Assembly (NCBI GenBank): GCA_964252035.1 | Contig: OZ176209.1 | DNA: 64,000 bases | Direction: 5' to 3' (one strand) | DNA from: Podarcis erhardii | Taxonomy: Eukaryota | Notes under the pieces: generated by a model | Databases searched by the model: none | Told to the model about the DNA's origin: nothing | What the model saw: the letters and a program-made list of their open reading frames with translations, nothing else | Translations under genes and position numbers: made by a program | Shown here: piece after piece, positions 1-64,000 of the stretch | Position numbering within the stretch: position 1 is the stretch's first letter | How the letters are laid out: each line of letters starts with the position of its first letter

Positions 1-135
1 ACATGAATTCCAATTAAATTGAGCCCATTTGCATTTAGATATTTCATAGGGGAAAAAATACTTTCACAACTACCATCTGGCTGCTCATAAATTTAAGATA
101 ATGGGTGCTATGATACAATCTAATGGGAGGTCCTA

Positions 136-402
<267 letters not shown>

Positions 403-689
403 TTAGGTTTGGTTTGTTATACGGTTTCGTAAAAAGTACAGGTTGCTAACAACAATATTTATTTGCTGCAGATTTCAGAGCTTCACATATAGATGTGCAT
501 ATTACTGACAGTGGACATGGCCCCCGGCCGGAGGAGGGGTACGTCAAAACTCCTGCCCTCCACTGGTTCTACTCTCATGAACTCAAATAAGATGAAGTTG
601 GAGCTTTTGTACTGCTTTATTGGTCAGAGTTAATGACATCCCTCGCTGTTACATCACTTTGCTTCACCCTATCCTTTTGGAGACTGGTT

Positions 690-801
690 TGACAGTGAGT
701 ACAGTACCAACACCTCTTTTGTTGTTGTTAGAAAGTGTGGCAATTACTGCAACAACTTCATGGTGAGTAACGGCACATATTTTTCTAGAAAAAAAGCACT
801 G
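690..801. mobile_element. hAT-like MITE fragment (CAGTGCTTTTTT.. terminus family)
   Basis: Ends in TTTTTCTAGAAAAAAAGCACTG. Shares ACAACTTCATGGTGAG with copies at 29798-29935, 21235-21290 and 59635-59756. Left boundary approximate. Confidence 0.55.
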
Positions 802-1123
802 AATCATTCCATTTGGCAGCTTCACCAGCTTCGATTCAGGCTGCACCTGGGATCTGTTGCACCAGCCCTCTGAGTTAAATGGTGTGGGTACACAAGGCAT
901 CTCCTCCACCCTGTCTTTCCTCCTCCTGCTCTTCTCCCATTTTCTCTGTTCTTAGCTAAAGTTAGTCTCACAGGGGGCCTAATTTCCCCTAGTTCCATTT
1001 CAAATGGGAAAGAACCAAGAATCATCCCTGAATGTGACTCCCACAATGGTTTATGGGATACCATGGTATCACATGCATGCTCCAAAAGCATTTTCGAGGA
1101 AGACAGCATGAGGACATGATGTA

Positions 1124-1422
1124 CAGTGGTGCCCCGCAAGACGAATGCCTCGCAAGACGAAAAACCCGCTAGATGAAGGTGCTTCGCAAAACGAATTTCC
1201 TATGGGCTTGCTTCGCAAGACGAAAATGTTTTGCGAGTTCCTGCGGTTTTTTCCCTTCCCCCCCTTTTTCTAAGCCGCTAAGCCGCTAATCCGCTAAAAG
1301 CCGCTAAACCGCTAATAGCGCTAATCCACTAAGCCGTCAATGGGCTTGCTTCGCAAGACGAAAAAACCGCTAGACGAAGAGACTCGCGGAACGGATTAAT
1401 TTCGTCTTGCGAGGCACCACTG
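1124..1422. mobile_element. Tc1/mariner (Tigger-type) MITE
   Basis: TIRs CAGTGGTGCC(C/T)CGCAAGACGAA, TA target duplication at both ends, repeated CGCAAGACGAA motifs and an internal AAGCCGCT-like array. Confidence 0.85.
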
Positions 1423-1492
1423 TATAACAAAATGCTTTCCATATCCCCAATTGACTTGCAGCTGTGACGGGTTCGTAAATTTAAAACCTAAG

Positions 1493-1710
1493 TTACAGAT
1501 AGGTAGCCGTGTTGGTCTGCCATAGTCAAAACAAAACAAATTCCTTCCAGTAGCACCTTAAAGACCAACTAAGTCAGTTCTTGGTATGAGCTTTCGTGTG
1601 CATGCACACTTCATTCAGTGTATCTGAAGAAGTGTGCATGCACACGAAAGCTCATACCAAGAACTGACTTAGTTGGTCTTTAAGGTGCTACTGGAAGGAA
1701 TTTGTTTTGT
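1493..1710. mobile_element. Penelope-like element pseudo-LTR insertion with inverted duplication
   Basis: 13-bp TSD TTTAAAACCTAAG (1480-1492 and 1711-1723). Perfect 85-bp inverted repeat (1528-1612 and 1629-1713). Homologous to 10630-10769 and 34492-34615. Confidence 0.75.
1620..1657 (+). ncRNA. Minimal type I hammerhead ribozyme motif
   Basis: GUAU-CUGAAGA-A-GUGUG CAUG CACAC-GAAAGCUC-AUAC: stem I GUAU/AUAC, catalytic core, stem II, palindromic AGCU stem III. Predicted cleavage after C1653. Confidence 0.75.
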
Positions 1711-2501
1711 TTTAAAACCTAAGCTTTGTCATGTTCTGCCAGTCCCAGCTCACCCCCCCATTCAGTTTAATGGAACCTTTGTCACCAGAATCTCCCTTTC
1801 CTGGGATCACACTATTAGTCTACTTATATGGCTTTGGGGGTGGGACTATTTCCTCCCTTAACTGAGCAGTGAAACCATTTGCTGTCATTATATCAACAAG
1901 TACTTTTGGACTACTTGGGATTGTCTATTAGCTGTGCCATGATAAGGCCAATTCCTCAACTTTGCTGGCTGAAAAATCTGATGGTACCACGAGTGTGCCA
2001 ATTCTGACAAATAATGCAACAGTCTGTCTTTATTATTCTGCACTAAGTGACACCGTACTATTTATAATGCTGCCACATTTGATGCTGAAAAGCAATTGCT
2101 ATTGAAAATCAAGTCTCTCTCGCTCACTCACTCTCTGTCTCTCAACATGTAATTTGCATCTTTTGTGAAAGCACTTCATAACCCTGATGTTGCTGTAGCT
2201 ACTCAGAGCAATTAAAGGGAAGTGTGGTTCCAGGTAAGCTACAACACAATAAAAACACAAGTGAATTACAAAGGGCCATTATTACCCACGTGTTTTAAAA
2301 AAGAGTTACTGGTATACTGTCCCAATTTCTCCAACTGGTTAGTTTCAGGGATAACACAATAAGGATTTATTTGCCTTTGGAAGAGCACACCCTCGAGACA
2401 TACCCATCGGTGCTATATTTATTTACAAATATGCAAGGAGAGCCTAGCAGGTGCAAGCGCACCTCTATAAACATGCAGCACAGTCTGTCTACCCTGCTGA
2501 T

Positions 2502-2814
2502 CAGGGTCGCCATGTTGGGGGGCAGGGGACTGAGGGACCCCCAAAATTTTCAAGGAGGGAGCCTAGCCCCCTCAAAATTCCATGGCAATTGTGCACGCAC
2601 GCCACACAATGTGCTTCCCTCTCTCGTGCATGCCCCGTGACATGCTCCTGCCTTAAGCACAAGCCGCGCAGTGTGCACATGATGTGCCAGCACATCACGC
2701 AGTGTCCATGAGTGACATCAGCATGCCCCGCAGCATGTGCGCATGACATCGGCACAGCACGCACAGAGCATGCTGCCTCGGCCCCCTCAATTGCAGGGGC
2801 AAGCAGCACACTTG
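2502..2814. mobile_element. Diverged hAT-like MITE
   Basis: Flanked by CTGCTGAT/CTGCTGAG (7 of 8 bp TSD), CA..TG ends, GC-rich CACGTG-like interior. Confidence 0.5.
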
Positions 2815-4623
2815 CTGCTGAGAGACCAACCGCATTTCAGCCTGAGTGCTACATTAACTGGGTGGTAACCCCAGCAGCAGGTGGGGTCAAAAACCTCACA
2901 CAATGCCCTTAGTAGACAAACACAATTGAGCACAAAGTGCTCACACTCTTGGCAAAACTTTTGCACATAACATACAGAAGTGCCCATTTCAAAGCATTTG
3001 TGCATTTAATTGGGAAGCACAAAATAGGTAGGTCGTCATTCAATTTCTCTCCCATCCCTACATCTGGGACCTTAAGTAGCTTTTGACAATCTTTGCATGC
3101 ATTTGGATTCATTTGTTTCAAGGGATCATTTCTGGAAATGGAAGCTGCAGGTGTGAGAGGTCTGATCTACACTGGGCCCACAATGGGGAGCAAAGGGCTA
3201 AAGGCTCCCCACCTCTCAATCTACATGGTCATAGTCAGGGTTTTTGTTGGGAGGGGGCAGGCTTTTGTTAGGGAGGCAGAACCGCAGATTTGTATTGGTT
3301 TTTATTGATTTAGGGGATGCCCCCCCCCTGCCTATGCCCATGCCAATCTAGAATTGAACTTTGCGATCAGCTGTTTCCTCCTTCTAGCCAGTGCAGAACT
3401 TGAAGAAGAGGGGGAAAGACCTGGTAAAATAAAAAAGACCCCACAGGCCATAAGTTCCCCATCAGGAACTGGTGCTTGAGTTGTCACCCCTCCTTCCTTT
3501 TTCCCTTTTCTATTGTTTTTGTTAGATTGTAAACCTAAGGGCAGGGACTGTTTTGTATGCTATTGATCTCATATAAGCCACAAAGTAAAAATGATTTAAA
3601 TAAACAATCAAACCAAGTGAAACTGTTTAAAGTAACTTTGATGTACTTAAATTGGCATAGCCCCGTACATTTCAAAGTATATATTTTCTGATCTTCTACA
3701 AGAACCAATACTTCCCCGCCCACTTTGCTAAATAAAGAATTCTAGGCCGACACAGTGTGCAAGATCTATATTGGTATGTTGAACATGTTACCATCGCTCT
3801 AAGCCCCCCACCCACCCACCCAGTGTCATAACATAACATCCAACGACTGTTTAGGCACACATCATTTGGGGCCAAGATATCTGGAGCTGATGACCTTATT
3901 GCTCAGGAACCGCCCCCCCAAACACAACAGTTGCAAGAAGGTCAGGCGGAGTTTTCCAAGCCTGAGGGGTTACTTTGTCTTCAAATACTTCCTTTCCCCC
4001 CTGACACTTGGAATTTGCTTGTTTGAGATGTACTCCCAACTAGTTTGAATTATATGCTCAATTTGCTGACACCATGACAATCTCTGGGCTCTCTGTGTGG
4101 CAGATGGGAAGCTGAAAGCCATCCACATGGGAGAGCTGTATAATTTATACGCCTTTTGTTTCTGAGTTGTTTCTAAGGCAGTCAGAATGTGGGAGTGGAG
4201 GATGCAATCCTTCAGACAGGAAATATGCCAATTCCCAGCCAGCACACGATAAACTAAAAGGGTGGAGGAAAAGAGGGTTTACAACCAACCTCCAGACATT
4301 CTTCTTGTTTATGCAAGATGAAGAAACTGTGCATAGGGCTTCTGAAAGCAGGTAGAGGGTGCAACCACAAAGAATCTCACAGGGAGCCAACAGGAAATTT
4401 AGATGTTAAGTCTCTTGGTGGCCTTAAGGCAAGCCACTTTTTCTCTCCCCATCAGCTCCACATCAGCAATAGGGCTGTGCTGAGGATTAATGATATGATA
4501 GATGTGGAGTACTTAGAATGCTTGAGACAAACTGCATAAATGGCTATTGTTGCAATTAGTATGATTTTTCCAACAAAATAGATATAGTTAACTGATAAGC
4601 ACAAGGTACTTGAAAATTTAATA

Positions 4624-4850
4624 CAGTAGTACCTCGGATTAGGTACTTAATTCGTACTGGAGGTCTGTTCTTAACCTGAAACTATTCTTAACCTGAAGCA
4701 CCACTTTAGCTAATGGGGTCCTCCTGCTGCTGCCACACCGCCAGAGCACGATTTCTGTTCTCATCCTGAAGCAAAGTTCTTAACCCGAGGTACTATTTTT
4801 GGGTTAGCGGACTCTGTAACCTGAAGCGTATGTAACCTGAGGTACCACTG
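4624..4850. mobile_element. Tigger-type MITE
   Basis: TIRs CAGTAGTACCTC / GAGGTACCACTG, TA TSDs, repeated TAACCTGA motifs. Confidence 0.85.
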
Positions 4851-5224
4851 TAATTAGAAATTGGTGCAGCAGTTGCATTAAAAATCACACTTAAACATAA
4901 GTGAATGCTGAAAAGAAGGGGATCAAGACTGGTGCACATTGCTAGATAGACCATCCTGGACTCACTGGGATTTTGTCCTATAGTATTAATATTTCAGCTT
5001 GAATGAGAAACACAGCCAAACGTGGACAGGGCTGGGTGTCAAACTACCTTGGCAAAAAAGCAGTTTCTTCCTCTGATTAGCTCCCTTGGTGAGTAGCCAC
5101 AGCTGTGAACAGAAGAGTGTGAATCCGAAGTTATGATTTATCTCTGTAGATCATGGCATAAGTAAGAAGACTGGCAAGACTTAACATGACATGAGAGTCT
5201 TCATCTTGAACATTGCTTGATACC

Positions 5225-5682
5225 AACCTCATCTCAATCAACGTCAGTGGACTGGTGGATGCCTGATTATTGTCTTCCAAAGCAACTACTCTATTCCAAA
5301 CTTAAAAATGGAAAGCATAATGCTGGAGGTAAACAAAAGAGGTTCAAAGACTCTCTCAAGGCAAATCTTGAAAAATGTAATATAAACACCAACAAATGGG
5401 AAACACCGGCCTGCGAGAGCTCCAATTGGAGAACAGCCTTTACCAAAAGTGTCATGGGTTTTGAAGACACTCAAACTCAGGACGAAAAGGAGAAACACAC
5501 TAAGAGGAAGGCACGCTTGGCAAACCCTCTCCATGGTCAACTCCCACCCAGAAACCTATGTCCCCACTGTGGAAGAACATGTGGATCCAGAATTGGCCTC
5601 CACAGTCACTTATGGACTCACTGTTAAAACTGTGTTTATGGAAGACAATCTCCCTCAGCTAGGAGTGATCGCCAAAGAAAAA
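5225..5682 (+). mobile_element. RTE-clade LINE 3' fragment
   Basis: Translates MPDYCLPKQLLYSKLKNGK...KRFKDSLKANL...CPHCGRTCGSRIGLHSHLWTH (RTE C-terminus with C2H2 motif), followed by a short AAG-rich tail. Boundaries approximate. Confidence 0.8.
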
Positions 5683-8600
5683 GACAGGATACTCAACTCC
5701 TCAATGGGAGCCATCCACAAAGGTACTTTGCAGGCAGAGAGCAAACAAAGAGACGGCCAGGTTCAGTTAAAGGCTCACTATCACCATCTCTCACTTTTTT
5801 GTTAAGCAAAACACACAGAGTGAGAAGCAAGCAGGATGACCAGTTTTCGGTCATTTTCTCACTAGAATGGGCAATGGTGAGAAAGGGGCAGGACTTGTTC
5901 ATTTCAAAGCCTCTCTCTGCCCTATTAGGAAGAATATTATTGCAAAAAGCCAGACAGGCAATTGGCTCTGCTAGTAGGCAGTTAGCTCTTCCAGCTCCAA
6001 CAGGACAGGATTTACCCAGCACTCCCCAGGAATCAGCACCCTTCTGCTTTGCTTTAAGGACAAGTATACTGCTTTGGAAACTGTTAAGACACTTTGTCAA
6101 TCTTTAGATCAAGGTGAGTATGTACTGCAGAATTTTTCTGTCTGAAGCCGCATTGATATATCCTGTAACTTAGATATTGTATAATAAACCAAGCTTCTTT
6201 ATTCCTCCAAGTGAGAGCTTCTTGTAAAATGATTACTCATAGACAAGCACACATTGTACCTCCAGCAAGAGTCTAAACCTCTCAGCAGTGTGTCTATATA
6301 CACGAGTGATGGCTGTGTACTTGTGAGTCCAGGTACATACTTGTAACCTAGTAGGGAATCAGGGAATCACAAGTCAAAGCCTCAATACATGTGACATACT
6401 GCTTATGCCCTCTCAAGTATCATGTTATCCACCATGTTAAAATAATTGCTTTGACTGTGACCTTCCAGTGTCTGAAAAGTGGCTTTCATCCACAGACCAT
6501 GGGGAAAAGCACAGAGCCTAGTTTTACTGAAATACAACCATCTGTATTGGTTTTGAAAATATGAGTAATGCTGCTGGACAAATGAGTTCAGCAAACTGCC
6601 CTGCATTCGTGCAACAAATACAATTTACTTTGTGGTCTTTGTACAGGAAATTGTGTCTTACTATCTTTTTGAAGTGACTGCTTACACACTCATTTACTTA
6701 TGCAAATGTATTAGCTACCTCTGAACATTTGCTATGTCTCTCATGTGAATATTGTTAGTGATTATTAAAAAATGAGATGCATATTTGTTTTTGGGGGGTG
6801 CCTTTCTTAGCAGGCATGGCTCTATGCAGCAGAGAGATGTCAAAGGATAGAACACAGGAAAAATATGGTAGAGCTTCTCAAGGAGTTTATGCATAAGCTC
6901 TTCTTTGCATAATACATATATTTTTGTTTGTGCACAGGCCACACATTTCCCCATCAAAACTGATTCAGACAGCTGGTAGCATCACTGCTCCTGCAATTGT
7001 GTAGGGGCACTGCTGGGTTCATAAAATGCTACAGTGAGATATGCAGACCCCCCCCTTTTGAATCTGTAACTCACGGTCAATGCGTAGGATAAAATACACA
7101 GCCCTCATTATTTCTGTGTTGTGACTGCTTAAGAAGGGGGACAGCTCCAGTAGCACAGCTCCAACAAATTGAATTGATTTGGAAGCATATTGTCAACCAG
7201 TGCAGATATTTAAGGACTGGTTTAATATGAGCCTGGCCAATGGTGCCCATTAGCACTTTGTGTTCTGCATTAGCTGAAGCCTCCAAACAGTCTTCAAGGG
7301 TAGTCCTACATTGAGACACAGTACTAGTCCAATCTGGTGGTTGCAAGAGCATGGACCGTAGTAGCCAGACTACCCCTATCCAGAAAGGCCCAAAGCTGGT
7401 GAACCAGCCATTACTAGATCACTTGATCTAAAGAATGACCTAGGTGTCAAGTGGCAATACTGGATCAAGGAATAACATCAAGCTATGTAGTGCCCCCCCC
7501 CCCCCGGGAGTGCAACACCATCTAGAACCAGTCATCTATGCATTTCTCAGACTTGAGAGACTGCAACACACAATATCTCTATGTTGTCTGGATTCAGTTT
7601 CGATTTAGTGGCTCACATCTAGACCATTACTACCTTCAGGCAACAGCCCAGCACCAGAACTGATGGCACTTCAGTCCAATTCCCTTAAGCAAGCAGAGCA
7701 CATTGTGCAGAAGCCTAAAATAAGGTTGGAGCATGCTTTTTGACTGATCATATGGAGAGGCCTTCAGTGTCATTTCCAAGCACAGAAAAATAAACTATTA
7801 AAGTGAAGAAAAGCCTTAGTAAAAGATACATCTTTATTGTTCAATTTATAGCAAGAAGGACTGCAAGGAAATCTCCTCAGTATATGATGCTCTTTGGTTT
7901 TCCTGGACACGTATCTGGAGTGAATGCATGTTCTGCAGTTGAAACAGCTTGTTACTGACAGATGTATGCAAGGCTTATCATGCCTTAATATAGCCAGAGG
8001 GCTCCTGCAGAATTAGATTGCTAATCTTTAATAAACATCAGATTCAACCTTAGGATGACCTTGAATACACCTTGCCATAGCAAACCTCAACAATATTTAA
8101 TGAGCTTTTTTTGCTTGCTTTGCTACTTTATATAGGGATAATATTGCCATAAGCAATAAAACTGCTTGAGAACTTCTACTCATCTCTGTCAGGAGAACAT
8201 AAAACAGAGGTATTCTGCATTTGTCTTGTTCTTCTAAACTCCCAGATGGCACAAACAGTGAACATTATTTTCAAGGAAACTGACGTTACATGCATTACAA
8301 GGCAGGAAGCTCCAAGGGTTTATGATACTTGCTCTGAGTAAGAGAGTAAAACACAACACCATAAAAGTTTAGAAATCCTTCCCTAGCTGAGAGTTACAAT
8401 GAAAAAGGGAGGGGGCTACACTGGGGCTGAAATTACATGATGTGCATGTAATGGATACAGATACACCATCACAGTTCAAATAAATGTCCCCATGACATCC
8501 TGTCCCAGGCAGCCCCCCAAACAATGAAAACAAGTGTGTTGATAGTCATTGCATGTAGGAACTGGGTCTTAGAGAGCAATATGCTGGGACCGTATTGTGT

Positions 8601-8737
8601 AATGACATATACATATACTCCTCATTTTCAGCTTGACTTCGATACGCCCAGTTATTCTTAGGGGCATAATAAAATACTCAGAGAAGCAAAAATCAATAGC
8701 CTGTATTCAGATGCCTGCATCTGAAATATTTTCAAAA

Positions 8738-8893
8738 GGACTGTAGCTCAGGAGCAGAGCACATACTTTGTATGCAAGAGGTCCCATGCTTGGCATCTCT
8801 ACAAAGAGCTGGGGAAAACTCGTGACTGAATCCCTAAGAAGCATGCACAGTCCTCAGCTAGCTGGACCAATGGTCCTAATTTGGTATAACAGT
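8738..8893 (+). mobile_element. Degenerate tRNA-derived SINE
   Basis: A-box-like TAGCTCAGGAGCAGAGCA head, then TGCAAGAGGTCCC, with a body ending GGACCAATGGTC..GTATAA. Related fragment at about 26765-26830. Confidence 0.5.
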
Positions 8894-8953
8894 TCTTTCT
8901 TTCTTAAGATTTATATGCCTCTTGATTGGAGATAAAACCTCAATGCAGATACC

Positions 8954-8980
8954 AAATAAATAAATAAATAAATAAATAAA
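8954..8980. repeat. (AAAT)n microsatellite
   Basis: Direct observation. Confidence 0.9.
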
Positions 8981-9087
8981 ACAATAAAATTTTCATTAAA
9001 CATTTTGCAAACATAATTAAAAACATACAGAAACATACTGCAATAAAATAGGCTAAAACAAATTCAAACTTCTACAACCTTTGAGTA

Positions 9088-9471
9088 AGGTAAAGGTAAA
9101 GGACCCCTGACTTAAGTCCAGTTGTGAACGGCTCTGGGATTGCAGTGTTCTGGGATTGCAGTGCTCATCTCGCTTTACGGGCCGAGGGAGCTGCCGTTTG
9201 TACGCAGACAGTTTTTCTAGGTCATGTGGACAGCATGACTAAGCCGCTTCTGGTGACACCAGAGCAGCGCAGGGAAACACCATTTACCTTCCCGCCGGAG
9301 CAATACCTATTTATCTACTTGCACTTTGACGTCCTTTTGAACTGCTAGGTTGGCAGGAGCAGGGACTGAGCAACGGGAGCTCACCCCGTCGCGGGGATTC
9401 GAACCAACGACCTTCTGATTGGCAAGCCCTAGGCTCAGTGGTTTAGACCACAGCGCCACCCGCGCCAGTCC
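9088..9471 (+). mobile_element. Sauria (Squam1) SINE, full length
   Basis: GGTAAAGGTAAAGG-ACCCCTG head, typical body, 14-bp TSD ACAACCTTTGAGTA (9074-9087 and 9472-9485). Internal 15-bp tandem duplication at 9133-9163. Confidence 0.9.
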
Positions 9472-10629
9472 ACAACCTTTGAGTAGCCGTGTCTAAATAA
9501 GAATTTCTTCAGCAGGCACCAAAAGGAATACAGTGAAGATGCCTGCCTGAAGTCAACAGGCTGGGTGTTTGAAAGTGTTGGTGCTGCCACACTAAACACT
9601 GAACCAGTTTGAAGTCCATATTGTGATATTGGTTTCATAATTTTTGACCTGGCAATATATTGTGAATCATGATGTGTGTGTTCGTGTGTGTGCTATGCAA
9701 AAATCACAATGTGGGGAAAACCGTGAAGCCAGCCAATGCTTCTCTTGGTTCCTGCAGCCCCTATTGACTCTGCCAGCTCAGCTCTCGCCTGCCTCATGCA
9801 GGGGGCAGCAAAGCACAAGAGCAGGTACTGGCAAAAAACACAATGCAGGAAAAACCACAAGCCAGCCATCCTTATTTCAGACATCATGATATATTAATAT
9901 ATTGCAATGTTTAGCTAGTGATACATCATGAAGTTCAAAACCACATATCACCCAGCCCTAGTCTCCACCACTTCCCCCCAAAGGCGGCCTTGGCAACTGT
10001 CCAATAGCAGTTCCAATCCAAAAGGTCTAAAACAGGCTTCTTTAGGAGCAGTCGCTTCCTATGCTTATTTGTTTGCTAAGAATCTTGTCATCTGCCATGG
10101 ATGCTTTAAGTGAGAATCCTGCATGGCAGTGGGTTGCACTAGATGACCCTCAGGATCCCTTCCAGCCCTACAATTCTCCGCTTCTATATTGTACCAATCT
10201 GCAACTGGAGCAGACTGGCATGGATTAGCTTTGCTCCACTTCAGGCAGCAAGGGTGATATCCTCATATCCTCAATGCAAGTCAGTGCCAGAACTGATCTG
10301 CTGGGCATTTTCATGACCATATAGCACAGGTTTGATCCAATAGTGCCCTTTGAAATGTGGAGGACATGTGAAATACTGTTTTATACCTTGCACTGAAATA
10401 CATGAAAACAGTGGAACTGAAAGACGAGAACTTCTGTAATACATACATAAAGGACCTTCACAAACTGAACACCTCTGTTAGTGTGGAATGCTAGTAGTGA
10501 TTTGCTTTCCATTCATGATTTTTAGATCAAACACCATGACTTTCAGGCTAGCAATCAAAGTGTTAATTGAGTCATCTTTGTGCTGTTGGCAAACTCCCAA
10601 TTCCACCTACAATGAATCTACTTTCAAGA

Positions 10630-10769
10630 TACAGATAGGTAGCCGTGTTGGTCTGTCATGGTCAAAACAAAATAAAAAAATTCCTTCCAGTAGCACCTTA
10701 AAGACCAACTGAGTTAGTTCTAGGTATGAGCTTTCGTGTGCATGCACACTTCTTCAGATACACAGAGTA
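10630..10769 (-). mobile_element. Penelope-like pseudo-LTR unit, uninverted copy
   Basis: 12-bp TSD CTACTTTCAAGA (10618-10629 and 10770-10781). Contiguous version of the sequence that is rearranged at 1493 and 34492. Confidence 0.75.
10724..10761 (-). ncRNA. Minimal type I hammerhead ribozyme motif, sense to the MAGI2 pre-mRNA
   Basis: Reverse complement reads GUAUCUGAAGAAGUGUGCAUGCACACGAAAGCUCAUAC, identical to the 1620-1657 motif. Confidence 0.75.
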
Positions 10770-12238
10770 CTACTTTCAAGAGTACTCCTGACCGAAGATT
10801 AAACCCATCTACAAAGGAGCTCATTCTTAGCTCTGTTCCTAACCCATAAAACATCTTTATTCCATTATCTTTGCCAAGAAGGCTTTTCAAGATGTTAATA
10901 TATAATATTCACAGGGTAAAGAACATTAATAGTAAGAGGTGCGAAGTGAATTCATTGAGTTAAATCAAGCATTGAAGATTACTGTCACGTGTGTACATGT
11001 ATGTGGGTATGTATTTGTAACAGTATGCTTGTATATAGGAATGAAATGAATACAGCTTTGTACATTGCAGAATAACACTAAAAATGTGCTCTACATAGTT
11101 TTGGGGTAATTGTGTGATTTTCAGTATTTAAGAGCAACAGAGGAGGCTTGGCGTTTAAATGCTTGTGACTCCTCAGTTAAAGATGAAAAGAAGAGAAGTG
11201 ATGTTTGGTAGAAATTCAATCTGCAAATTGCCATTTCAAAAGAAAGTATAATGCAAGTGATTCAGAGAAGCTAATAGCAACCATCTGTAAAAGACAGAGC
11301 TTCCTTTAATTGAATTTACAGGTGCCCCAAAATCCTTTCATAAAGTGCCCCCCTCTAGGGTCCTTTTTCAGTAATATATTTTAAAAGCATTACAGAAAAG
11401 TTGGATATTAGAGATTGCAAGAGACAGACAGGAAAGAGGTTTCTTTGTTCTCTACAGGAAAAACAGAGACATGCTGCACTGCAATGAAGGCTGGGAGGCA
11501 ACAGTGGCCCCAGCGCTGTCCAAAATGTAGGGTAAGAAGCAGCTTAGAAGGAACTCAAGGCATGAGTTACTACTACTACTACTAATAATAATAATAACTA
11601 TTATTTTATTATTATATATATGCCAGCCATCTGACTGGGTTGCCAATGGTTAAAATGTTTTGAAATAGTCAGGTTTCTTTTTTATATAAAAAGGGGTGTG
11701 GTATGGTTGTTGCCTTCTGGTATGCACAATGTGGCCTAAATGACCTAGCCCATTGATTTAAACTAAGTAGATGCTTTCTATCTCCTTGAAATCAACAGTA
11801 GTCCTTTAGGGACATGATGCCAAACTGTACTTAATCATTCTCCAGTGTGCTGTTCAAGCAAGTTAGCACCTAACTGTAGTTTATGATATCCTGGCTCATT
11901 ACAAACCATAGCTTAAATCAACCAAAATTCCTCCGAGCTTAGACATCATACTGGGGAATTCTCTTTAGCATACCCCCCAACATTTCTCAGATGAAAATAG
12001 GGACATCCTATTCCACATCAGGAAGCCTCTCCTGCGTTTGATCTCACCACACACAGAGACATCATAAACATCAGTCACCGTGAAGCAACTACAACCTCTT
12101 CGCTGAACCTACCTCTCAGGATTGTTGTAAAGAAAAAAATATGTGACGGAAGGGATCGTGCACAACACCTTCCACAGATAAATGGAATGAAATAAAAATT
12201 TAGCTGGAAGCTGCCTTGAGTCCCTATCGGGGGAAAAG

Positions 12239-12240
12239 GA

Positions 12241-12288
<48 letters not shown>

Positions 12289-12290
12289 AA
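12239..12290. repeat. (AAAG)n microsatellite
   Basis: Direct observation. Confidence 0.95.
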
Positions 12291-13345
12291 AAGAGCTGGT
12301 TGTTGATTATCTTTGCATTCAGTAAAGAGGCAAATGAATTATGGAATTACATCACATGGTTTCATTACTAAAATATGCCAAGATCAACATCTATAAATAC
12401 CTGCATCTATACTACAAAATAATTATTTAGAAGTCTGTTAGACTTCTAGTACATGCTCAAAACTTCAATGTGGCATACAAAACTAAATGAAATGTTAAGA
12501 CTTATTTTAATGAGCTTATACAGCCTTGACTATATAAAAATAATACTTGAAACCAACTACACTTAATATTCATGTTTGCTCTCTTCTTAAAATTTATTGT
12601 GCTTTATAATATCACAAATTAGAGATTAAAGGGTTTAATTAATTTTAACTCCAGTGAGAAAATATTTAGATAAAATTGTAGCTGCAAAGGAATTCAATCA
12701 TGTCTACTCCCCTCCTTCAAGAAAACAACACATTTGTGTGTCAAGAGTTCTCATAATTCTTGCAGAACTAAAAGCTCTCTTTAGAAGTTGAGCACTTTAC
12801 CTCAACTTCTAAAGGAAGTGTGTCTTTTGTGACTTTGCATGTTCCTGATAACATAGGGAGCTCCTGATCTCAGTGTGTGGATTCTAGGATAACCTGTGGC
12901 AGTTTGATACATTATCCATTCAGTTAAGCTGAATATGTTCTTAGCACTGAAGAATGTTTAAAGGACAAATGCAGCATTTGCAAAACAAGCTAATAATAAA
13001 AAAGGGATATTGCTCATTGAGAGCAGTGTACAACTTCTGCCATGTAGCAATGTGCATGTACAAACAACAAATAATCTATACTGAAAATGTATTGGTGTCA
13101 TATTTGTTATGCTCATCCCAACCCAACTAGACATTTCTGTTTAAACCATGAGTTTTATGTTGTTATGCAGTGTGGCAGCAGAGTACAAGTCCAACATTTT
13201 CTTCTTCTGAGAGACACTAAGCTGCTCTGCATTCATAGGATTTCTTTGTCCTTTGGCTTGGTCTCCCCAGTCACCTTCTTTGGCAAGGACAAAACAAAAG
13301 GCAAAGTGTGAGAACCAGGAACCAGGGCAAAAGCATACTCTAGCT

Positions 13346-13595
13346 TATGGGTAGGCAAACTAAGGCCCGGGGGGCGGATGCCGCCCAATCGCCTTCTCAA
13401 TCTGGCTTGTGGATGGTCTGAGAATCAGTGTGTTTTTACATGAGTAGAATGTGTCCTTTTATTTAAAATGCATCTCTGAGTTATTTGTTGGCCATAGGAA
13501 TTCATTCATTTTTTTCTTCAAAATATTGTCCGGCCCCCCACAAGGTCTGAGGCACAGTGGACCCTCTCCCTGCGGAAAAAGTTTGCTGACCCCTG
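13346..13595. mobile_element. hAT-Charlie-like MITE
   Basis: (C/T)ATGGGTAGGCAAACT ... AGTTTGCTGACCCCTG ends, left target CTCTAGCT resembling NTCTAGAN. Second copy at 23173-23599. Confidence 0.75.
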
Positions 13596-14126
13596 CAGTT
13601 GAAGCACTTTGACTCGAATTGAGCCACTTTAGCTAAAGCTGTTTAGTAAAGGTGCTTTAATGTAGATCATGACAGCTGAAGTTATTTAGGTAAAACTGCT
13701 CCCCTCTCTTAGGTTCCTCACATTCCCTTCAAAAAAATATAGTTGAGGAATCAGCCAGGAATCAATTACCTCAACACCATTTACCTCGCAAGCAGCTTAT
13801 CAGAAACATGGTTGCAGCTATATCGGTGAGATGTCATTTGGCTAACCCAGTTTTGGATCAATTAGGTTCTAATCATCAACAATCAGATGTAGCTCAGTGG
13901 CTCAGAAAAACTCCCAATTTTAGTTTCAGGGCTCTGTTTCAAATCCAATTCACAGGCTGCAAAAGGTGAGAAATGATTCTCATTGTAAGCCTCAAAGGCT
14001 TCTGTTAAGATTTCATTTTTTGCAAATTCAGACATTTCTAGTTAGGATGAATCTCACAGTCTTTTTTAAAAAAGTAAATATACTCTTCAGTCAAGAGGTT
14101 TACATGGACATAATCTCAGCCAGTAC

Positions 14127-14127
<1 letters not shown>

Positions 14128-14166
<39 letters not shown>
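14128..14166. repeat. (TTTC)n microsatellite
   Basis: Direct observation. Confidence 0.9.
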
Positions 14167-14640
14167 TTTTATATTCTCTCTCTCTCTCGAGCATTAAGTG
14201 TGAATCAGGCCAGTTAATGGCAAGTCATAACTAGGCTCCTTTCTGCTTAGTGCACTTTTAGATTATTAGCTCACCTTTTCCATCTTCATATAAGCTGAAA
14301 ATGTACACTTGTGAATGGGTGTACTAGCATATGATTCTCTTCAATTAAGAGCAAATACCTCCTATACCTCAATTTACCTCCAAATGGCGCTTTTAAAGAA
14401 AAACATATCCCTGTAAGTGTAACAATTTGAATGAACATGACCAAAGCTATTATTTTATCACCATTAATTTTGAAATAATAAAATATCAATTTCCTTAGCC
14501 TTTGTATATGTTTTTCTATGTTTTTATCATTGATGTTCTGCAGTGTGTTTTTAATGTTGTACACCACCCTGGGATCTTCTGATAAAGGGCAGTATGTAAA
14601 TTGAGTAAACAACAACAATGCCGACTGAGAAGTAAGACTC

Positions 14641-15038
14641 ACTGATCTGAAGGAGTACATCCAAGTACCTTGATAAATGTGTGCCTGAGATCATCTTCTG
14701 AGGCCCTTTTTGGTGTGCCTCCTCCACAAGAGGTCCGCATGGCGACATGAAAATGGGTCTTTTCTGTAGTGGCTCCCTGTTTGGGGGATCCTCTCCCCAA
14801 GGAGGTTCGCCTGGCACCTTCATAATACACCTTTAGGTGCCAGGAGAAAACATTCCTCTTTAACCAGGCCTTTGGCTGATTGATATCCAATGCCCTTTTA
14901 AAATGTGTTGGGGAAGGGGGTATTATTGGGTTGTCTTCATTTTTGTTTTTATTATGTATTTTCTGGGTTTTTTAATTGTGAACTGCCCTGAGATCTACGG
15001 GCATAGAGTGATATACAAATTTAATAAATAATAATAAA
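14641..15038 (+). mobile_element. L2 LINE 3' fragment
   Basis: Degenerate LRSSSEALL..RAFSVVAP.LWN.LP C-terminal segment, T-rich 3' UTR, GCCCTGAG..TATACAAAT and (TAA)n tail. Confidence 0.7.
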
Positions 15039-15877
15039 GTAAAAATACAGTACGTGCATGTCCCCAATCCCCTTCTTCTGGAAACAGTGCTGACTTAAAT
15101 AAGCTAACACCTTAAATTCCATGTTCAACAATAAAACACAATAGAGAGAGAAATCTCTGTATTTCTTTTGCCTGGAGAAGAGATATAATTCACCATTAAT
15201 GCAGTGAAATATGAGGTGAAAAAGTGTGCTACTATAAAAATGTGCATTGAATGTGCATTAATGCGCTGCTTTTGAGAAACGAGGCAAGAAATATTGACAT
15301 ACTTGAGATGAAGAGAAAGGGCACTTAAATTTGTCGACAGTGTGATAAATAAACTAGGAAAGGAGAATGAAGGAGAGAGAGAGAGACATGAATGAAATGA
15401 ACCAATGGACAACATAAACAAAAATAGGACCACACCCAAATCCACTCACTGAAATTTGAAAATGGGATATGGGAAAACTGCTATTCAGAGAGGGGCCAGC
15501 TTGGTTCAGAATTATTGTTATTGAGGTCTATGGGGTTCAGGCTGGGCTTCAGTTGACAAAGAGGAGGAACCTGACCAATGGGGTTACCAGAGATAGAGGG
15601 CAAGTTGAGGTGTGTGCTTGCTGGAAATGGGGGTGCTCCCACTCCCATTGCTCCTCCTCTTAGATCAGGTTTGAAGTTGGGGCGAAGCTGAATACTTCAT
15701 GCTGGCTCACTATCCTTTTGATATGGATGGGGTAGGAAGGAGTCACTTCAAAGCATGTTCCACGGCTGCCTTTAAATTTGGTAGCATACTGACAGTAGCT
15801 GGACAACAGCCAGGTCCTCCCCTCTTTGCTCCCAAATCTTAGAAGTGAAAGAAAACCAGCGGGCCTGGATGCCCACC

Positions 15878-16372
15878 TTGTTGTTGTTGTTTAGTCAATT
15901 AGTCGTGTCCAACTCTTCATGACCCCATGGACCAGAGGATGCCAGGCACTCCTGTCTTCCACTACCTCTCTGAGTTTCATCAAATTCATGTTGGTCGCTT
16001 CTATAACACTGTCCAACCATCTCATCCTCTATTGTCCCTTTTCCTTGTGCCTTCAATCTTACCCAACATCAGAGCTTTTTTTCATAGAGTCATCTCTTCT
16101 CATGAAGTGGCCAAAGTATTTGAGCCTCAGTTTCAGAATCTGTCCTTCCAATGAGCACTCAGGGCTGTTTTCCTTCAGAATGGATAGGTTTCATCTTCTT
16201 GCAGTCCATGGGACTCTCAAGAGTCTCCTCCAGCACCATAATTCAAAAGCATCAATTCTCCAGCGATCAGCCTTCTTTGTGGTCCAGCTCTCACTTCCAT
16301 ACATCTCTACTGAGAAAACCATAGCTTTAACTCTACGGATTTTTGTCGACAAGGTAATGTCTCTGCTTTTTT
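15878..16372 (-). mobile_element. RTE-BovB LINE, 5'-truncated 3' end
   Basis: Minus strand gives KSRDITLSTK..VKAMVF..MYGSESWT.KKAD..RIDAFELWCWRRLLRVPWTARR, the BovB C-terminus, followed by a (CAA)n tail. Confidence 0.9.
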
Positions 16373-17822
16373 TTTTTTTTTTTTAGCTGCCTACATTTCT
16401 AATGATGCTGCAAATGAAGAATCAGAATTGGCCTCCTCTTACCCTGTTTGTCCCCAGAGGGATTGCAGTAGGGAGAGGGGTGGTGAATCCCCAGCATGCA
16501 TGTGAAATGGAACACACAGCTCTATGCCCTGTGTGTGATTTCCAAGTCACAACCAAATTCTGCAGCTTCCATTTTCCTCAATTTCTACAATGCCACCTAT
16601 CCTTGATTGTTTCCAGGCCCAGCTCACACCTAAAAATGTTTTATGGCCTTGGGACCATGAGCAACTGGATTTGTTGCTGGTAGCACTTGCTGAACGACTA
16701 TCATCTACAAGAATCTCTATATTGATTCCCTCCCGCCGCCCATCTGGGAAAGAGAGAAAACATTAGACATAAGGCCAATACCCTGCAGTTAAATTGCACT
16801 TGACATTACTGGCAGCCTGACTGGGCTTTTAGTTAATAGTGGCATCCAGAGTACATTGTGTACTAAGAAGATACATATATGACATCTTTTATTTGTGGTA
16901 TTCTGTATTCTCCTTTGCTTTCCAGCTACACGGTGCTGGAGCAAACAACACTTATCAAAGCATTTTATTCCATAGCTACTTTGAAAAGAATGTTGTGCAA
17001 AGTGGGAGGGAGGTTCAGGGGCTCGGGGTTACATTTCTAACAAAGAGAGGCAAGCAAAAAAGATGCACAAAAGCTGTACTATCAGGTTCCTGCCCTTGGC
17101 CGTGTAATGCCGTGACCATCAATACAGCTTTTTGGGATGCTGCAGACCAAAGGGCTACATTTCACAAGCAACACAATCTGGGCAGCACATGCAGAATGAC
17201 TTCCGACTGGAGAGGAGATTGGAGATTCTCCCCCAAACCCACATGGGGCTTGCCTCTTGAGTTGCTTCCTCATTCTTGTAAGACACATGTGTCATTCTCA
17301 AGGTTTACCTCAACCTCCAGGAAAAGATTTGCAGGGAGCTGCAGAGGGAAGCGGGAGGCAGGAAAACCCTGTTCTATGAATGAGAACTGTGCTCCATTCA
17401 CAGAAGGAAAGTTAGGATCCAAGTCATACAACACTGGCATGTCTGGAAGAAGTAACCCTTCTTGTGGATCACAGGGCCAGGAAGAAGTTGTTTTGGGAAA
17501 CAGCAAACAGTTGGTGCCTGTCATAGTTGAACATGGTTGCTATTCCACAAATCAGGAGCAGCTACACTGAAAACCCTTCTACAATTGCTCTATTTTAGGA
17601 GACTTCAAAGAGAGACTCTCTTACAAAACACATCAAGCTATTGGGTATGTAAGGAATCTGGTTGTAAGCGGCATAGGGTCTTATACGTTACTACCAAAAC
17701 CTTGAACTTTGCCCAGTAGTAGATTGGCAGCCTGTATAGATCCCAGATCCCAAATGATGCACATAGAGACCTATAAGCTCAGCTAACTAGCCAGGCTAGA
17801 GGCCTTGTGTCTATTGTTTCTT

Positions 17823-18221
17823 TGTAGTGCCTTATCTTGTGCTAGGAGCAGCTTTAGTTCCAAGGTTGTAAACAACATTCCTAAGTGTCTACATTTGACA
17901 ATGAGACATGCTGTGCTCAAATGTGCTAAACCCCTCAGGTAGAAAGGAATGCAAAGAGACCACATGCAGCGGGGGCTGCTTAGAGAGAGAGCCCTTTGTT
18001 TCCTTGCCTAATGAATATGTAATGAAGGAAAGGACATACATGGTATAATTAGTATTGTGTTGTAACTTTAGATTGGAGGAAGTTTATGCATATGTATTGC
18101 TTGGCTTGCTCAGCTTTTGGAGACTGATCCCACTGAGCCTTTATTGATAGCAATAAACACCCTTTGTTTTCTCACCACTGCGTGGAGATTTCCTTCAGCC
18201 TCAAAAGTTAATTTTGCTACA
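17823..18221 (+). mobile_element. Possible solo LTR
   Basis: TGTAG...CTACA inverted ends and AATAAA near 18151, but no TSD was found. Confidence 0.35.
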
Positions 18222-18391
18222 CAAAGACATCCTAGAAGCCACATTTTGTGCTAGCTGCAGCCTCCAAACCCACCTCAATGTTAATCCCAAGAAGAACACA
18301 TTGCAGAAATGCAATCTTGAGGCTACTGGCGCCTGGACTATGGTGATCAAATCATCCTTATCCAGGAATAGTCAGTAAACTTATTTAGCCA

Positions 18392-19467
18392 AAACTCTGT
18401 CATATGCGCTCCTCCGATTCTTTTTTTCGGATGGAGCTTTGCATGTCCCCTCGGCCCTAAAGGTGTTCAAGGCAAAAGTGGTTGCCGCGCTTGCTTATGC
18501 TGCCCCGCTTTGGGCTGTGATGACAGATCTTGCTCCTCTTGAGACACTGCAAAATCAATTCCTGCGTCGGCTCCTAATGCTCCCCCTGTGCGTAAGCAAC
18601 GCAGCCATGCGACTAGAACTGAAGATCGCATCCTTAGAAACTTGCCTGTGGAAGCAAGTCTTCAATTATTGGTTATCATTGTGGCATAGATTACCAAACC
18701 ACTACCTTGTCCAATGCTTATGGCAAGATGAATTCTCTAGCCTTTGGTCTAGTAGAATTCATGCCAAACTCCTGAGTTATGGAATCTCTCCTTCAGATTC
18801 CCTAAAACTAGACCATATTACTGCTCAAAGACTGATCCGCCAAAGACTGGATGACATCGATCTACAGCGAAATTATATGCTGGGGGGAGGTGTTTGTTCG
18901 CCCCAGAACATTGGTATCACTTTAACTTACTGCGTTCCATCATACCTCTCCTCCCTTTCGACTGTTGCCCATAGACTGGCCTTCACCAAAGCGAGGTTTA
19001 ACGTTTTTCCCTCCAACGTCCTGAGACATAGATTCTCAAAGGGCCAAGCCCCCGCCACGTGCGAATGTGATAAGGAGACGCCGGAGTCGCTCCAGCACAT
19101 CATGTTCACTTGCCCCCTGTTCAATGTGCCACGGGCAAATTTGTTGGGATCAATCATACAGAAACTAGAGGGTACCCCACCAAAATTCCACCTTGCCCAA
19201 ATCTTGCAGGATAAGGATACTCATACGACCCTGAATGTGGCAAGGTTCCTGGTCGCTGTCCTTACCCAAAAGCGACGCCAAGGAGCACTACAAGCTAACT
19301 AAGGCGTAGTATGCCATTCTATTTTATAGTATTTTATTGTTATTGTGGTGTTTTAGCGGCTGTTTTTTTTTTTTTTCCCCACGTGCACAAGCTGTTATTT
19401 ATGTGTTGTTTTTACCTGTATGGGCCTATGGCCGTAATAAATATTGTTTGTTTGTTTGTTTGTTTTG
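18392..19467 (+). mobile_element. Young 5'-truncated non-LTR retrotransposon (RTE-X-like; clade uncertain)
   Basis: Open frame from the 5' junction to TAA at 19302, with post-RT region LKVFKAKV..YAAPLW and C-terminal AFTKARFNVFPS..CEC..ESLQHIMFTCPLF. AATAAA plus (TGTT)n tail; 10-bp TSD TATTTAGCCA (18382-18391 and 19468-19477). Confidence 0.75.
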
Positions 19468-21316
19468 TATTTAGCCAGTTTTACAGAACTTAATCTGAGC
19501 CAATCAGAATTAAGCTCACTGATTCTAGCCAGCATGACAATGGTCAGGGTTGATGGGAGTCGTAGTTCAGAAACCTCTGGATAAGGATTTAGAGACATTT
19601 ATCTCCTACTCTTATGGAAGGTGTATCCTTTGGTGGCACCTGGCATAAGACTTCAGTATCTCCCTAAGAGAAATGTATTTCATGATTTAAATGCAGTGCT
19701 CAACACTACCTTCAGATGCTCTAATATTTTTATTTGGTCAAGGAGGAGAGGGTACTGGGTGAGACCTACAGGAGACCACACCATGGAGCAGAAGCAGCTT
19801 ACAGGGATTTGGTGGCAGCACACTAACTCTGTGGTAAAACACAGAAACCATTTCAGTGGGAACTATTAAGACTTTGTGTTAACAGGGTGTATTTAAACTC
19901 ACTCAGAAGACATTGCTACATTTTTTAAAAACTTTTGGGAAGCACCTGAGAGTACAAAACGAAGGCAATTGTTTTTACTGGCTGCTGGGACATCTATTGT
20001 ATGAAGCAAGGCAGCGTGTACAGAACACCTCAAACATCCCAAGGCTCTGTTCAATCATGTGTTAAATCTTCATTGATCCTGTTGTATTTTTTTGTGTTTC
20101 AGAGCAATTTGCACCCAGCAGGAGCTGCCAGCTCTGACATAAAAAGACACTGAAACTGTCCGGCCTCCTTCAAGTGTGGATGATCTCCAAAGAGCCTAAA
20201 TGTATCTGGCAGACGTAATAGGGTTAACGGTTGAAGCAATAAGGATATTTCTCAGGCTGCTGAAAGACACATACACTGCAGCTGCTTCACTTATAAATTT
20301 GTCAGCTGAATTCAATTAAGTTACTTGCAGTTCTTGGAAAAGCTTGGGGGGGGGAGAAACCTACACTTTAGGAAATGAGTATTTTTCACTCTCAATTCTT
20401 CTAAACACAAGAATCACTTTCAAAGAAACAGCATTCTGTTTTCAGCAATCGTGACACAGATGCCTGCAGGCACTTAGAAGCAGGGATTGAACATGATGGC
20501 TTTGTCCTTTTCTTTCTGCACAGCACCTGTTATTCACAGATAGACTGCCCTTGAACATAGTGATTTCCATCACAGCTAATAGTCAGGGCTCATCCTACCA
20601 TTACGCAGAACGATGCAGCAGGTCCTGGGGTCTCAGGGGAGCAGCAGCTTCACCCCCTGGCCATTTCATTTTTCTGGAGGGTATAGTTGTGTGTGCCCCA
20701 TAAGCGAGTCTGATGTCCTCAAGACTGGTGGAAGATCCAGTTGCTTCTACATCTGGAACTGAGTTGGGCTTGAAGGCCCTGTGCCTCATGCAGTGAAATG
20801 GCTTGGGCCAGTTATGCTATCAAGGCTAACACTCTTGGGCTTGAACAAAAGAACCAGTGTCTATTACCGATAACCTCCCTCCTGCAAAAGTAAGATCTAA
20901 AAGCCAATGAAGATATGACAATTCAGGATGACAGATCAGCAGTTAATGCAAACTATGGAATAAATGTATTGACTTATGTATTTTTAAGAATCTCAAAGTG
21001 CCCATCAGTAAAAACTCTCATGGGAGTGTTCAATAAAATAATAACTACCGGTATATATATATTCTTTCTAGTACAATTCTGGGCAAAGCTTCACCTACTG
21101 ACATTCTGTCTGGCATACATCTTACCATGTGTGTGGCCTGTCTTTTTCTGTGAGTCAACAGTTTAGAAACTTCCGCTGGCTCAAAGAGCTGCAGGCGGAC
21201 TCTTGACCGGGGCTGGTTTTAGGGAGCATACGACCAGTGCTTTTTTTTCTATAAAAATGGGTGCTGGTGCTCACTATGAAGTTCTTAGCTTAGGTCCAAG
21301 CTAAATCTGAGCTGAT

Positions 21317-21744
21317 TTTGAGATCTTCAGCGGAGGCCCTTCTGTTAGTCCTGCCACCCTCACAGGCACACTTGGGGGGGATGCAGAAAAGGGCCTTCTT
21401 AGTGGCGGCTCCCAGACTCTGGAACTCCCTCCCTGGAGAAGCTAGACTGACTCCTTCCTTGTTGTCCTTCAACTGGCAGGTGAAGACCTTCTTGTTCCAG
21501 CAGGTTTTTGGGAACTGACTGCTTTTAATGAAAGGGCAGGTGCCATGCTGTTTTTATTCTAATTTGTATGTTTTAAATGGATTTTTTATATATACATATT
21601 TTTATGTATAATTGTTTTTTAAATTATTTTTTCTACCTTTTTTTTTAGTGATTCTTGTTTTTTATCTGTAGGCTGGCTTGAGCCCCATAAGGGGACAAGG
21701 CAAGGTATAAATAAATAAATATATAATAAATAATAATAATAATA
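21317..21744 (+). mobile_element. L2 LINE 3' fragment
   Basis: LRSSAEALL..RAFLVAAPRLWNSLPGEARL..SF..QVKTFLFQQVF followed by a T-rich UTR and (TAA)n tail. Confidence 0.8.
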
Positions 21745-23172
21745 GTTATCTACAGATTAAAAGTTTCCTACCGCAAAACAAAGAGGTCCAAATGGGGATA
21801 AGACGTCCCCTCTATGTTCACAGCCATTATTGTATTGTATTGTTTCTAAATATGCATCTATACATAATAAATTTGCATATATGGATTTTAAGTAAACATG
21901 TGTCCTTTTTTTCTGGGTATGAGGAAAGGCTCAAGTTTCATAAGCGAACTTGGCCCAGAAAATCCTATTAGCACCTCTCTTCACAGTGACATTCACATTT
22001 CCTGACAAGGGGTGCTCCCAAATTTTAGGAGCTCATGTTCAAAAGGAATCCTCACTAAAATATGACAAAGACCGTAACACCAACATAGACCATACCCAGT
22101 TACCAAACCCTGATAGGTTAGCTTTTCCCTGATTCTCTTGACAGAAGATAATCAAGTCAGCGGAGGACATTAAGAAAATCCAGAGCAGAGGAGCACTGAT
22201 AGATTGGTCAAGGGCCATGAGCAAGAGAACATGAAGGCAACCAAAGTGAGATGAATCTGTCTTAATAAACCTGAGTCTGGCTAAGAAAGACAGAGAGAAA
22301 GAAACTGCAGTGACAACGTGCATTTTCACAAAGCTGTTGGCATTGCAGAATGCTAATAGGGACTGTATGCTGCTAGGGCTGCCACTGATGCTATATGGAG
22401 CATATAGAAAGCAGACTACAAGGAGCTGAAGCTTTCAGCTTCACAAGGAGCTGCAGAGCAATTAAATGCTGATGATTTTGTAGTCTGAAATGGCCAGCTG
22501 GAGATTAAGAATTCTGCAAGGAAGTGAGGCCATATAAAGGCTTCTGTGACCATGAGTGCCACCAAATGGCTGCTGTGCTTTTCATGCCAACAAGAGCCTG
22601 GTTGAGAAAAGAGAATTAATATGCATGCCTTTTATTCAAAATAATGTGTTTTTATTATGATGATGATCTACAATTCTGTGATTCATCTTGTTTTAATAAC
22701 CCCCTTTGACCTATATTTGCACCTAAATTGAGCAGTTGAACTCTTTATTTAAAAGGCCAGATAGCTTTAACAGTCTGCTCTGAGCAGTGCATGGCCTGAC
22801 CCATAAAAACCTCACAGGCTTTAAGCTTCCATCTCTTTGCTTGTGAGCTTGGAAGTGTTGCTCCAAAGGTTTCCACACATTTAAGTCTACAAAATTTGTG
22901 TTGTTATCTCAGCTAATTGTTTTGAAAAACTGTTGCTGGTGTATCATGTTAAGATTGTGACAGTGAGCTAGGAAGTCCTCAATTCAGATCTCATCTGAGT
23001 CATGAACTCACTCAAGAGAGTATTCGCTAACCCCCCCCCCCCCAATATACTGTAGCTATAGGCCCACTTTAGAGAAATGCCATAAGGTTTATGAAAGAAG
23101 TACTTGGAACATAGAGGAATTATTGAATCATAGAACTGTAGAGTTGGGAGGGATGTTGAAGATCATCTAGTC

Positions 23173-23599
23173 CATGGGTAGGCAAACACAGTGGCGTAGA
23201 GTGGGTTGTCAGCACCCGGGGCAAGGCAAGTAATTTGCGCCCCCTAACCCATGGATTTGCTCCCCCTAACCCGTGCATTTGCGCCCCCTAACCCTAACCC
23301 CGAGATGTTGCGCCCGGTGCGGCCGGCCCCCCCTGCACCCCCCACGCTACGCCACTGGGCAAACTAAGGCCCGGGGGGTGGATGCAGCCCAATCACCTTC
23401 TAAATCCAGCCCACAGACGGTCCAGGAATCAGCGTGTTTTTACATGAGTAGAGTGTGTCCTTTTATTTAAAATGCATCTCTGGGTTGTTTGTGGAGCACA
23501 GGAATTCATTCATGTTTTTCTTCAAAATATTGTCCGGCCCTCCACAAGGTCTGAGGGACAGTGGACCGGCCCCCTGCTGAAAAGGTTGACTGACCCCCG
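23173..23599. mobile_element. hAT-Charlie-like MITE (same family as 13346-13595) hosting a nested MITE
   Basis: CATGGGTAGGCAAAC start, high similarity to 13346-13595, target ATCTAGTC. Confidence 0.8.
23189..23357. mobile_element. hAT-type MITE with CCCTAA-containing internal repeats
   Basis: TIR CAGTGGCGTAG / CTACGCCACTG, TSD GGCAAACA/GGCAAACT. Sister copy at 63631-63775. Confidence 0.85.
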
Positions 23600-24740
23600 T
23601 CCAGTCCAACCCCCTGCATTGCAGGAATATGCAGCTGATCCCCATATGGGGATCAAACCTTCAACCTTGGCATTATCAGCCCCATGCTCTAACCAACTGA
23701 GCTATAATGTACCATGTATATCATCAGTAAAAAGTGTAAAATATATTTTAAACATTGACATACTGACCTGGTTCACATGATGACATGATAAGCCCACTTG
23801 CAGACACTTTTGCTCCTCCTTGCTCTGTTTGGCTGCCATGCCAAGCTAAGCCAGCTCCCCAGGTGGGCCTCGCTGTAAAACTCTATATTCACTAACCAGG
23901 AGCTCCAGCCAAGGTTTCTTCTTGGTTCAGAGGTTGCAGTTAGTGGGAAGGGGGCTTAGTCCCCAGTCCCAGCTGAGATAACAGGCAGAGTCAAACCTTG
24001 GTTTTGTTTAGCATGACAGTGTGGCAAAGAGGACCAGGGAAAAGCAAAAGGGCTGCAGCTCACCCTTTCCAAGAGAAAATGTGGCTTAGTGTGTCAAGCA
24101 AACCAGAAAACTGTTCCATACCAAAGCCAAGACAAATGGAGCATTTTTCATAGGCACCTGAGGATTCCCACCCCTGGGTCCTGATTGCAACTGGAGCATA
24201 AATGAATAAACCCACCCTATCCTGGAAGAACCCCATGCGCTGAGGTACGACTTCTTGGAGCTGCAATGTGTCTCCTGCTTTTTGTTCATGTGTATAGTTA
24301 GACTGTGAAGGTGTGTCATTCTTAATTCTGTGTTTTATTCTATACAACACCTTGTTTTATTTTAAGAACTTAAGCAATGATAACTATTATTATTAGATTG
24401 CCATGTTTTAAAATATTTTTCCTGCGCTCCTTACTGAAAGGAGGACTTGAACTGAAAATCTATTATATTTGCACAGAATGTATAAAATTGCTAAACAAAA
24501 ACCTGTTGTAGGGCTCATCAGCTGGAAAATCAGGAGAACAAAACAAGCATATACATGTTGATTTTAAAAGTTCATGGAATTATAATTAGCCTGCATATTA
24601 AGCAAAGCAAAAAGAGAACAAAAAGGAGAGAAGCAATCCCCAATCTGATGGTGTATTCACATAATGAGACAGTGTAAGATGCTCTCTATTTTACGTTCTA
24701 CAAGGTTGCAATCATCCTAGGAGTGTTCAACTCCTTTGGT

Positions 24741-24939
24741 TGGGTCGACATATTTCAAAAAGTGAAAAAGACTTTTTTGAGCTATTTTCAAAGGAAATTG
24801 GTAAAAACAACACTGCCAACATGGCTTGCCATATGCTTGAATTTTCCTGGACATTTTGCCGATCTCCGCCCAGACACTGCTTCCGACTGCAGTATTCCAG
24901 GTATGTCTGGGAAATTCTGGACATATTCTGGCAACCCTA
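24741..24939. mobile_element. hAT-Blackjack-like MITE, diverged
   Basis: Ends TGGCAACCCTA with subterminal GGACA repeats; flanks TTTGGT/CTTGGT. Confidence 0.5.
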
Positions 24940-27900
24940 CTTGGTTAACATCCTAATCTTAAAACAAACCTCCACAGAAGCCAAACACACACCTTTACAA
25001 ACTTGACAAACCTTCCTGTTTCAGTTGCCAGCTTGGATTTTTTATTTTTTTTAATGTGCATGTATGCACACAAGGATTTCAAAGAGCTCTTTCTTAAGCA
25101 AGCTTAAGAAATGCACATGCATTTTTCTGTGCTAAACATGCATACTTGGAAGTAAGTTCTAATAAATTCCACATACAGTACTTCAGTTTTGATGATAAGC
25201 ATGTAAGGCATTGTTAGGATGCTCAGACCTGGGGCCAAACATCTGTCTGCTTACTGGGCCCTCCTCCAGGCCACACCCCTCACCTGAAGCCAGGAGTGCC
25301 AGCTTGGCCCTGCGACCTTGGGTTCCCAGGGCAGTGGGTGCCATGCAGTGTGCATAGCCCAGCACCAAAATTTATGGGTGCTCGGGTACCCAGGGAGTTG
25401 GCACCTTTGCCTGAAGCAGTGCTTCTTTCTTAGTGTAATATTATCCATGTAACCACTATTTCTTGATCCATTTGCAACTAAGGCAGGGTTGCTGAATGGT
25501 CACAGGTTCCCCACATTTGTCCTAAAATATATAAATAGCTGCCACCTTCCAGGTACCACAGGTACCATAATCCTTACACAGAAAGAAATAGGTCCTGGAA
25601 CCTGTTTGTGATGTGGGGAGCAGGTGTAGCACAAGAGGCTGTTTTGCTGAGGGATTCCCACCCCATCCCACCCCACAATCTGCCTGAGACATGCTGTGTT
25701 AGTTGCTGCCTCCGTCCCCAGGAGGTTGATGCAGTGAGACACTTTCCAGTAGGGTGGGAGGGAGGAATATGTGGTCCAAGACTATTTCATGGGATTCCTT
25801 CCCATGTTGTCCAAGAAAGAGCCCACCACACAGAAGGCAGAAGTACAAACATAGACATGTAGATTACAAACGAATGCAGAAGCACCAAATAACACATTGC
25901 ATTACAGTTTTCTACAGCAGGAGGGAAAATTAGTAGGAAAGAAGAAAAGCAGATTACAAAAGAAAGAGACTGAAAACACTCATTTATATGAGTACAGTAT
26001 TGCCATGGTGATTTTGAGCTCTGGGGCGTCACATTTTATGTAGCAAAACTGAATACTTCCCATTGAACTTACTATATAATTCATCTAAAATCTATTCTGG
26101 TATTCATGAGAAGTTGGTTAAGATATGGGGAAGCATTTTCAATCTTTACAGGTGAACAGAACAAGGGCCTCTATTTATGCATGAAGCATTTTAAGAAACA
26201 TTTCATTTTGGGGCTGTGCATCAGTCTAGAAGATGCACTTTCTTGACATCCTTTCTCCATTCTTTCAAATGCACTTCTTTGAGGTTCCATTGCATCAAAA
26301 GAGTATCTGTGTATGGACTATTTGTATAAATTGCCTGGTCAATTTGCAATACAATCTTGCAGAGTTATCTCACATACAAAGCTATTTCACCTTGGAGTTC
26401 TGAGATTTTCTATTCTCTCGCTTCATACTGTGCCTTCATGCACACCAAAATAGTATTCTTGAATTGAAATTGGTTGCTGATATTTTGAAAATTGAAACAA
26501 TACCAGCCTACTTATTAACCAATTTATGCGATCAAGTCTTGTATTCCCAGGAAAGTTCAAGCACACTTTCAATTCATGAAAGTAATTTTCAAACATCAGT
26601 GTTTACAGCAGCAGTGTGGATAGGTGGTCAGCAGTTAAATTACCATGGTTCAGGAGTTTTAGAAACCTCTGAAAACCTGAGGCAGTGTTCAGAGTTCCTG
26701 TGTTTCTTGCAGAAGGTCTGAGGTCCAATTCTTGGCACCTTCTGTCTGAAACCCAAGAGTATCACTGCCAGATAGTGTAGGAAAATATTGAGCTGGGTAG
26801 ACCAATAGTCTGACTCAGAATAAGGCAGCACTTTCACCAACCCATTGACCTGTGCCTGGGAGCAATTTCGCAACCGATGCAGACATTGCAGTAAAAACCA
26901 GGTCAAAAACTGTGTGTGCCAGGGCGGGTCCCAAACGGAAAGTAGTGCAGCATGACCCAAGTGTTTCAAGATCTGTTAATATGTAAAGTAGATTGGTATT
27001 TTTCATATTTTGTTGCTATTCATCTGAAACCAAATAGCAAAAAGTCCTAATCCATCATACTTATTTGTTTCTGGACTGAGATGTACCGCACACCATTAAT
27101 TTATTTATCCAATTTTTTTTTGTATATAACTCTTCATAAAAAATGTGGTTTGCCACCACCACACAACAAAAACTGCATAAAAAAAAATAAAATTTGAGAT
27201 CATCAAGCATTACAGAAATACATTTTTCTTAATAGCCTGCATAAGCTTGGCAACATAAACAAGTTTTCAGTTTAAAGCTTAAAACAGAAGGTTTCTGCTG
27301 AAACTCAGCTGGAGAAGCATTCCACAGAACTAAGCCAATGACACGAAAGACTCGGTTTCGTGCCACTGTATCTCACCTCTATTACTCAACTATTCTGAGA
27401 AAATAGCCTTTGGGTTGTGAGACACCATCCTGAAGGATTTCGCTCATCTCATCATCAGTCTTCTAGCTTCCCTTAACATCCTTCAGAGGTTTTGCCCAAG
27501 TAGACTACTGCACCCCCCTCGGTCAAATTTGTCCTGAGGTTCATTTTAGGTGAAATGTTGTGGTGGCAACTCTGCTTTACAGGGTAAGATTGAGTACATG
27601 TACTTCCTTTTAAAGGAGATTTCTACTAACTGAGGCAACAATTGAAGCTCTGTTATTTCCCTGCACATGGCCTTTTCAGCTGATACTGTCAAAAAAGGAT
27701 GCCATTTAAAGCGTTTTCACAGTGTGAACACATCTATCTACAAGAAAGAAGACAGACATTTCCAGCCTAATTTCAAGCTATTACACTTACTAGGTCACTA
27801 AGTTAGGTCACGCAGAACAGGTATGTTGCTGAGTTGTAGAACATAGATCAAAATGCAATAAGACATAGTGATTATACATCTTTATTCAGAGACTCTCCAG

Positions 27901-28958
27901 TCTAAATGTTGACACATTACTATATCTTGGCTGAGGACCAGCTATACAGAAGATTCTGGTAGTGAGTTATCTGCAACTTAAAAGTATTCTTTCAGTTTAT
28001 TCTGATTCCTACAGTGATTCCTACAGTCTTTCGACCTGAAACTAATCTTACTTAATATGCAGCTCTAGTTCCGAGCCATTCTATGAGAATATTTGCAGAA
28101 GAAGCACTTGGGAGTCATCAGTAAATAATAAAAAGCAAGTGGTTATATGGTAATATGCATTCCATGTGCAGTGCTAATAATACACAAGTATCTTCTTTAA
28201 TACTTGGATTCACCTCACTGTGGCAGGAAGCTAAAAATATCAGAAACTCACATTACAGATCTGTACGATGAACTATATTTTCCCCCTACCATTAGAAGTG
28301 TGTGGTTTCCATTGAGTACTATGGGAAGAAGTAAAGGAGTTTCAGAGACACAGCTGAAAGGGAAGCAAGACCTAGTCAACAACCCAGGCTCCAGAGTCGG
28401 GGGGCAGACAACATGCTTTCCCCTCACCATTGCATCCTTGTACACTTTGAATGATGTGGTTTTAAGTCAGAGTTTAACTATGTCATTATGATTGGGGAGA
28501 GGGGGTGCGCCACACTGTCTTAATAAAAATATGAACATCCCAAAAAATGTATTCCTATTCGCCCCGTCCTCATTTCGCTGAAGTCAATGTCTCTCTTGCC
28601 TTCAAACATACTTCCCAGCAGGCTATTCTCTCTCCAGCAAACATCCTCCTATCTGCTCCCTCCCACCAGTTCCCAGCCCCCTCTCTATGAACGGAAATGC
28701 AAAGTTAACATATGATAAAAGCATGGCTGGGCCATTCAAGCAAACTGGGGATGGATTTACAGTGCAATTGGGTTGCTCATACAAACATTTTTTTTGGTTT
28801 GCAGAAGTTTTCCACCCTTCCCCCTGTTCCTTCCTTACACAATAGGTGGGAATAACTGGGCAGAGGGTGCCTCCTTAAAATTAATATATGATCTATGGCT
28901 GCAACCTGATTATTATTATTATTATTATTATTTTGGAAAAAAAAACATTTTTTTAGCA

Positions 28959-29096
28959 GAATCATATACAGTAATTGGAAGGGATGCTGAGGATCACCTA
29001 GCTCAACCCCTTGCAATGCAGGAATATGTAGCTGTCCCTTACGGGGATTGAACTTGCAACCTTGGTATTATCTGCACGCTCTAACCAGCTGAGCTA
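28959..29096 (-). mobile_element. POM/Squam2-like tRNA-CR1 SINE
   Basis: Homologous to the 23125-23704 host SINE (TAGCTCAGCTGGTTAGAGCG head). Confidence 0.7.
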
Positions 29097-29797
29097 ATAT
29101 GAGTTTAGTAAGCATCATCTTAGACCAGGCACCTATGTGAGAGAAAAGAGGGTGTGTCTATTAAGAGGGTGCTTGCCACCTGCAGTTTTGTTTTACACGC
29201 GCGCGCGCACACACACACAGGCTGATGAAACAGAGGCACTTTTACGACAAAAACTTATTCTGAAACAATTAATCCAACCCATTTGTCAATTGAATGCTGC
29301 AGCCTTAATGAAAGCTGCCAGTTATTGCAATGAGATTTTAAATTTTTGAAAGCCACCCTAAGTGTTGCATGGGCACTAGAAGGGTTCGAAGAAACATTTC
29401 GTGCATATATAGATAAATATACTGAGCCAATATATTTGGCACTTTACAGGGGCAGACTCGGGTAATCTTATGTCATATGGTGCCCAGTGTGAAGCCAAAA
29501 TTTGGCATCCCTGAGTGGATCTTCTCCATTTTGTGCCCCTTGGCTCAACGCACTATGCAGGTTCAATCTCCTGCACCATCCTAAATCCTGACTTTTAATC
29601 CTTTTATGGCTGCCTAGTTTGCCATGTAGCAGCTCCCCAATGCTTTGTTCACATAAGCAGTACCCCCACCTCCTAGTTTCACCACTTTGGCCATCGCTGT
29701 TTTTTACTACACCTGTTGACATGAGGCAGGAACCCTTGCTAACTGCTGTATTGTTTTCAATGCCTGCTGAAAACTTTTTATCTTTAAACTTCAAGTC

Positions 29798-29935
29798 CAG
29801 TGCTCCCCCCCCCCAAGGGGTACACAGTACCATCACCGTTTTTCTTTGCAAGAAAAGCACTGGTTAAAAGTATGGCACTTACTGTAACAACTTCATGGTG
29901 AGTTCTGGCATTTTTTTTCTAGAGGAAAAGCACTG
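29798..29935. mobile_element. hAT-like MITE (CAGTGCT family)
   Basis: CAGTGCT start, AAAAGCACTG ends, shares an internal sequence with 690-801. Confidence 0.55.
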
Positions 29936-30229
29936 AGCAAGCCTATCATCCCTGACATAGTACATTCATTTTTAAATATACAGTTTTATTATTAGGCTAA
30001 GATAGCTCTTTGATTAGGCTAAGATATGCTTTTCTAAATAAATAGGGGGTGGGGGTGGAAATAAAATTGCTTCAGCATGCCACAGGAAAGTGCTCAAGGT
30101 AAGGGGGGGGGGCTGACTAGGATAGTCTTGAGCAGTCATGGAGCCAGTCTAGGTGCAGAAGTGAGGCAGGACTCTTTGAAGTGATGAGGAAACACTTGTG
30201 TTAAAAGCTGTGCTTTTTTGTTTAAAAAA

Positions 30230-30740
30230 GAAGTGTGTGCCATTCTGGACAAAATGCGAGACCAGGGAGAAGAGTTGGTGGAAGAAGATTGGAAAAAAAT
30301 TAAAGATTATTTACAGAAATATTGTAAAATTAATGAGCTTTAGAAAAAAGGTGGAATGAAGCTATATGGCTTTGGCAGAAATGTTAATGTTAAAAGGAAC
30401 TAGGTACAGATAGATTGTTAATGCATTAAAGGGAAAAAAACTAGGTTAGAATATGTTAAGATTAATTATAGGACAGAAAACAGATGAAGATGGAAAGGAC
30501 TTGCTGAAATAGTTAATTGAAGTGGAATACAAAAAGGGAGATGTGAGGAAGTCAATGAAACAAGTGAATGAAAGTTAAGATTGAAAATATTGGAAGTGTT
30601 TTTAATTGTTTTTGTTTTGTTTTGTTAACTCAATGTTTTATGTAGCGTTTTTGTTTTTGTATTTTATTATATTGTTATGTCTAATTTTTCTTTTTTTTGT
30701 AATTTCCAAACTCTTAATAAATATTATTTTAAAAAGAACA
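30230..30740 (+). mobile_element. L1 LINE 3' end
   Basis: Degenerate ORF2 C-terminus ..EELVEEDWKK.KDYLQKYCKINE, then a T-rich 3' UTR, AATAAA and an A-rich tail. Confidence 0.65.
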
Positions 30741-33700
30741 AAATGCAGAAGCTGAAAGGCATGGTGGGCTCAACTACCATGAGTGAATCATGCTATCCTG
30801 CATCGCTCAAATGTCCCCCAGCTCTCTACTTCATCAAATCTCTATTTTATTTCCAATCCCAGGGAAAAGTGTGTTTCTCCTCTCTGCTGTTCTTCTAAAC
30901 TCCTCTTCCTCTTCTTCAGTATTTAACTCTCTTATTGCATTAATTAAAACCAGCCAAGCAGAAGGTGATGCAGCTTGTGGGAACAAGGCTCAGAAACATT
31001 TTGTACTGTCGGTAACTACACACAGCATGACATCACCCCACACTGTTTGCAGTGGTGCACAATGGCATATAAACATTTATGCCACAACCCAATCCAGAAT
31101 TTACTGTGCTTCAGCTCCTTGGTTTCTGTGGCTTCCAAGACAATTAACTCCGTGATATAAAGTGAAGTCTAAAATGGATGAATAATGACAAGAACACCAT
31201 CTAACTAAAGTTGCATAAAATACATGTTTGTTTATGCAGATAAATATGCTGAGCATACTGTGTTGCTTTTCAAGGAGATGGAAACATCCCTAGAAATAGA
31301 TTGGGTTTTGCCTATCCAAGTTTTTAAGCACCACTGATTTCTAGTGGGAGAGATTTCAAGCTTTCGCTTTATTCTTCCATTTGAGATGATGGAACTTAAA
31401 AGTAGTTGGCTGGTTGTATTGGACCCCATTTTTTCAAAAGGGCACAAATAGGAAGCCATTTGTTTTTTTAATTCACTTCCTCTCCTCCTTGAAATGGGCA
31501 CTGCCAGCATGAAATTCTGAAAGATACATATTTTCAGCACATTTGCTTTTGTTTCTGGCATCTTTTAGATTGCCTGGCAGCATGGAAGCTGGAGTTGTTA
31601 TCTGGCCTTCTCAGTGTTCCTGCTGCTGTTTTCATATGGATTCTAGAGCTTTAAACAATAATTATGTATTTGTAAAATAAGACCTCTTTTTAAAATATTA
31701 CGTTGACAGTCTCAGCAAATCTTTATTTGCTAGATGTTTTTGACATTTTTGGTCAGGAAACAAATATGTAACTTGGTTCCCACAAGTTTAGTAGGAAAAT
31801 TCTGCTATTTATTATTTGACCTATATCTGTGTTTTTTTAAAGGCTAGCAAACATTTTGCCAATGCCTTCCCAAACTCTCTTGGGTGATTTGGGGGGGGGG
31901 GGGCGAGGACTGCAGCTGATCTTCTCCAGTATCACCTGATATGAGTATCAGGTGATTTAAAACGTTACAATTCCGCATCTCAGCCACACAAACATGCAGT
32001 TTTATTTTTTTTTTATTATAAACATTTAAAATACAGATACAGTTCATTTTGCCACCATACATACACCCCATTCTTGCTATAATTTTTCACAAACACAGAA
32101 TTTTTGCACAACTTGCAACAATTACAGCACACATTGCATAACAAGTGGGTGAACCACTTTCTTGGGGAAACAGCAACAATAAAAAAGAGTCTTGTAGCAC
32201 GTCAAAAACATTATTATGGCAGAAGCTAGCCTGTGACGATGAACATTTTTCCTTTGAGTCTGTGTTGAGCTTTATGTTTGTGGTTGAAGTCAACAAATAT
32301 ATATTTAATGTTAAAATATGTGTAATATGCAACAGTCTGGCTAGATCAAAAAGTTGACAGTTGTGTTGACAGAATTTGTTAGCTGCAAAAAGAGGAGTGT
32401 GGTGCAGTGAGGGGGAGGTAAAGATAAAAATTGGACACTGAAGCAGGAGGATGGTCAGGGTTATTGAGGGAGTAGGCTAAAGATTGGCTTTGTACCATTT
32501 GGGTGAGGGAAATTCCACCTTCACTGATATCCTTTAGGCTCACAACAACCCTGCAAAGTAGGCTAGCCTGAGAGAGATTTGCTCAAGGCTGAGTATAGAT
32601 CTGAATGTGACTTTCAAACACAGTTGAGTGTACATTTCACATATACCCAAATACAACCCTGTAAGCTAGGAACAGGGAAGTGACAGCCATGCTGGCTGGA
32701 GCAGATGAAAGTAGGGAGTCCAGCAACATCTGCAGGCTAAGTGTCAGGGATGAAGGGAGTTGTGCAGCAACACTTGAAGGGCCACAGATTCCCCAACAAC
32801 AAAAATTAACATGCAAATTCATTGGGAATGGTTGTTTAAGAAAATAATAGTTCAAATGTAGGTTTCACCTTTCTTGTTCTGATAATTTACCACCATGAGC
32901 AATATCTGTGAGTGCTCATATATACATTCTGCTCTGCTCTTGTATTCGCATCTGTAGCAAATCCAAAAATGTTTCCTGCACCCCTTGGGAATCTTCTTTC
33001 CAACTATCTACTTTTCTGTCTGTCTTTAGACATGCACACACAGTGAGGTAACTCCTTCATCTGACAAAATAAACTCTCATGAAAATATATGCCGCGGTAA
33101 CTCAGTTCTACAAGAGTCAATTGTCTTTGGTTGTACTCTCCTGAGTGCTCCTCCCAGACAATCTATTTATTAAGCATTCTTCCTGATTTGCTTCTACAAA
33201 GCTTCCACAGAAGTTAGATTATATTCAGCATTTATTGAACATTTATTCTGATTTTCTTTGTGTTGAGCTTATATAAGAACATAACAACATAATACAGTAA
33301 ACATTCATCCTAATTTGCTTGAGGGGACTGCAGGTGTTATCAGACTTCCATTAATCATTTGTTCTTTCCCCACTCCTCAATGCATTTCCCAGTCACTTCT
33401 CTAACAGCAAAAAGTCTGTTTGGTTTTTCTTAAGTGTATCTGTTGCTCTGAGGTGCCAGGGCAGGTTAAATCACTTTAGTTGCAGAAGCCTAAAATTTCT
33501 GGTATGAGGTTGAATCCCTCCTGCAAAATACTGACAGTCTGGAGGATCCCTGACTCTTATAAAGAGATTGTAGAACAAGACAGAGCTGCCCCACTTACCA
33601 AGAACAGACCTGCCTCATTGCTTCCCCAGTAAAAGTTCCTTAATGCCCTGTCACAGTAATGTATATGTATCCAATAATTTTGACTGGCTGCTACTAGTCT

Positions 33701-34491
33701 GTGTTGTTATGCAAGAGATTATCTGGAGTTGCAGAGTGATCTTTTCTTTGGGGTGGATTCTTCCTTTGGAAAAACACATTCAGTTTCCAAGGCAGATTAT
33801 GTCCCATTAGCAGACTCTGCTATGGACTGATTTAACCTTTTGTTCTGTTTTAATAGCCACAGAGTGTCCTTTAAAACAACTCTCAAATGCATGTCAGGAA
33901 TATATAGAAGACATGAATGCTCATGGCAGGACTTGCCCTTCAGTTTGGAGGGTGGGAGAGAAATTGTGTCTGTGTGCTTACTGCACTTCTCATTTGACTG
34001 TGGCAAAATGAAAAAGGGAAAATAATTACCGTACATTGCACACTTTCAGTTTCTCCTCTTGCACAGAGAAAAACAATACTTTGAGTAGAACTGTTGTTGG
34101 TAAAAAGAACAGCCTTTCAGCTGCTTTTGATCATGGCTTCCACTATCCTGATCAGGATTGGGATTTTATAAACGCCCATTAAAAAAAATTACTCCTTGAA
34201 ACGTTTGCTTCCTGGTGGGTGAGCTCTCCTCCTTAAGAGGAGTGGTGGCAGCACAGAACATTCTGAGCCAATCCAAGCCCATTGTGGCTCCATTGATCTC
34301 CACACCCATGGAGTCGCCAAAATATATTCCTATGTGAGGCTGCTACAGATCTTTCAGGAGCCTGATGTATTTGGTAATAGGAGTGACATAGCAAAGGCAG
34401 TCATGCTCTTGGCAAACTCCTGCATTTAATGGGATTTGTGCAGAAGAGGGTCCAAGTGGATTACTCCAGTAACTGTGAATAAGCACAGCAA

Positions 34492-34615
34492 CAGATAGGT
34501 AGCCGTGTTGGTCTGCCATAGTGTATCTGAAGAAGTGTGCATGCACACGAAAGCTCATACCAAGAACTGACTTAGTTGGTCTTTAAGGTGCTACTGGAAG
34601 GAATTTGTTTTGTTT
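34492..34615. mobile_element. Penelope-like pseudo-LTR insertion with 5' inversion; hammerhead motif at 34523-34560 (+)
   Basis: 12-bp TSD TAAGCACAGCAA (34480-34491 and 34616-34627). Intact GUAU-CUGAAGA..GAAAGCUC-AUAC motif. Confidence 0.75.
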
Positions 34616-35509
34616 TAAGCACAGCAAGTTGTGTTTATGCAGATTTCTGTAATCTTGTTATCTGAAGACCCTACTAGCAAAAGGTTGGTTAATAAAGGAG
34701 GTTGTCACCAAATGATGTGGAAAGTCATTTGCATATATGCTGATTGTTTTACCAAGTCTGTTGAATGGAATGCAGGTGAATACTCAGCACTGTTTTATTA
34801 ATGTGTGTGTGGAAATGCCCATCTGAGGGTTCATACACACTTCAGCTTAACCCATATTTTGATTTTATGGCATAATGATTAATCCCCCTGCCGCTGAGTC
34901 TGAGAGCTTTTCTCTTTGTTCCACAGCTGTGCCTTGCCAAAATCCGGTCTCACCCGCTGAACTGAAGCTCAGTTAAACAAAATCTCTCTGGAAATTTTTT
35001 GCACATCTGGTAAGATCAGACTCAGAATTCTGCCCACACCTTCCTGTGGAACTGGCAGAAACTGATTTCCTTTCCCAGATTCAACTTGAGAAATTAATAT
35101 GCAGGTTGCAATGGTTGGTCTTGTTTTACCAATTTGTCTTCCTTACCTTTAAAACATCCAAGGTGTCAGATAGAACCAGGAAATTATCTTACTGCAATTT
35201 TATGACAGGAAAGCCAATGAGGCTCATCTCTCTCTAACACACACTCATAGATATACGAGCTGCAGTTATCTGTATTTTGTGTTAATTATGAAATTCATTT
35301 TTCACTGATTTATTTCTGTCTTTTGCAGGAAGATAGCGGCTTTTACTCTGCTTGTACTTAACACTGCCTCAAAATGAGCCTGATATGAGCATTGATATGA
35401 TATTAAAACAGGGGAGTGAAACCTGTGAGAGTTCACAAGGGACATTCTAACCTTCTGCAGCATAAGAAGAGTAATGGAGGACTGTAGCAGTCCCAATAAA
35501 TAACAAACC

Positions 35510-35513
<4 letters not shown>

Positions 35514-35545
<32 letters not shown>
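35514..35545. repeat. (CA)n microsatellite
   Basis: Direct observation. Confidence 0.95.
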
Positions 35546-35547
<2 letters not shown>

Positions 35548-37599
35548 AAGTTACTTGTATAAGAATTATCTTATGCTGAATATAGGTAAATACAGCATTT
35601 TTTCTTCTTCTTGTGTGTTCCTCTTTTGCTGCTTTCCCCATATTTGTATGTCCTTTGCAAATGAAATTATGTGGTTGTTTATAACTTATTGAAAAGATTT
35701 CAGCTCTCAAAGGGCTCCAAGGTACAGACAGACATATTTTATATTCATTTACAATTTTGAAATAAAAAAAATTCTGATGATACTGGATTTTGAGATACAT
35801 AAACACACAATACGGTTAACTTTGAAAGGGTAAAAAATTCTAATCTTGTGTCCCAGTGACCTGTATTCTGTTCCTCTTGTTTTCCCTCCAATTGTGTATT
35901 TCAGAAACACCCAGGAGCTCAAATCTGGCTACTCCTGTGAGGGCACCAAAACCTGTTTCCTGGGTCCAACACCATGTCTGCTTGAATGAAACAGATGCAT
36001 TATGCTTCCCTGACACTGAAGCAAATAGAGATGCACTTTTCCACCTGGAAATCTAAGTGTGTATTGGGTGACTTCAGAGCCTAGTAGAGTAGCAAGTAAA
36101 TTAAATCCTGATGCCACTGAAACGGCAGGATTTTTATTTTTTTTAAATTAAGCATGCTGCAATAGTTTTGCCTGACAGAAGTCTGCTTGGAAATAAGTCC
36201 CATAGAGCACAATGGCTCTTAATCCAGCTAAGCATCCATAGGATTGCCGTTTAGCAGATCAAGCCAGCCCTGTCCTTTCCATTGTTTTCACACTCATTCG
36301 TTTTGCTCCAGCATCACCTTTGGTCAAACAGGTTTTGCAAAACTTGCAAATGAAGGTCATCCTGAGATGACTTAACTCTCTGCCTGCTCCCAGCCTAAGA
36401 ACGTGAATGGCTGCATAAGCATGTGGTTTTTCAAGATCCATTTTTTCAATGGGTTTATGGACTGTGTGTGCATATACATCTGAAATTATAGGAACCAAAC
36501 TACCAGGCAGTTATACCAGATTTAAATAGCAAAGTATGGGAAGATTTGGTCTTGTATTCACAACAGGCTTCTATCTACAACAGGGCTAGTTTCTGAGATA
36601 ATTGAAACATTATTAAAGTGGCATGCTTAATAACCAGCAATCTCCACAGGGTTAGATCTTAATACAGTCTACCAAAAGAGAGCCATAGAATCAGCATGAT
36701 GTAATAGGGCATCACAAGGGGACATGAATGCATATGTGTAAAAATTCCATTGCCCTTTTCCTTCTCACAGCTAAACTTTCTGGTTTTCTTCCCAACGTTT
36801 CCATCTTGTTGCTATTACTGAATCTAAGTTTCTGTCAAATTAAATAAAATACCTGCACAGGGTGAGCTATTTCTTACAGACGCAGAAATATTAGCATAGT
36901 AAATGAAACCATAACTTTTCTGCTTGCCATTCTCTTCTATAACTTTTGCATCATTATTTTATTATTTTTACGTCGTTAACTTTTTATTCCTTTACTGCAA
37001 GGGGTTGGACTAATGACCCTCAGGGACCATTCCAACCCTACAATTCTATGATCATTCTATTTAGCTGTTCTTATGTCCTCCAAGAACCCTGACTTTGGAA
37101 GCAACAGTCTTATCGGTTGAACACCATCTCCATGGGTTATAAGAAATTAAAATAAGCCTTCTCACTTTTATCTATTTGGGTTAGGACTTTAATATTTTTA
37201 TCCTTATATTATTCCTGTAAGCTAGCAAAATAATTTTTGATCTACAAAAATACATCTATAAAGCTATGTGGAGCCCAGCTACACAGCTAACACATTAAAA
37301 ATATAACTGCTAGGAGGCAGGAAGCCCTTTGTTTAAATCTCACCTTGTCACCCCAGACAAATCATGAATTGTAACCATGGTTTGTTCTTGGTTTACCACT
37401 CATCGTTTGCCTGCAAAAGACAAACTATGTGTCCGACTTTGTACAGAATACTAAGCCAAACCATGGCTTAGCCCTGGGTAGTGTGACATCACAGGAGCAG
37501 ATATTAAAACAACTTAGAAAAAAGAATTCACAACCACACAAACAAGATGGGTCCTGGAAACACACATCATAGGTGTTAAAAGAATTAAGAGGTATGTCT

Positions 37600-37770
37600 T
37601 CATTATTTGCCAGAACCAACTGAGGTTTCTGACTTGTATTCAAGGGCAATTCAATGTAGAGCGCACTGCAATATTCCAATCTGGAAATTACCAGAGCATG
37701 AAGCACAGTGGTCAAGTCATCTCTGTCTGAAAGATGTTGTAGCTGGTGAACCAGCCATAGCTGAAAAAAG
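37600..37770 (-). mobile_element. L2 LINE ORF2 fragment
   Basis: TTVLHALVISRLEYCSALYIELPL..QKPQLV resembles the L2 motif HALVTSRLDYCNALY.GLP. Boundaries approximate. Confidence 0.6.
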
Positions 37771-38213
37771 GCTCTTTTTGGATTTCTGCCCCTCCAGCCT
37801 TCCTGATAAAGATAACTGCACGCTCTTCATAAAGGCAAAACACACGCAAAGCACTTTGAAACTTGTTGTTTTCACCCCCCCTCTAGTACACTTTTATTGA
37901 CTGCTTCTGTCTCATTCAAATCTCCACAGCAATCCCCCCCCCAAACCAAATTCATCCTTTCTGTGGGAGGTTTGAATGAAGTCATAGGTGGCCAGACCTG
38001 GTCTATGATTTCTCACTCAGGCTCCTGGCATTTAGATGCTGAAGAGCAGCATATGTTAGAGATTGCTACCTTGACCAGGTTCACAGTCTAGTCCTATTTA
38101 TACCCAGCTGGCCAATCTCATGGTTCCATACTGCCTGTCAATCAAAGAACTTCATTCCCTACTATAGCAGTGATTGGCTGAGGTGTTTTAGTGTCACATA
38201 TGAAGGCTGACCC

Positions 38214-38496
38214 AAGAAGAAGAAGAAGAAGAAGAAGAAGAAGAAGAAGAAGAAGAGTAGTAGTTTGGATTTGATATCCCGCTTTATCACTACCCGAAGG
38301 AGTCTCAAAGCAGCTAACAATCTCCTTTCCCTTCCTCCCCCACAACAAACACTCTGTGAGGTGAGTGGGGCTGAGAGACTTCAGAGAAGTGTGACTAGCC
38401 CAAGGTCACTCACCAGCTGCAGGTGGAGGAGCGGAGACGCGAATCTGGTTCACCAGATTACAAGTCCACTGCTCTTAACCACTAAACCACACTGGC
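38214..38496 (-). mobile_element. MIR/CORE-like (Squam3-like) SINE with (CTT)n tail
   Basis: Minus-strand head GCCAGTGTGGTTTAGTGGTTAAGAGC, CORE-like GTGACCTTGGGCTAGTCAC, L2-type tail and an (AAG)n array at 38214-38255. Confidence 0.8.
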
Positions 38497-40959
38497 CAAG
38501 CCATTTTGGCACCTGAGGCGAAGCACTGAATGGTTTTCCCCACCCATCCAGCCACCAGGGAAGAAGGGGTGAGCGAAGATCTACATCGGGAACAAGGGAC
38601 GAATAAAGACCTGCATTGGGATCTGCTGCCCCTCTGGATCTTGCTGCCTGAGGTGGTTGCCTCACCTGACCTCACGGTAGGGCTGGTACTGTACGGTATG
38701 GATAAGGTAGGAAATGTCTCTGGTCCTGTCTTAGCTGCTCTGAACCATTCATTCATTCAATTTATTTATTTAACCGCCCTTCATCCGAAGATCACAGGGC
38801 AGCACACAATATGAACCTAGAGGGGCAATCTGCACAGGCTGCTCACTAAACCCTGATTCAGCCTTCACATCTTCTTATATGTGTCTTAGAAATTGAGCTT
38901 TGGCTGTGTAGGGAGCAGGAACTAGTAGGATATGTGCCATAGTTACATGATCTGGCAATCTGCTGTGTATTTTTAGAATCTGAAAGACAGGCTGATGCTA
39001 ACCTATGTTACCATTGCATAGGATGTGTTTTACGAATGTTTGAAATCATTTACAGCTAGGCTTTCCTGCTCGTAGTAATGCACAACCCTAGTGTGCTTAC
39101 TTAAATCTCCTCAACTGTACGTCCACAGGCAAAAATATGACCTTGGACGAGAAGCTGCTCTGTTAGAGGTCATCATTTCCTAAAATAATAAGCCAACTGA
39201 GTGTATTTGATCTGTAGAAACCAGAAGCGTGCAACGGATTTTAGTTTGAGTGCCTAATATTATGTAATATTGAATACACAATGCTTCCAGTAACAAAATT
39301 AAATATATAAATAGTTGTCACGACGTGAACAAAACCACAAGGTTCAAATCTTGTGCCAAGCTCTGATGCATATATCTCGTTGTCAGTCATTTGACTGAAG
39401 GTCTATGTTTTATTTAGGTAAAGGATTTTAACTCTGCCCTTCCAGGACAGTTTATAAAATGTTACATTTTTTAGAAAGACCAACTGCAACAATAAAGCAG
39501 TAGCTAGAAGCGGGAGGGGAAAAAATATATCCCCCCCCCCCAAAAAAAAATATTTACAATACCTGGAAGTCCTGGAATAAGAAAAGGTTGTTTTCCTTAG
39601 TGTCTGAAAAAATAACTATATGGGTATCAGGTGAGTTTCCCTGGGGAAAGATTACCACAGTCTGTGTGGCACTTGTGTCTATTGATGCGAACAGTGTTTG
39701 GGCTTTCTAGCTGTGTGCAGAATTGCAAGCTATGTCAGTAGGTGAAAAGGGGCTTCTCACTTCAGATATGGATGAAAGAACATGGATACCCAATGAAGAT
39801 GCTCTCACGAAAACAATAACAAGCTCAAGGGGTGGGGTGGGGTGAAAAACAGGTTGTAATCCAAAAAATATAATCTATAATGGGGTATAACAATGCAAAT
39901 TATCTGGGGAAGAGTTTTTCCATGTGTGGGTGCCTTATGTCAGTCAAAGACATATACATAAACTGCAATCTGTTCAACTATTTGAATGTTGAAAACACAA
40001 CATTTCCTCAAGTATATGAATTTGGAGTATGCTAAGCAGCCATGAATATGTATGGGTTAAGTTTCAGAATGAGATGTCAGTGCCAGTTTTGTGTAAGAGT
40101 GAGCATTTCCACTTTGAACATCTTTGCATGGATTTGAAATGCAGGATATGGAGCTGTATTATATATGTGCATATCATATAAAGGTTTTTTTAATCATATT
40201 TTTAAAAAATGAACAACAAACATAAAAGTATAGATGGAGGTGCTCCAGCTGACCTAGTGTAGTGGTGGGACTTTCAAAAATCTTTTGACCAAGTATCTTA
40301 AAGAACTCCTTCCAGCCCAAATAAAGTGCTTATTTGCATGTAACAGCCTTGTGCTCATTTATTTCCCTTCAGCTCCGTACACAATGTACTTTTGCCCCAG
40401 GAAAGGGTCACATCCTCAAGTAAACTCTGTAATTAAGAAGCATCTCACTCTTGACTTCCCTTCTCTCCAGGGTGATCAGCTTCTTTATCTCGCAGAGATG
40501 CAACAGGTTAAATCTCAGAAATGACATATATTGTCTGTAAGTTTGTATCTGGCCTCTGTTTCACACAGACCCACAACCTGTCTTGCTCAGGACAAAGGTA
40601 CGTGGTGATTATTAATGTTATTTTCACCCATCTATCAATCTAAAGCAGATCCTGCTCCTGCATTAGCTTCACAGGCAAGGTCCTATAAATATGAAACCTC
40701 ATCTTTTGGTCAGGCTCTTTAGTTGGATCTAGGCTGTTGTTGTTGTTGTTGTTACAACAACAACAATTTTATTATTTATATACCCTGCCCATCTGGCTGG
40801 GTTCATGGTGCATGCACTGCAAGGAGGTGAGGGAGATATCCATCCTAGGAGCTTCCAAATTACTCCAGTCTTTCTGAAGCCTGAAGTAAGTCTATGATAG
40901 TCAACCCCACACTTTCTACCTCCATCTTCCTAACCCTGCACCTATCCATCTAAATTCCT

Positions 40960-41100
40960 AATCATAGAATTATAGAGTTGGAAGGGACCACAAGTGCCAT
41001 CTCGTCCTACCCCCCCCCCAATGCAGGAATATTTTGCCTAATGTGGAGCTCAAACCCACAACCTTGAGATTAAGAGTCTCATGTTCTACTGACAGAGCTA
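40960..41100 (-). mobile_element. tRNA-CR1 SINE, diverged
   Basis: CR1-type tail ATCATAGAATTATAGAGTTGGAAGGGACC on the plus strand and a tRNA-like head near 41100. Confidence 0.6.
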
Positions 41101-42074
41101 TACAAGTAAAATACTTTGCTGGCGTAATGTGATGGAAACAGCTGATACAGTACTAAGGCTACAATAATATGCCCACTTACATTGGAGTAAGATACATTGG
41201 AGTAAGATACAACTTGGAACAAATGAGCAAAAACACAACGAACTGCAGATCATGGGAGTATGGAGAGAACGAGAGTAATATACAACTGCTTCACACATTC
41301 CTGGACGTGTGTGCATGGGCACGCCAGTGCTCACAGATGAGATGAATGAGATATACCTTTCCTGAGGCTGCTGTAGTAAGCAGATTTAGTTACTCCTATT
41401 TCATTTAAGGAAACAAAATTGTTGACAGTATAACTTATTTCCCTGCTCAAAGAGCAGCGGAAAGAATGGTTCCGCAGAATAAAATGAAATAATTCAAAAG
41501 AAATGGAATGACTCACTGCCAGGATTAGATTAACAACGGAGGTAGTCAAGGAAAGATTGATGCATTGGGACAAAAGCTGTCTAAAATTAAATAAGGTATG
41601 CCACTTGTAGACCAGCAGGAGGGATACTATCGTTGCCCTTTACAATTTATAATGGCATCCTCCAGATAAATTTCCTTGTCCACTTTTTATTGAAAACATT
41701 AACTGACTGGTTGTGTAGGCCGTGTTTTCAAAAAGCAAGGACACTAGTCTAACATAGCCATGAGGATGCTGTGAAGTGTAGAAGTTTGCTTCCAGGCAAC
41801 ACATTATCCAGCAAAATCCCTGAGAGCACCAGAGGCTTTGATTTAAAATGCACCTTTAAGTCTTTTGGCTGCAGATATAGTTTAAGAGGATAAGTGTTCA
41901 CTAAAGGCTCAGGGATTATGGATAGGGTTATTCATCACCCAAAAAAGGCCATGAATCTCACCCCACAAGTGTGGATAAAGCTTTACACATTCTGATTTAT
42001 ATGCATAGACGAAAATTTAAGAAATAATTACTATAGTATGAATAGGAATATAACACAGCTGCAGCTGTCTCTGG

Positions 42075-43000
42075 AGCCAATGCTTTGATGACCTCCTACC
42101 TGGACTACTGTAGCATGTTTTATGTGGAGCTGCCCTTGAAGATGGTCCATTCAGCTAGTGCAGAATGTGGGTGCTAGGTTGCTAAGTGGGGTAGCCTAAT
42201 AGGACCATGGGTCACTGGTCCTTAGAATACTACTGCCAGCGAGTTACTGGGTCCAGTACAAGCTTTTAGTACTAACATACAAAGCCCTAAATGGCTCGGG
42301 ACCCAAGTACCTGAAAGAGTGCCTTTCCCAGTATCCAAAATCTCAGGTCTTATGATCACATGCCCTCCAGCAGTTCTCTGATGAAAATAGGGACGTCCCA
42401 TTCCATAATAAAGATTTTACTATTTATACCCCACCCACCTTACATTTTTCGAATTCCCTATACAGGGCTGCCTTCAGACAGCCTGGGGAGTTGGAAAACT
42501 CCAAACCCTCCAAAATTTCTCTGATGAAAATAGGGATATCCTATGGAAACCAGGACATTATGGGATCAAATCAGAAACCAGGACGGCTTCTCTAAATCAG
42601 GGACTGTCCCTGGAAAATAGGGGCACTTGGAGGGTCTGTGATCAGCAGCGGAGGTCCTGCTGGTGATGCACAAGGGGATTGCACAAGTGGCTGTGACCTG
42701 TGACAAGGCCTTCTTAGTGGTAGTCCCCCATCTGTGGAATGTCCTCTCCAGTGAGACAGGTCAGTCTGCCTCACTATTCACTATTCCTGTTTATTTGTGT
42801 ATTTTGATGGCTGAAAGTTACTGTCTCTGGCAACGATGAAATTATTAGTTTGAGAGCAGCTGATTGTTTTCAGGAGTTTTAAAAACTTTGTTAGATGATC
42901 GTTGTGAATTGTTTTTCAGGAGTTTTAATTATATTAGCATTGATATATTTGTCACTCTGGGCTCCTTTGGTGTGGGGTATAAATCTAATGATGATGGTGA
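42075..43000 (+). mobile_element. Old L2 LINE 3' portion interrupted by a MITE
   Basis: ALMTSYLDYCSMFYVELPLK..LVQN..YKLLVLTYKALNGSGPKYLKE, resuming after the MITE with ..SAAEVLL..AFLVVVP.LWN.L. Confidence 0.65.
42359..42638. mobile_element. hAT-Blackjack-like MITE inserted in L2
   Basis: Ends CATGCCCTCCA / TGGAGGGTCTG with AAATAGGGAC repeats, apparent TGATCA duplication. A 5' fragment of the same family lies at about 11969-12020. Confidence 0.65.
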
Positions 43001-43034
43001 TAAGCTCCAAGACGGCTTAGCAGGCATCAGTTTT

Positions 43035-43377
43035 AAAGGTAAAGGGACCCCTGACCATTAGGTCCAGTCGTGGCCGACTCTGGGGTTGCGGAGCTCATCT
43101 TGCTTTATTGGCCGAGGGAGCCCGGCGTACAGCTTCCGGGTCATGTGGCCAGCATGACTAAACCGCTTCTGGCGAAGCAGAGCAGCGCACGGAAACGCCG
43201 TTTACCTTCCCGCTGGAGCGGTACCTATTTATCAACTTGCACTTCATGCTTTCAAACTGCTAGGTTGGCAGGGACCGAGCAACGGGATCTCACCCCGTCG
43301 CGAGGATTCGAACTGCTGACCTTCTGATTGGCAAGTCATAGGCTCTGTGGTTTAACCCACAGCGCCACCCGCGTCCC
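43035..43377 (+). mobile_element. Sauria SINE
   Basis: AAAGGTAAAGGGACCCCTGACCATTAGGTCCAGTCG head; colinear with 9088-9471. Confidence 0.9.
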
Positions 43378-43781
43378 TAGGAGGATGTGAATGGCAAACC
43401 ATTTATCTGCCTGGAGGCTTATACTGATAAGGAAATAAGGAAAGGTGGAGCAGTTGGTGCTTGGAGAAGGGCGAAGAGGCTGACCCCCTCCCTAGCAACC
43501 ACACACAGAGCTTGCTTCTTGCTTTGAAAGCATACTCTAAAAAGGGATATACAATTCAAGCAGTCTGCTTGCTAGCTTAAGCTATACACATATTCTAAAC
43601 AAACTCTTCCCCAGCCATTATCCTTAAACAAATACTGTTAGCTCTGATTTTTATTCAATCTTTAGCAACCTACAGGGGGCTAATAGAGGAACTGAGAAAG
43701 AAGGCGAGAATGGCTTATATATTTCTAATGTCCTCATTTTTTTTATCTCAAGTAATTTTTTCCTGTTTGTCCCCCCATCTG

Positions 43782-43784
<3 letters not shown>

Positions 43785-43814
<30 letters not shown>
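43785..43814. repeat. (CA)n microsatellite
   Basis: Direct observation. Confidence 0.95.
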
Positions 43815-43816
<2 letters not shown>

Positions 43817-44003
43817 GTTGTGACTCCCATTGATCTAGCTTTTCAGAACATGCCCAGACAACAAGAAAATGGTTTCTCAGGCAACAGCAATTACATGAAA
43901 TCTGTTTGTACCCTGCCCCCTTCCTATTTCTCTTCACTTTTAGCTGTTCACAAACAAGCAACAATGAGCTGATGGACCCCTAGCTTTTAATTATCAGGAT
44001 AAG

Positions 44004-44855
44004 TAGTTGCAGGACATATTGCTTTAAATGGCAAAGTGGGTTCTCCTTCATGGAAAGCACGTGTTGCGGTGGGAGGAACCATGACATTCCCTGTTGCTGG
44101 GCGGGTTAGCTTGGATGACCATGGATTTGATTGGGCACCTCCAATGTTGCTGGGGGGAATTGATTGTTGCAATTTTATTTGATTGATGGGGGTGCTATAT
44201 AGGTCCCTGTGTGCAGCGTTGAGCTTCTTCTTTTCGCTGCACACTTCGGATTACCCGCCCACCCTCCCTTTATTTAGGGTTTGTTTGCGCTGACCTTGCT
44301 ATGCCTGTCATGGGGTTGTCTGCTTTGGAGCATGGGCCTGGTAGGAATTTTACCATTTGGCTGATTGGCTGGTGCCATTTGGGTTTTGCCTACTGCGTAG
44401 CAAATCATCACAACTTGTAAGTTACGGTTCGGCATTGGTTAATTTTTTGGTTGGTGGAGGGGATGAAGTTGGCTGTGCCTGCCCCTCCAATGCTGCTGCT
44501 GCAAGGGTATTCCGTTAAAGGAATCCAGGGGCTTGCCATGCTTTGGTCCGTATCCCTGACAAAAGGATAGGGCCATGCAAGAGCCCCAGGGAGCATTTGG
44601 GGAGAGGAGTGAGCCTGGCACCCACCTTTTTCTCTCCCCAAAACTGCTTACCCTTACTGACTTCCGCACAGGTGTGGTTGTTAGTTCTGTTCCTACCTCC
44701 AAGTGGGAGCAGATTGTCGCTAACCAGTGCCTAAGCAACCACTCACTTACTGTAATTCAATAAAGTTGTGGCCAAAATTATGCCAAAAACCAAAACAAAA
44801 ATGATGTGTGAACGTGTTTTTATTCAGGAGTGTCTTGGGGGGTCCTCGACACGCA
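44004..44855 (+). mobile_element. Probable solo LTR or LTR-like terminal repeat
   Basis: CCAAT/ATTGG boxes, TATATAG near 44197, AATAAA near 44759, CA end, possible TSD ATAAG/ATAAC. Left boundary uncertain. Confidence 0.45.
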
Positions 44856-45202
44856 ATAACCCTGGCCATAACCCATGTGATATAGTAGTTAGAGTTTTGG
44901 ATAAGGACTTGGGAGACCAGAGTTAAAAATCCTCACTCAGTCATGAAGCTCACTGCGTGACCCTGGACCAGTCTACTGTCCAATACTATTTTTGTTCTAC
45001 TGCTTTACTAAAGATAACATTTATCTGCTTTGATAGAGCCAAAAACATTTTATTATTTGCTTCAAACAGGGTAGAAGGCAATCAAGGAATCTTCTAGTAA
45101 TCAGATGCCTCAATCAGGTCAGTTGCAATCAGAAAAAAAGATCTCCATAATATTTTGAATCACTTGCTCTCCTTCCCCCAATTCCATTGGTGAACTGGAG
45201 GT

Positions 45203-45830
45203 GGTAAAGGTAAAGGTAAAGGTAAAGGACCCCTGGATGGTTAAGTCTAGTCAAATTTGACTATGGGCTGTGGTGCTCATCTCACTTCAGGACCAGGGAG
45301 CCAGCCTTTGTCCACAGACAGCTTTTCCAGGTCATGAGACCAGCAGGACTAAACTGTTTCCTACACATTGTGACGAATGTGTCGTTCTGCCCGGACACTG
45401 AGGTCCAGCTCCGAGGGCCTTCTGGTGGTTCCCTCACTGCGAGAGGCCAAGTTACAGGGAACCAGGCAGAGGGCCTTCTCGGTAGTGGCGCCCGCCCTGT
45501 GGAACACCCTCCCATCAGATGTCAAAGCGATAAACAACTACCTGACATTCAGAAGACATCTGAAGGCAGCCCTGTTCAGGGAAGTTTTTAATATGTGACA
45601 TTTTAGTGTACTTTTCATCTTTGTTGGAAGCCGCCCAGAGTGGCTGGGGAAACCCAGCCAGAGTGGCTGGGGAAACCCAGCCATTATTTGTACCAGGGGT
45701 ACAAATAATAAATTATTATTATTATTATTATTATTGCACGGAAATGTCGCTTAATGTCCCAACACAGTGGTACCTATTTATCCACTTGCACTGGTGTGCT
45801 AGGTTGGCATAAGCTGGGACAGAGCAATGA
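45203..45830 (+). mobile_element. Sauria SINE interrupted by an L2 fragment
   Basis: (GGTAAA)n head, body breaks near 45377 and resumes at GCACGGAAAT (about 45736). Confidence 0.75.
45378..45735 (+). mobile_element. L2 LINE 3' end nested in a Sauria SINE
   Basis: TLRSSSEGLLVVPSLREAKLQGTRQRAFSVVAPALWNTLPSDVK..FRRHLKAALFREVF, (TTA)n tail, 23-bp tandem duplication at 45635-45680. Confidence 0.85.
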
Positions 45831-47328
45831 GATGACAAGGCTGTTGAACAGGATGGCATGTGCTAAATATAAGAAAACGTTTTCTTGTAGGAGGTCCAAC
45901 ATATTGAAGTGAAGTAAGCTTTCCCATATTCAGGCCTCCCCCTCCACAACAGAAAAGGTGCCCAAATGCTACCCAAAACACCTGTGCAGGTACCTACTAG
46001 AGGAGAAGATCAGTAATGGCTCACAAGTTGTTAGCCAGGGAAGTTTTTCTGCTATTACTCACTGTATTCAGGAACTCCTTCAGTGGAAGAACCACAGGGT
46101 TTTTCAAAACAATTGCTTGAAAATTATCTAACGCATGGGTCAAGATAGGTAAGTAATGCCTTCAGTTCTCCAATTCTCTGATACAGCAAATGTTCTCCCA
46201 AGAAAGCTATTAACGGAATCATCAACGTAAGTAGCACTTTCCTCTTTAATTGAATTGCTCATTTCACATTAAATACCTGTAGCACAGGATGTGATGAGCT
46301 ACTTTCCTGTAGTACTCAGATATAAATAGTTTCTTTTATCTGAAATAACAAAAGTGGTAGAGCTTATAAGGCCTGCCAAGTTTCTTCCAGTAGAAAGAAT
46401 GTCATCATCTTTAACCAATGTGCTTATGGGAGTATTCCAGAAAGAAAGAAAAATGTGAAAAAGATTATTTCTGAACATTTTAATGCCTATGCACTATTAA
46501 AATGGTGATGATACTTGGTGTCTGCTTTATAAGTTTTAACAAGCACTGCAGAATGATAAAATCCTGTTTTAAAACAGCCATTGCCTATATTGCAAATATT
46601 TTCACAGACCTCACTTTGTTTTTTAAGGTCTGGGTTTGGGTGAAGACCTTCCGACAGCTGCCCAAAGAACAAGAAAAAAATGTCCGATCAATACTATTTC
46701 TTATTGAGGTCAGGAAACTTCCAGAGAAGAAGAGGAAATTCCAAAGTTTTAATCAGAAGCCTGAGGTGGCCTGATCACACATCTGCCCAGGAGCTTTGTG
46801 CGTGTGCTTTCAGTAACATATTCATGGGTCATGGATGCTCGAGGGGTGAAAGCTACCTTCCCTCAGACCCTCTGATACAGAGTAATGAAGATTTTGGTCC
46901 TACAGATGGGTGGGTATGTCTTGTTCTCCAGAGGTGTTGGGGAAAGGATGGGGGCAGGCTAGCTTTTTGTCTATAAAGTGAAATTGGGTCTGATTTGCTT
47001 CGGAGGTTTGCAAATACAATAAAGATGCTTAACACAATTTGCAGCTTATAAATGCTAGCTATAGACCGTCACATTCACACACAACCCCCTCTAAGACCAC
47101 CACACAGCTCTCCTCCTCCTCTCTCCTCCTTCTCCCTTTTTTCCTCTAATAACCACTGTTAACATTCCTTGCTTTCTCCTTGACTTCAATCTCCTATGTC
47201 TGTCTTTCTTCATTCTAGTTTCTTGCATTTCCCATTTTTAACTTCCCTTTTCTTTTTCTACACAAGCCTGTCCAATTACTATGATTTGCATCAAAGGTTC
47301 TTTGTCAAGTTGTACTACCTTTGGTGTA

Positions 47329-47710
47329 AGGTAAAGATAAAGGATCCCTGGACAGTTAAGTCCAGTAAAAGGTGACTATGGGGTTGTTGTGCTCATCTTG
47401 CTTCAGCCTGAGGGAGCCAGTGTTTGTCCACAGACAGTTTTCTGTGTCATGTGGCCAGCATGACTAAACTGCTTCTGGAACAGCAGAACATCATGATGGA
47501 AGCCAGAGTGCACAGAAACACCATTTCCCTTCCTGCTTCAGTGGTACTTATTTATCTACTTGCACTGGCGTGCTTATGAACTGCTAGGTTGGCAGAAGGT
47601 AGTACAGAGCAACGGGAGCTCACCCTGTCATGGGGATTCGAACCACCGACCTTCTGATCGGCAAGCCCAAGAAGCTCAGTGGTTTAGACAACAGTGCCAC
47701 CTGCTCCCCA
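47329..47710 (+). mobile_element. Sauria SINE (longer subfamily)
   Basis: 12-bp TSD ACCTTTGGTGTA (47317-47328 and 47711-47722); body resembles the 45203 copy. Confidence 0.9.
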
Positions 47711-48786
47711 ACCTTTGGTGTATAACTTAAGGCAGGGTCTTATCTGTGATGGCACCCCAACTCTCCAGGGATCAGTTTATCTTTAATGCAGGGTTAAAAA
47801 CAGTTTTGCACTATCATCACTTTTCTGTGCCTTACAATGCTTCCATTCCTACCTACTCGTTTTTCATTTTTTCCTCCCCCGTTCTCTTTCTTCTTTGTTC
47901 TCCTTAGCAGAAAATCTACCTTTATATCTGCAGTTCTAAACAAACTTGAGTAGGGATGGGAGGTAAGCTCGATTGAACAGAGTGGGACTTACATATCTGA
48001 GTAAGAATGCAGGGCACTGCACTACATAAGTCATTAAGAAAATTTATTCCCATTACAATTTATGGAAAAGAAAAATTCAATCCTGAGAGCTACACACTAT
48101 TTGTTAGGAGCTGCACAGGTCAGCTGCACAGTTTAGCAAAAAGCTCCTCCATTCATTGGAAACCATTTAAGGGCTGAGGCCATGAATGCATACCAAGCCA
48201 CCTACAGGCATTCATTACCTCAGCCGCTCAGTCTATTAAGTTTCTAATGTTGTTCCTTTACTCTGCCTTTATAGGGAGGACATTGTCTTCTCTTTCATAG
48301 GTGCTGGACATAATTAAATGATTTTTGGCAATCAGGCTACTGCAAACTTGCATTCCTGATAGAAAGTGTGTCACATCTCATTAGCTTGTATGGTAAAAAT
48401 GTATTTTCAACACAGCAATAACTAAACACCAACTAATGATCTGCACAACCTTTGAAATTTTTACTAGAGTCTGAGCTAGTATTTTATGCACCCAGGCAAT
48501 TTGACAAAAAGGCAGATTTTTATAGCCCTTGCATGATTTTCATCAATATTCCACAGGATTTTTTTTAAAAAAAACTTTATGTGACGGTAGTCTATTTGAT
48601 CCCTGCAAATGGTTGAAAAACCATTGAAATGGAAAGGGGGCCTGCAATATTGAAATCTGAGGAGGCCAGCAGCATATTGTTCAATATACTGAAATACAAA
48701 ACGGCTTTCAATAATGTCATTAATCTATATCACTTTCCTCAGTGTAATTGTTGTACAGAATCTTGTGTGTTAATATCTCCTTAGGT

Positions 48787-49006
48787 CAGGCATGTCCAAA
48801 GTCCGTTTTGGGGGCCTAATCCGGCCCCTGTGGCAGTCTATCTCCTAGGGTAAAATCCTAAAGAATGCTCACCAACTTCAATCTTTAAAAAAGCTCAACA
48901 ACTTCAATCCTAAAAAAAGGTAAACAACTCAACAACTTTGGTCTGCCCTCACGCATATTCACTTAATGAAATCTGGCTCTCTTTGAAAAAAGTTTGGGCA
49001 CTCCTG
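48787..49006. mobile_element. hAT-Charlie-like MITE
   Basis: TIR CAGGCATGTCCAAA / TTTGGGCACTCCTG, TSD CCTTAGGT/CCTTAGAT. Confidence 0.8.
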
Positions 49007-49264
49007 CCTTAGATGGAACCTGGAGTGAAGGAACTGTAGAACCCTGATGTTTCCGTCTTGACAGGGAAGCCAGTTGAGTCACCTTTAAATGCTAAAGCAT
49101 GTTGAACAAAACCCAGGTAAAACTCAAGAGACTATCTTGAGGCATGAAAAGCCAAAGACATGCATTTCCAGAATGATTTTAAGAAAGGAAGTGAGTCTGC
49201 TTTGCAATAGTTTTTTGTAACTGTCATAGTCAACTAGCGTTCTGCTATTTTCTTATATGGGGTG

Positions 49265-49745
49265 TTGAGGAGGGGTAGTAATGCTGAGTGGGGCACACTG
49301 TGCTCCTTCTGGGGTAGTTTGTTCACCTTTGGTCCCCCCTGCCCTCAGCTCTCACCTGTGGCTCCCATAAGCTGTCAGCATGAGACAGCAGCCACACCCC
49401 AGGAAAGGCTTCGACTGGCCGGCTAAACCAGGTGAGTATAGCCAATGGGTCTCAAACCCTCAGTGAGTTAGGGACTTCCCCTGCATGCAAAGACAGGCTC
49501 CAGTGGATTGAGCAGACAAGACCAACAGTGGGTCAAATGACCAAGAAAGCGGTTCTGCACATTCTGTACAGGGAAGTGAGTGGCAGGTGGGGCTCATCAA
49601 CATGGGAAGGTAGCCCATCTAGGAGAAGGAAAACTCTGGTCCTAAACCTTCACTGCCTTGAGGAATGTCTTTGGGAAAAGAAAAGGCTGTAAACCCTACA
49701 CAAATCCAGAGCAGAGTCCCCAAGGCAGCTGGATGAAGGAGACGC
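49265..49745 (+). mobile_element. Probable RTE-clade 5' UTR-derived fragment
   Basis: Contains CTAGGAGAAGGAAAACTCTG..AAACC, a motif I associate with RTE 5' regions; no ORF. Boundaries approximate. Confidence 0.4.
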
Positions 49746-52009
49746 ACCAATTATACTTCCACGATTCTTCACTTCAGTCATTCTGAACATTCCATTCTGA
49801 AGCCCTGTGTTTTATGCAAAATCTTTCATCAGCTCAACTCTTCATCACTAACAGTGAAATATAATACATGTCTACTCAGAAGTTTCACTGAGTTTAATGG
49901 GGCTTACTCCCAGGTAGGTAGGCATAATATTTTATGCTGAAATGCTATTAACTCTAGGTTTACCCAGGCATTTGAAAGACACTGTTCCTAGCAACCATGA
50001 AATCACTGGCTAAGAGAATGTTTTAAACTTTTTAAAGCATGCTTTTAAACATGTTTTTATTATTGATGTTTTTGCTGTCCTGGACTCCTTTGGGAAGAAG
50101 GACAGGATGTAAATTGAATGAAAGAAAATATAAATAATAAATATACTCCCTTACCTGTGAGAAATCACCAATAAACTCGCTCACTTAAAATTACTGCCAA
50201 GTAAATTGCTTGGGACTGTGTTTCAAGTCTGAATGAGTAGTCAACAGCCTAGCCATTTAAAAAAAACATTTTAGTGAAACATTGAGATGAGTTCAGGGGA
50301 TCATGTTTCAGCGAAAATTGTTACATAAATAACACTAGTCTTTCTTGGCCAACATCAGATTCAACCTGTTACCTGCAACTCTCCCTGGACTGAATCAAGA
50401 CCTGATCCAAGTCAAGTATTGCCAGAGTTCTGTTGAGGTTCATTTCCCCTTTGATCTAAAACCTCTGAAGACATTGACAAGATGCAATAATGCATTCAGC
50501 AAAATTATGTGGTTCAATGTTATCAGTGTTGTCTGGCCTCTAGGGAGAGGCATTCCTTGGAAGAACCATCTAGCAGAACCATTAAGATTGCCTTTATGGA
50601 TACAATTGGAGTGGTGTGGGACTATTCAAAGAGGAATAGCTTCTTCACCACTCCAGTAATGTACCGGTATGCTTCAAGCACATGGTGATTATTGCTACTC
50701 TGAATCACCAATATTAACATTGTTAGCATTTAAAAAATATTTATTAACATGGTTTCCAAAATGAATGTAATCAACAAGTACTGAACAATTTTCATCTTCA
50801 AACAAGGTAAGATTTTTAAAAAGCTGGTCCTTTTCAGCAAACAAACGTTAAACCCTTTTGGCAGCCAGCTTGCTTCCCATTACTATTATGTGACAGTGTC
50901 TCACCTTATTTAATAATCTTGCACATCACAAATAGGCTTGACAGCCTCTCCAGAAGAAAGAAGAGAGGAGAAAAAGCTAACAACAAACGATTTTCAATTA
51001 AGCACAGCAGCACACAGCTAGCCCTGGTCAAAGCCTGTTTTACAAGGGCTCACAAATGTCGGTGTCTTCATCAGTTTCTATTGTATGAAGAGTAAAGGAA
51101 AAGGGATAAAAGGAAAATGAAGAGAACAATCCCAGGAGAGAAATAATGAGCGAAACATCCTTACTACCATACTGAAGGCCCTCAGAATGATGACAGAATA
51201 TAAGACTAAGGATACAATAGTCATTCATGTGCTAAATGCAAGGTTATGTCAAAGACCATGAAATTCTATGTGATAATAGTCACTTCAATGGACTAAATAT
51301 CACCCATTTAAGGAAGTACTTGACATACCTGGGTTCTGCACTTGAACTCTATGCATAGTTTATCTTAGAAGACACTTGATTCATGAAAAAGAATTTTCCC
51401 CATACCATCTTCATCTCTGCACTATTATAAGACAGTAACATCTAAATAGTGAGGGTCAAAAGACTTTGTGTTAATTAGGAAAATGTCGCATCTCTAGTGC
51501 TTCTCAGAACCTATAGTGTCTAAAGGAGGAGGCAGAGAGTAGACGTGTGAAATGGTTACCAGTACATTAAAATCAGTACTGCAGTCGTATCTCTGCCTTT
51601 GTCTGTAGCACTTCAAATCAAGTGCTACCCTGGACAAAGGAACACAATGAGAATATAAAGAAGAGATCGCGACCCCTGTGAAAGGATGACTGCAATGAGT
51701 GAGGCTATGGGGCACTACGCAGGATAAAGCTATTTTAAACAATTTGGTGGTAGGGATTAATGCAAGCATATATTTTGGAACGAAGCACTAGGAAGCTGAA
51801 TGAGATGTTTGTGAAGAAATATTGGTATGAAATACGTTGAACTGGGGCATGTTTAAGTATGATAAGAGAAGGTCTTTGATTGTTACCTGCCCCATCTGTA
51901 TGCATGAATATAGGTATCAATATAGGTGAAAAATACAAAGAAAGCTGACCATTTTCAACCAGACCATACACTCTATTCTATGTAATCTTTCTTAAAGATG
52001 TGATAAATG

Positions 52010-52012
<3 letters not shown>

Positions 52013-52063
<51 letters not shown>
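52013..52063. repeat. (AG)n microsatellite
   Basis: Direct observation. Confidence 0.95.
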
Positions 52064-52066
<3 letters not shown>

Positions 52067-53798
52067 CTTTAAGTGCTGGCTGAAAATGCCCTTTTCGTCT
52101 TACCATGAAGAAAGCACCAACCAATTCATCATTTGCATTATAGATGTGAAGTGGTGTCCTGTGTTAACAGGTTTCTCACAATGAGATAATGCAGTATCAT
52201 TAGGCGGACTCCTTGCAAATTGCAATGATTGCTAATCATGCTGGTTAAAATGGTCTGACACAAGACCACAGGACTATTAACCCAGAATGTGAGTGGCAAA
52301 GTGCAGCAAAACCTATCCTTTCATAGGTAGGGCAGTCTATAATACTATACATCACAGTTTGATTTGTGCATGATTAAGACTAAGTCATTTCATTCATTAG
52401 CAACCTAATCACTGGCCTGACTAACAAGAATATGCATAAAGAGATTTGTTTTCTTGCAAGCTGCCAATTTCATAGGGTTATAATCAAGACTGAATGCCAA
52501 TAAACAACACACAATACATAGATGGTGCTTGTTTTTATATATTTGTGTTGTTTTTATATCGTATTTTTATTTTAATAGAGCAGGTGGCAGACAAAGTTGA
52601 AGCTTGCAATAACTTAAGGGCTGTCACAATATTCATGCAATTTAGTTTAAAGTAAATCCTTTCTGTGTTTACTTAGGTGTAAGTGCTACTGGATCTAGAA
52701 TTTGCATTTTGTGAATGGAAGGCCATCCAGGGAAGGCTTTCGATTCAGCAGGGGGGGATCCCACATTGAAAAAGTATAGAAGGCTATGCCAGGGGCTGAA
52801 AGGGAAGGAGGGGAATTGGAGTCCAATTCCAATTTGCTCCAGAGGGCAGCTGATGCCAGGAATCCAGTGTGCAACCCCACCCCCATTGTTCATAGACATA
52901 ATACAATTTAGCCTGTAGAATGTTATCTTTGGACTGACTCAATGCCCATTCCGGATTCGTATTTAAAATATTGATTGAGCTATGGATACTTAGCATAAGC
53001 TTTAACAAGCAATTTTGCTTTGGATCTGTGATATGTTCCTTGGGGATCCTGAGGAAAGCTGTAGTAATGATTCTGAATATTTCTTATAACTATTTTAAAA
53101 TACGCTGCATTTAAGAATAAAACCACAATGTCAGGTCTGCTATTCAGATAACACACCTGCTAGCAGAGGTTTGTTGCTGTTGTTAAAGCGATAAGCCTCT
53201 GCAAGAGGTGATGAACTTCCTAAGTGGTTCCAAGCCAGAAAGAGTTAACCTGATTTGCTTCTGATCCCTATCAGGACAAACATAATTTGCTTGTATTCCA
53301 AGGTGTAATCCTTAGTATAATACAGTTAGAAGCACATAATGCTAAAAGCTAACAAGCCCAAATTCATAAATGTGGTTTATACCCAAACTGTCCTAAAAGA
53401 GCAATATCTTCCTCCAAATTAATACACTCTGTTTTAGACCCAAACTATATGCATACCTTCTAACTGAAACTATTAAGGCAGATCAGTAGGTTTTTACATT
53501 ATAATTCATTGTGCTATAAAGCACAGGCACTAATGAAAATAATTGTGAAATGACTTTTAAATAGTCCCCCCCCCCATATTTTGCAGTGAAAGAAAAGACT
53601 AGATAGGACACATAAGACAACTGCTGTAGCAACTGTCCTGCCTCCCTCTCATTTGGTATAACTTTATTGGGAGAATTGCACCAACTTAAGACTTCTATGA
53701 ATATTTCTTTTTTTGTTATTGTTCTGTGCAGTTTCTATATACTAGCAACAATAAATACTGTCACTGATATAAATCCCAAATAGTCATCCCTACATAGC

Positions 53799-54191
53799 TG
53801 TCAGGGAACTGCCATCGGAGAGAGAGGTGGTGGATAAGTTCCAGGAGAATAGGAGAGAATCTGCAGCAGAAGGAACCAGCAGGGGGAGTGCAGGAGTCAC
53901 AGCGGAGGGGAGGCTCTGGGATACTTCCAGTGACGACAGCGAAGAGGTAACAAGACCCCCGTTAGGAACTCCCACCCTGCGCCGGAAACTGTCACGCAGA
54001 GAGTCACGAAAGCGCATGTCTGTCAAACAGCTTTTATGTTGGCGTAGGTTCCGTAGACGCCCACTGTCAGATTCTACCAGCGACTAACGGAGTCATGCTT
54101 TGGGGAGCTCCGTTAGTGCCTAGGTTGGGATGACCAACCAAACCCCAGAGGGATCAAGCTTTACGCACAAGCAGCTCATTATCCCATCACA
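53799..54191 (+). repeat. 5' LTR
   Basis: TGTCAGGG...CATCACA, identical by eye to 58892-59284. Confidence 0.97.
54032..54073 (+). promoter_or_regulatory. Predicted LTR TATA-like box (TTTTAT 54032-54037) and transcription start (about A54063)
   Basis: The TSS is inferred from the 11-nt match to the PBS; the TATA-like element lies 26-31 nt upstream. Confidence 0.6.
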
Positions 54192-54193
54192 GC

Positions 54194-54204
54194 AATCTGA
54201 CAGT
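54194..54204 (+). other. Self-priming primer-binding site
   Basis: AATCTGACAGT, 2 nt after the LTR end, is the exact complement of ACTGTCAGATT (54063-54073). There is no TGG tRNA-type PBS. Confidence 0.85.
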
Positions 54205-54237
54205 CTCTGAAAGCAGCTTGTGCAAGCAGAGGGCATC

Positions 54238-55260
54238 ATGAGCGAACCAGCTGGAACCGGAGGTGCAGGAGCTGGGGCTGGAGGAGGTCCAAGCCTGGAA
54301 GACAGGTACAGGGCGTTGGAGGTCCAGCTCGCGCTGCAAACGGCGAGGCTCGAGGAGAGGAGGGCTCAAGATGCGGATAAAGGGAAACCCACCCCACTTG
54401 CCAGAAAGGTGCCTGGATTGGTGCAGAAATTTGGGGGGGATCCCAGGAACTATCAAGCCTTTAGGACAGAGATGCAATATGCTCTTAACCTACTGTTTGA
54501 TGACTTCCCTGATGAGAACTCTAGAGTGGCGTACGTGATCGGCCATCTAGAGGGAGGGGCGAGGGACTGGGTGCGGCCCCTGATGGCAGCCAATAATGAA
54601 ATCTTAAAGGACACTATGAAGTTTTTTCGCGCCATGGACTTGATGTTTTCCAGTGAGATTGAGCAAGGGGTGGTGCGGAGGCAGTTAATGGCGTGTAAAC
54701 AGGGGAGCCGATCTGTACGTGAGTACTGGACTGAGTTCAGCATGCTGATTCATAGACTGGGGTGGGACCTTGCGAGTGAACCTATTCAAATGCTGTTTGA
54801 AGAAGGGCTCTCTCCGGCAGTGAAAGATGAACTTTCCCGGGCGCCCAGGGCGGAGTCTATGGATCATCTGACTAAATCAGCGCTGTCCATAGGAGCGCGC
54901 CAGGAGGCAAGGGCTTTGGAAAAGCGGGAAGGAAAAGGGGAACGTTGGAAGGATTTCCGCATTCCAGAGATTCCGGAGCAGCCTTTCCCGCCAGCAGAGC
55001 CGATGGAAATTGGAACAGCGCGCGCGCGCGCAGTTTCAAACACCAGTGAAGGGCGGAAGAAGGAGGGGAAGGGCGCCAAGAGATGTTATCTCTGCCAACA
55101 GCCAGGTCACTTTGCCAGAGTCTGTCCGCAAAGGAAGGAATGGCAAGGAATGGCGGGAACTGTTGGGGGGAAGGAGGAAGGAGAAACAAGCAGCGAGCAA
55201 GTAAAAGCCAACGCCTGGCTGCCAGCATCAGGGCACCGCAGTCAGGCAGAGGAGAAGTGA
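54238..55260 (+). CDS. gag: Gag (PEG10/sushi-like capsid plus CCHC zinc knuckle), 340 aa from ATG 54238
   Basis: KFGGDPRNYQAF..VAYVIGHLEGGARDW capsid motifs and CYLCQQPGHFARVC knuckle; no stop codons or frameshifts. Confidence 0.93.
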   Translation: MSEPAGTGGAGAGAGGGPSLEDRYRALEVQLALQTARLEERRAQDADKGKPTPLARKVPGLVQKFGGDPRNYQAFRTEMQYALNLLFDDFPDENSRVAYVIGHLEGGARDWVRPLMAANNEILKDTMKFFRAMDLMFSSEIEQGVVRRQLMACKQGSRSVREYWTEFSMLIHRLGWDLASEPIQMLFEEGLSPAVKDELSRAPRAESMDHLTKSALSIGARQEARALEKREGKGERWKDFRIPEIPEQPFPPAEPMEIGTARARAVSNTSEGRKKEGKGAKRCYLCQQPGHFARVCPQRKEWQGMAGTVGGKEEGETSSEQVKANAWLPASGHRSQAEEK

Positions 55261-58200
55261 ATGTGCCCACGCCGGAACCTCCAAGACCAGCGCTTGTGAT
55301 AGAGGTGTTGCTGGAACTGTCCAATGGACACCCACTAAAGATAAAAGCGCTATTGGATTCAGGCAGCTCCTGTAATTTCATGAGTAAGGAGTTTGCAGCT
55401 GAACACCAGATACAGACTATCCCATTAAGTAAGCCTTTGCAGGTTACCACGATTGATGGGAGGGAACTGTTGGGAGGAGAAGTGAGCCAGCAGACTGTTC
55501 CAATGGTAATGAGGGTGGCAAGACACACAGAACTGATAGCGTTTAACGTAGCCACTTTGGGAGGAGCTCCCATTATTTTGGGAATGAGCTGGCTAGCACT
55601 ACACGATCCTCTAGTAGGCTGGCATCAGAGAGTGGTTTCCTTTGGATCAGCACATTGCCTAGAACACTGCAAAGAGGGAGAGGTTCAGGCAGGGGCCAGG
55701 GCCACTCTAGCAGGGGTGGAAGTGATGGGCAAGGGCAAGGTGCCACCACAATATGCTGACTTGATTGACGTCTTTAGCGAAAAGGAAGCAGATAGACTGC
55801 CCCCGCACAGACCCTTTGACTGTCAAATTAACTTACTCCCAGGAGCACAATTGCCAGTGGGCAAGCTGTATGCAATGTCAGACAGTGAAATGCAGGAGTT
55901 AAGGGAGTTCATTGACAAGAATCTCAAGCGAGGTTTCATCAGAGAGTCACGAGCGGTGGGGGGCAGCCCAGTGTTCTTTGTGGACAAAAAACACACGGGC
56001 AAACCGAGGCTTGTATGTGACTTCAGAAGCCTAAATGCAGTGTCAGAACCAGTGACTTTCCCTATGCCTAGAATTGATGACATTCTGACACAGGTGAGAA
56101 AAGGGAAAATTTTTACCAAGCTGGACCTTAGGGGGGCATATAACTTGATACGTGTGAGAAAGGGGGATGAGTGGAAGACCACTATGTTCACCCCCTTGGG
56201 GGCTTTTGAGTATTTAGTTATGCCTTTCGGATTACAAGCGGGCTCCGCCTGCTTTCAATCATTCATGAATCACGTCCTGGGGCCACTGCTCTACAAGAAC
56301 TGCGTAGCGTTCTTAGATGACGTCCTGGTGTACTCAGCGAATGAGGAGCAGCATGTGCGAGATGTAAGAGAGGTACTGAGCAAGTTGCGAGAAAATCGGC
56401 TGTGGGTGAAACTGGAGAAGTGTCAGTTTCATACCAGGGAGGTGGAATTCCTGGGGTACCGGTTGTCTGACAAGGGGTTGGCCATGGATCCCAGCAAGGT
56501 TCAAGCGGTACTGGAATGGAAAACACCAAAGACCAAGAAGGACGTGCAAAGGTTCCTGGGCTTCGGAAACTTCTATAGGAAGTTCATCAAGAACTTTGCC
56601 CATTTGACAGCGCCTATCACGGATTGTCTTAGTAGCAAAAAGAAATTTGTTTGGACGGAAGAAGCGCAGCGGGCGTTCGAACGCTTAAAGCAGGCGTTTG
56701 CGTCAGAAGAGCAACTGTTGCATGTGGATCTACAACAACCAATGAGAGTGGAGACTGACGCGTCAGACCGAGCGGTGGGGGCCGTTCTTCTCCAGCCGGG
56801 AAAAGATACGTCTGAATGGAGACCGTGTGCATTCTTCTCGCGGAAGTTGAACAAATCCGAGAGGAACTACACAGTATACGACCGAGAACTGCTCGCCATT
56901 CATGAAGCCTTCCGGAAATGGCGGCACTTGCTGATTGGGGCGCAGCACAAGGTTCAAGTCCGAACTGACCACAAAAATCTGGAATATTGGAGAACAGCCC
57001 GAGTGCTGAACCAGAGACAAGTACGATGGGCCCAGGAGTTCTCCAAATTCCACTTTGAGATTCGTTACGTGCCCGGATCCGAGAACGTGAGGGCGGACGC
57101 TCTTTCCAGGAAACCTGAGTACTTAGAGGGGGAGGGAGCGCCCGAGGCAAGGCATGTAATCCCTGAAGACCGCTGGGTGTGTGGGGCGGCATTGGTGGGG
57201 CAGAGGGAACTGATAGAGGGTACTGAGAACGATGAATACGCCCAAGGGAAACTCAGAGAGCTCCGGAGGGCAGAGGAGAACACAGGGGGGTTTGAAGAAA
57301 AGAACGGGGCGTTGTATTACAAAGGGGCACTGTACATACCCGACGGGGAACTGAGGGGCAGAGTACTCAAGCAGTTGCATGACAGCCCCACCGCGGGACA
57401 TTTTGGACAGCACAAAACCATGTGGTTGGTTACCAGGGAGTTTTGGTGGCCCAAGGTGAGGGAGGACGTACGGGAATATGTCAGGGGTTGCGTCAGGTGC
57501 CAGCGAGCAAAAGGAGAGAGGGTGGCGCCAGCGGGGCTATTACAACCCTTACCCACGCCCGAAAGGCCATGGGAGGCAGTATCCATAGATTTTATGACGG
57601 ACCTGCCAAAATCCAAAGGCAAAACAGCTGTCATGGTGGTGGTAGATCTATTAACCAAGATGTGTCATTTTATAGCTTGTTCACATGCAGTCACAGCGGA
57701 GGAAACCGCCAAGTTGTTTGTAGAACATATTTTTAGGTTGCATGGCGCCCCCTTGAGGGTTTTGAGCGACAGAGGGAAACAATTTACTTCCAGGTTCTGG
57801 AGGAAACTGATGAGCTTATTACACGTAGAACTCAATTTCTCAACTGCTCGGCACCCAGAAACCAATGGGCAAGCGGAAAGGGCAAATGGGATTTTACAAC
57901 AATACCTGAGGTGTTATGTAAAAGACAGAGAAAATGATTGGGTGGATAAGTTACCTCTAGCAGAATTTGCCTACAACAACGCGGAGAACGTGTCCACAGG
58001 GATGAGTCCCTTTCTGGCAAATTATGGGTGTCACCCCCGGGCATTCCCAGGAGAGGGAGGGGAGAGGTGGAGCGTGCCGGCGGCGGAATATTTTTTTGAA
58101 GAGATGGAAGCGATCCACCGTCAGCTTCAACTTAACTTAGAGAAAGCCAAGGAAGAATATAAGAAGCAAGCAGACAAAAATAGGAGGGAAGGTGAAACCA

Positions 58201-59180
58201 TAAGGGTGGGGGACCGGGTGTGGTTATCCACCCAAGGACTACCGTTCAAAGGAGGGTGTAAGAAATTGAGACCCAAAAGATTGGGACCCTTTGAGGTCAT
58301 ACAGCAGGTCAACCCAGTAGCATTCAAACTCAGGCTGCCCAGTCACATGAAGTTACACCCAGTATTTCACAGGTCATTACTGTCGCCGTACCGAGAGGGA
58401 CGTGAGTGGGGGGAGCATGAGAGAGAGGCCACCCAAACGCCCGTGATAGAAGAGAGAGAGCGCGACATGAACGTGGCAGGAATCATTGATTCCAGGTGGA
58501 AGGGGAATCAGGTGGAATATCTGGTAGAATGGGAGGGGGAAGTAGAGTCGGAAAACACTTGGGTACCAGCAGAGGTAGTCAATGACGAGGTTTTAATAGA
58601 AACATTTCATCAGCGTTTCCCAAGAAAACCGCAACCCGTGGCACGATTTAGAAGGGAACACTTTGGTACCACCGATGAGGAAGGAGAGTTTGAAGGGTTC
58701 CCTGAGTCAGGGGTGGGTGAGGAAGCCGACTCAGACGAAGAAGAGGAAGACGGGGAGAGAGACGGTACGCCGTGGCTAGAAGTGTTTGAATCCTCGGACG
58801 ACGAGGAGAGTTCCTTCAGGGGCTTTCCGTCCTCACCGCCAGTGGGAGAGGAGGCGGGAGGGGGTGAAGGGGGCCCTGGGGGGGAGGTGGATGTCAGGGA
58901 ACTGCCATCGGAGAGAGAGGTGGTGGATAAGTTCCAGGAGAATAGGAGAGAATCTGCAGCAGAAGGAACCAGCAGGGGGAGTGCAGGAGTCACAGCGGAG
59001 GGGAGGCTCTGGGATACTTCCAGTGACGACAGCGAAGAGGTAACAAGACCCCCGTTAGGAACTCCCACCCTGCGCCGGAAACTGTCACGCAGAGAGTCAC
59101 GAAAGCGCATGTCTGTCAAACAGCTTTTATGTTGGCGTAGGTTCCGTAGACGCCCACTGTCAGATTCTACCAGCGACTAA
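55083..59180 (+). CDS. pol: Pol polyprotein: protease, RT, RNase H, integrase, chromodomain, acidic tail extending into the 3' LTR (probably expressed as Gag-Pol; listed start is the ORF-track start, not a true initiation site)
   Basis: LLDSGSS (PR); LDLRGAYNLIRV and FLDD (RT); TDASDRAVGAVL (RH); HHCC, D-D-E and GPF (IN); EYLVEWEG..NTW (chromodomain). Uninterrupted 1365-codon frame. Confidence 0.95.
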   Translation: MLSLPTARSLCQSLSAKEGMARNGGNCWGEGGRRNKQRASKSQRLAASIRAPQSGRGEVNVPTPEPPRPALVIEVLLELSNGHPLKIKALLDSGSSCNFMSKEFAAEHQIQTIPLSKPLQVTTIDGRELLGGEVSQQTVPMVMRVARHTELIAFNVATLGGAPIILGMSWLALHDPLVGWHQRVVSFGSAHCLEHCKEGEVQAGARATLAGVEVMGKGKVPPQYADLIDVFSEKEADRLPPHRPFDCQINLLPGAQLPVGKLYAMSDSEMQELREFIDKNLKRGFIRESRAVGGSPVFFVDKKHTGKPRLVCDFRSLNAVSEPVTFPMPRIDDILTQVRKGKIFTKLDLRGAYNLIRVRKGDEWKTTMFTPLGAFEYLVMPFGLQAGSACFQSFMNHVLGPLLYKNCVAFLDDVLVYSANEEQHVRDVREVLSKLRENRLWVKLEKCQFHTREVEFLGYRLSDKGLAMDPSKVQAVLEWKTPKTKKDVQRFLGFGNFYRKFIKNFAHLTAPITDCLSSKKKFVWTEEAQRAFERLKQAFASEEQLLHVDLQQPMRVETDASDRAVGAVLLQPGKDTSEWRPCAFFSRKLNKSERNYTVYDRELLAIHEAFRKWRHLLIGAQHKVQVRTDHKNLEYWRTARVLNQRQVRWAQEFSKFHFEIRYVPGSENVRADALSRKPEYLEGEGAPEARHVIPEDRWVCGAALVGQRELIEGTENDEYAQGKLRELRRAEENTGGFEEKNGALYYKGALYIPDGELRGRVLKQLHDSPTAGHFGQHKTMWLVTREFWWPKVREDVREYVRGCVRCQRAKGERVAPAGLLQPLPTPERPWEAVSIDFMTDLPKSKGKTAVMVVVDLLTKMCHFIACSHAVTAEETAKLFVEHIFRLHGAPLRVLSDRGKQFTSRFWRKLMSLLHVELNFSTARHPETNGQAERANGILQQYLRCYVKDRENDWVDKLPLAEFAYNNAENVSTGMSPFLANYGCHPRAFPGEGGERWSVPAAEYFFEEMEAIHRQLQLNLEKAKEEYKKQADKNRREGETIRVGDRVWLSTQGLPFKGGCKKLRPKRLGPFEVIQQVNPVAFKLRLPSHMKLHPVFHRSLLSPYREGREWGEHEREATQTPVIEERERDMNVAGIIDSRWKGNQVEYLVEWEGEVESENTWVPAEVVNDEVLIETFHQRFPRKPQPVARFRREHFGTTDEEGEFEGFPESGVGEEADSDEEEEDGERDGTPWLEVFESSDDEESSFRGFPSSPPVGEEAGGGEGGPGGEVDVRELPSEREVVDKFQENRRESAAEGTSRGSAGVTAEGRLWDTSSDDSEEVTRPPLGTPTLRRKLSRRESRKRMSVKQLLCWRRFRRRPLSDSTSD
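55200..55268 (+). promoter_or_regulatory. Predicted -1 ribosomal frameshift signal (slip site, 6-nt spacer, H-type pseudoknot)
   Basis: Pol is in the -1 frame relative to gag. S1 55213-55222/55238-55247 (10 bp with one G-U pair); S2 GGGCAC 55231-55236 / GTGCCC 55263-55268. Confidence 0.75.
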
Positions 59181-59284
59181 CGGAGTCATGCTTTGGGGAG
59201 CTCCGTTAGTGCCTAGGTTGGGATGACCAACCAAACCCCAGAGGGATCAAGCTTTACGCACAAGCAGCTCATTATCCCATCACA
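58892..59284 (+). repeat. 3' LTR (U3 is fully protein-coding in the Pol frame)
   Basis: Follows the polypurine tract GGGGGGGGAGGTGGA; identical by eye to the 5' LTR. Confidence 0.97.
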
Positions 59285-59634
59285 ATAGCCTACTTGGGGG
59301 CGGGGTTCTTGGTACTTTTATCACCTTCGTAAAGTTTTTTTTGGGGGGGGGTGAGAATTCTCTAAGGCAGCCCTGAACTGTGTCATTCTCTCCCCACAGA
59401 GATGTGTCTGGCACCTTAATAGTGTAGCTTTTGTCATATGCTTAAGGCTTAAGCCACATCTCTTTCCCCTGACATTTCATACCTGAAACATGTTTTTAGA
59501 ACCCACTCCATTCTTTTGATTTAAAATTGTTTTGACTGATTTTAATGTTGCATTTCTACACGGCTGCAATTCTCTCTGGGACTTTACAGTGAAGGTCGAT
59601 AAGATATCTAACAAATAATCACCATCATATTAAT

Positions 59635-59756
59635 CAGTGCTATTTTTCTAGAAAAAAGAGGTGCCAGAACTCACCATGAACTTGTTCTCTTATAAAGGCA
59701 ATGGAGCCCAACCAAGAGGTGCCGGAACAGAGTTCCGGCTGGGGAAAAAAACTCTG
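59635..59756. mobile_element. hAT-like MITE (CAGTGCT family), complete
   Basis: Perfect 8-bp TSD ATATTAAT (59627-59634 and 59757-59764); CAGTGCTATTTTT / AAAAAAACTCTG ends. Confidence 0.8.
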
Positions 59757-59990
59757 ATATTAATTGTCACTCTGCAACTCCTGTCCTTGCAATTTCTGTA
59801 TGCACTGGTGTAGTTAATCTACACACAAAATGGTTGCCACATAGACTATTCGCTCCTACCATCCACTGCCCGTCTAAAGTAAAATGTCCATGGGGGTAAC
59901 TAGACTCTCTTTGCTAAACAGCTGTAAAGGAAGGAGCAGATGCTGTGCTTTCTACTGAGAAAAAGTCACAATGTATTTCTCCTTACACTA

Positions 59991-60340
59991 CAGTGGTGCC
60001 TCGCAAGACGAAATTAATCCGTTCCGTGAGGCTCTTTGTATAGCGGTTTTTTCGTCTTGCGAAGCAAGCCCATTGACAGCTTAGCAGATTAGCGCTATTA
60101 GCGGTTTAGCAGCTTTTAGCGATCAGCTGTTAAGTGGCTTATCAGCGGATCAGCTGATAAGTGGCTTAGGGCTTAGGAAAAGGGGGGAGGGGGGAAAAAA
60201 CGCAGGAACTCGCAAGACATTTTCGTCTTGCGAAGCAAGCCCATAGGGAAATTCGTTTTGCGAAGCACCTCCAAAACGGAAAACCCTTTCGTCTAGCGGG
60301 TTTTCGTCTTGCGAGGCGTTCGTCTTGCGGGGCACCACTG
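59991..60340. mobile_element. Tigger-type MITE, same family as 1124-1422, in the opposite orientation
   Basis: Same TIRs, TA TSDs, longer internal repeat array. Confidence 0.85.
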
Positions 60341-60863
60341 TAATTTGGTTCGCTGTACAGGGTCATCATGCATACATGGTGTTTTGCCTTTACCAGCTTT
60401 ATTAACTGTTAAAACAAATAAATCAACAGGTATGGCTTATTCCTGAGGTTAGCCATGTGGCATCCATGGGTGCAGTGGCGTCCTTAAGAACTTCACCTGG
60501 AGTCCACAAAGCCCCTCAGCCTCTTCCCTTACTTACTGCCTGCTTCATCCCGAGGTGGCAAAGTGGTTGGACTTGACAGACCTAGGCGTAAAAGAGGAAG
60601 CAGGAAGAGCAAGGCACCTCCCTGCAGCTTTGTGTGCTTTTCAAGGTTCAGACTGCTACCTGAGCAGCTAAACAGGGCAGGAGTGAAAGGCAGCTTCGTG
60701 GAAGACTAGGGCAAGGAAAATAGGGTGGGCGGGGGTGGAAAAAGTAGAGTCCCGCAGGAGTCAAAGACACAAGCTTGTGCGAGAAAGTAAAGGCAGACCA
60801 GACCACATACAAGCCAGATCTAGTAAAAACAGATTCCCTTGAGACTCTTAAGGGTTTTCCATA

Positions 60864-61147
60864 TGTTGCACCCCAAGTACCACCAACTCACAAAAATACA
60901 CATCATGGGTATTAAGTAGTGGGTGGACATAGCAGACGACACAGAGATTTCTCCAAGTAGGTCTTTATAAGTAAGCTGGAACTGAACTGAACAGCAAACA
61001 GCTCAGCCGGTCTGCTTTTATAGGCAGCCGGCTGTCAACATTATAACAACAACAGCCCAGGGTTTCCCGCCTAAATTAACTTACATGGACCTGAGTGAAA
61101 ACTATATACACAATCCCCCTGATGGCCAGGGTGAGAACTTCAATACA
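60864..61147 (-). mobile_element. Probable short solo LTR
   Basis: TG..CA ends, minus-strand TATAAAA near 61016-61022 and a degenerate poly(A) signal. TSD imperfect. Confidence 0.45.
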
Positions 61148-63411
61148 CATCGTAGGGACAAACGAAAGCAGCCCTGTGCAATCTACCAATGTAGTAGACT
61201 TTAATTTGATGGTGGTTCAAGGAGATTGGTTTTTAATTCTACGGATCCAGCTTTTACCCTGGGAAAATTCTATGGATCCAGCTTTTACTCCATGGTAAAG
61301 CAGTGTGCGAGGCTGTACACACACTTTCTATCTGACTGATGAGGGAAGAGAAGGAACTGGGGATGGGGAGATGTCCATGGTACTCTCTCAATATTCCATC
61401 TCTGCTCATGAGCCCACAAAGCCCTTATCTCATCACTGGAAAACATTACTGTGGATTCCTGTCCACCATTAAGTTGTTAAAGTAACTGAAACTTAATTAT
61501 TTTAAAAGTCATAGGATCATTTTGAGATACACCCCCCCCAAATAGATAATACTGCTTAATATTATACTATAAAATGTTATGACAGTTGGAGAAGGGGAGA
61601 GTGTTTCATAACATACTTGGGGAGATGAAATTAATTGCCTCCCATGAATTTTACATCCATTTTTCATTCCAAAACATCTCAACCACAGAGCTATATTAAC
61701 ATCTACACACAAGTTTGCCTTGCAGAGAAAAAACTCTCCCTTATCTGTCATATCATTCTTACGAAACTCTGCACAATTTGCAAGAAAAGTTGACTTACAT
61801 GTCACTGTGGCTTTAAGACTGAATACAATAATGATTGGCTGCAAGTGGTAAGATTTGAGGTGCTTTCTCTGCCCCCCCCCCCCGACCACTTAGACCTTTA
61901 TGAGAACCCTACAATCAATTCACTACTTCAAATGGAAGTGAGCCATATAAAGCAGTTTGTATTAATTATGAAAAAAAAATGTCTGGCAACTTTAAAATAC
62001 ATTGATGGGGATTTGTTTACAATCTGCAGAAATTGAGAACAAATTTGTAGTTTCAAAAATATTCATGGCGGAAATAATCTTGGAATAATATGAATATATC
62101 TGTTTAGAACAAATGTTTAAAACTATGTTAAATCTTTTGTATCTTATGTTGTATTACTATAAGTGGGGAAAATATTAATGCAAATAAATGAATTTAGCTA
62201 TGTCTGAGTCATTGACTCAGTAACTTCAACAAAAAGATAATTTTTCTAGGTTGATCATTAAGTCTGTATGAAAACCCCATATTCAGTTTAGATTTTCCCC
62301 TTGAGATGGAGGGTTGCCACCTGGCTGGTTTATTTTAATGACACATTATTTAGTGCTATCTGGTGTTTTCATAGAGTTATCAGTGGTAACCAGAATCTAG
62401 AGAGATGCTTTATTAAAATGCATTTTCATCCTTCATCTGTACAGTGAAGACATAAAGACAGCCAGCCAATTTAATTATAAATCTTTTCTCCATCCACCCT
62501 CCTTGAAGCAATGGTAAATCATTAGGAGTAGAAAAGGCATTCATGTGAACCAATTAAAAACAGGCATTTCCTCTTAGCTACTGTTCATTGGTGAAGAAGA
62601 ATGTTACTCTCCTTTTTCTTTCCTTGACATCAGGCGTAAGTGCAATATTTATGAAGGTCTTCAAATAAATTATATAGTGGAAAAATATTTCTATTGGGTA
62701 ATGAAATCAGGCACAAAAAGTACCACTAAAGCGAATGCAGCATAATTTGCTGAATCAGCTTCAATATTCATTTTAACAGACCAATGAAAATGCAGGCATA
62801 TATATAATGTAACAAAATTATCTGTCTGGAAGCTGGAAGGTTAGCATTTTTTGAAGATACAGGACAATAATAGACAATATTTTGGACAACACATTGCAAG
62901 ATAAGATAAGCATAACTTTTCTATTTATATTTATGAAGGTTAAATAGCAATTTAGCAAACTACAGGTCTCTGTTTATCTATGTTTAAACACTTGGTAGGC
63001 TAAGCAGCAGAGTGGGCATCCTTAGAAAACATGCTGAATGCAGTGGAAAATGGAACTGAATTTCTTCTAAGAAGAGTGGAGAGGACATCTCAATAATTTG
63101 TTCTAAACTCTGGATTGATATATATTGTGAGCAACAACTAAGGCCTAAGACCCTAAGCACTATCCAAGTAATTTGGTGTTCCCAAAAAGTTGTAGAGATT
63201 TTCAAATCCCAGGTGCATTATTTTTTATCTCTCTTTCTCTCTCTGTACACACAAACACACACACAAAATCATTTCCAAAAGCAAATAATGCAAATTGTAA
63301 TGCATTTGAATAACTCCGCTGCATATATGCAAAATCATGCTTATCACTTGTGCATGTAAACATATAAACTAGATGTTTAGCATATAAACTAGATGACTTA
63401 ATAGTGCCCAC

Positions 63412-63590
63412 TGTTGGAGGGGGATTTCCAGCCGGTGGCAGAGGACAGAGTGACTCCAGGAGACATAGGTGTAAAAACCCAAACTAAAACGAAGACTTTA
63501 TTACTAAACAATAAACACAAACTCTGGTGGGTGTTATTCCTGCAGGCAGGCTACAAAACTCAGCTTTTTCTTTTATAGCAATGGCCAGCT
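63412..63590 (-). mobile_element. LTR-like fragment
   Basis: TG start on plus, minus-strand AATAAA (plus-strand TTTATT near 63498) and TATAAAA (near 63572). The other end is obscured. Confidence 0.35.
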
Positions 63591-63594
63591 GCAG

Positions 63595-64000
63595 CCAATT
63601 AACCCCAGAAACTTCTTAAAGGTATACACACAGTGGCGTAGCGTGGGTTGTCAGCACCCGGGGCAAGGCAAGTAATTTGCACCCCCTAACCCGTGGATTT
63701 GCGCCCCCTAACCCTAACCCCAGATGTTGCGCCCGGTGCGCCCGGCCCCCCCTGCACCCCCACACTACGCCACTGTATACACACATGTTTCTGTGCCGAA
63801 TGTCCTCTAACACCCACTAGTATTAATTCAGATTTTAACCAATTAATTGTATAGCCAGAAATTGCAGCAACATTATTAATCAATTTTATTAGTTCTGGTG
63901 TGGATGATTCAGAACTACTAATAAATTTGCAATGTTCAGCTATTTTAAATTCCATTTATTTGTGTAAAAAAACCCCATGAATCTCCTTATTCTGCCTAGC
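63595..64000 (-). mobile_element. Old L1 RT fragment interrupted by a MITE
   Basis: RQNKEIHG..EFKI..FISSSESSTPELIKLINNVAAISGYTINWLKSELI matches the L1 RT region around a degenerate YADD. Confidence 0.65.
63631..63775. mobile_element. hAT-type MITE with CCCTAA-containing repeats (sister of 23189-23357)
   Basis: TIR CAGTGGCGTAG; perfect 8-bp TSD TATACACA. Confidence 0.88.

What the first reader, a model, noticed from the sequence alone, without database searches (positions are those of the whole stretch)
58644..58826. Gypsy integrase tail carries two tandem LEDGF-IBD/TND-binding-like motifs: candidate host-mimicry targeting system
Seen in sequence: after the chromodomain, Pol continues into a disordered acidic tail with RFRREHFGTTDEEGEFEGF (58644-58700) and WLEVFESSDDEESSFRGF (58773-58826). 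Both have a helix-forming segment ending in F, an acidic Ser/Thr linker with CK2-type sites, then FxGF. Established knowledge (recalled): this is the architecture of IBD-binding / TND-interacting motifs in CDCA7L/JPO2 (about IFNAPSDDEEFVGF, also present as a tandem pair), IWS1, POGZ and MLL1. Those motifs dock on LEDGF/p75, HDGFL2 and other TFIIS-N-terminal-domain elongation factors, and CK2 phosphorylation strengthens binding. Inference: this retrotransposon may tether its intasome to H3K36me-marked, actively elongated gene bodies by mimicking host ligands. That would converge with lentiviral use of LEDGF but through a linear motif. I know of no description of this in a Gypsy element. This copy does sit inside a gene, but one insertion proves little.
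Basis: partly seen in the sequence, partly recalled or inferred. Interest (0 to 1): 0.88.

Follow-up and report, generated by a model that had tools for sequence, protein, structure and literature searches.

The report
LEDGF-ligand-like motifs in Gypsy integrase tail
A young, intact lizard Gypsy retrotransposon carries two conserved short motifs in the floppy tail of its integrase that look like the host peptides that dock onto the chromatin reader LEDGF, which suggests, without proof, a new way for such elements to choose insertion sites.

Summary
Both peptides lie at the stated coordinates, in the Pol reading frame, after the chromodomain of an intact Ty3/gypsy element (53799-59284). Its two LTRs are identical and it has a 5-bp target duplication.

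- **Architecture:** each motif has a hydrophobic anchor ending in F, an acidic Ser/Thr linker of 8 or 9 residues, then FxGF. This is the published architecture of TND-interacting motifs that bind LEDGF/HRP2.
- **Conservation:** the anchors are invariant or nearly so in relatives down to 43% identity. The spacer between the motifs drifts. Synonymous codon changes at the invariant F/G/F positions point to selection on the protein.
- **Context:** AlphaFold2 predicts a disordered tail with a short helix just before the first motif.
- **Chromodomain:** every family that carries the motif has a degenerate aromatic cage or no chromodomain. 242 relatives with a canonical cage lack the motif.
- **Second lineage:** a separate Anolis Gypsy family has a motif whose only PDB hit is the JPO2 M1 peptide fused to the LEDGF IBD (6EMO; 12 of 20 identical; E 0.51, not significant on its own).

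Binding, phosphorylation and insertion preference were not tested, and no TND sequence was available for complex prediction. I found no prior description in the paper library. First readers flagged the same motif on two other pieces of this genome.

The parts
53794..53798 (+). Target-site duplication ATAGC, left copy; the right copy is at 59285-59289
   Evidence: The flanks of both LTRs were read directly.
53799..54191 (+). 5' LTR, 393 bp, TG...CA, 100% identical to the 3' LTR
54194..54204 (+). Primer-binding-site position: 11 nt fully complementary to 54063-54073 inside the LTR (Tf1-like self-priming layout)
   Evidence: Inverted repeat I1.
54220..55260 (+). gag ORF (Retrotrans_gag / Ty3 capsid, CCHC knuckle); pol overlaps it in the -1 frame
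55083..59180 (+). pol ORF, 1365 aa, domain order PR-RT-RNaseH-IN-chromodomain-tail
58209..58394 (+). Integrase C-terminal SH3-like domain (SH3_Tf2-1), residues 1043-1104
   Evidence: Pfam E 4e-19; folded in the AlphaFold2 model.
58473..58616 (+). Chromodomain, residues 1131-1178, with a non-canonical cage (M/W/E where relatives have [FYW]-W-[FYW])
   Evidence: Pfam E 8e-9; cage columns compared across about 270 relatives.
58638..58700 (+). Motif 1: predicted helix at residues 1186-1193, anchor F1194, 8-residue linker GTTDEEGE, then FEGF (1203-1206)
58701..58772 (+). Variable acidic spacer between the two motifs
   Evidence: Mean pairwise identity 0.33, against 0.54-0.59 for the motifs.
58773..58826 (+). 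Motif 2: W1231/V1234/F1235 anchor, 9-residue linker ESSDDEESS, then FRGF (1245-1248)
   Evidence: W, F, F, G and F are invariant in 6 sequences down to 43% identity, with synonymous codon differences at these positions.
58878..58891 (+). Polypurine-tract-like run directly upstream of the 3' LTR; it also codes the conserved GGEVD
   Evidence: Sequence read. The assignment as a polypurine tract is inferred from position.
58892..59284 (+). 3' LTR. Its first 289 nt code the last 96 residues of Pol, including a conserved basic segment and a predicted helix at residues 1345-1354

Best explanation
The two motifs are functional short linear motifs in the disordered C-terminal tail of the integrase of a recently active lacertid Gypsy element. 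They most likely imitate host TND-interacting motifs of the LEDGF/HRP2 class (IBD-binding motifs such as those of JPO2/CDCA7L). Proposed mechanism: each motif docks its aromatic anchor and its FxGF into the two hydrophobic pockets of the LEDGF/HRP2 TND (the IBD), and the acidic linker lies on the basic patch. The linker may be strengthened by CK2 phosphorylation at TTDEE and SSDDEE. Two motifs per integrase, and several integrases per intasome, would give avidity. Because LEDGF/HRP2 read H3K36me2/3 through their PWWP domains, the intasome would be tethered to transcribed gene bodies. This would replace methyl-lysine reading by the chromodomain, whose aromatic cage is lost in this lineage. Shown here: presence, architecture, disorder, conservation under protein-level selection, cage loss, and an independent JPO2-like motif in an Anolis family. 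Inferred: TND binding, phosphorylation and targeting.
For: - **Architecture:** it fits the published TIM definition of an obligate helix with an F/V/L/I anchor, an acidic linker of 8-16 residues with Ser/Thr, and FxGF, which is essential for LEDGF/HRP2 partners (PMC9987994). The linkers here are 8 and 9 residues. JPO2 M1 in 6EMO has the same F-8-FxGF spacing.
- **Conservation:** in motif 2, W1231, F1235, F1245, G1247 and F1248 are invariant in 6 sequences down to 43% identity. In motif 1, F1189, F1194, G1205 and F1206 are kept in 10 of 11 sequences, including a sister family (P0009-P0012) about 0.7 substitutions per site away. Spacer identity is 0.33, against 0.54-0.59 for the motifs.
- **Protein-level selection:** the invariant F/G/F codons differ synonymously in loci L001 and L002.
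- **Disorder:** AlphaFold2 folds the SH3 domain and the chromodomain. The tail from residue 1194 on has pLDDT below 50, and a helix is predicted at 1186-1193, immediately before the motif 1 anchor.
- **Cage loss:** all motif carriers have a degenerate cage or no chromodomain, while 242 relatives with a canonical cage lack the motif.
- **Independent lineage:** the Anolis family P0061/P0078 is sister to a canonical-cage element (SH-aLRT 96). One clade holding all carriers is rejected by the AU test (p 0.025). Its motif KRLRDIFAEPSDEDSFEGFT has JPO2 M1 fused to the LEDGF IBD (6emo_A) as its only hit among 177,635 PDB sequences.
- **Specificity:** the composite pattern is found only in these tails, 18 hits against 0.3 expected.
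Against: No binding evidence of any kind was obtained, and no complex prediction could be run. The window's own motifs, and profiles built from them, do not retrieve IBM chains from the PDB. The 6EMO hit has E 0.51, and the Anolis motif was picked with a pattern that already required an acidic stretch followed by xGF. In the Podarcis muralis relatives the first F of motif 1 is L or M, and one relative (P0125) has lost motif 1. No helix is predicted for motif 2. Insertion preference is unknown. Whether the tail remains on mature integrase after protease processing is also unknown.
Confidence: 0.55

Rival explanations
1. The motifs are functional host-binding linear motifs, but their partner is not LEDGF/HRP2. 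It could be another TND protein (IWS1, TFIIS, Elongin A, MED26, PPP1R10) or a different reader of acidic-aromatic peptides, such as histone H2A-H2B or a TFIIH p62-type PH domain.
For: Conservation, disorder and the acidic-aromatic character fit any such partner. TIMs as a class bind several TNDs (PMC9987994). The L/M at the first FxGF position of motif 1 in relatives weakens a strict LEDGF-type reading for that motif.
Against: The invariant G and second F, and the fixed 8-9 residue spacing from the anchor F, are specific to the FxGF class. The review says this class is required by LEDGF/HRP2 and optional elsewhere. The Anolis motif resembles a LEDGF ligand in particular.
Confidence: 0.25
2. 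The conserved residues serve the element itself rather than a host tether. Possible roles are contact with its own degenerate chromodomain, SH3 domain or basic C-terminus (auto-regulation or intasome assembly), a protease processing site, or nuclear import.
For: The motifs lie between a folded chromodomain and a conserved basic C-terminal segment, so an acidic-basic intramolecular contact is conceivable. Nothing here excludes it.
Against: This does not explain why a family with no chromodomain (the Anolis family) evolved a near-copy of a host LEDGF ligand. It also does not explain why the motif appears only where the cage is lost.
Confidence: 0.13
3. There is no function. The motifs would be chance products of a low-complexity acidic tail, or conservation would be imposed by an overlapping nucleic-acid signal near the polypurine tract.
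For: The tail is compositionally biased (E 23%, G 18%) and lies close to the polypurine tract. The far C-terminus is indeed constrained at RNA level, because it overlaps the self-primer.
Against: Shuffles give 0.4% for two F.GF. The anchors stay invariant through synonymous codon changes while neighbouring residues drift. The pattern is absent from 247,214 residues outside these tails.
Confidence: 0.05

Closest known systems
JPO2/CDCA7L IBD-binding motifs M1 and M2 (host LEDGF/HRP2 ligands; PDB 6EMO)
   Same: Both are a tandem pair of motifs in a disordered region, each with a hydrophobic anchor ending in F, an acidic Ser/Thr linker, and FxGF. Motif 1 here has the same F-8-FxGF spacing as JPO2 M1. 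The Anolis Gypsy motif shares 12 of 20 residues with it.
   Different: Here the carrier is a retrotransposon integrase, not a host transcription factor. Binding is unproven, and there is no detectable homology beyond the motif.
Lentiviral integrase-LEDGF/p75 tethering
   Same: The proposed outcome is the same: an integrase tethered through the LEDGF IBD to H3K36me-marked transcribed genes (PMC9987994; PMC3185499).
   Different: HIV-1 integrase binds through a structured interface on its catalytic core dimer (recalled knowledge; PMC10854676 contrasts the prearranged site with the unstructured IBM). Here it would be a disordered linear motif in the C-terminal tail.
PogZ, a domesticated pogo transposase that binds the LEDGF IBD
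   Same: A transposase-derived protein that uses the LEDGF IBD (Bartholomeeusen 2009, cited in PMC3185499).
   Different: PogZ is a domesticated host gene of DNA-transposon origin. The present case is an apparently active LTR retrotransposon.
Integrase-tail linear motifs of other retroelements: MLV integrase tail-BET ET domain, deltaretroviral integrase-PP2A B56, Ty1 integrase targeting domain-AC40, Ty5 integrase-Sir4
   Same: In each, a short peptide in or near the integrase C-terminus copies a host ligand and sets the target choice. Sources: bioRxiv 10.1101/2020.06.19.161513 and PMC7459421, both listed; the MLV and Ty5 cases are from recalled knowledge.
   Different: The host partner and the motif class differ. 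None of these uses a TND or IBD.
Chromoviruses with a canonical chromodomain
   Same: The domain order is the same, with the chromodomain fused to the integrase C-terminus.
   Different: Canonical members keep the three aromatic cage residues (242 of the relatives examined) and have short tails. This lineage has M/W/E at those positions and a 187-aa tail with the motifs.

Membership tests
TND-interacting motif (TIM) of the LEDGF/HRP2 class (IBD-binding motif) | Lies in an intrinsically disordered region | tested here: met
   AlphaFold2 pLDDT is below 50 from residue 1194 to about 1340, while the neighbouring SH3 domain and chromodomain are confidently folded.
TND-interacting motif (TIM) of the LEDGF/HRP2 class (IBD-binding motif) | Short helix with a conserved F/V/L/I anchor upstream of the linker | tested here: inconclusive
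   Motif 1 has a predicted helix at 1186-1193 followed by the nearly invariant F1194. Motif 2 has invariant W1231 and F1235, but no helix is predicted for the free chain.
TND-interacting motif (TIM) of the LEDGF/HRP2 class (IBD-binding motif) | Acidic flexible linker of 8-16 residues with Ser/Thr (CK2-type sites) | tested here: met
   The linkers are GTTDEEGE (8 residues) and ESSDDEESS (9 residues). The S/T-x-x-D/E pattern is present at TTDEE and SSDDEE. The acidic/Ser/Thr character is kept in relatives while residue identity drifts.
TND-interacting motif (TIM) of the LEDGF/HRP2 class (IBD-binding motif) | FxGF | tested here: met
   FEGF and FRGF are present in the window. G and the last F are invariant. 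The first F of motif 1 is L or M in three Podarcis muralis relatives.
TND-interacting motif (TIM) of the LEDGF/HRP2 class (IBD-binding motif) | Physical binding to a TND/IBD, lost on F-to-A change and enhanced by CK2 phosphorylation | not testable with these tools
   No TND sequence could be obtained from a tool result. Biochemistry is required.
Chromovirus (Ty3/gypsy with chromodomain integrase) | PR-RT-RNaseH-IN order with a chromodomain at the integrase C-terminus | tested here: met
   Pfam hits to RVP_2, RVT_1, RT_RNaseH, Integrase_H2C2, rve, SH3_Tf2-1 and Chromo, in that order. The element falls in a strongly supported clade (SH-aLRT 100) whose named members all come from squamates, within vertebrate chromoviruses.
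Chromovirus (Ty3/gypsy with chromodomain integrase) | Canonical three-residue aromatic cage for methyl-lysine | tested here: not met
   The cage columns read M/W/E here, and S, N, Y or H followed by W and E in close relatives. Nearly all other relatives have [FYW]-W-[FYW].

The most novel reading that the evidence does not exclude
Squamate Gypsy elements have replaced chromodomain-based chromatin reading with host-mimicking LEDGF/HRP2-binding linear motifs at least twice independently. One replacement happened in the lacertid lineage, in the internal tail, as a tandem pair. The other happened in an Anolis lineage that lost the chromodomain and carries a near-copy of the CDCA7L/JPO2 M1 motif. 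This would be the first LTR-retrotransposon use of the LEDGF pathway and a convergence with lentiviruses through a different interface.
Probability: 0.45. Interest if true: 0.88.

Novelty: new variant of a known kind. Interest (0 to 1): 0.78.

Why it matters
Tethering of an integrase to a host chromatin factor decides where retroelements land. LEDGF-dependent targeting has so far been a hallmark of lentiviruses (recalled knowledge). A disordered, host-copying LEDGF/HRP2 motif in a currently active-looking lizard Gypsy element would have several consequences:
- It would show that the same host hub has been captured by a completely different molecular route.
- It would give a natural example of switching from a chromodomain to a linear-motif tether.
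- It would extend the catalogue of TND ligands to mobile elements.
- It would predict a gene-body insertion bias that can be tested directly in lacertid and Anolis genomes.

Tried and rejected
- **PDB searches with the window's motifs:** sequence searches with the whole tail, with motif 2 alone, and with two profiles of the retrotransposon motifs gave nothing or only non-significant unrelated hits such as ACE2.
- **Numb peptide:** one of those hits was a Numb peptide that shares SFRGFP, from a PDB entry that I recall (not checked here) to be a 14-3-3 complex. I rejected it as a chance match, because the 14-3-3 motif as I recall it needs a basic residue upstream and this context is acidic.
- **ESM Atlas:** a feature search of the tail returned no usable hit.
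- **Identical copies:** an exact-protein look-up of the window Pol and of Anolis P0078 found no contigs, so insertion contexts of other copies could not be collected.
- **Anolis relatives:** a homologue search on the Anolis tail found no further relatives carrying it.
- **Flanking gene:** Pfam on ten flanking ORFs gave no hits, so the claim of an intragenic position could not be checked.
- **Read laying:** contigs of four runs showed only that the family is high-copy in several organisms. It gave little per-site information.
- **Complex prediction:** Complex prediction was not used.

Full report
**Observation.** The window holds a complete Ty3/gypsy element at 53799-59284.
- Its 393-bp LTRs (53799-54191 and 58892-59284) are 100% identical, begin with TG and end with CA, and are flanked by the 5-bp duplication ATAGC.
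- gag (54220-55260) is followed in the -1 frame by a 1365-aa pol ORF (55083-59180).
- Pfam finds protease, RT, RNase H, integrase zinc finger, integrase core, SH3_Tf2-1 (residues 1043-1104) and a chromodomain (residues 1131-1178).
Residues 1188-1206 are coded by 58644-58700 and residues 1231-1248 by 58773-58826.
- They lie in the internal region between the chromodomain and the polypurine tract. The last 96 residues of Pol are coded by the 3' LTR.

**More than chance.**
- Shuffling the 91-aa internal tail gives two F.GF in 0.4% of trials.
- I defined a stricter composite pattern: F, then 8-9 residues with at least five D/E/S/T, then [FLM]xGF.
Every hit is in the tail after the integrase or chromodomain. 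Shuffles give 0.3 hits.
- The hits are not independent, because they come from three families.

**Relatives and conservation.**
- The closest proteins are Podarcis muralis gene models (P0001-P0003; 66-73% identical to the query over its C-terminal 326 residues).
- The exhaustive representative search added P0124 (64%), P0143 (58%) and P0125 (48%) from unnamed assemblies.
- In the alignment, motif 2 keeps W1231, F1235, F1245, G1247 and F1248 in all six sequences that have a tail. The linker keeps only its acidic/Ser/Thr character.
- Motif 1 keeps F1189, F1194, G1205 and F1206 in 10 of 11 sequences. These include the sister family P0009-P0012, whose linker is TPTLSAST. Position 1203 is F, L or M. 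P0125 has lost motif 1.
- Mean pairwise identity is 0.54 for motif 1 and 0.59 for motif 2. It is 0.33 for the spacer between them and 0.38 for the SH3-chromodomain linker.
- In loci L001 and L002 the invariant F, G and F are coded by different synonymous codons than in the window. The constraint therefore acts on the protein, not on an overlapping nucleic-acid signal.

**Structural context.** An AlphaFold2 model built on this alignment folds the SH3 domain and the chromodomain. It leaves residues 1194 to about 1340 disordered (pLDDT below 50). It predicts a short helix at 1186-1193, immediately before the motif 1 anchor F1194.

**Comparison with the known motif class.**
- The review of the TFIIS N-terminal domain defines TIMs by three features: an obligate helix with an F/V/L/I anchor, an acidic linker of 8-16 residues rich in Ser/Thr that CK2 phosphorylates, and an FxGF. 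The FxGF is optional in general but present and essential in all known LEDGF and HRP2 partners. Several partners carry two or three motifs in series (PMC9987994).
- The window's motifs have linkers of 8 and 9 residues and S/T-x-x-D/E sites at TTDEE and SSDDEE.
- The spacing F-8-FxGF is the same as in JPO2 M1, as printed in the 6EMO alignment.

1. *Chromodomain cage.* I read the three aromatic-cage columns of the chromodomain in about 270 relatives.
   - 242 have [FYW]-W-[FYW] and no tail motif.
   - Every tail-motif carrier has a degenerate cage (the window has M/W/E; P0009-P0012 have N/K/F or N/R/T) or no chromodomain at all.
2. *A second lineage.* An Anolis carolinensis family (P0061 and P0078, clusters of 46 and 75 member sequences) lacks a chromodomain and carries KRLRDIFAEPSDEDSFEGFT in its tail.
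   - Searched against all 177,635 distinct PDB sequences, this 23-residue stretch has a single hit: the JPO2 M1 peptide fused to the LEDGF IBD, 6emo_A. It aligns to KEVADIFNAPSDDEEFVGFR with 12 of 20 identical residues.
   - E is 0.51, so the hit is not significant on its own. The Anolis motif was also found with a pattern that already required an acidic stretch followed by xGF.
   - The extra matches (K, DIF, PSD) lie outside that pattern.

**Phylogeny.** On an RT-to-SH3 tree (IQ-TREE quick search, tail columns excluded):
- The window family and P0009-P0012 are sisters (SH-aLRT 100).
- The Anolis family is sister to P0020, which has a canonical cage (SH-aLRT 96).
- All of these fall in a clade with SH-aLRT support of 100. 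Its named members are all from squamates (Podarcis, Anolis and Crotalus); one member, P0018, is of unknown origin.
- Holding all carriers in one clade costs 34.7 log-likelihood units (AU p 0.025). The motif was therefore gained at least twice, or gained once and lost repeatedly.
- In the Anolis family the motif lies downstream of a G-D-S-V-M segment. By analogy with the window's G-E-V-D-V at the polypurine tract/LTR junction, this segment probably marks the LTR start. The two motifs would then sit in non-homologous positions. This last point is inference, because no Anolis DNA could be fetched.

**Interpretation.** My best reading (confidence 0.55) is that these are host-mimicking TIMs of the LEDGF/HRP2 class that tether the intasome to H3K36me-marked transcribed chromatin. 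This function would have been taken over from a chromodomain that no longer has a methyl-lysine cage.
- Shown: presence, architecture, disorder, protein-level conservation of the anchors, cage loss, and recurrence in a second lineage with a JPO2-like sequence.
- Inferred: binding, CK2 regulation, avidity from two motifs per integrase, and the targeting outcome.
- Rivals: a different host partner for the same peptides (0.25), an element-internal role (0.13), and no function (0.05).

**Novelty.**
- Full-text searches found no paper that links TIMs or IBMs, LEDGF or the TND with LTR retrotransposons or chromoviruses.
- The general principle, a peptide in an integrase tail that copies a host ligand, is known. 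Examples are deltaretroviral integrase with PP2A-B56 and Ty1 integrase with AC40, and MLV integrase with BET and Ty5 integrase with Sir4 (recalled knowledge).
- LEDGF use is known for lentiviruses through a structured interface. The transposase-derived host protein PogZ also binds the IBD.
- I therefore rate this as a new variant of a known kind.
- First readers noted the same motif on two other pieces of this genome. Those are unchecked notes, not independent evidence.

**Limits.**
- No TND or IBD sequence was available from any tool, so no complex was predicted.
- Insertion preference could not be examined, and the claim that this copy is intragenic could not be verified.
- The host is inferred to be a lacertid lizard only from the Podarcis relatives. 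Run and organism names were coded.

Noticed in passing
window 54063-54073 and 54194-54204: An 11-nt stretch inside the LTR (ACTGTCAGATT) is perfectly complementary to the sequence that starts 2 nt after the 5' LTR, at the primer-binding-site position. This is the Tf1-like self-priming layout that another first-reader note flagged.
   Followed up: partly
window 59156-59166 (3' LTR copy of the self-primer): The same 11 nt code the Pol C-terminal residues P-L-S-D-S. The strong conservation of the last residues of Pol (LSDSTSD in the relatives) may therefore reflect an RNA-level constraint rather than protein function.
   Followed up: partly
window 58892-59180: The pol ORF runs 289 nt into the 3' LTR. 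This LTR-coded part includes a basic segment with a predicted helix (residues 1345-1354) whose LLCW[KR]R core is kept even in the 43%-identical relative P0125. It could be a nuclear localisation signal or a nucleosome or DNA contact.
   Followed up: no
proteins P0021 and P0022 (Anolis carolinensis; clusters of 366 and 94 members): An abundant Anolis family with a canonical cage has a partial look-alike in its tail: hydrophobic DIVM, the acidic linker PDEEEN, then LGF. It lacks the first aromatic of FxGF.
   Followed up: no
window 58200-59284 in runs X2, X12, X17 and X18: Contigs from four differently coded organisms cover this stretch at k-mer depths in the thousands. Ten coded organisms hold its 31-mers. 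The family is therefore high-copy and shared among related species.
   Followed up: partly
window 15919-19302: Three ORFs of 155-287 aa on the + strand have no Pfam match. Their nature is unknown.
   Followed up: partly
protein P0004 (Podarcis muralis): An NCBI gene model named vomeronasal type-2 receptor 26-like contains an integrase/SH3 fragment of this family (77% identity over 83 residues). This suggests an insertion that was annotated into a gene model.
   Followed up: no
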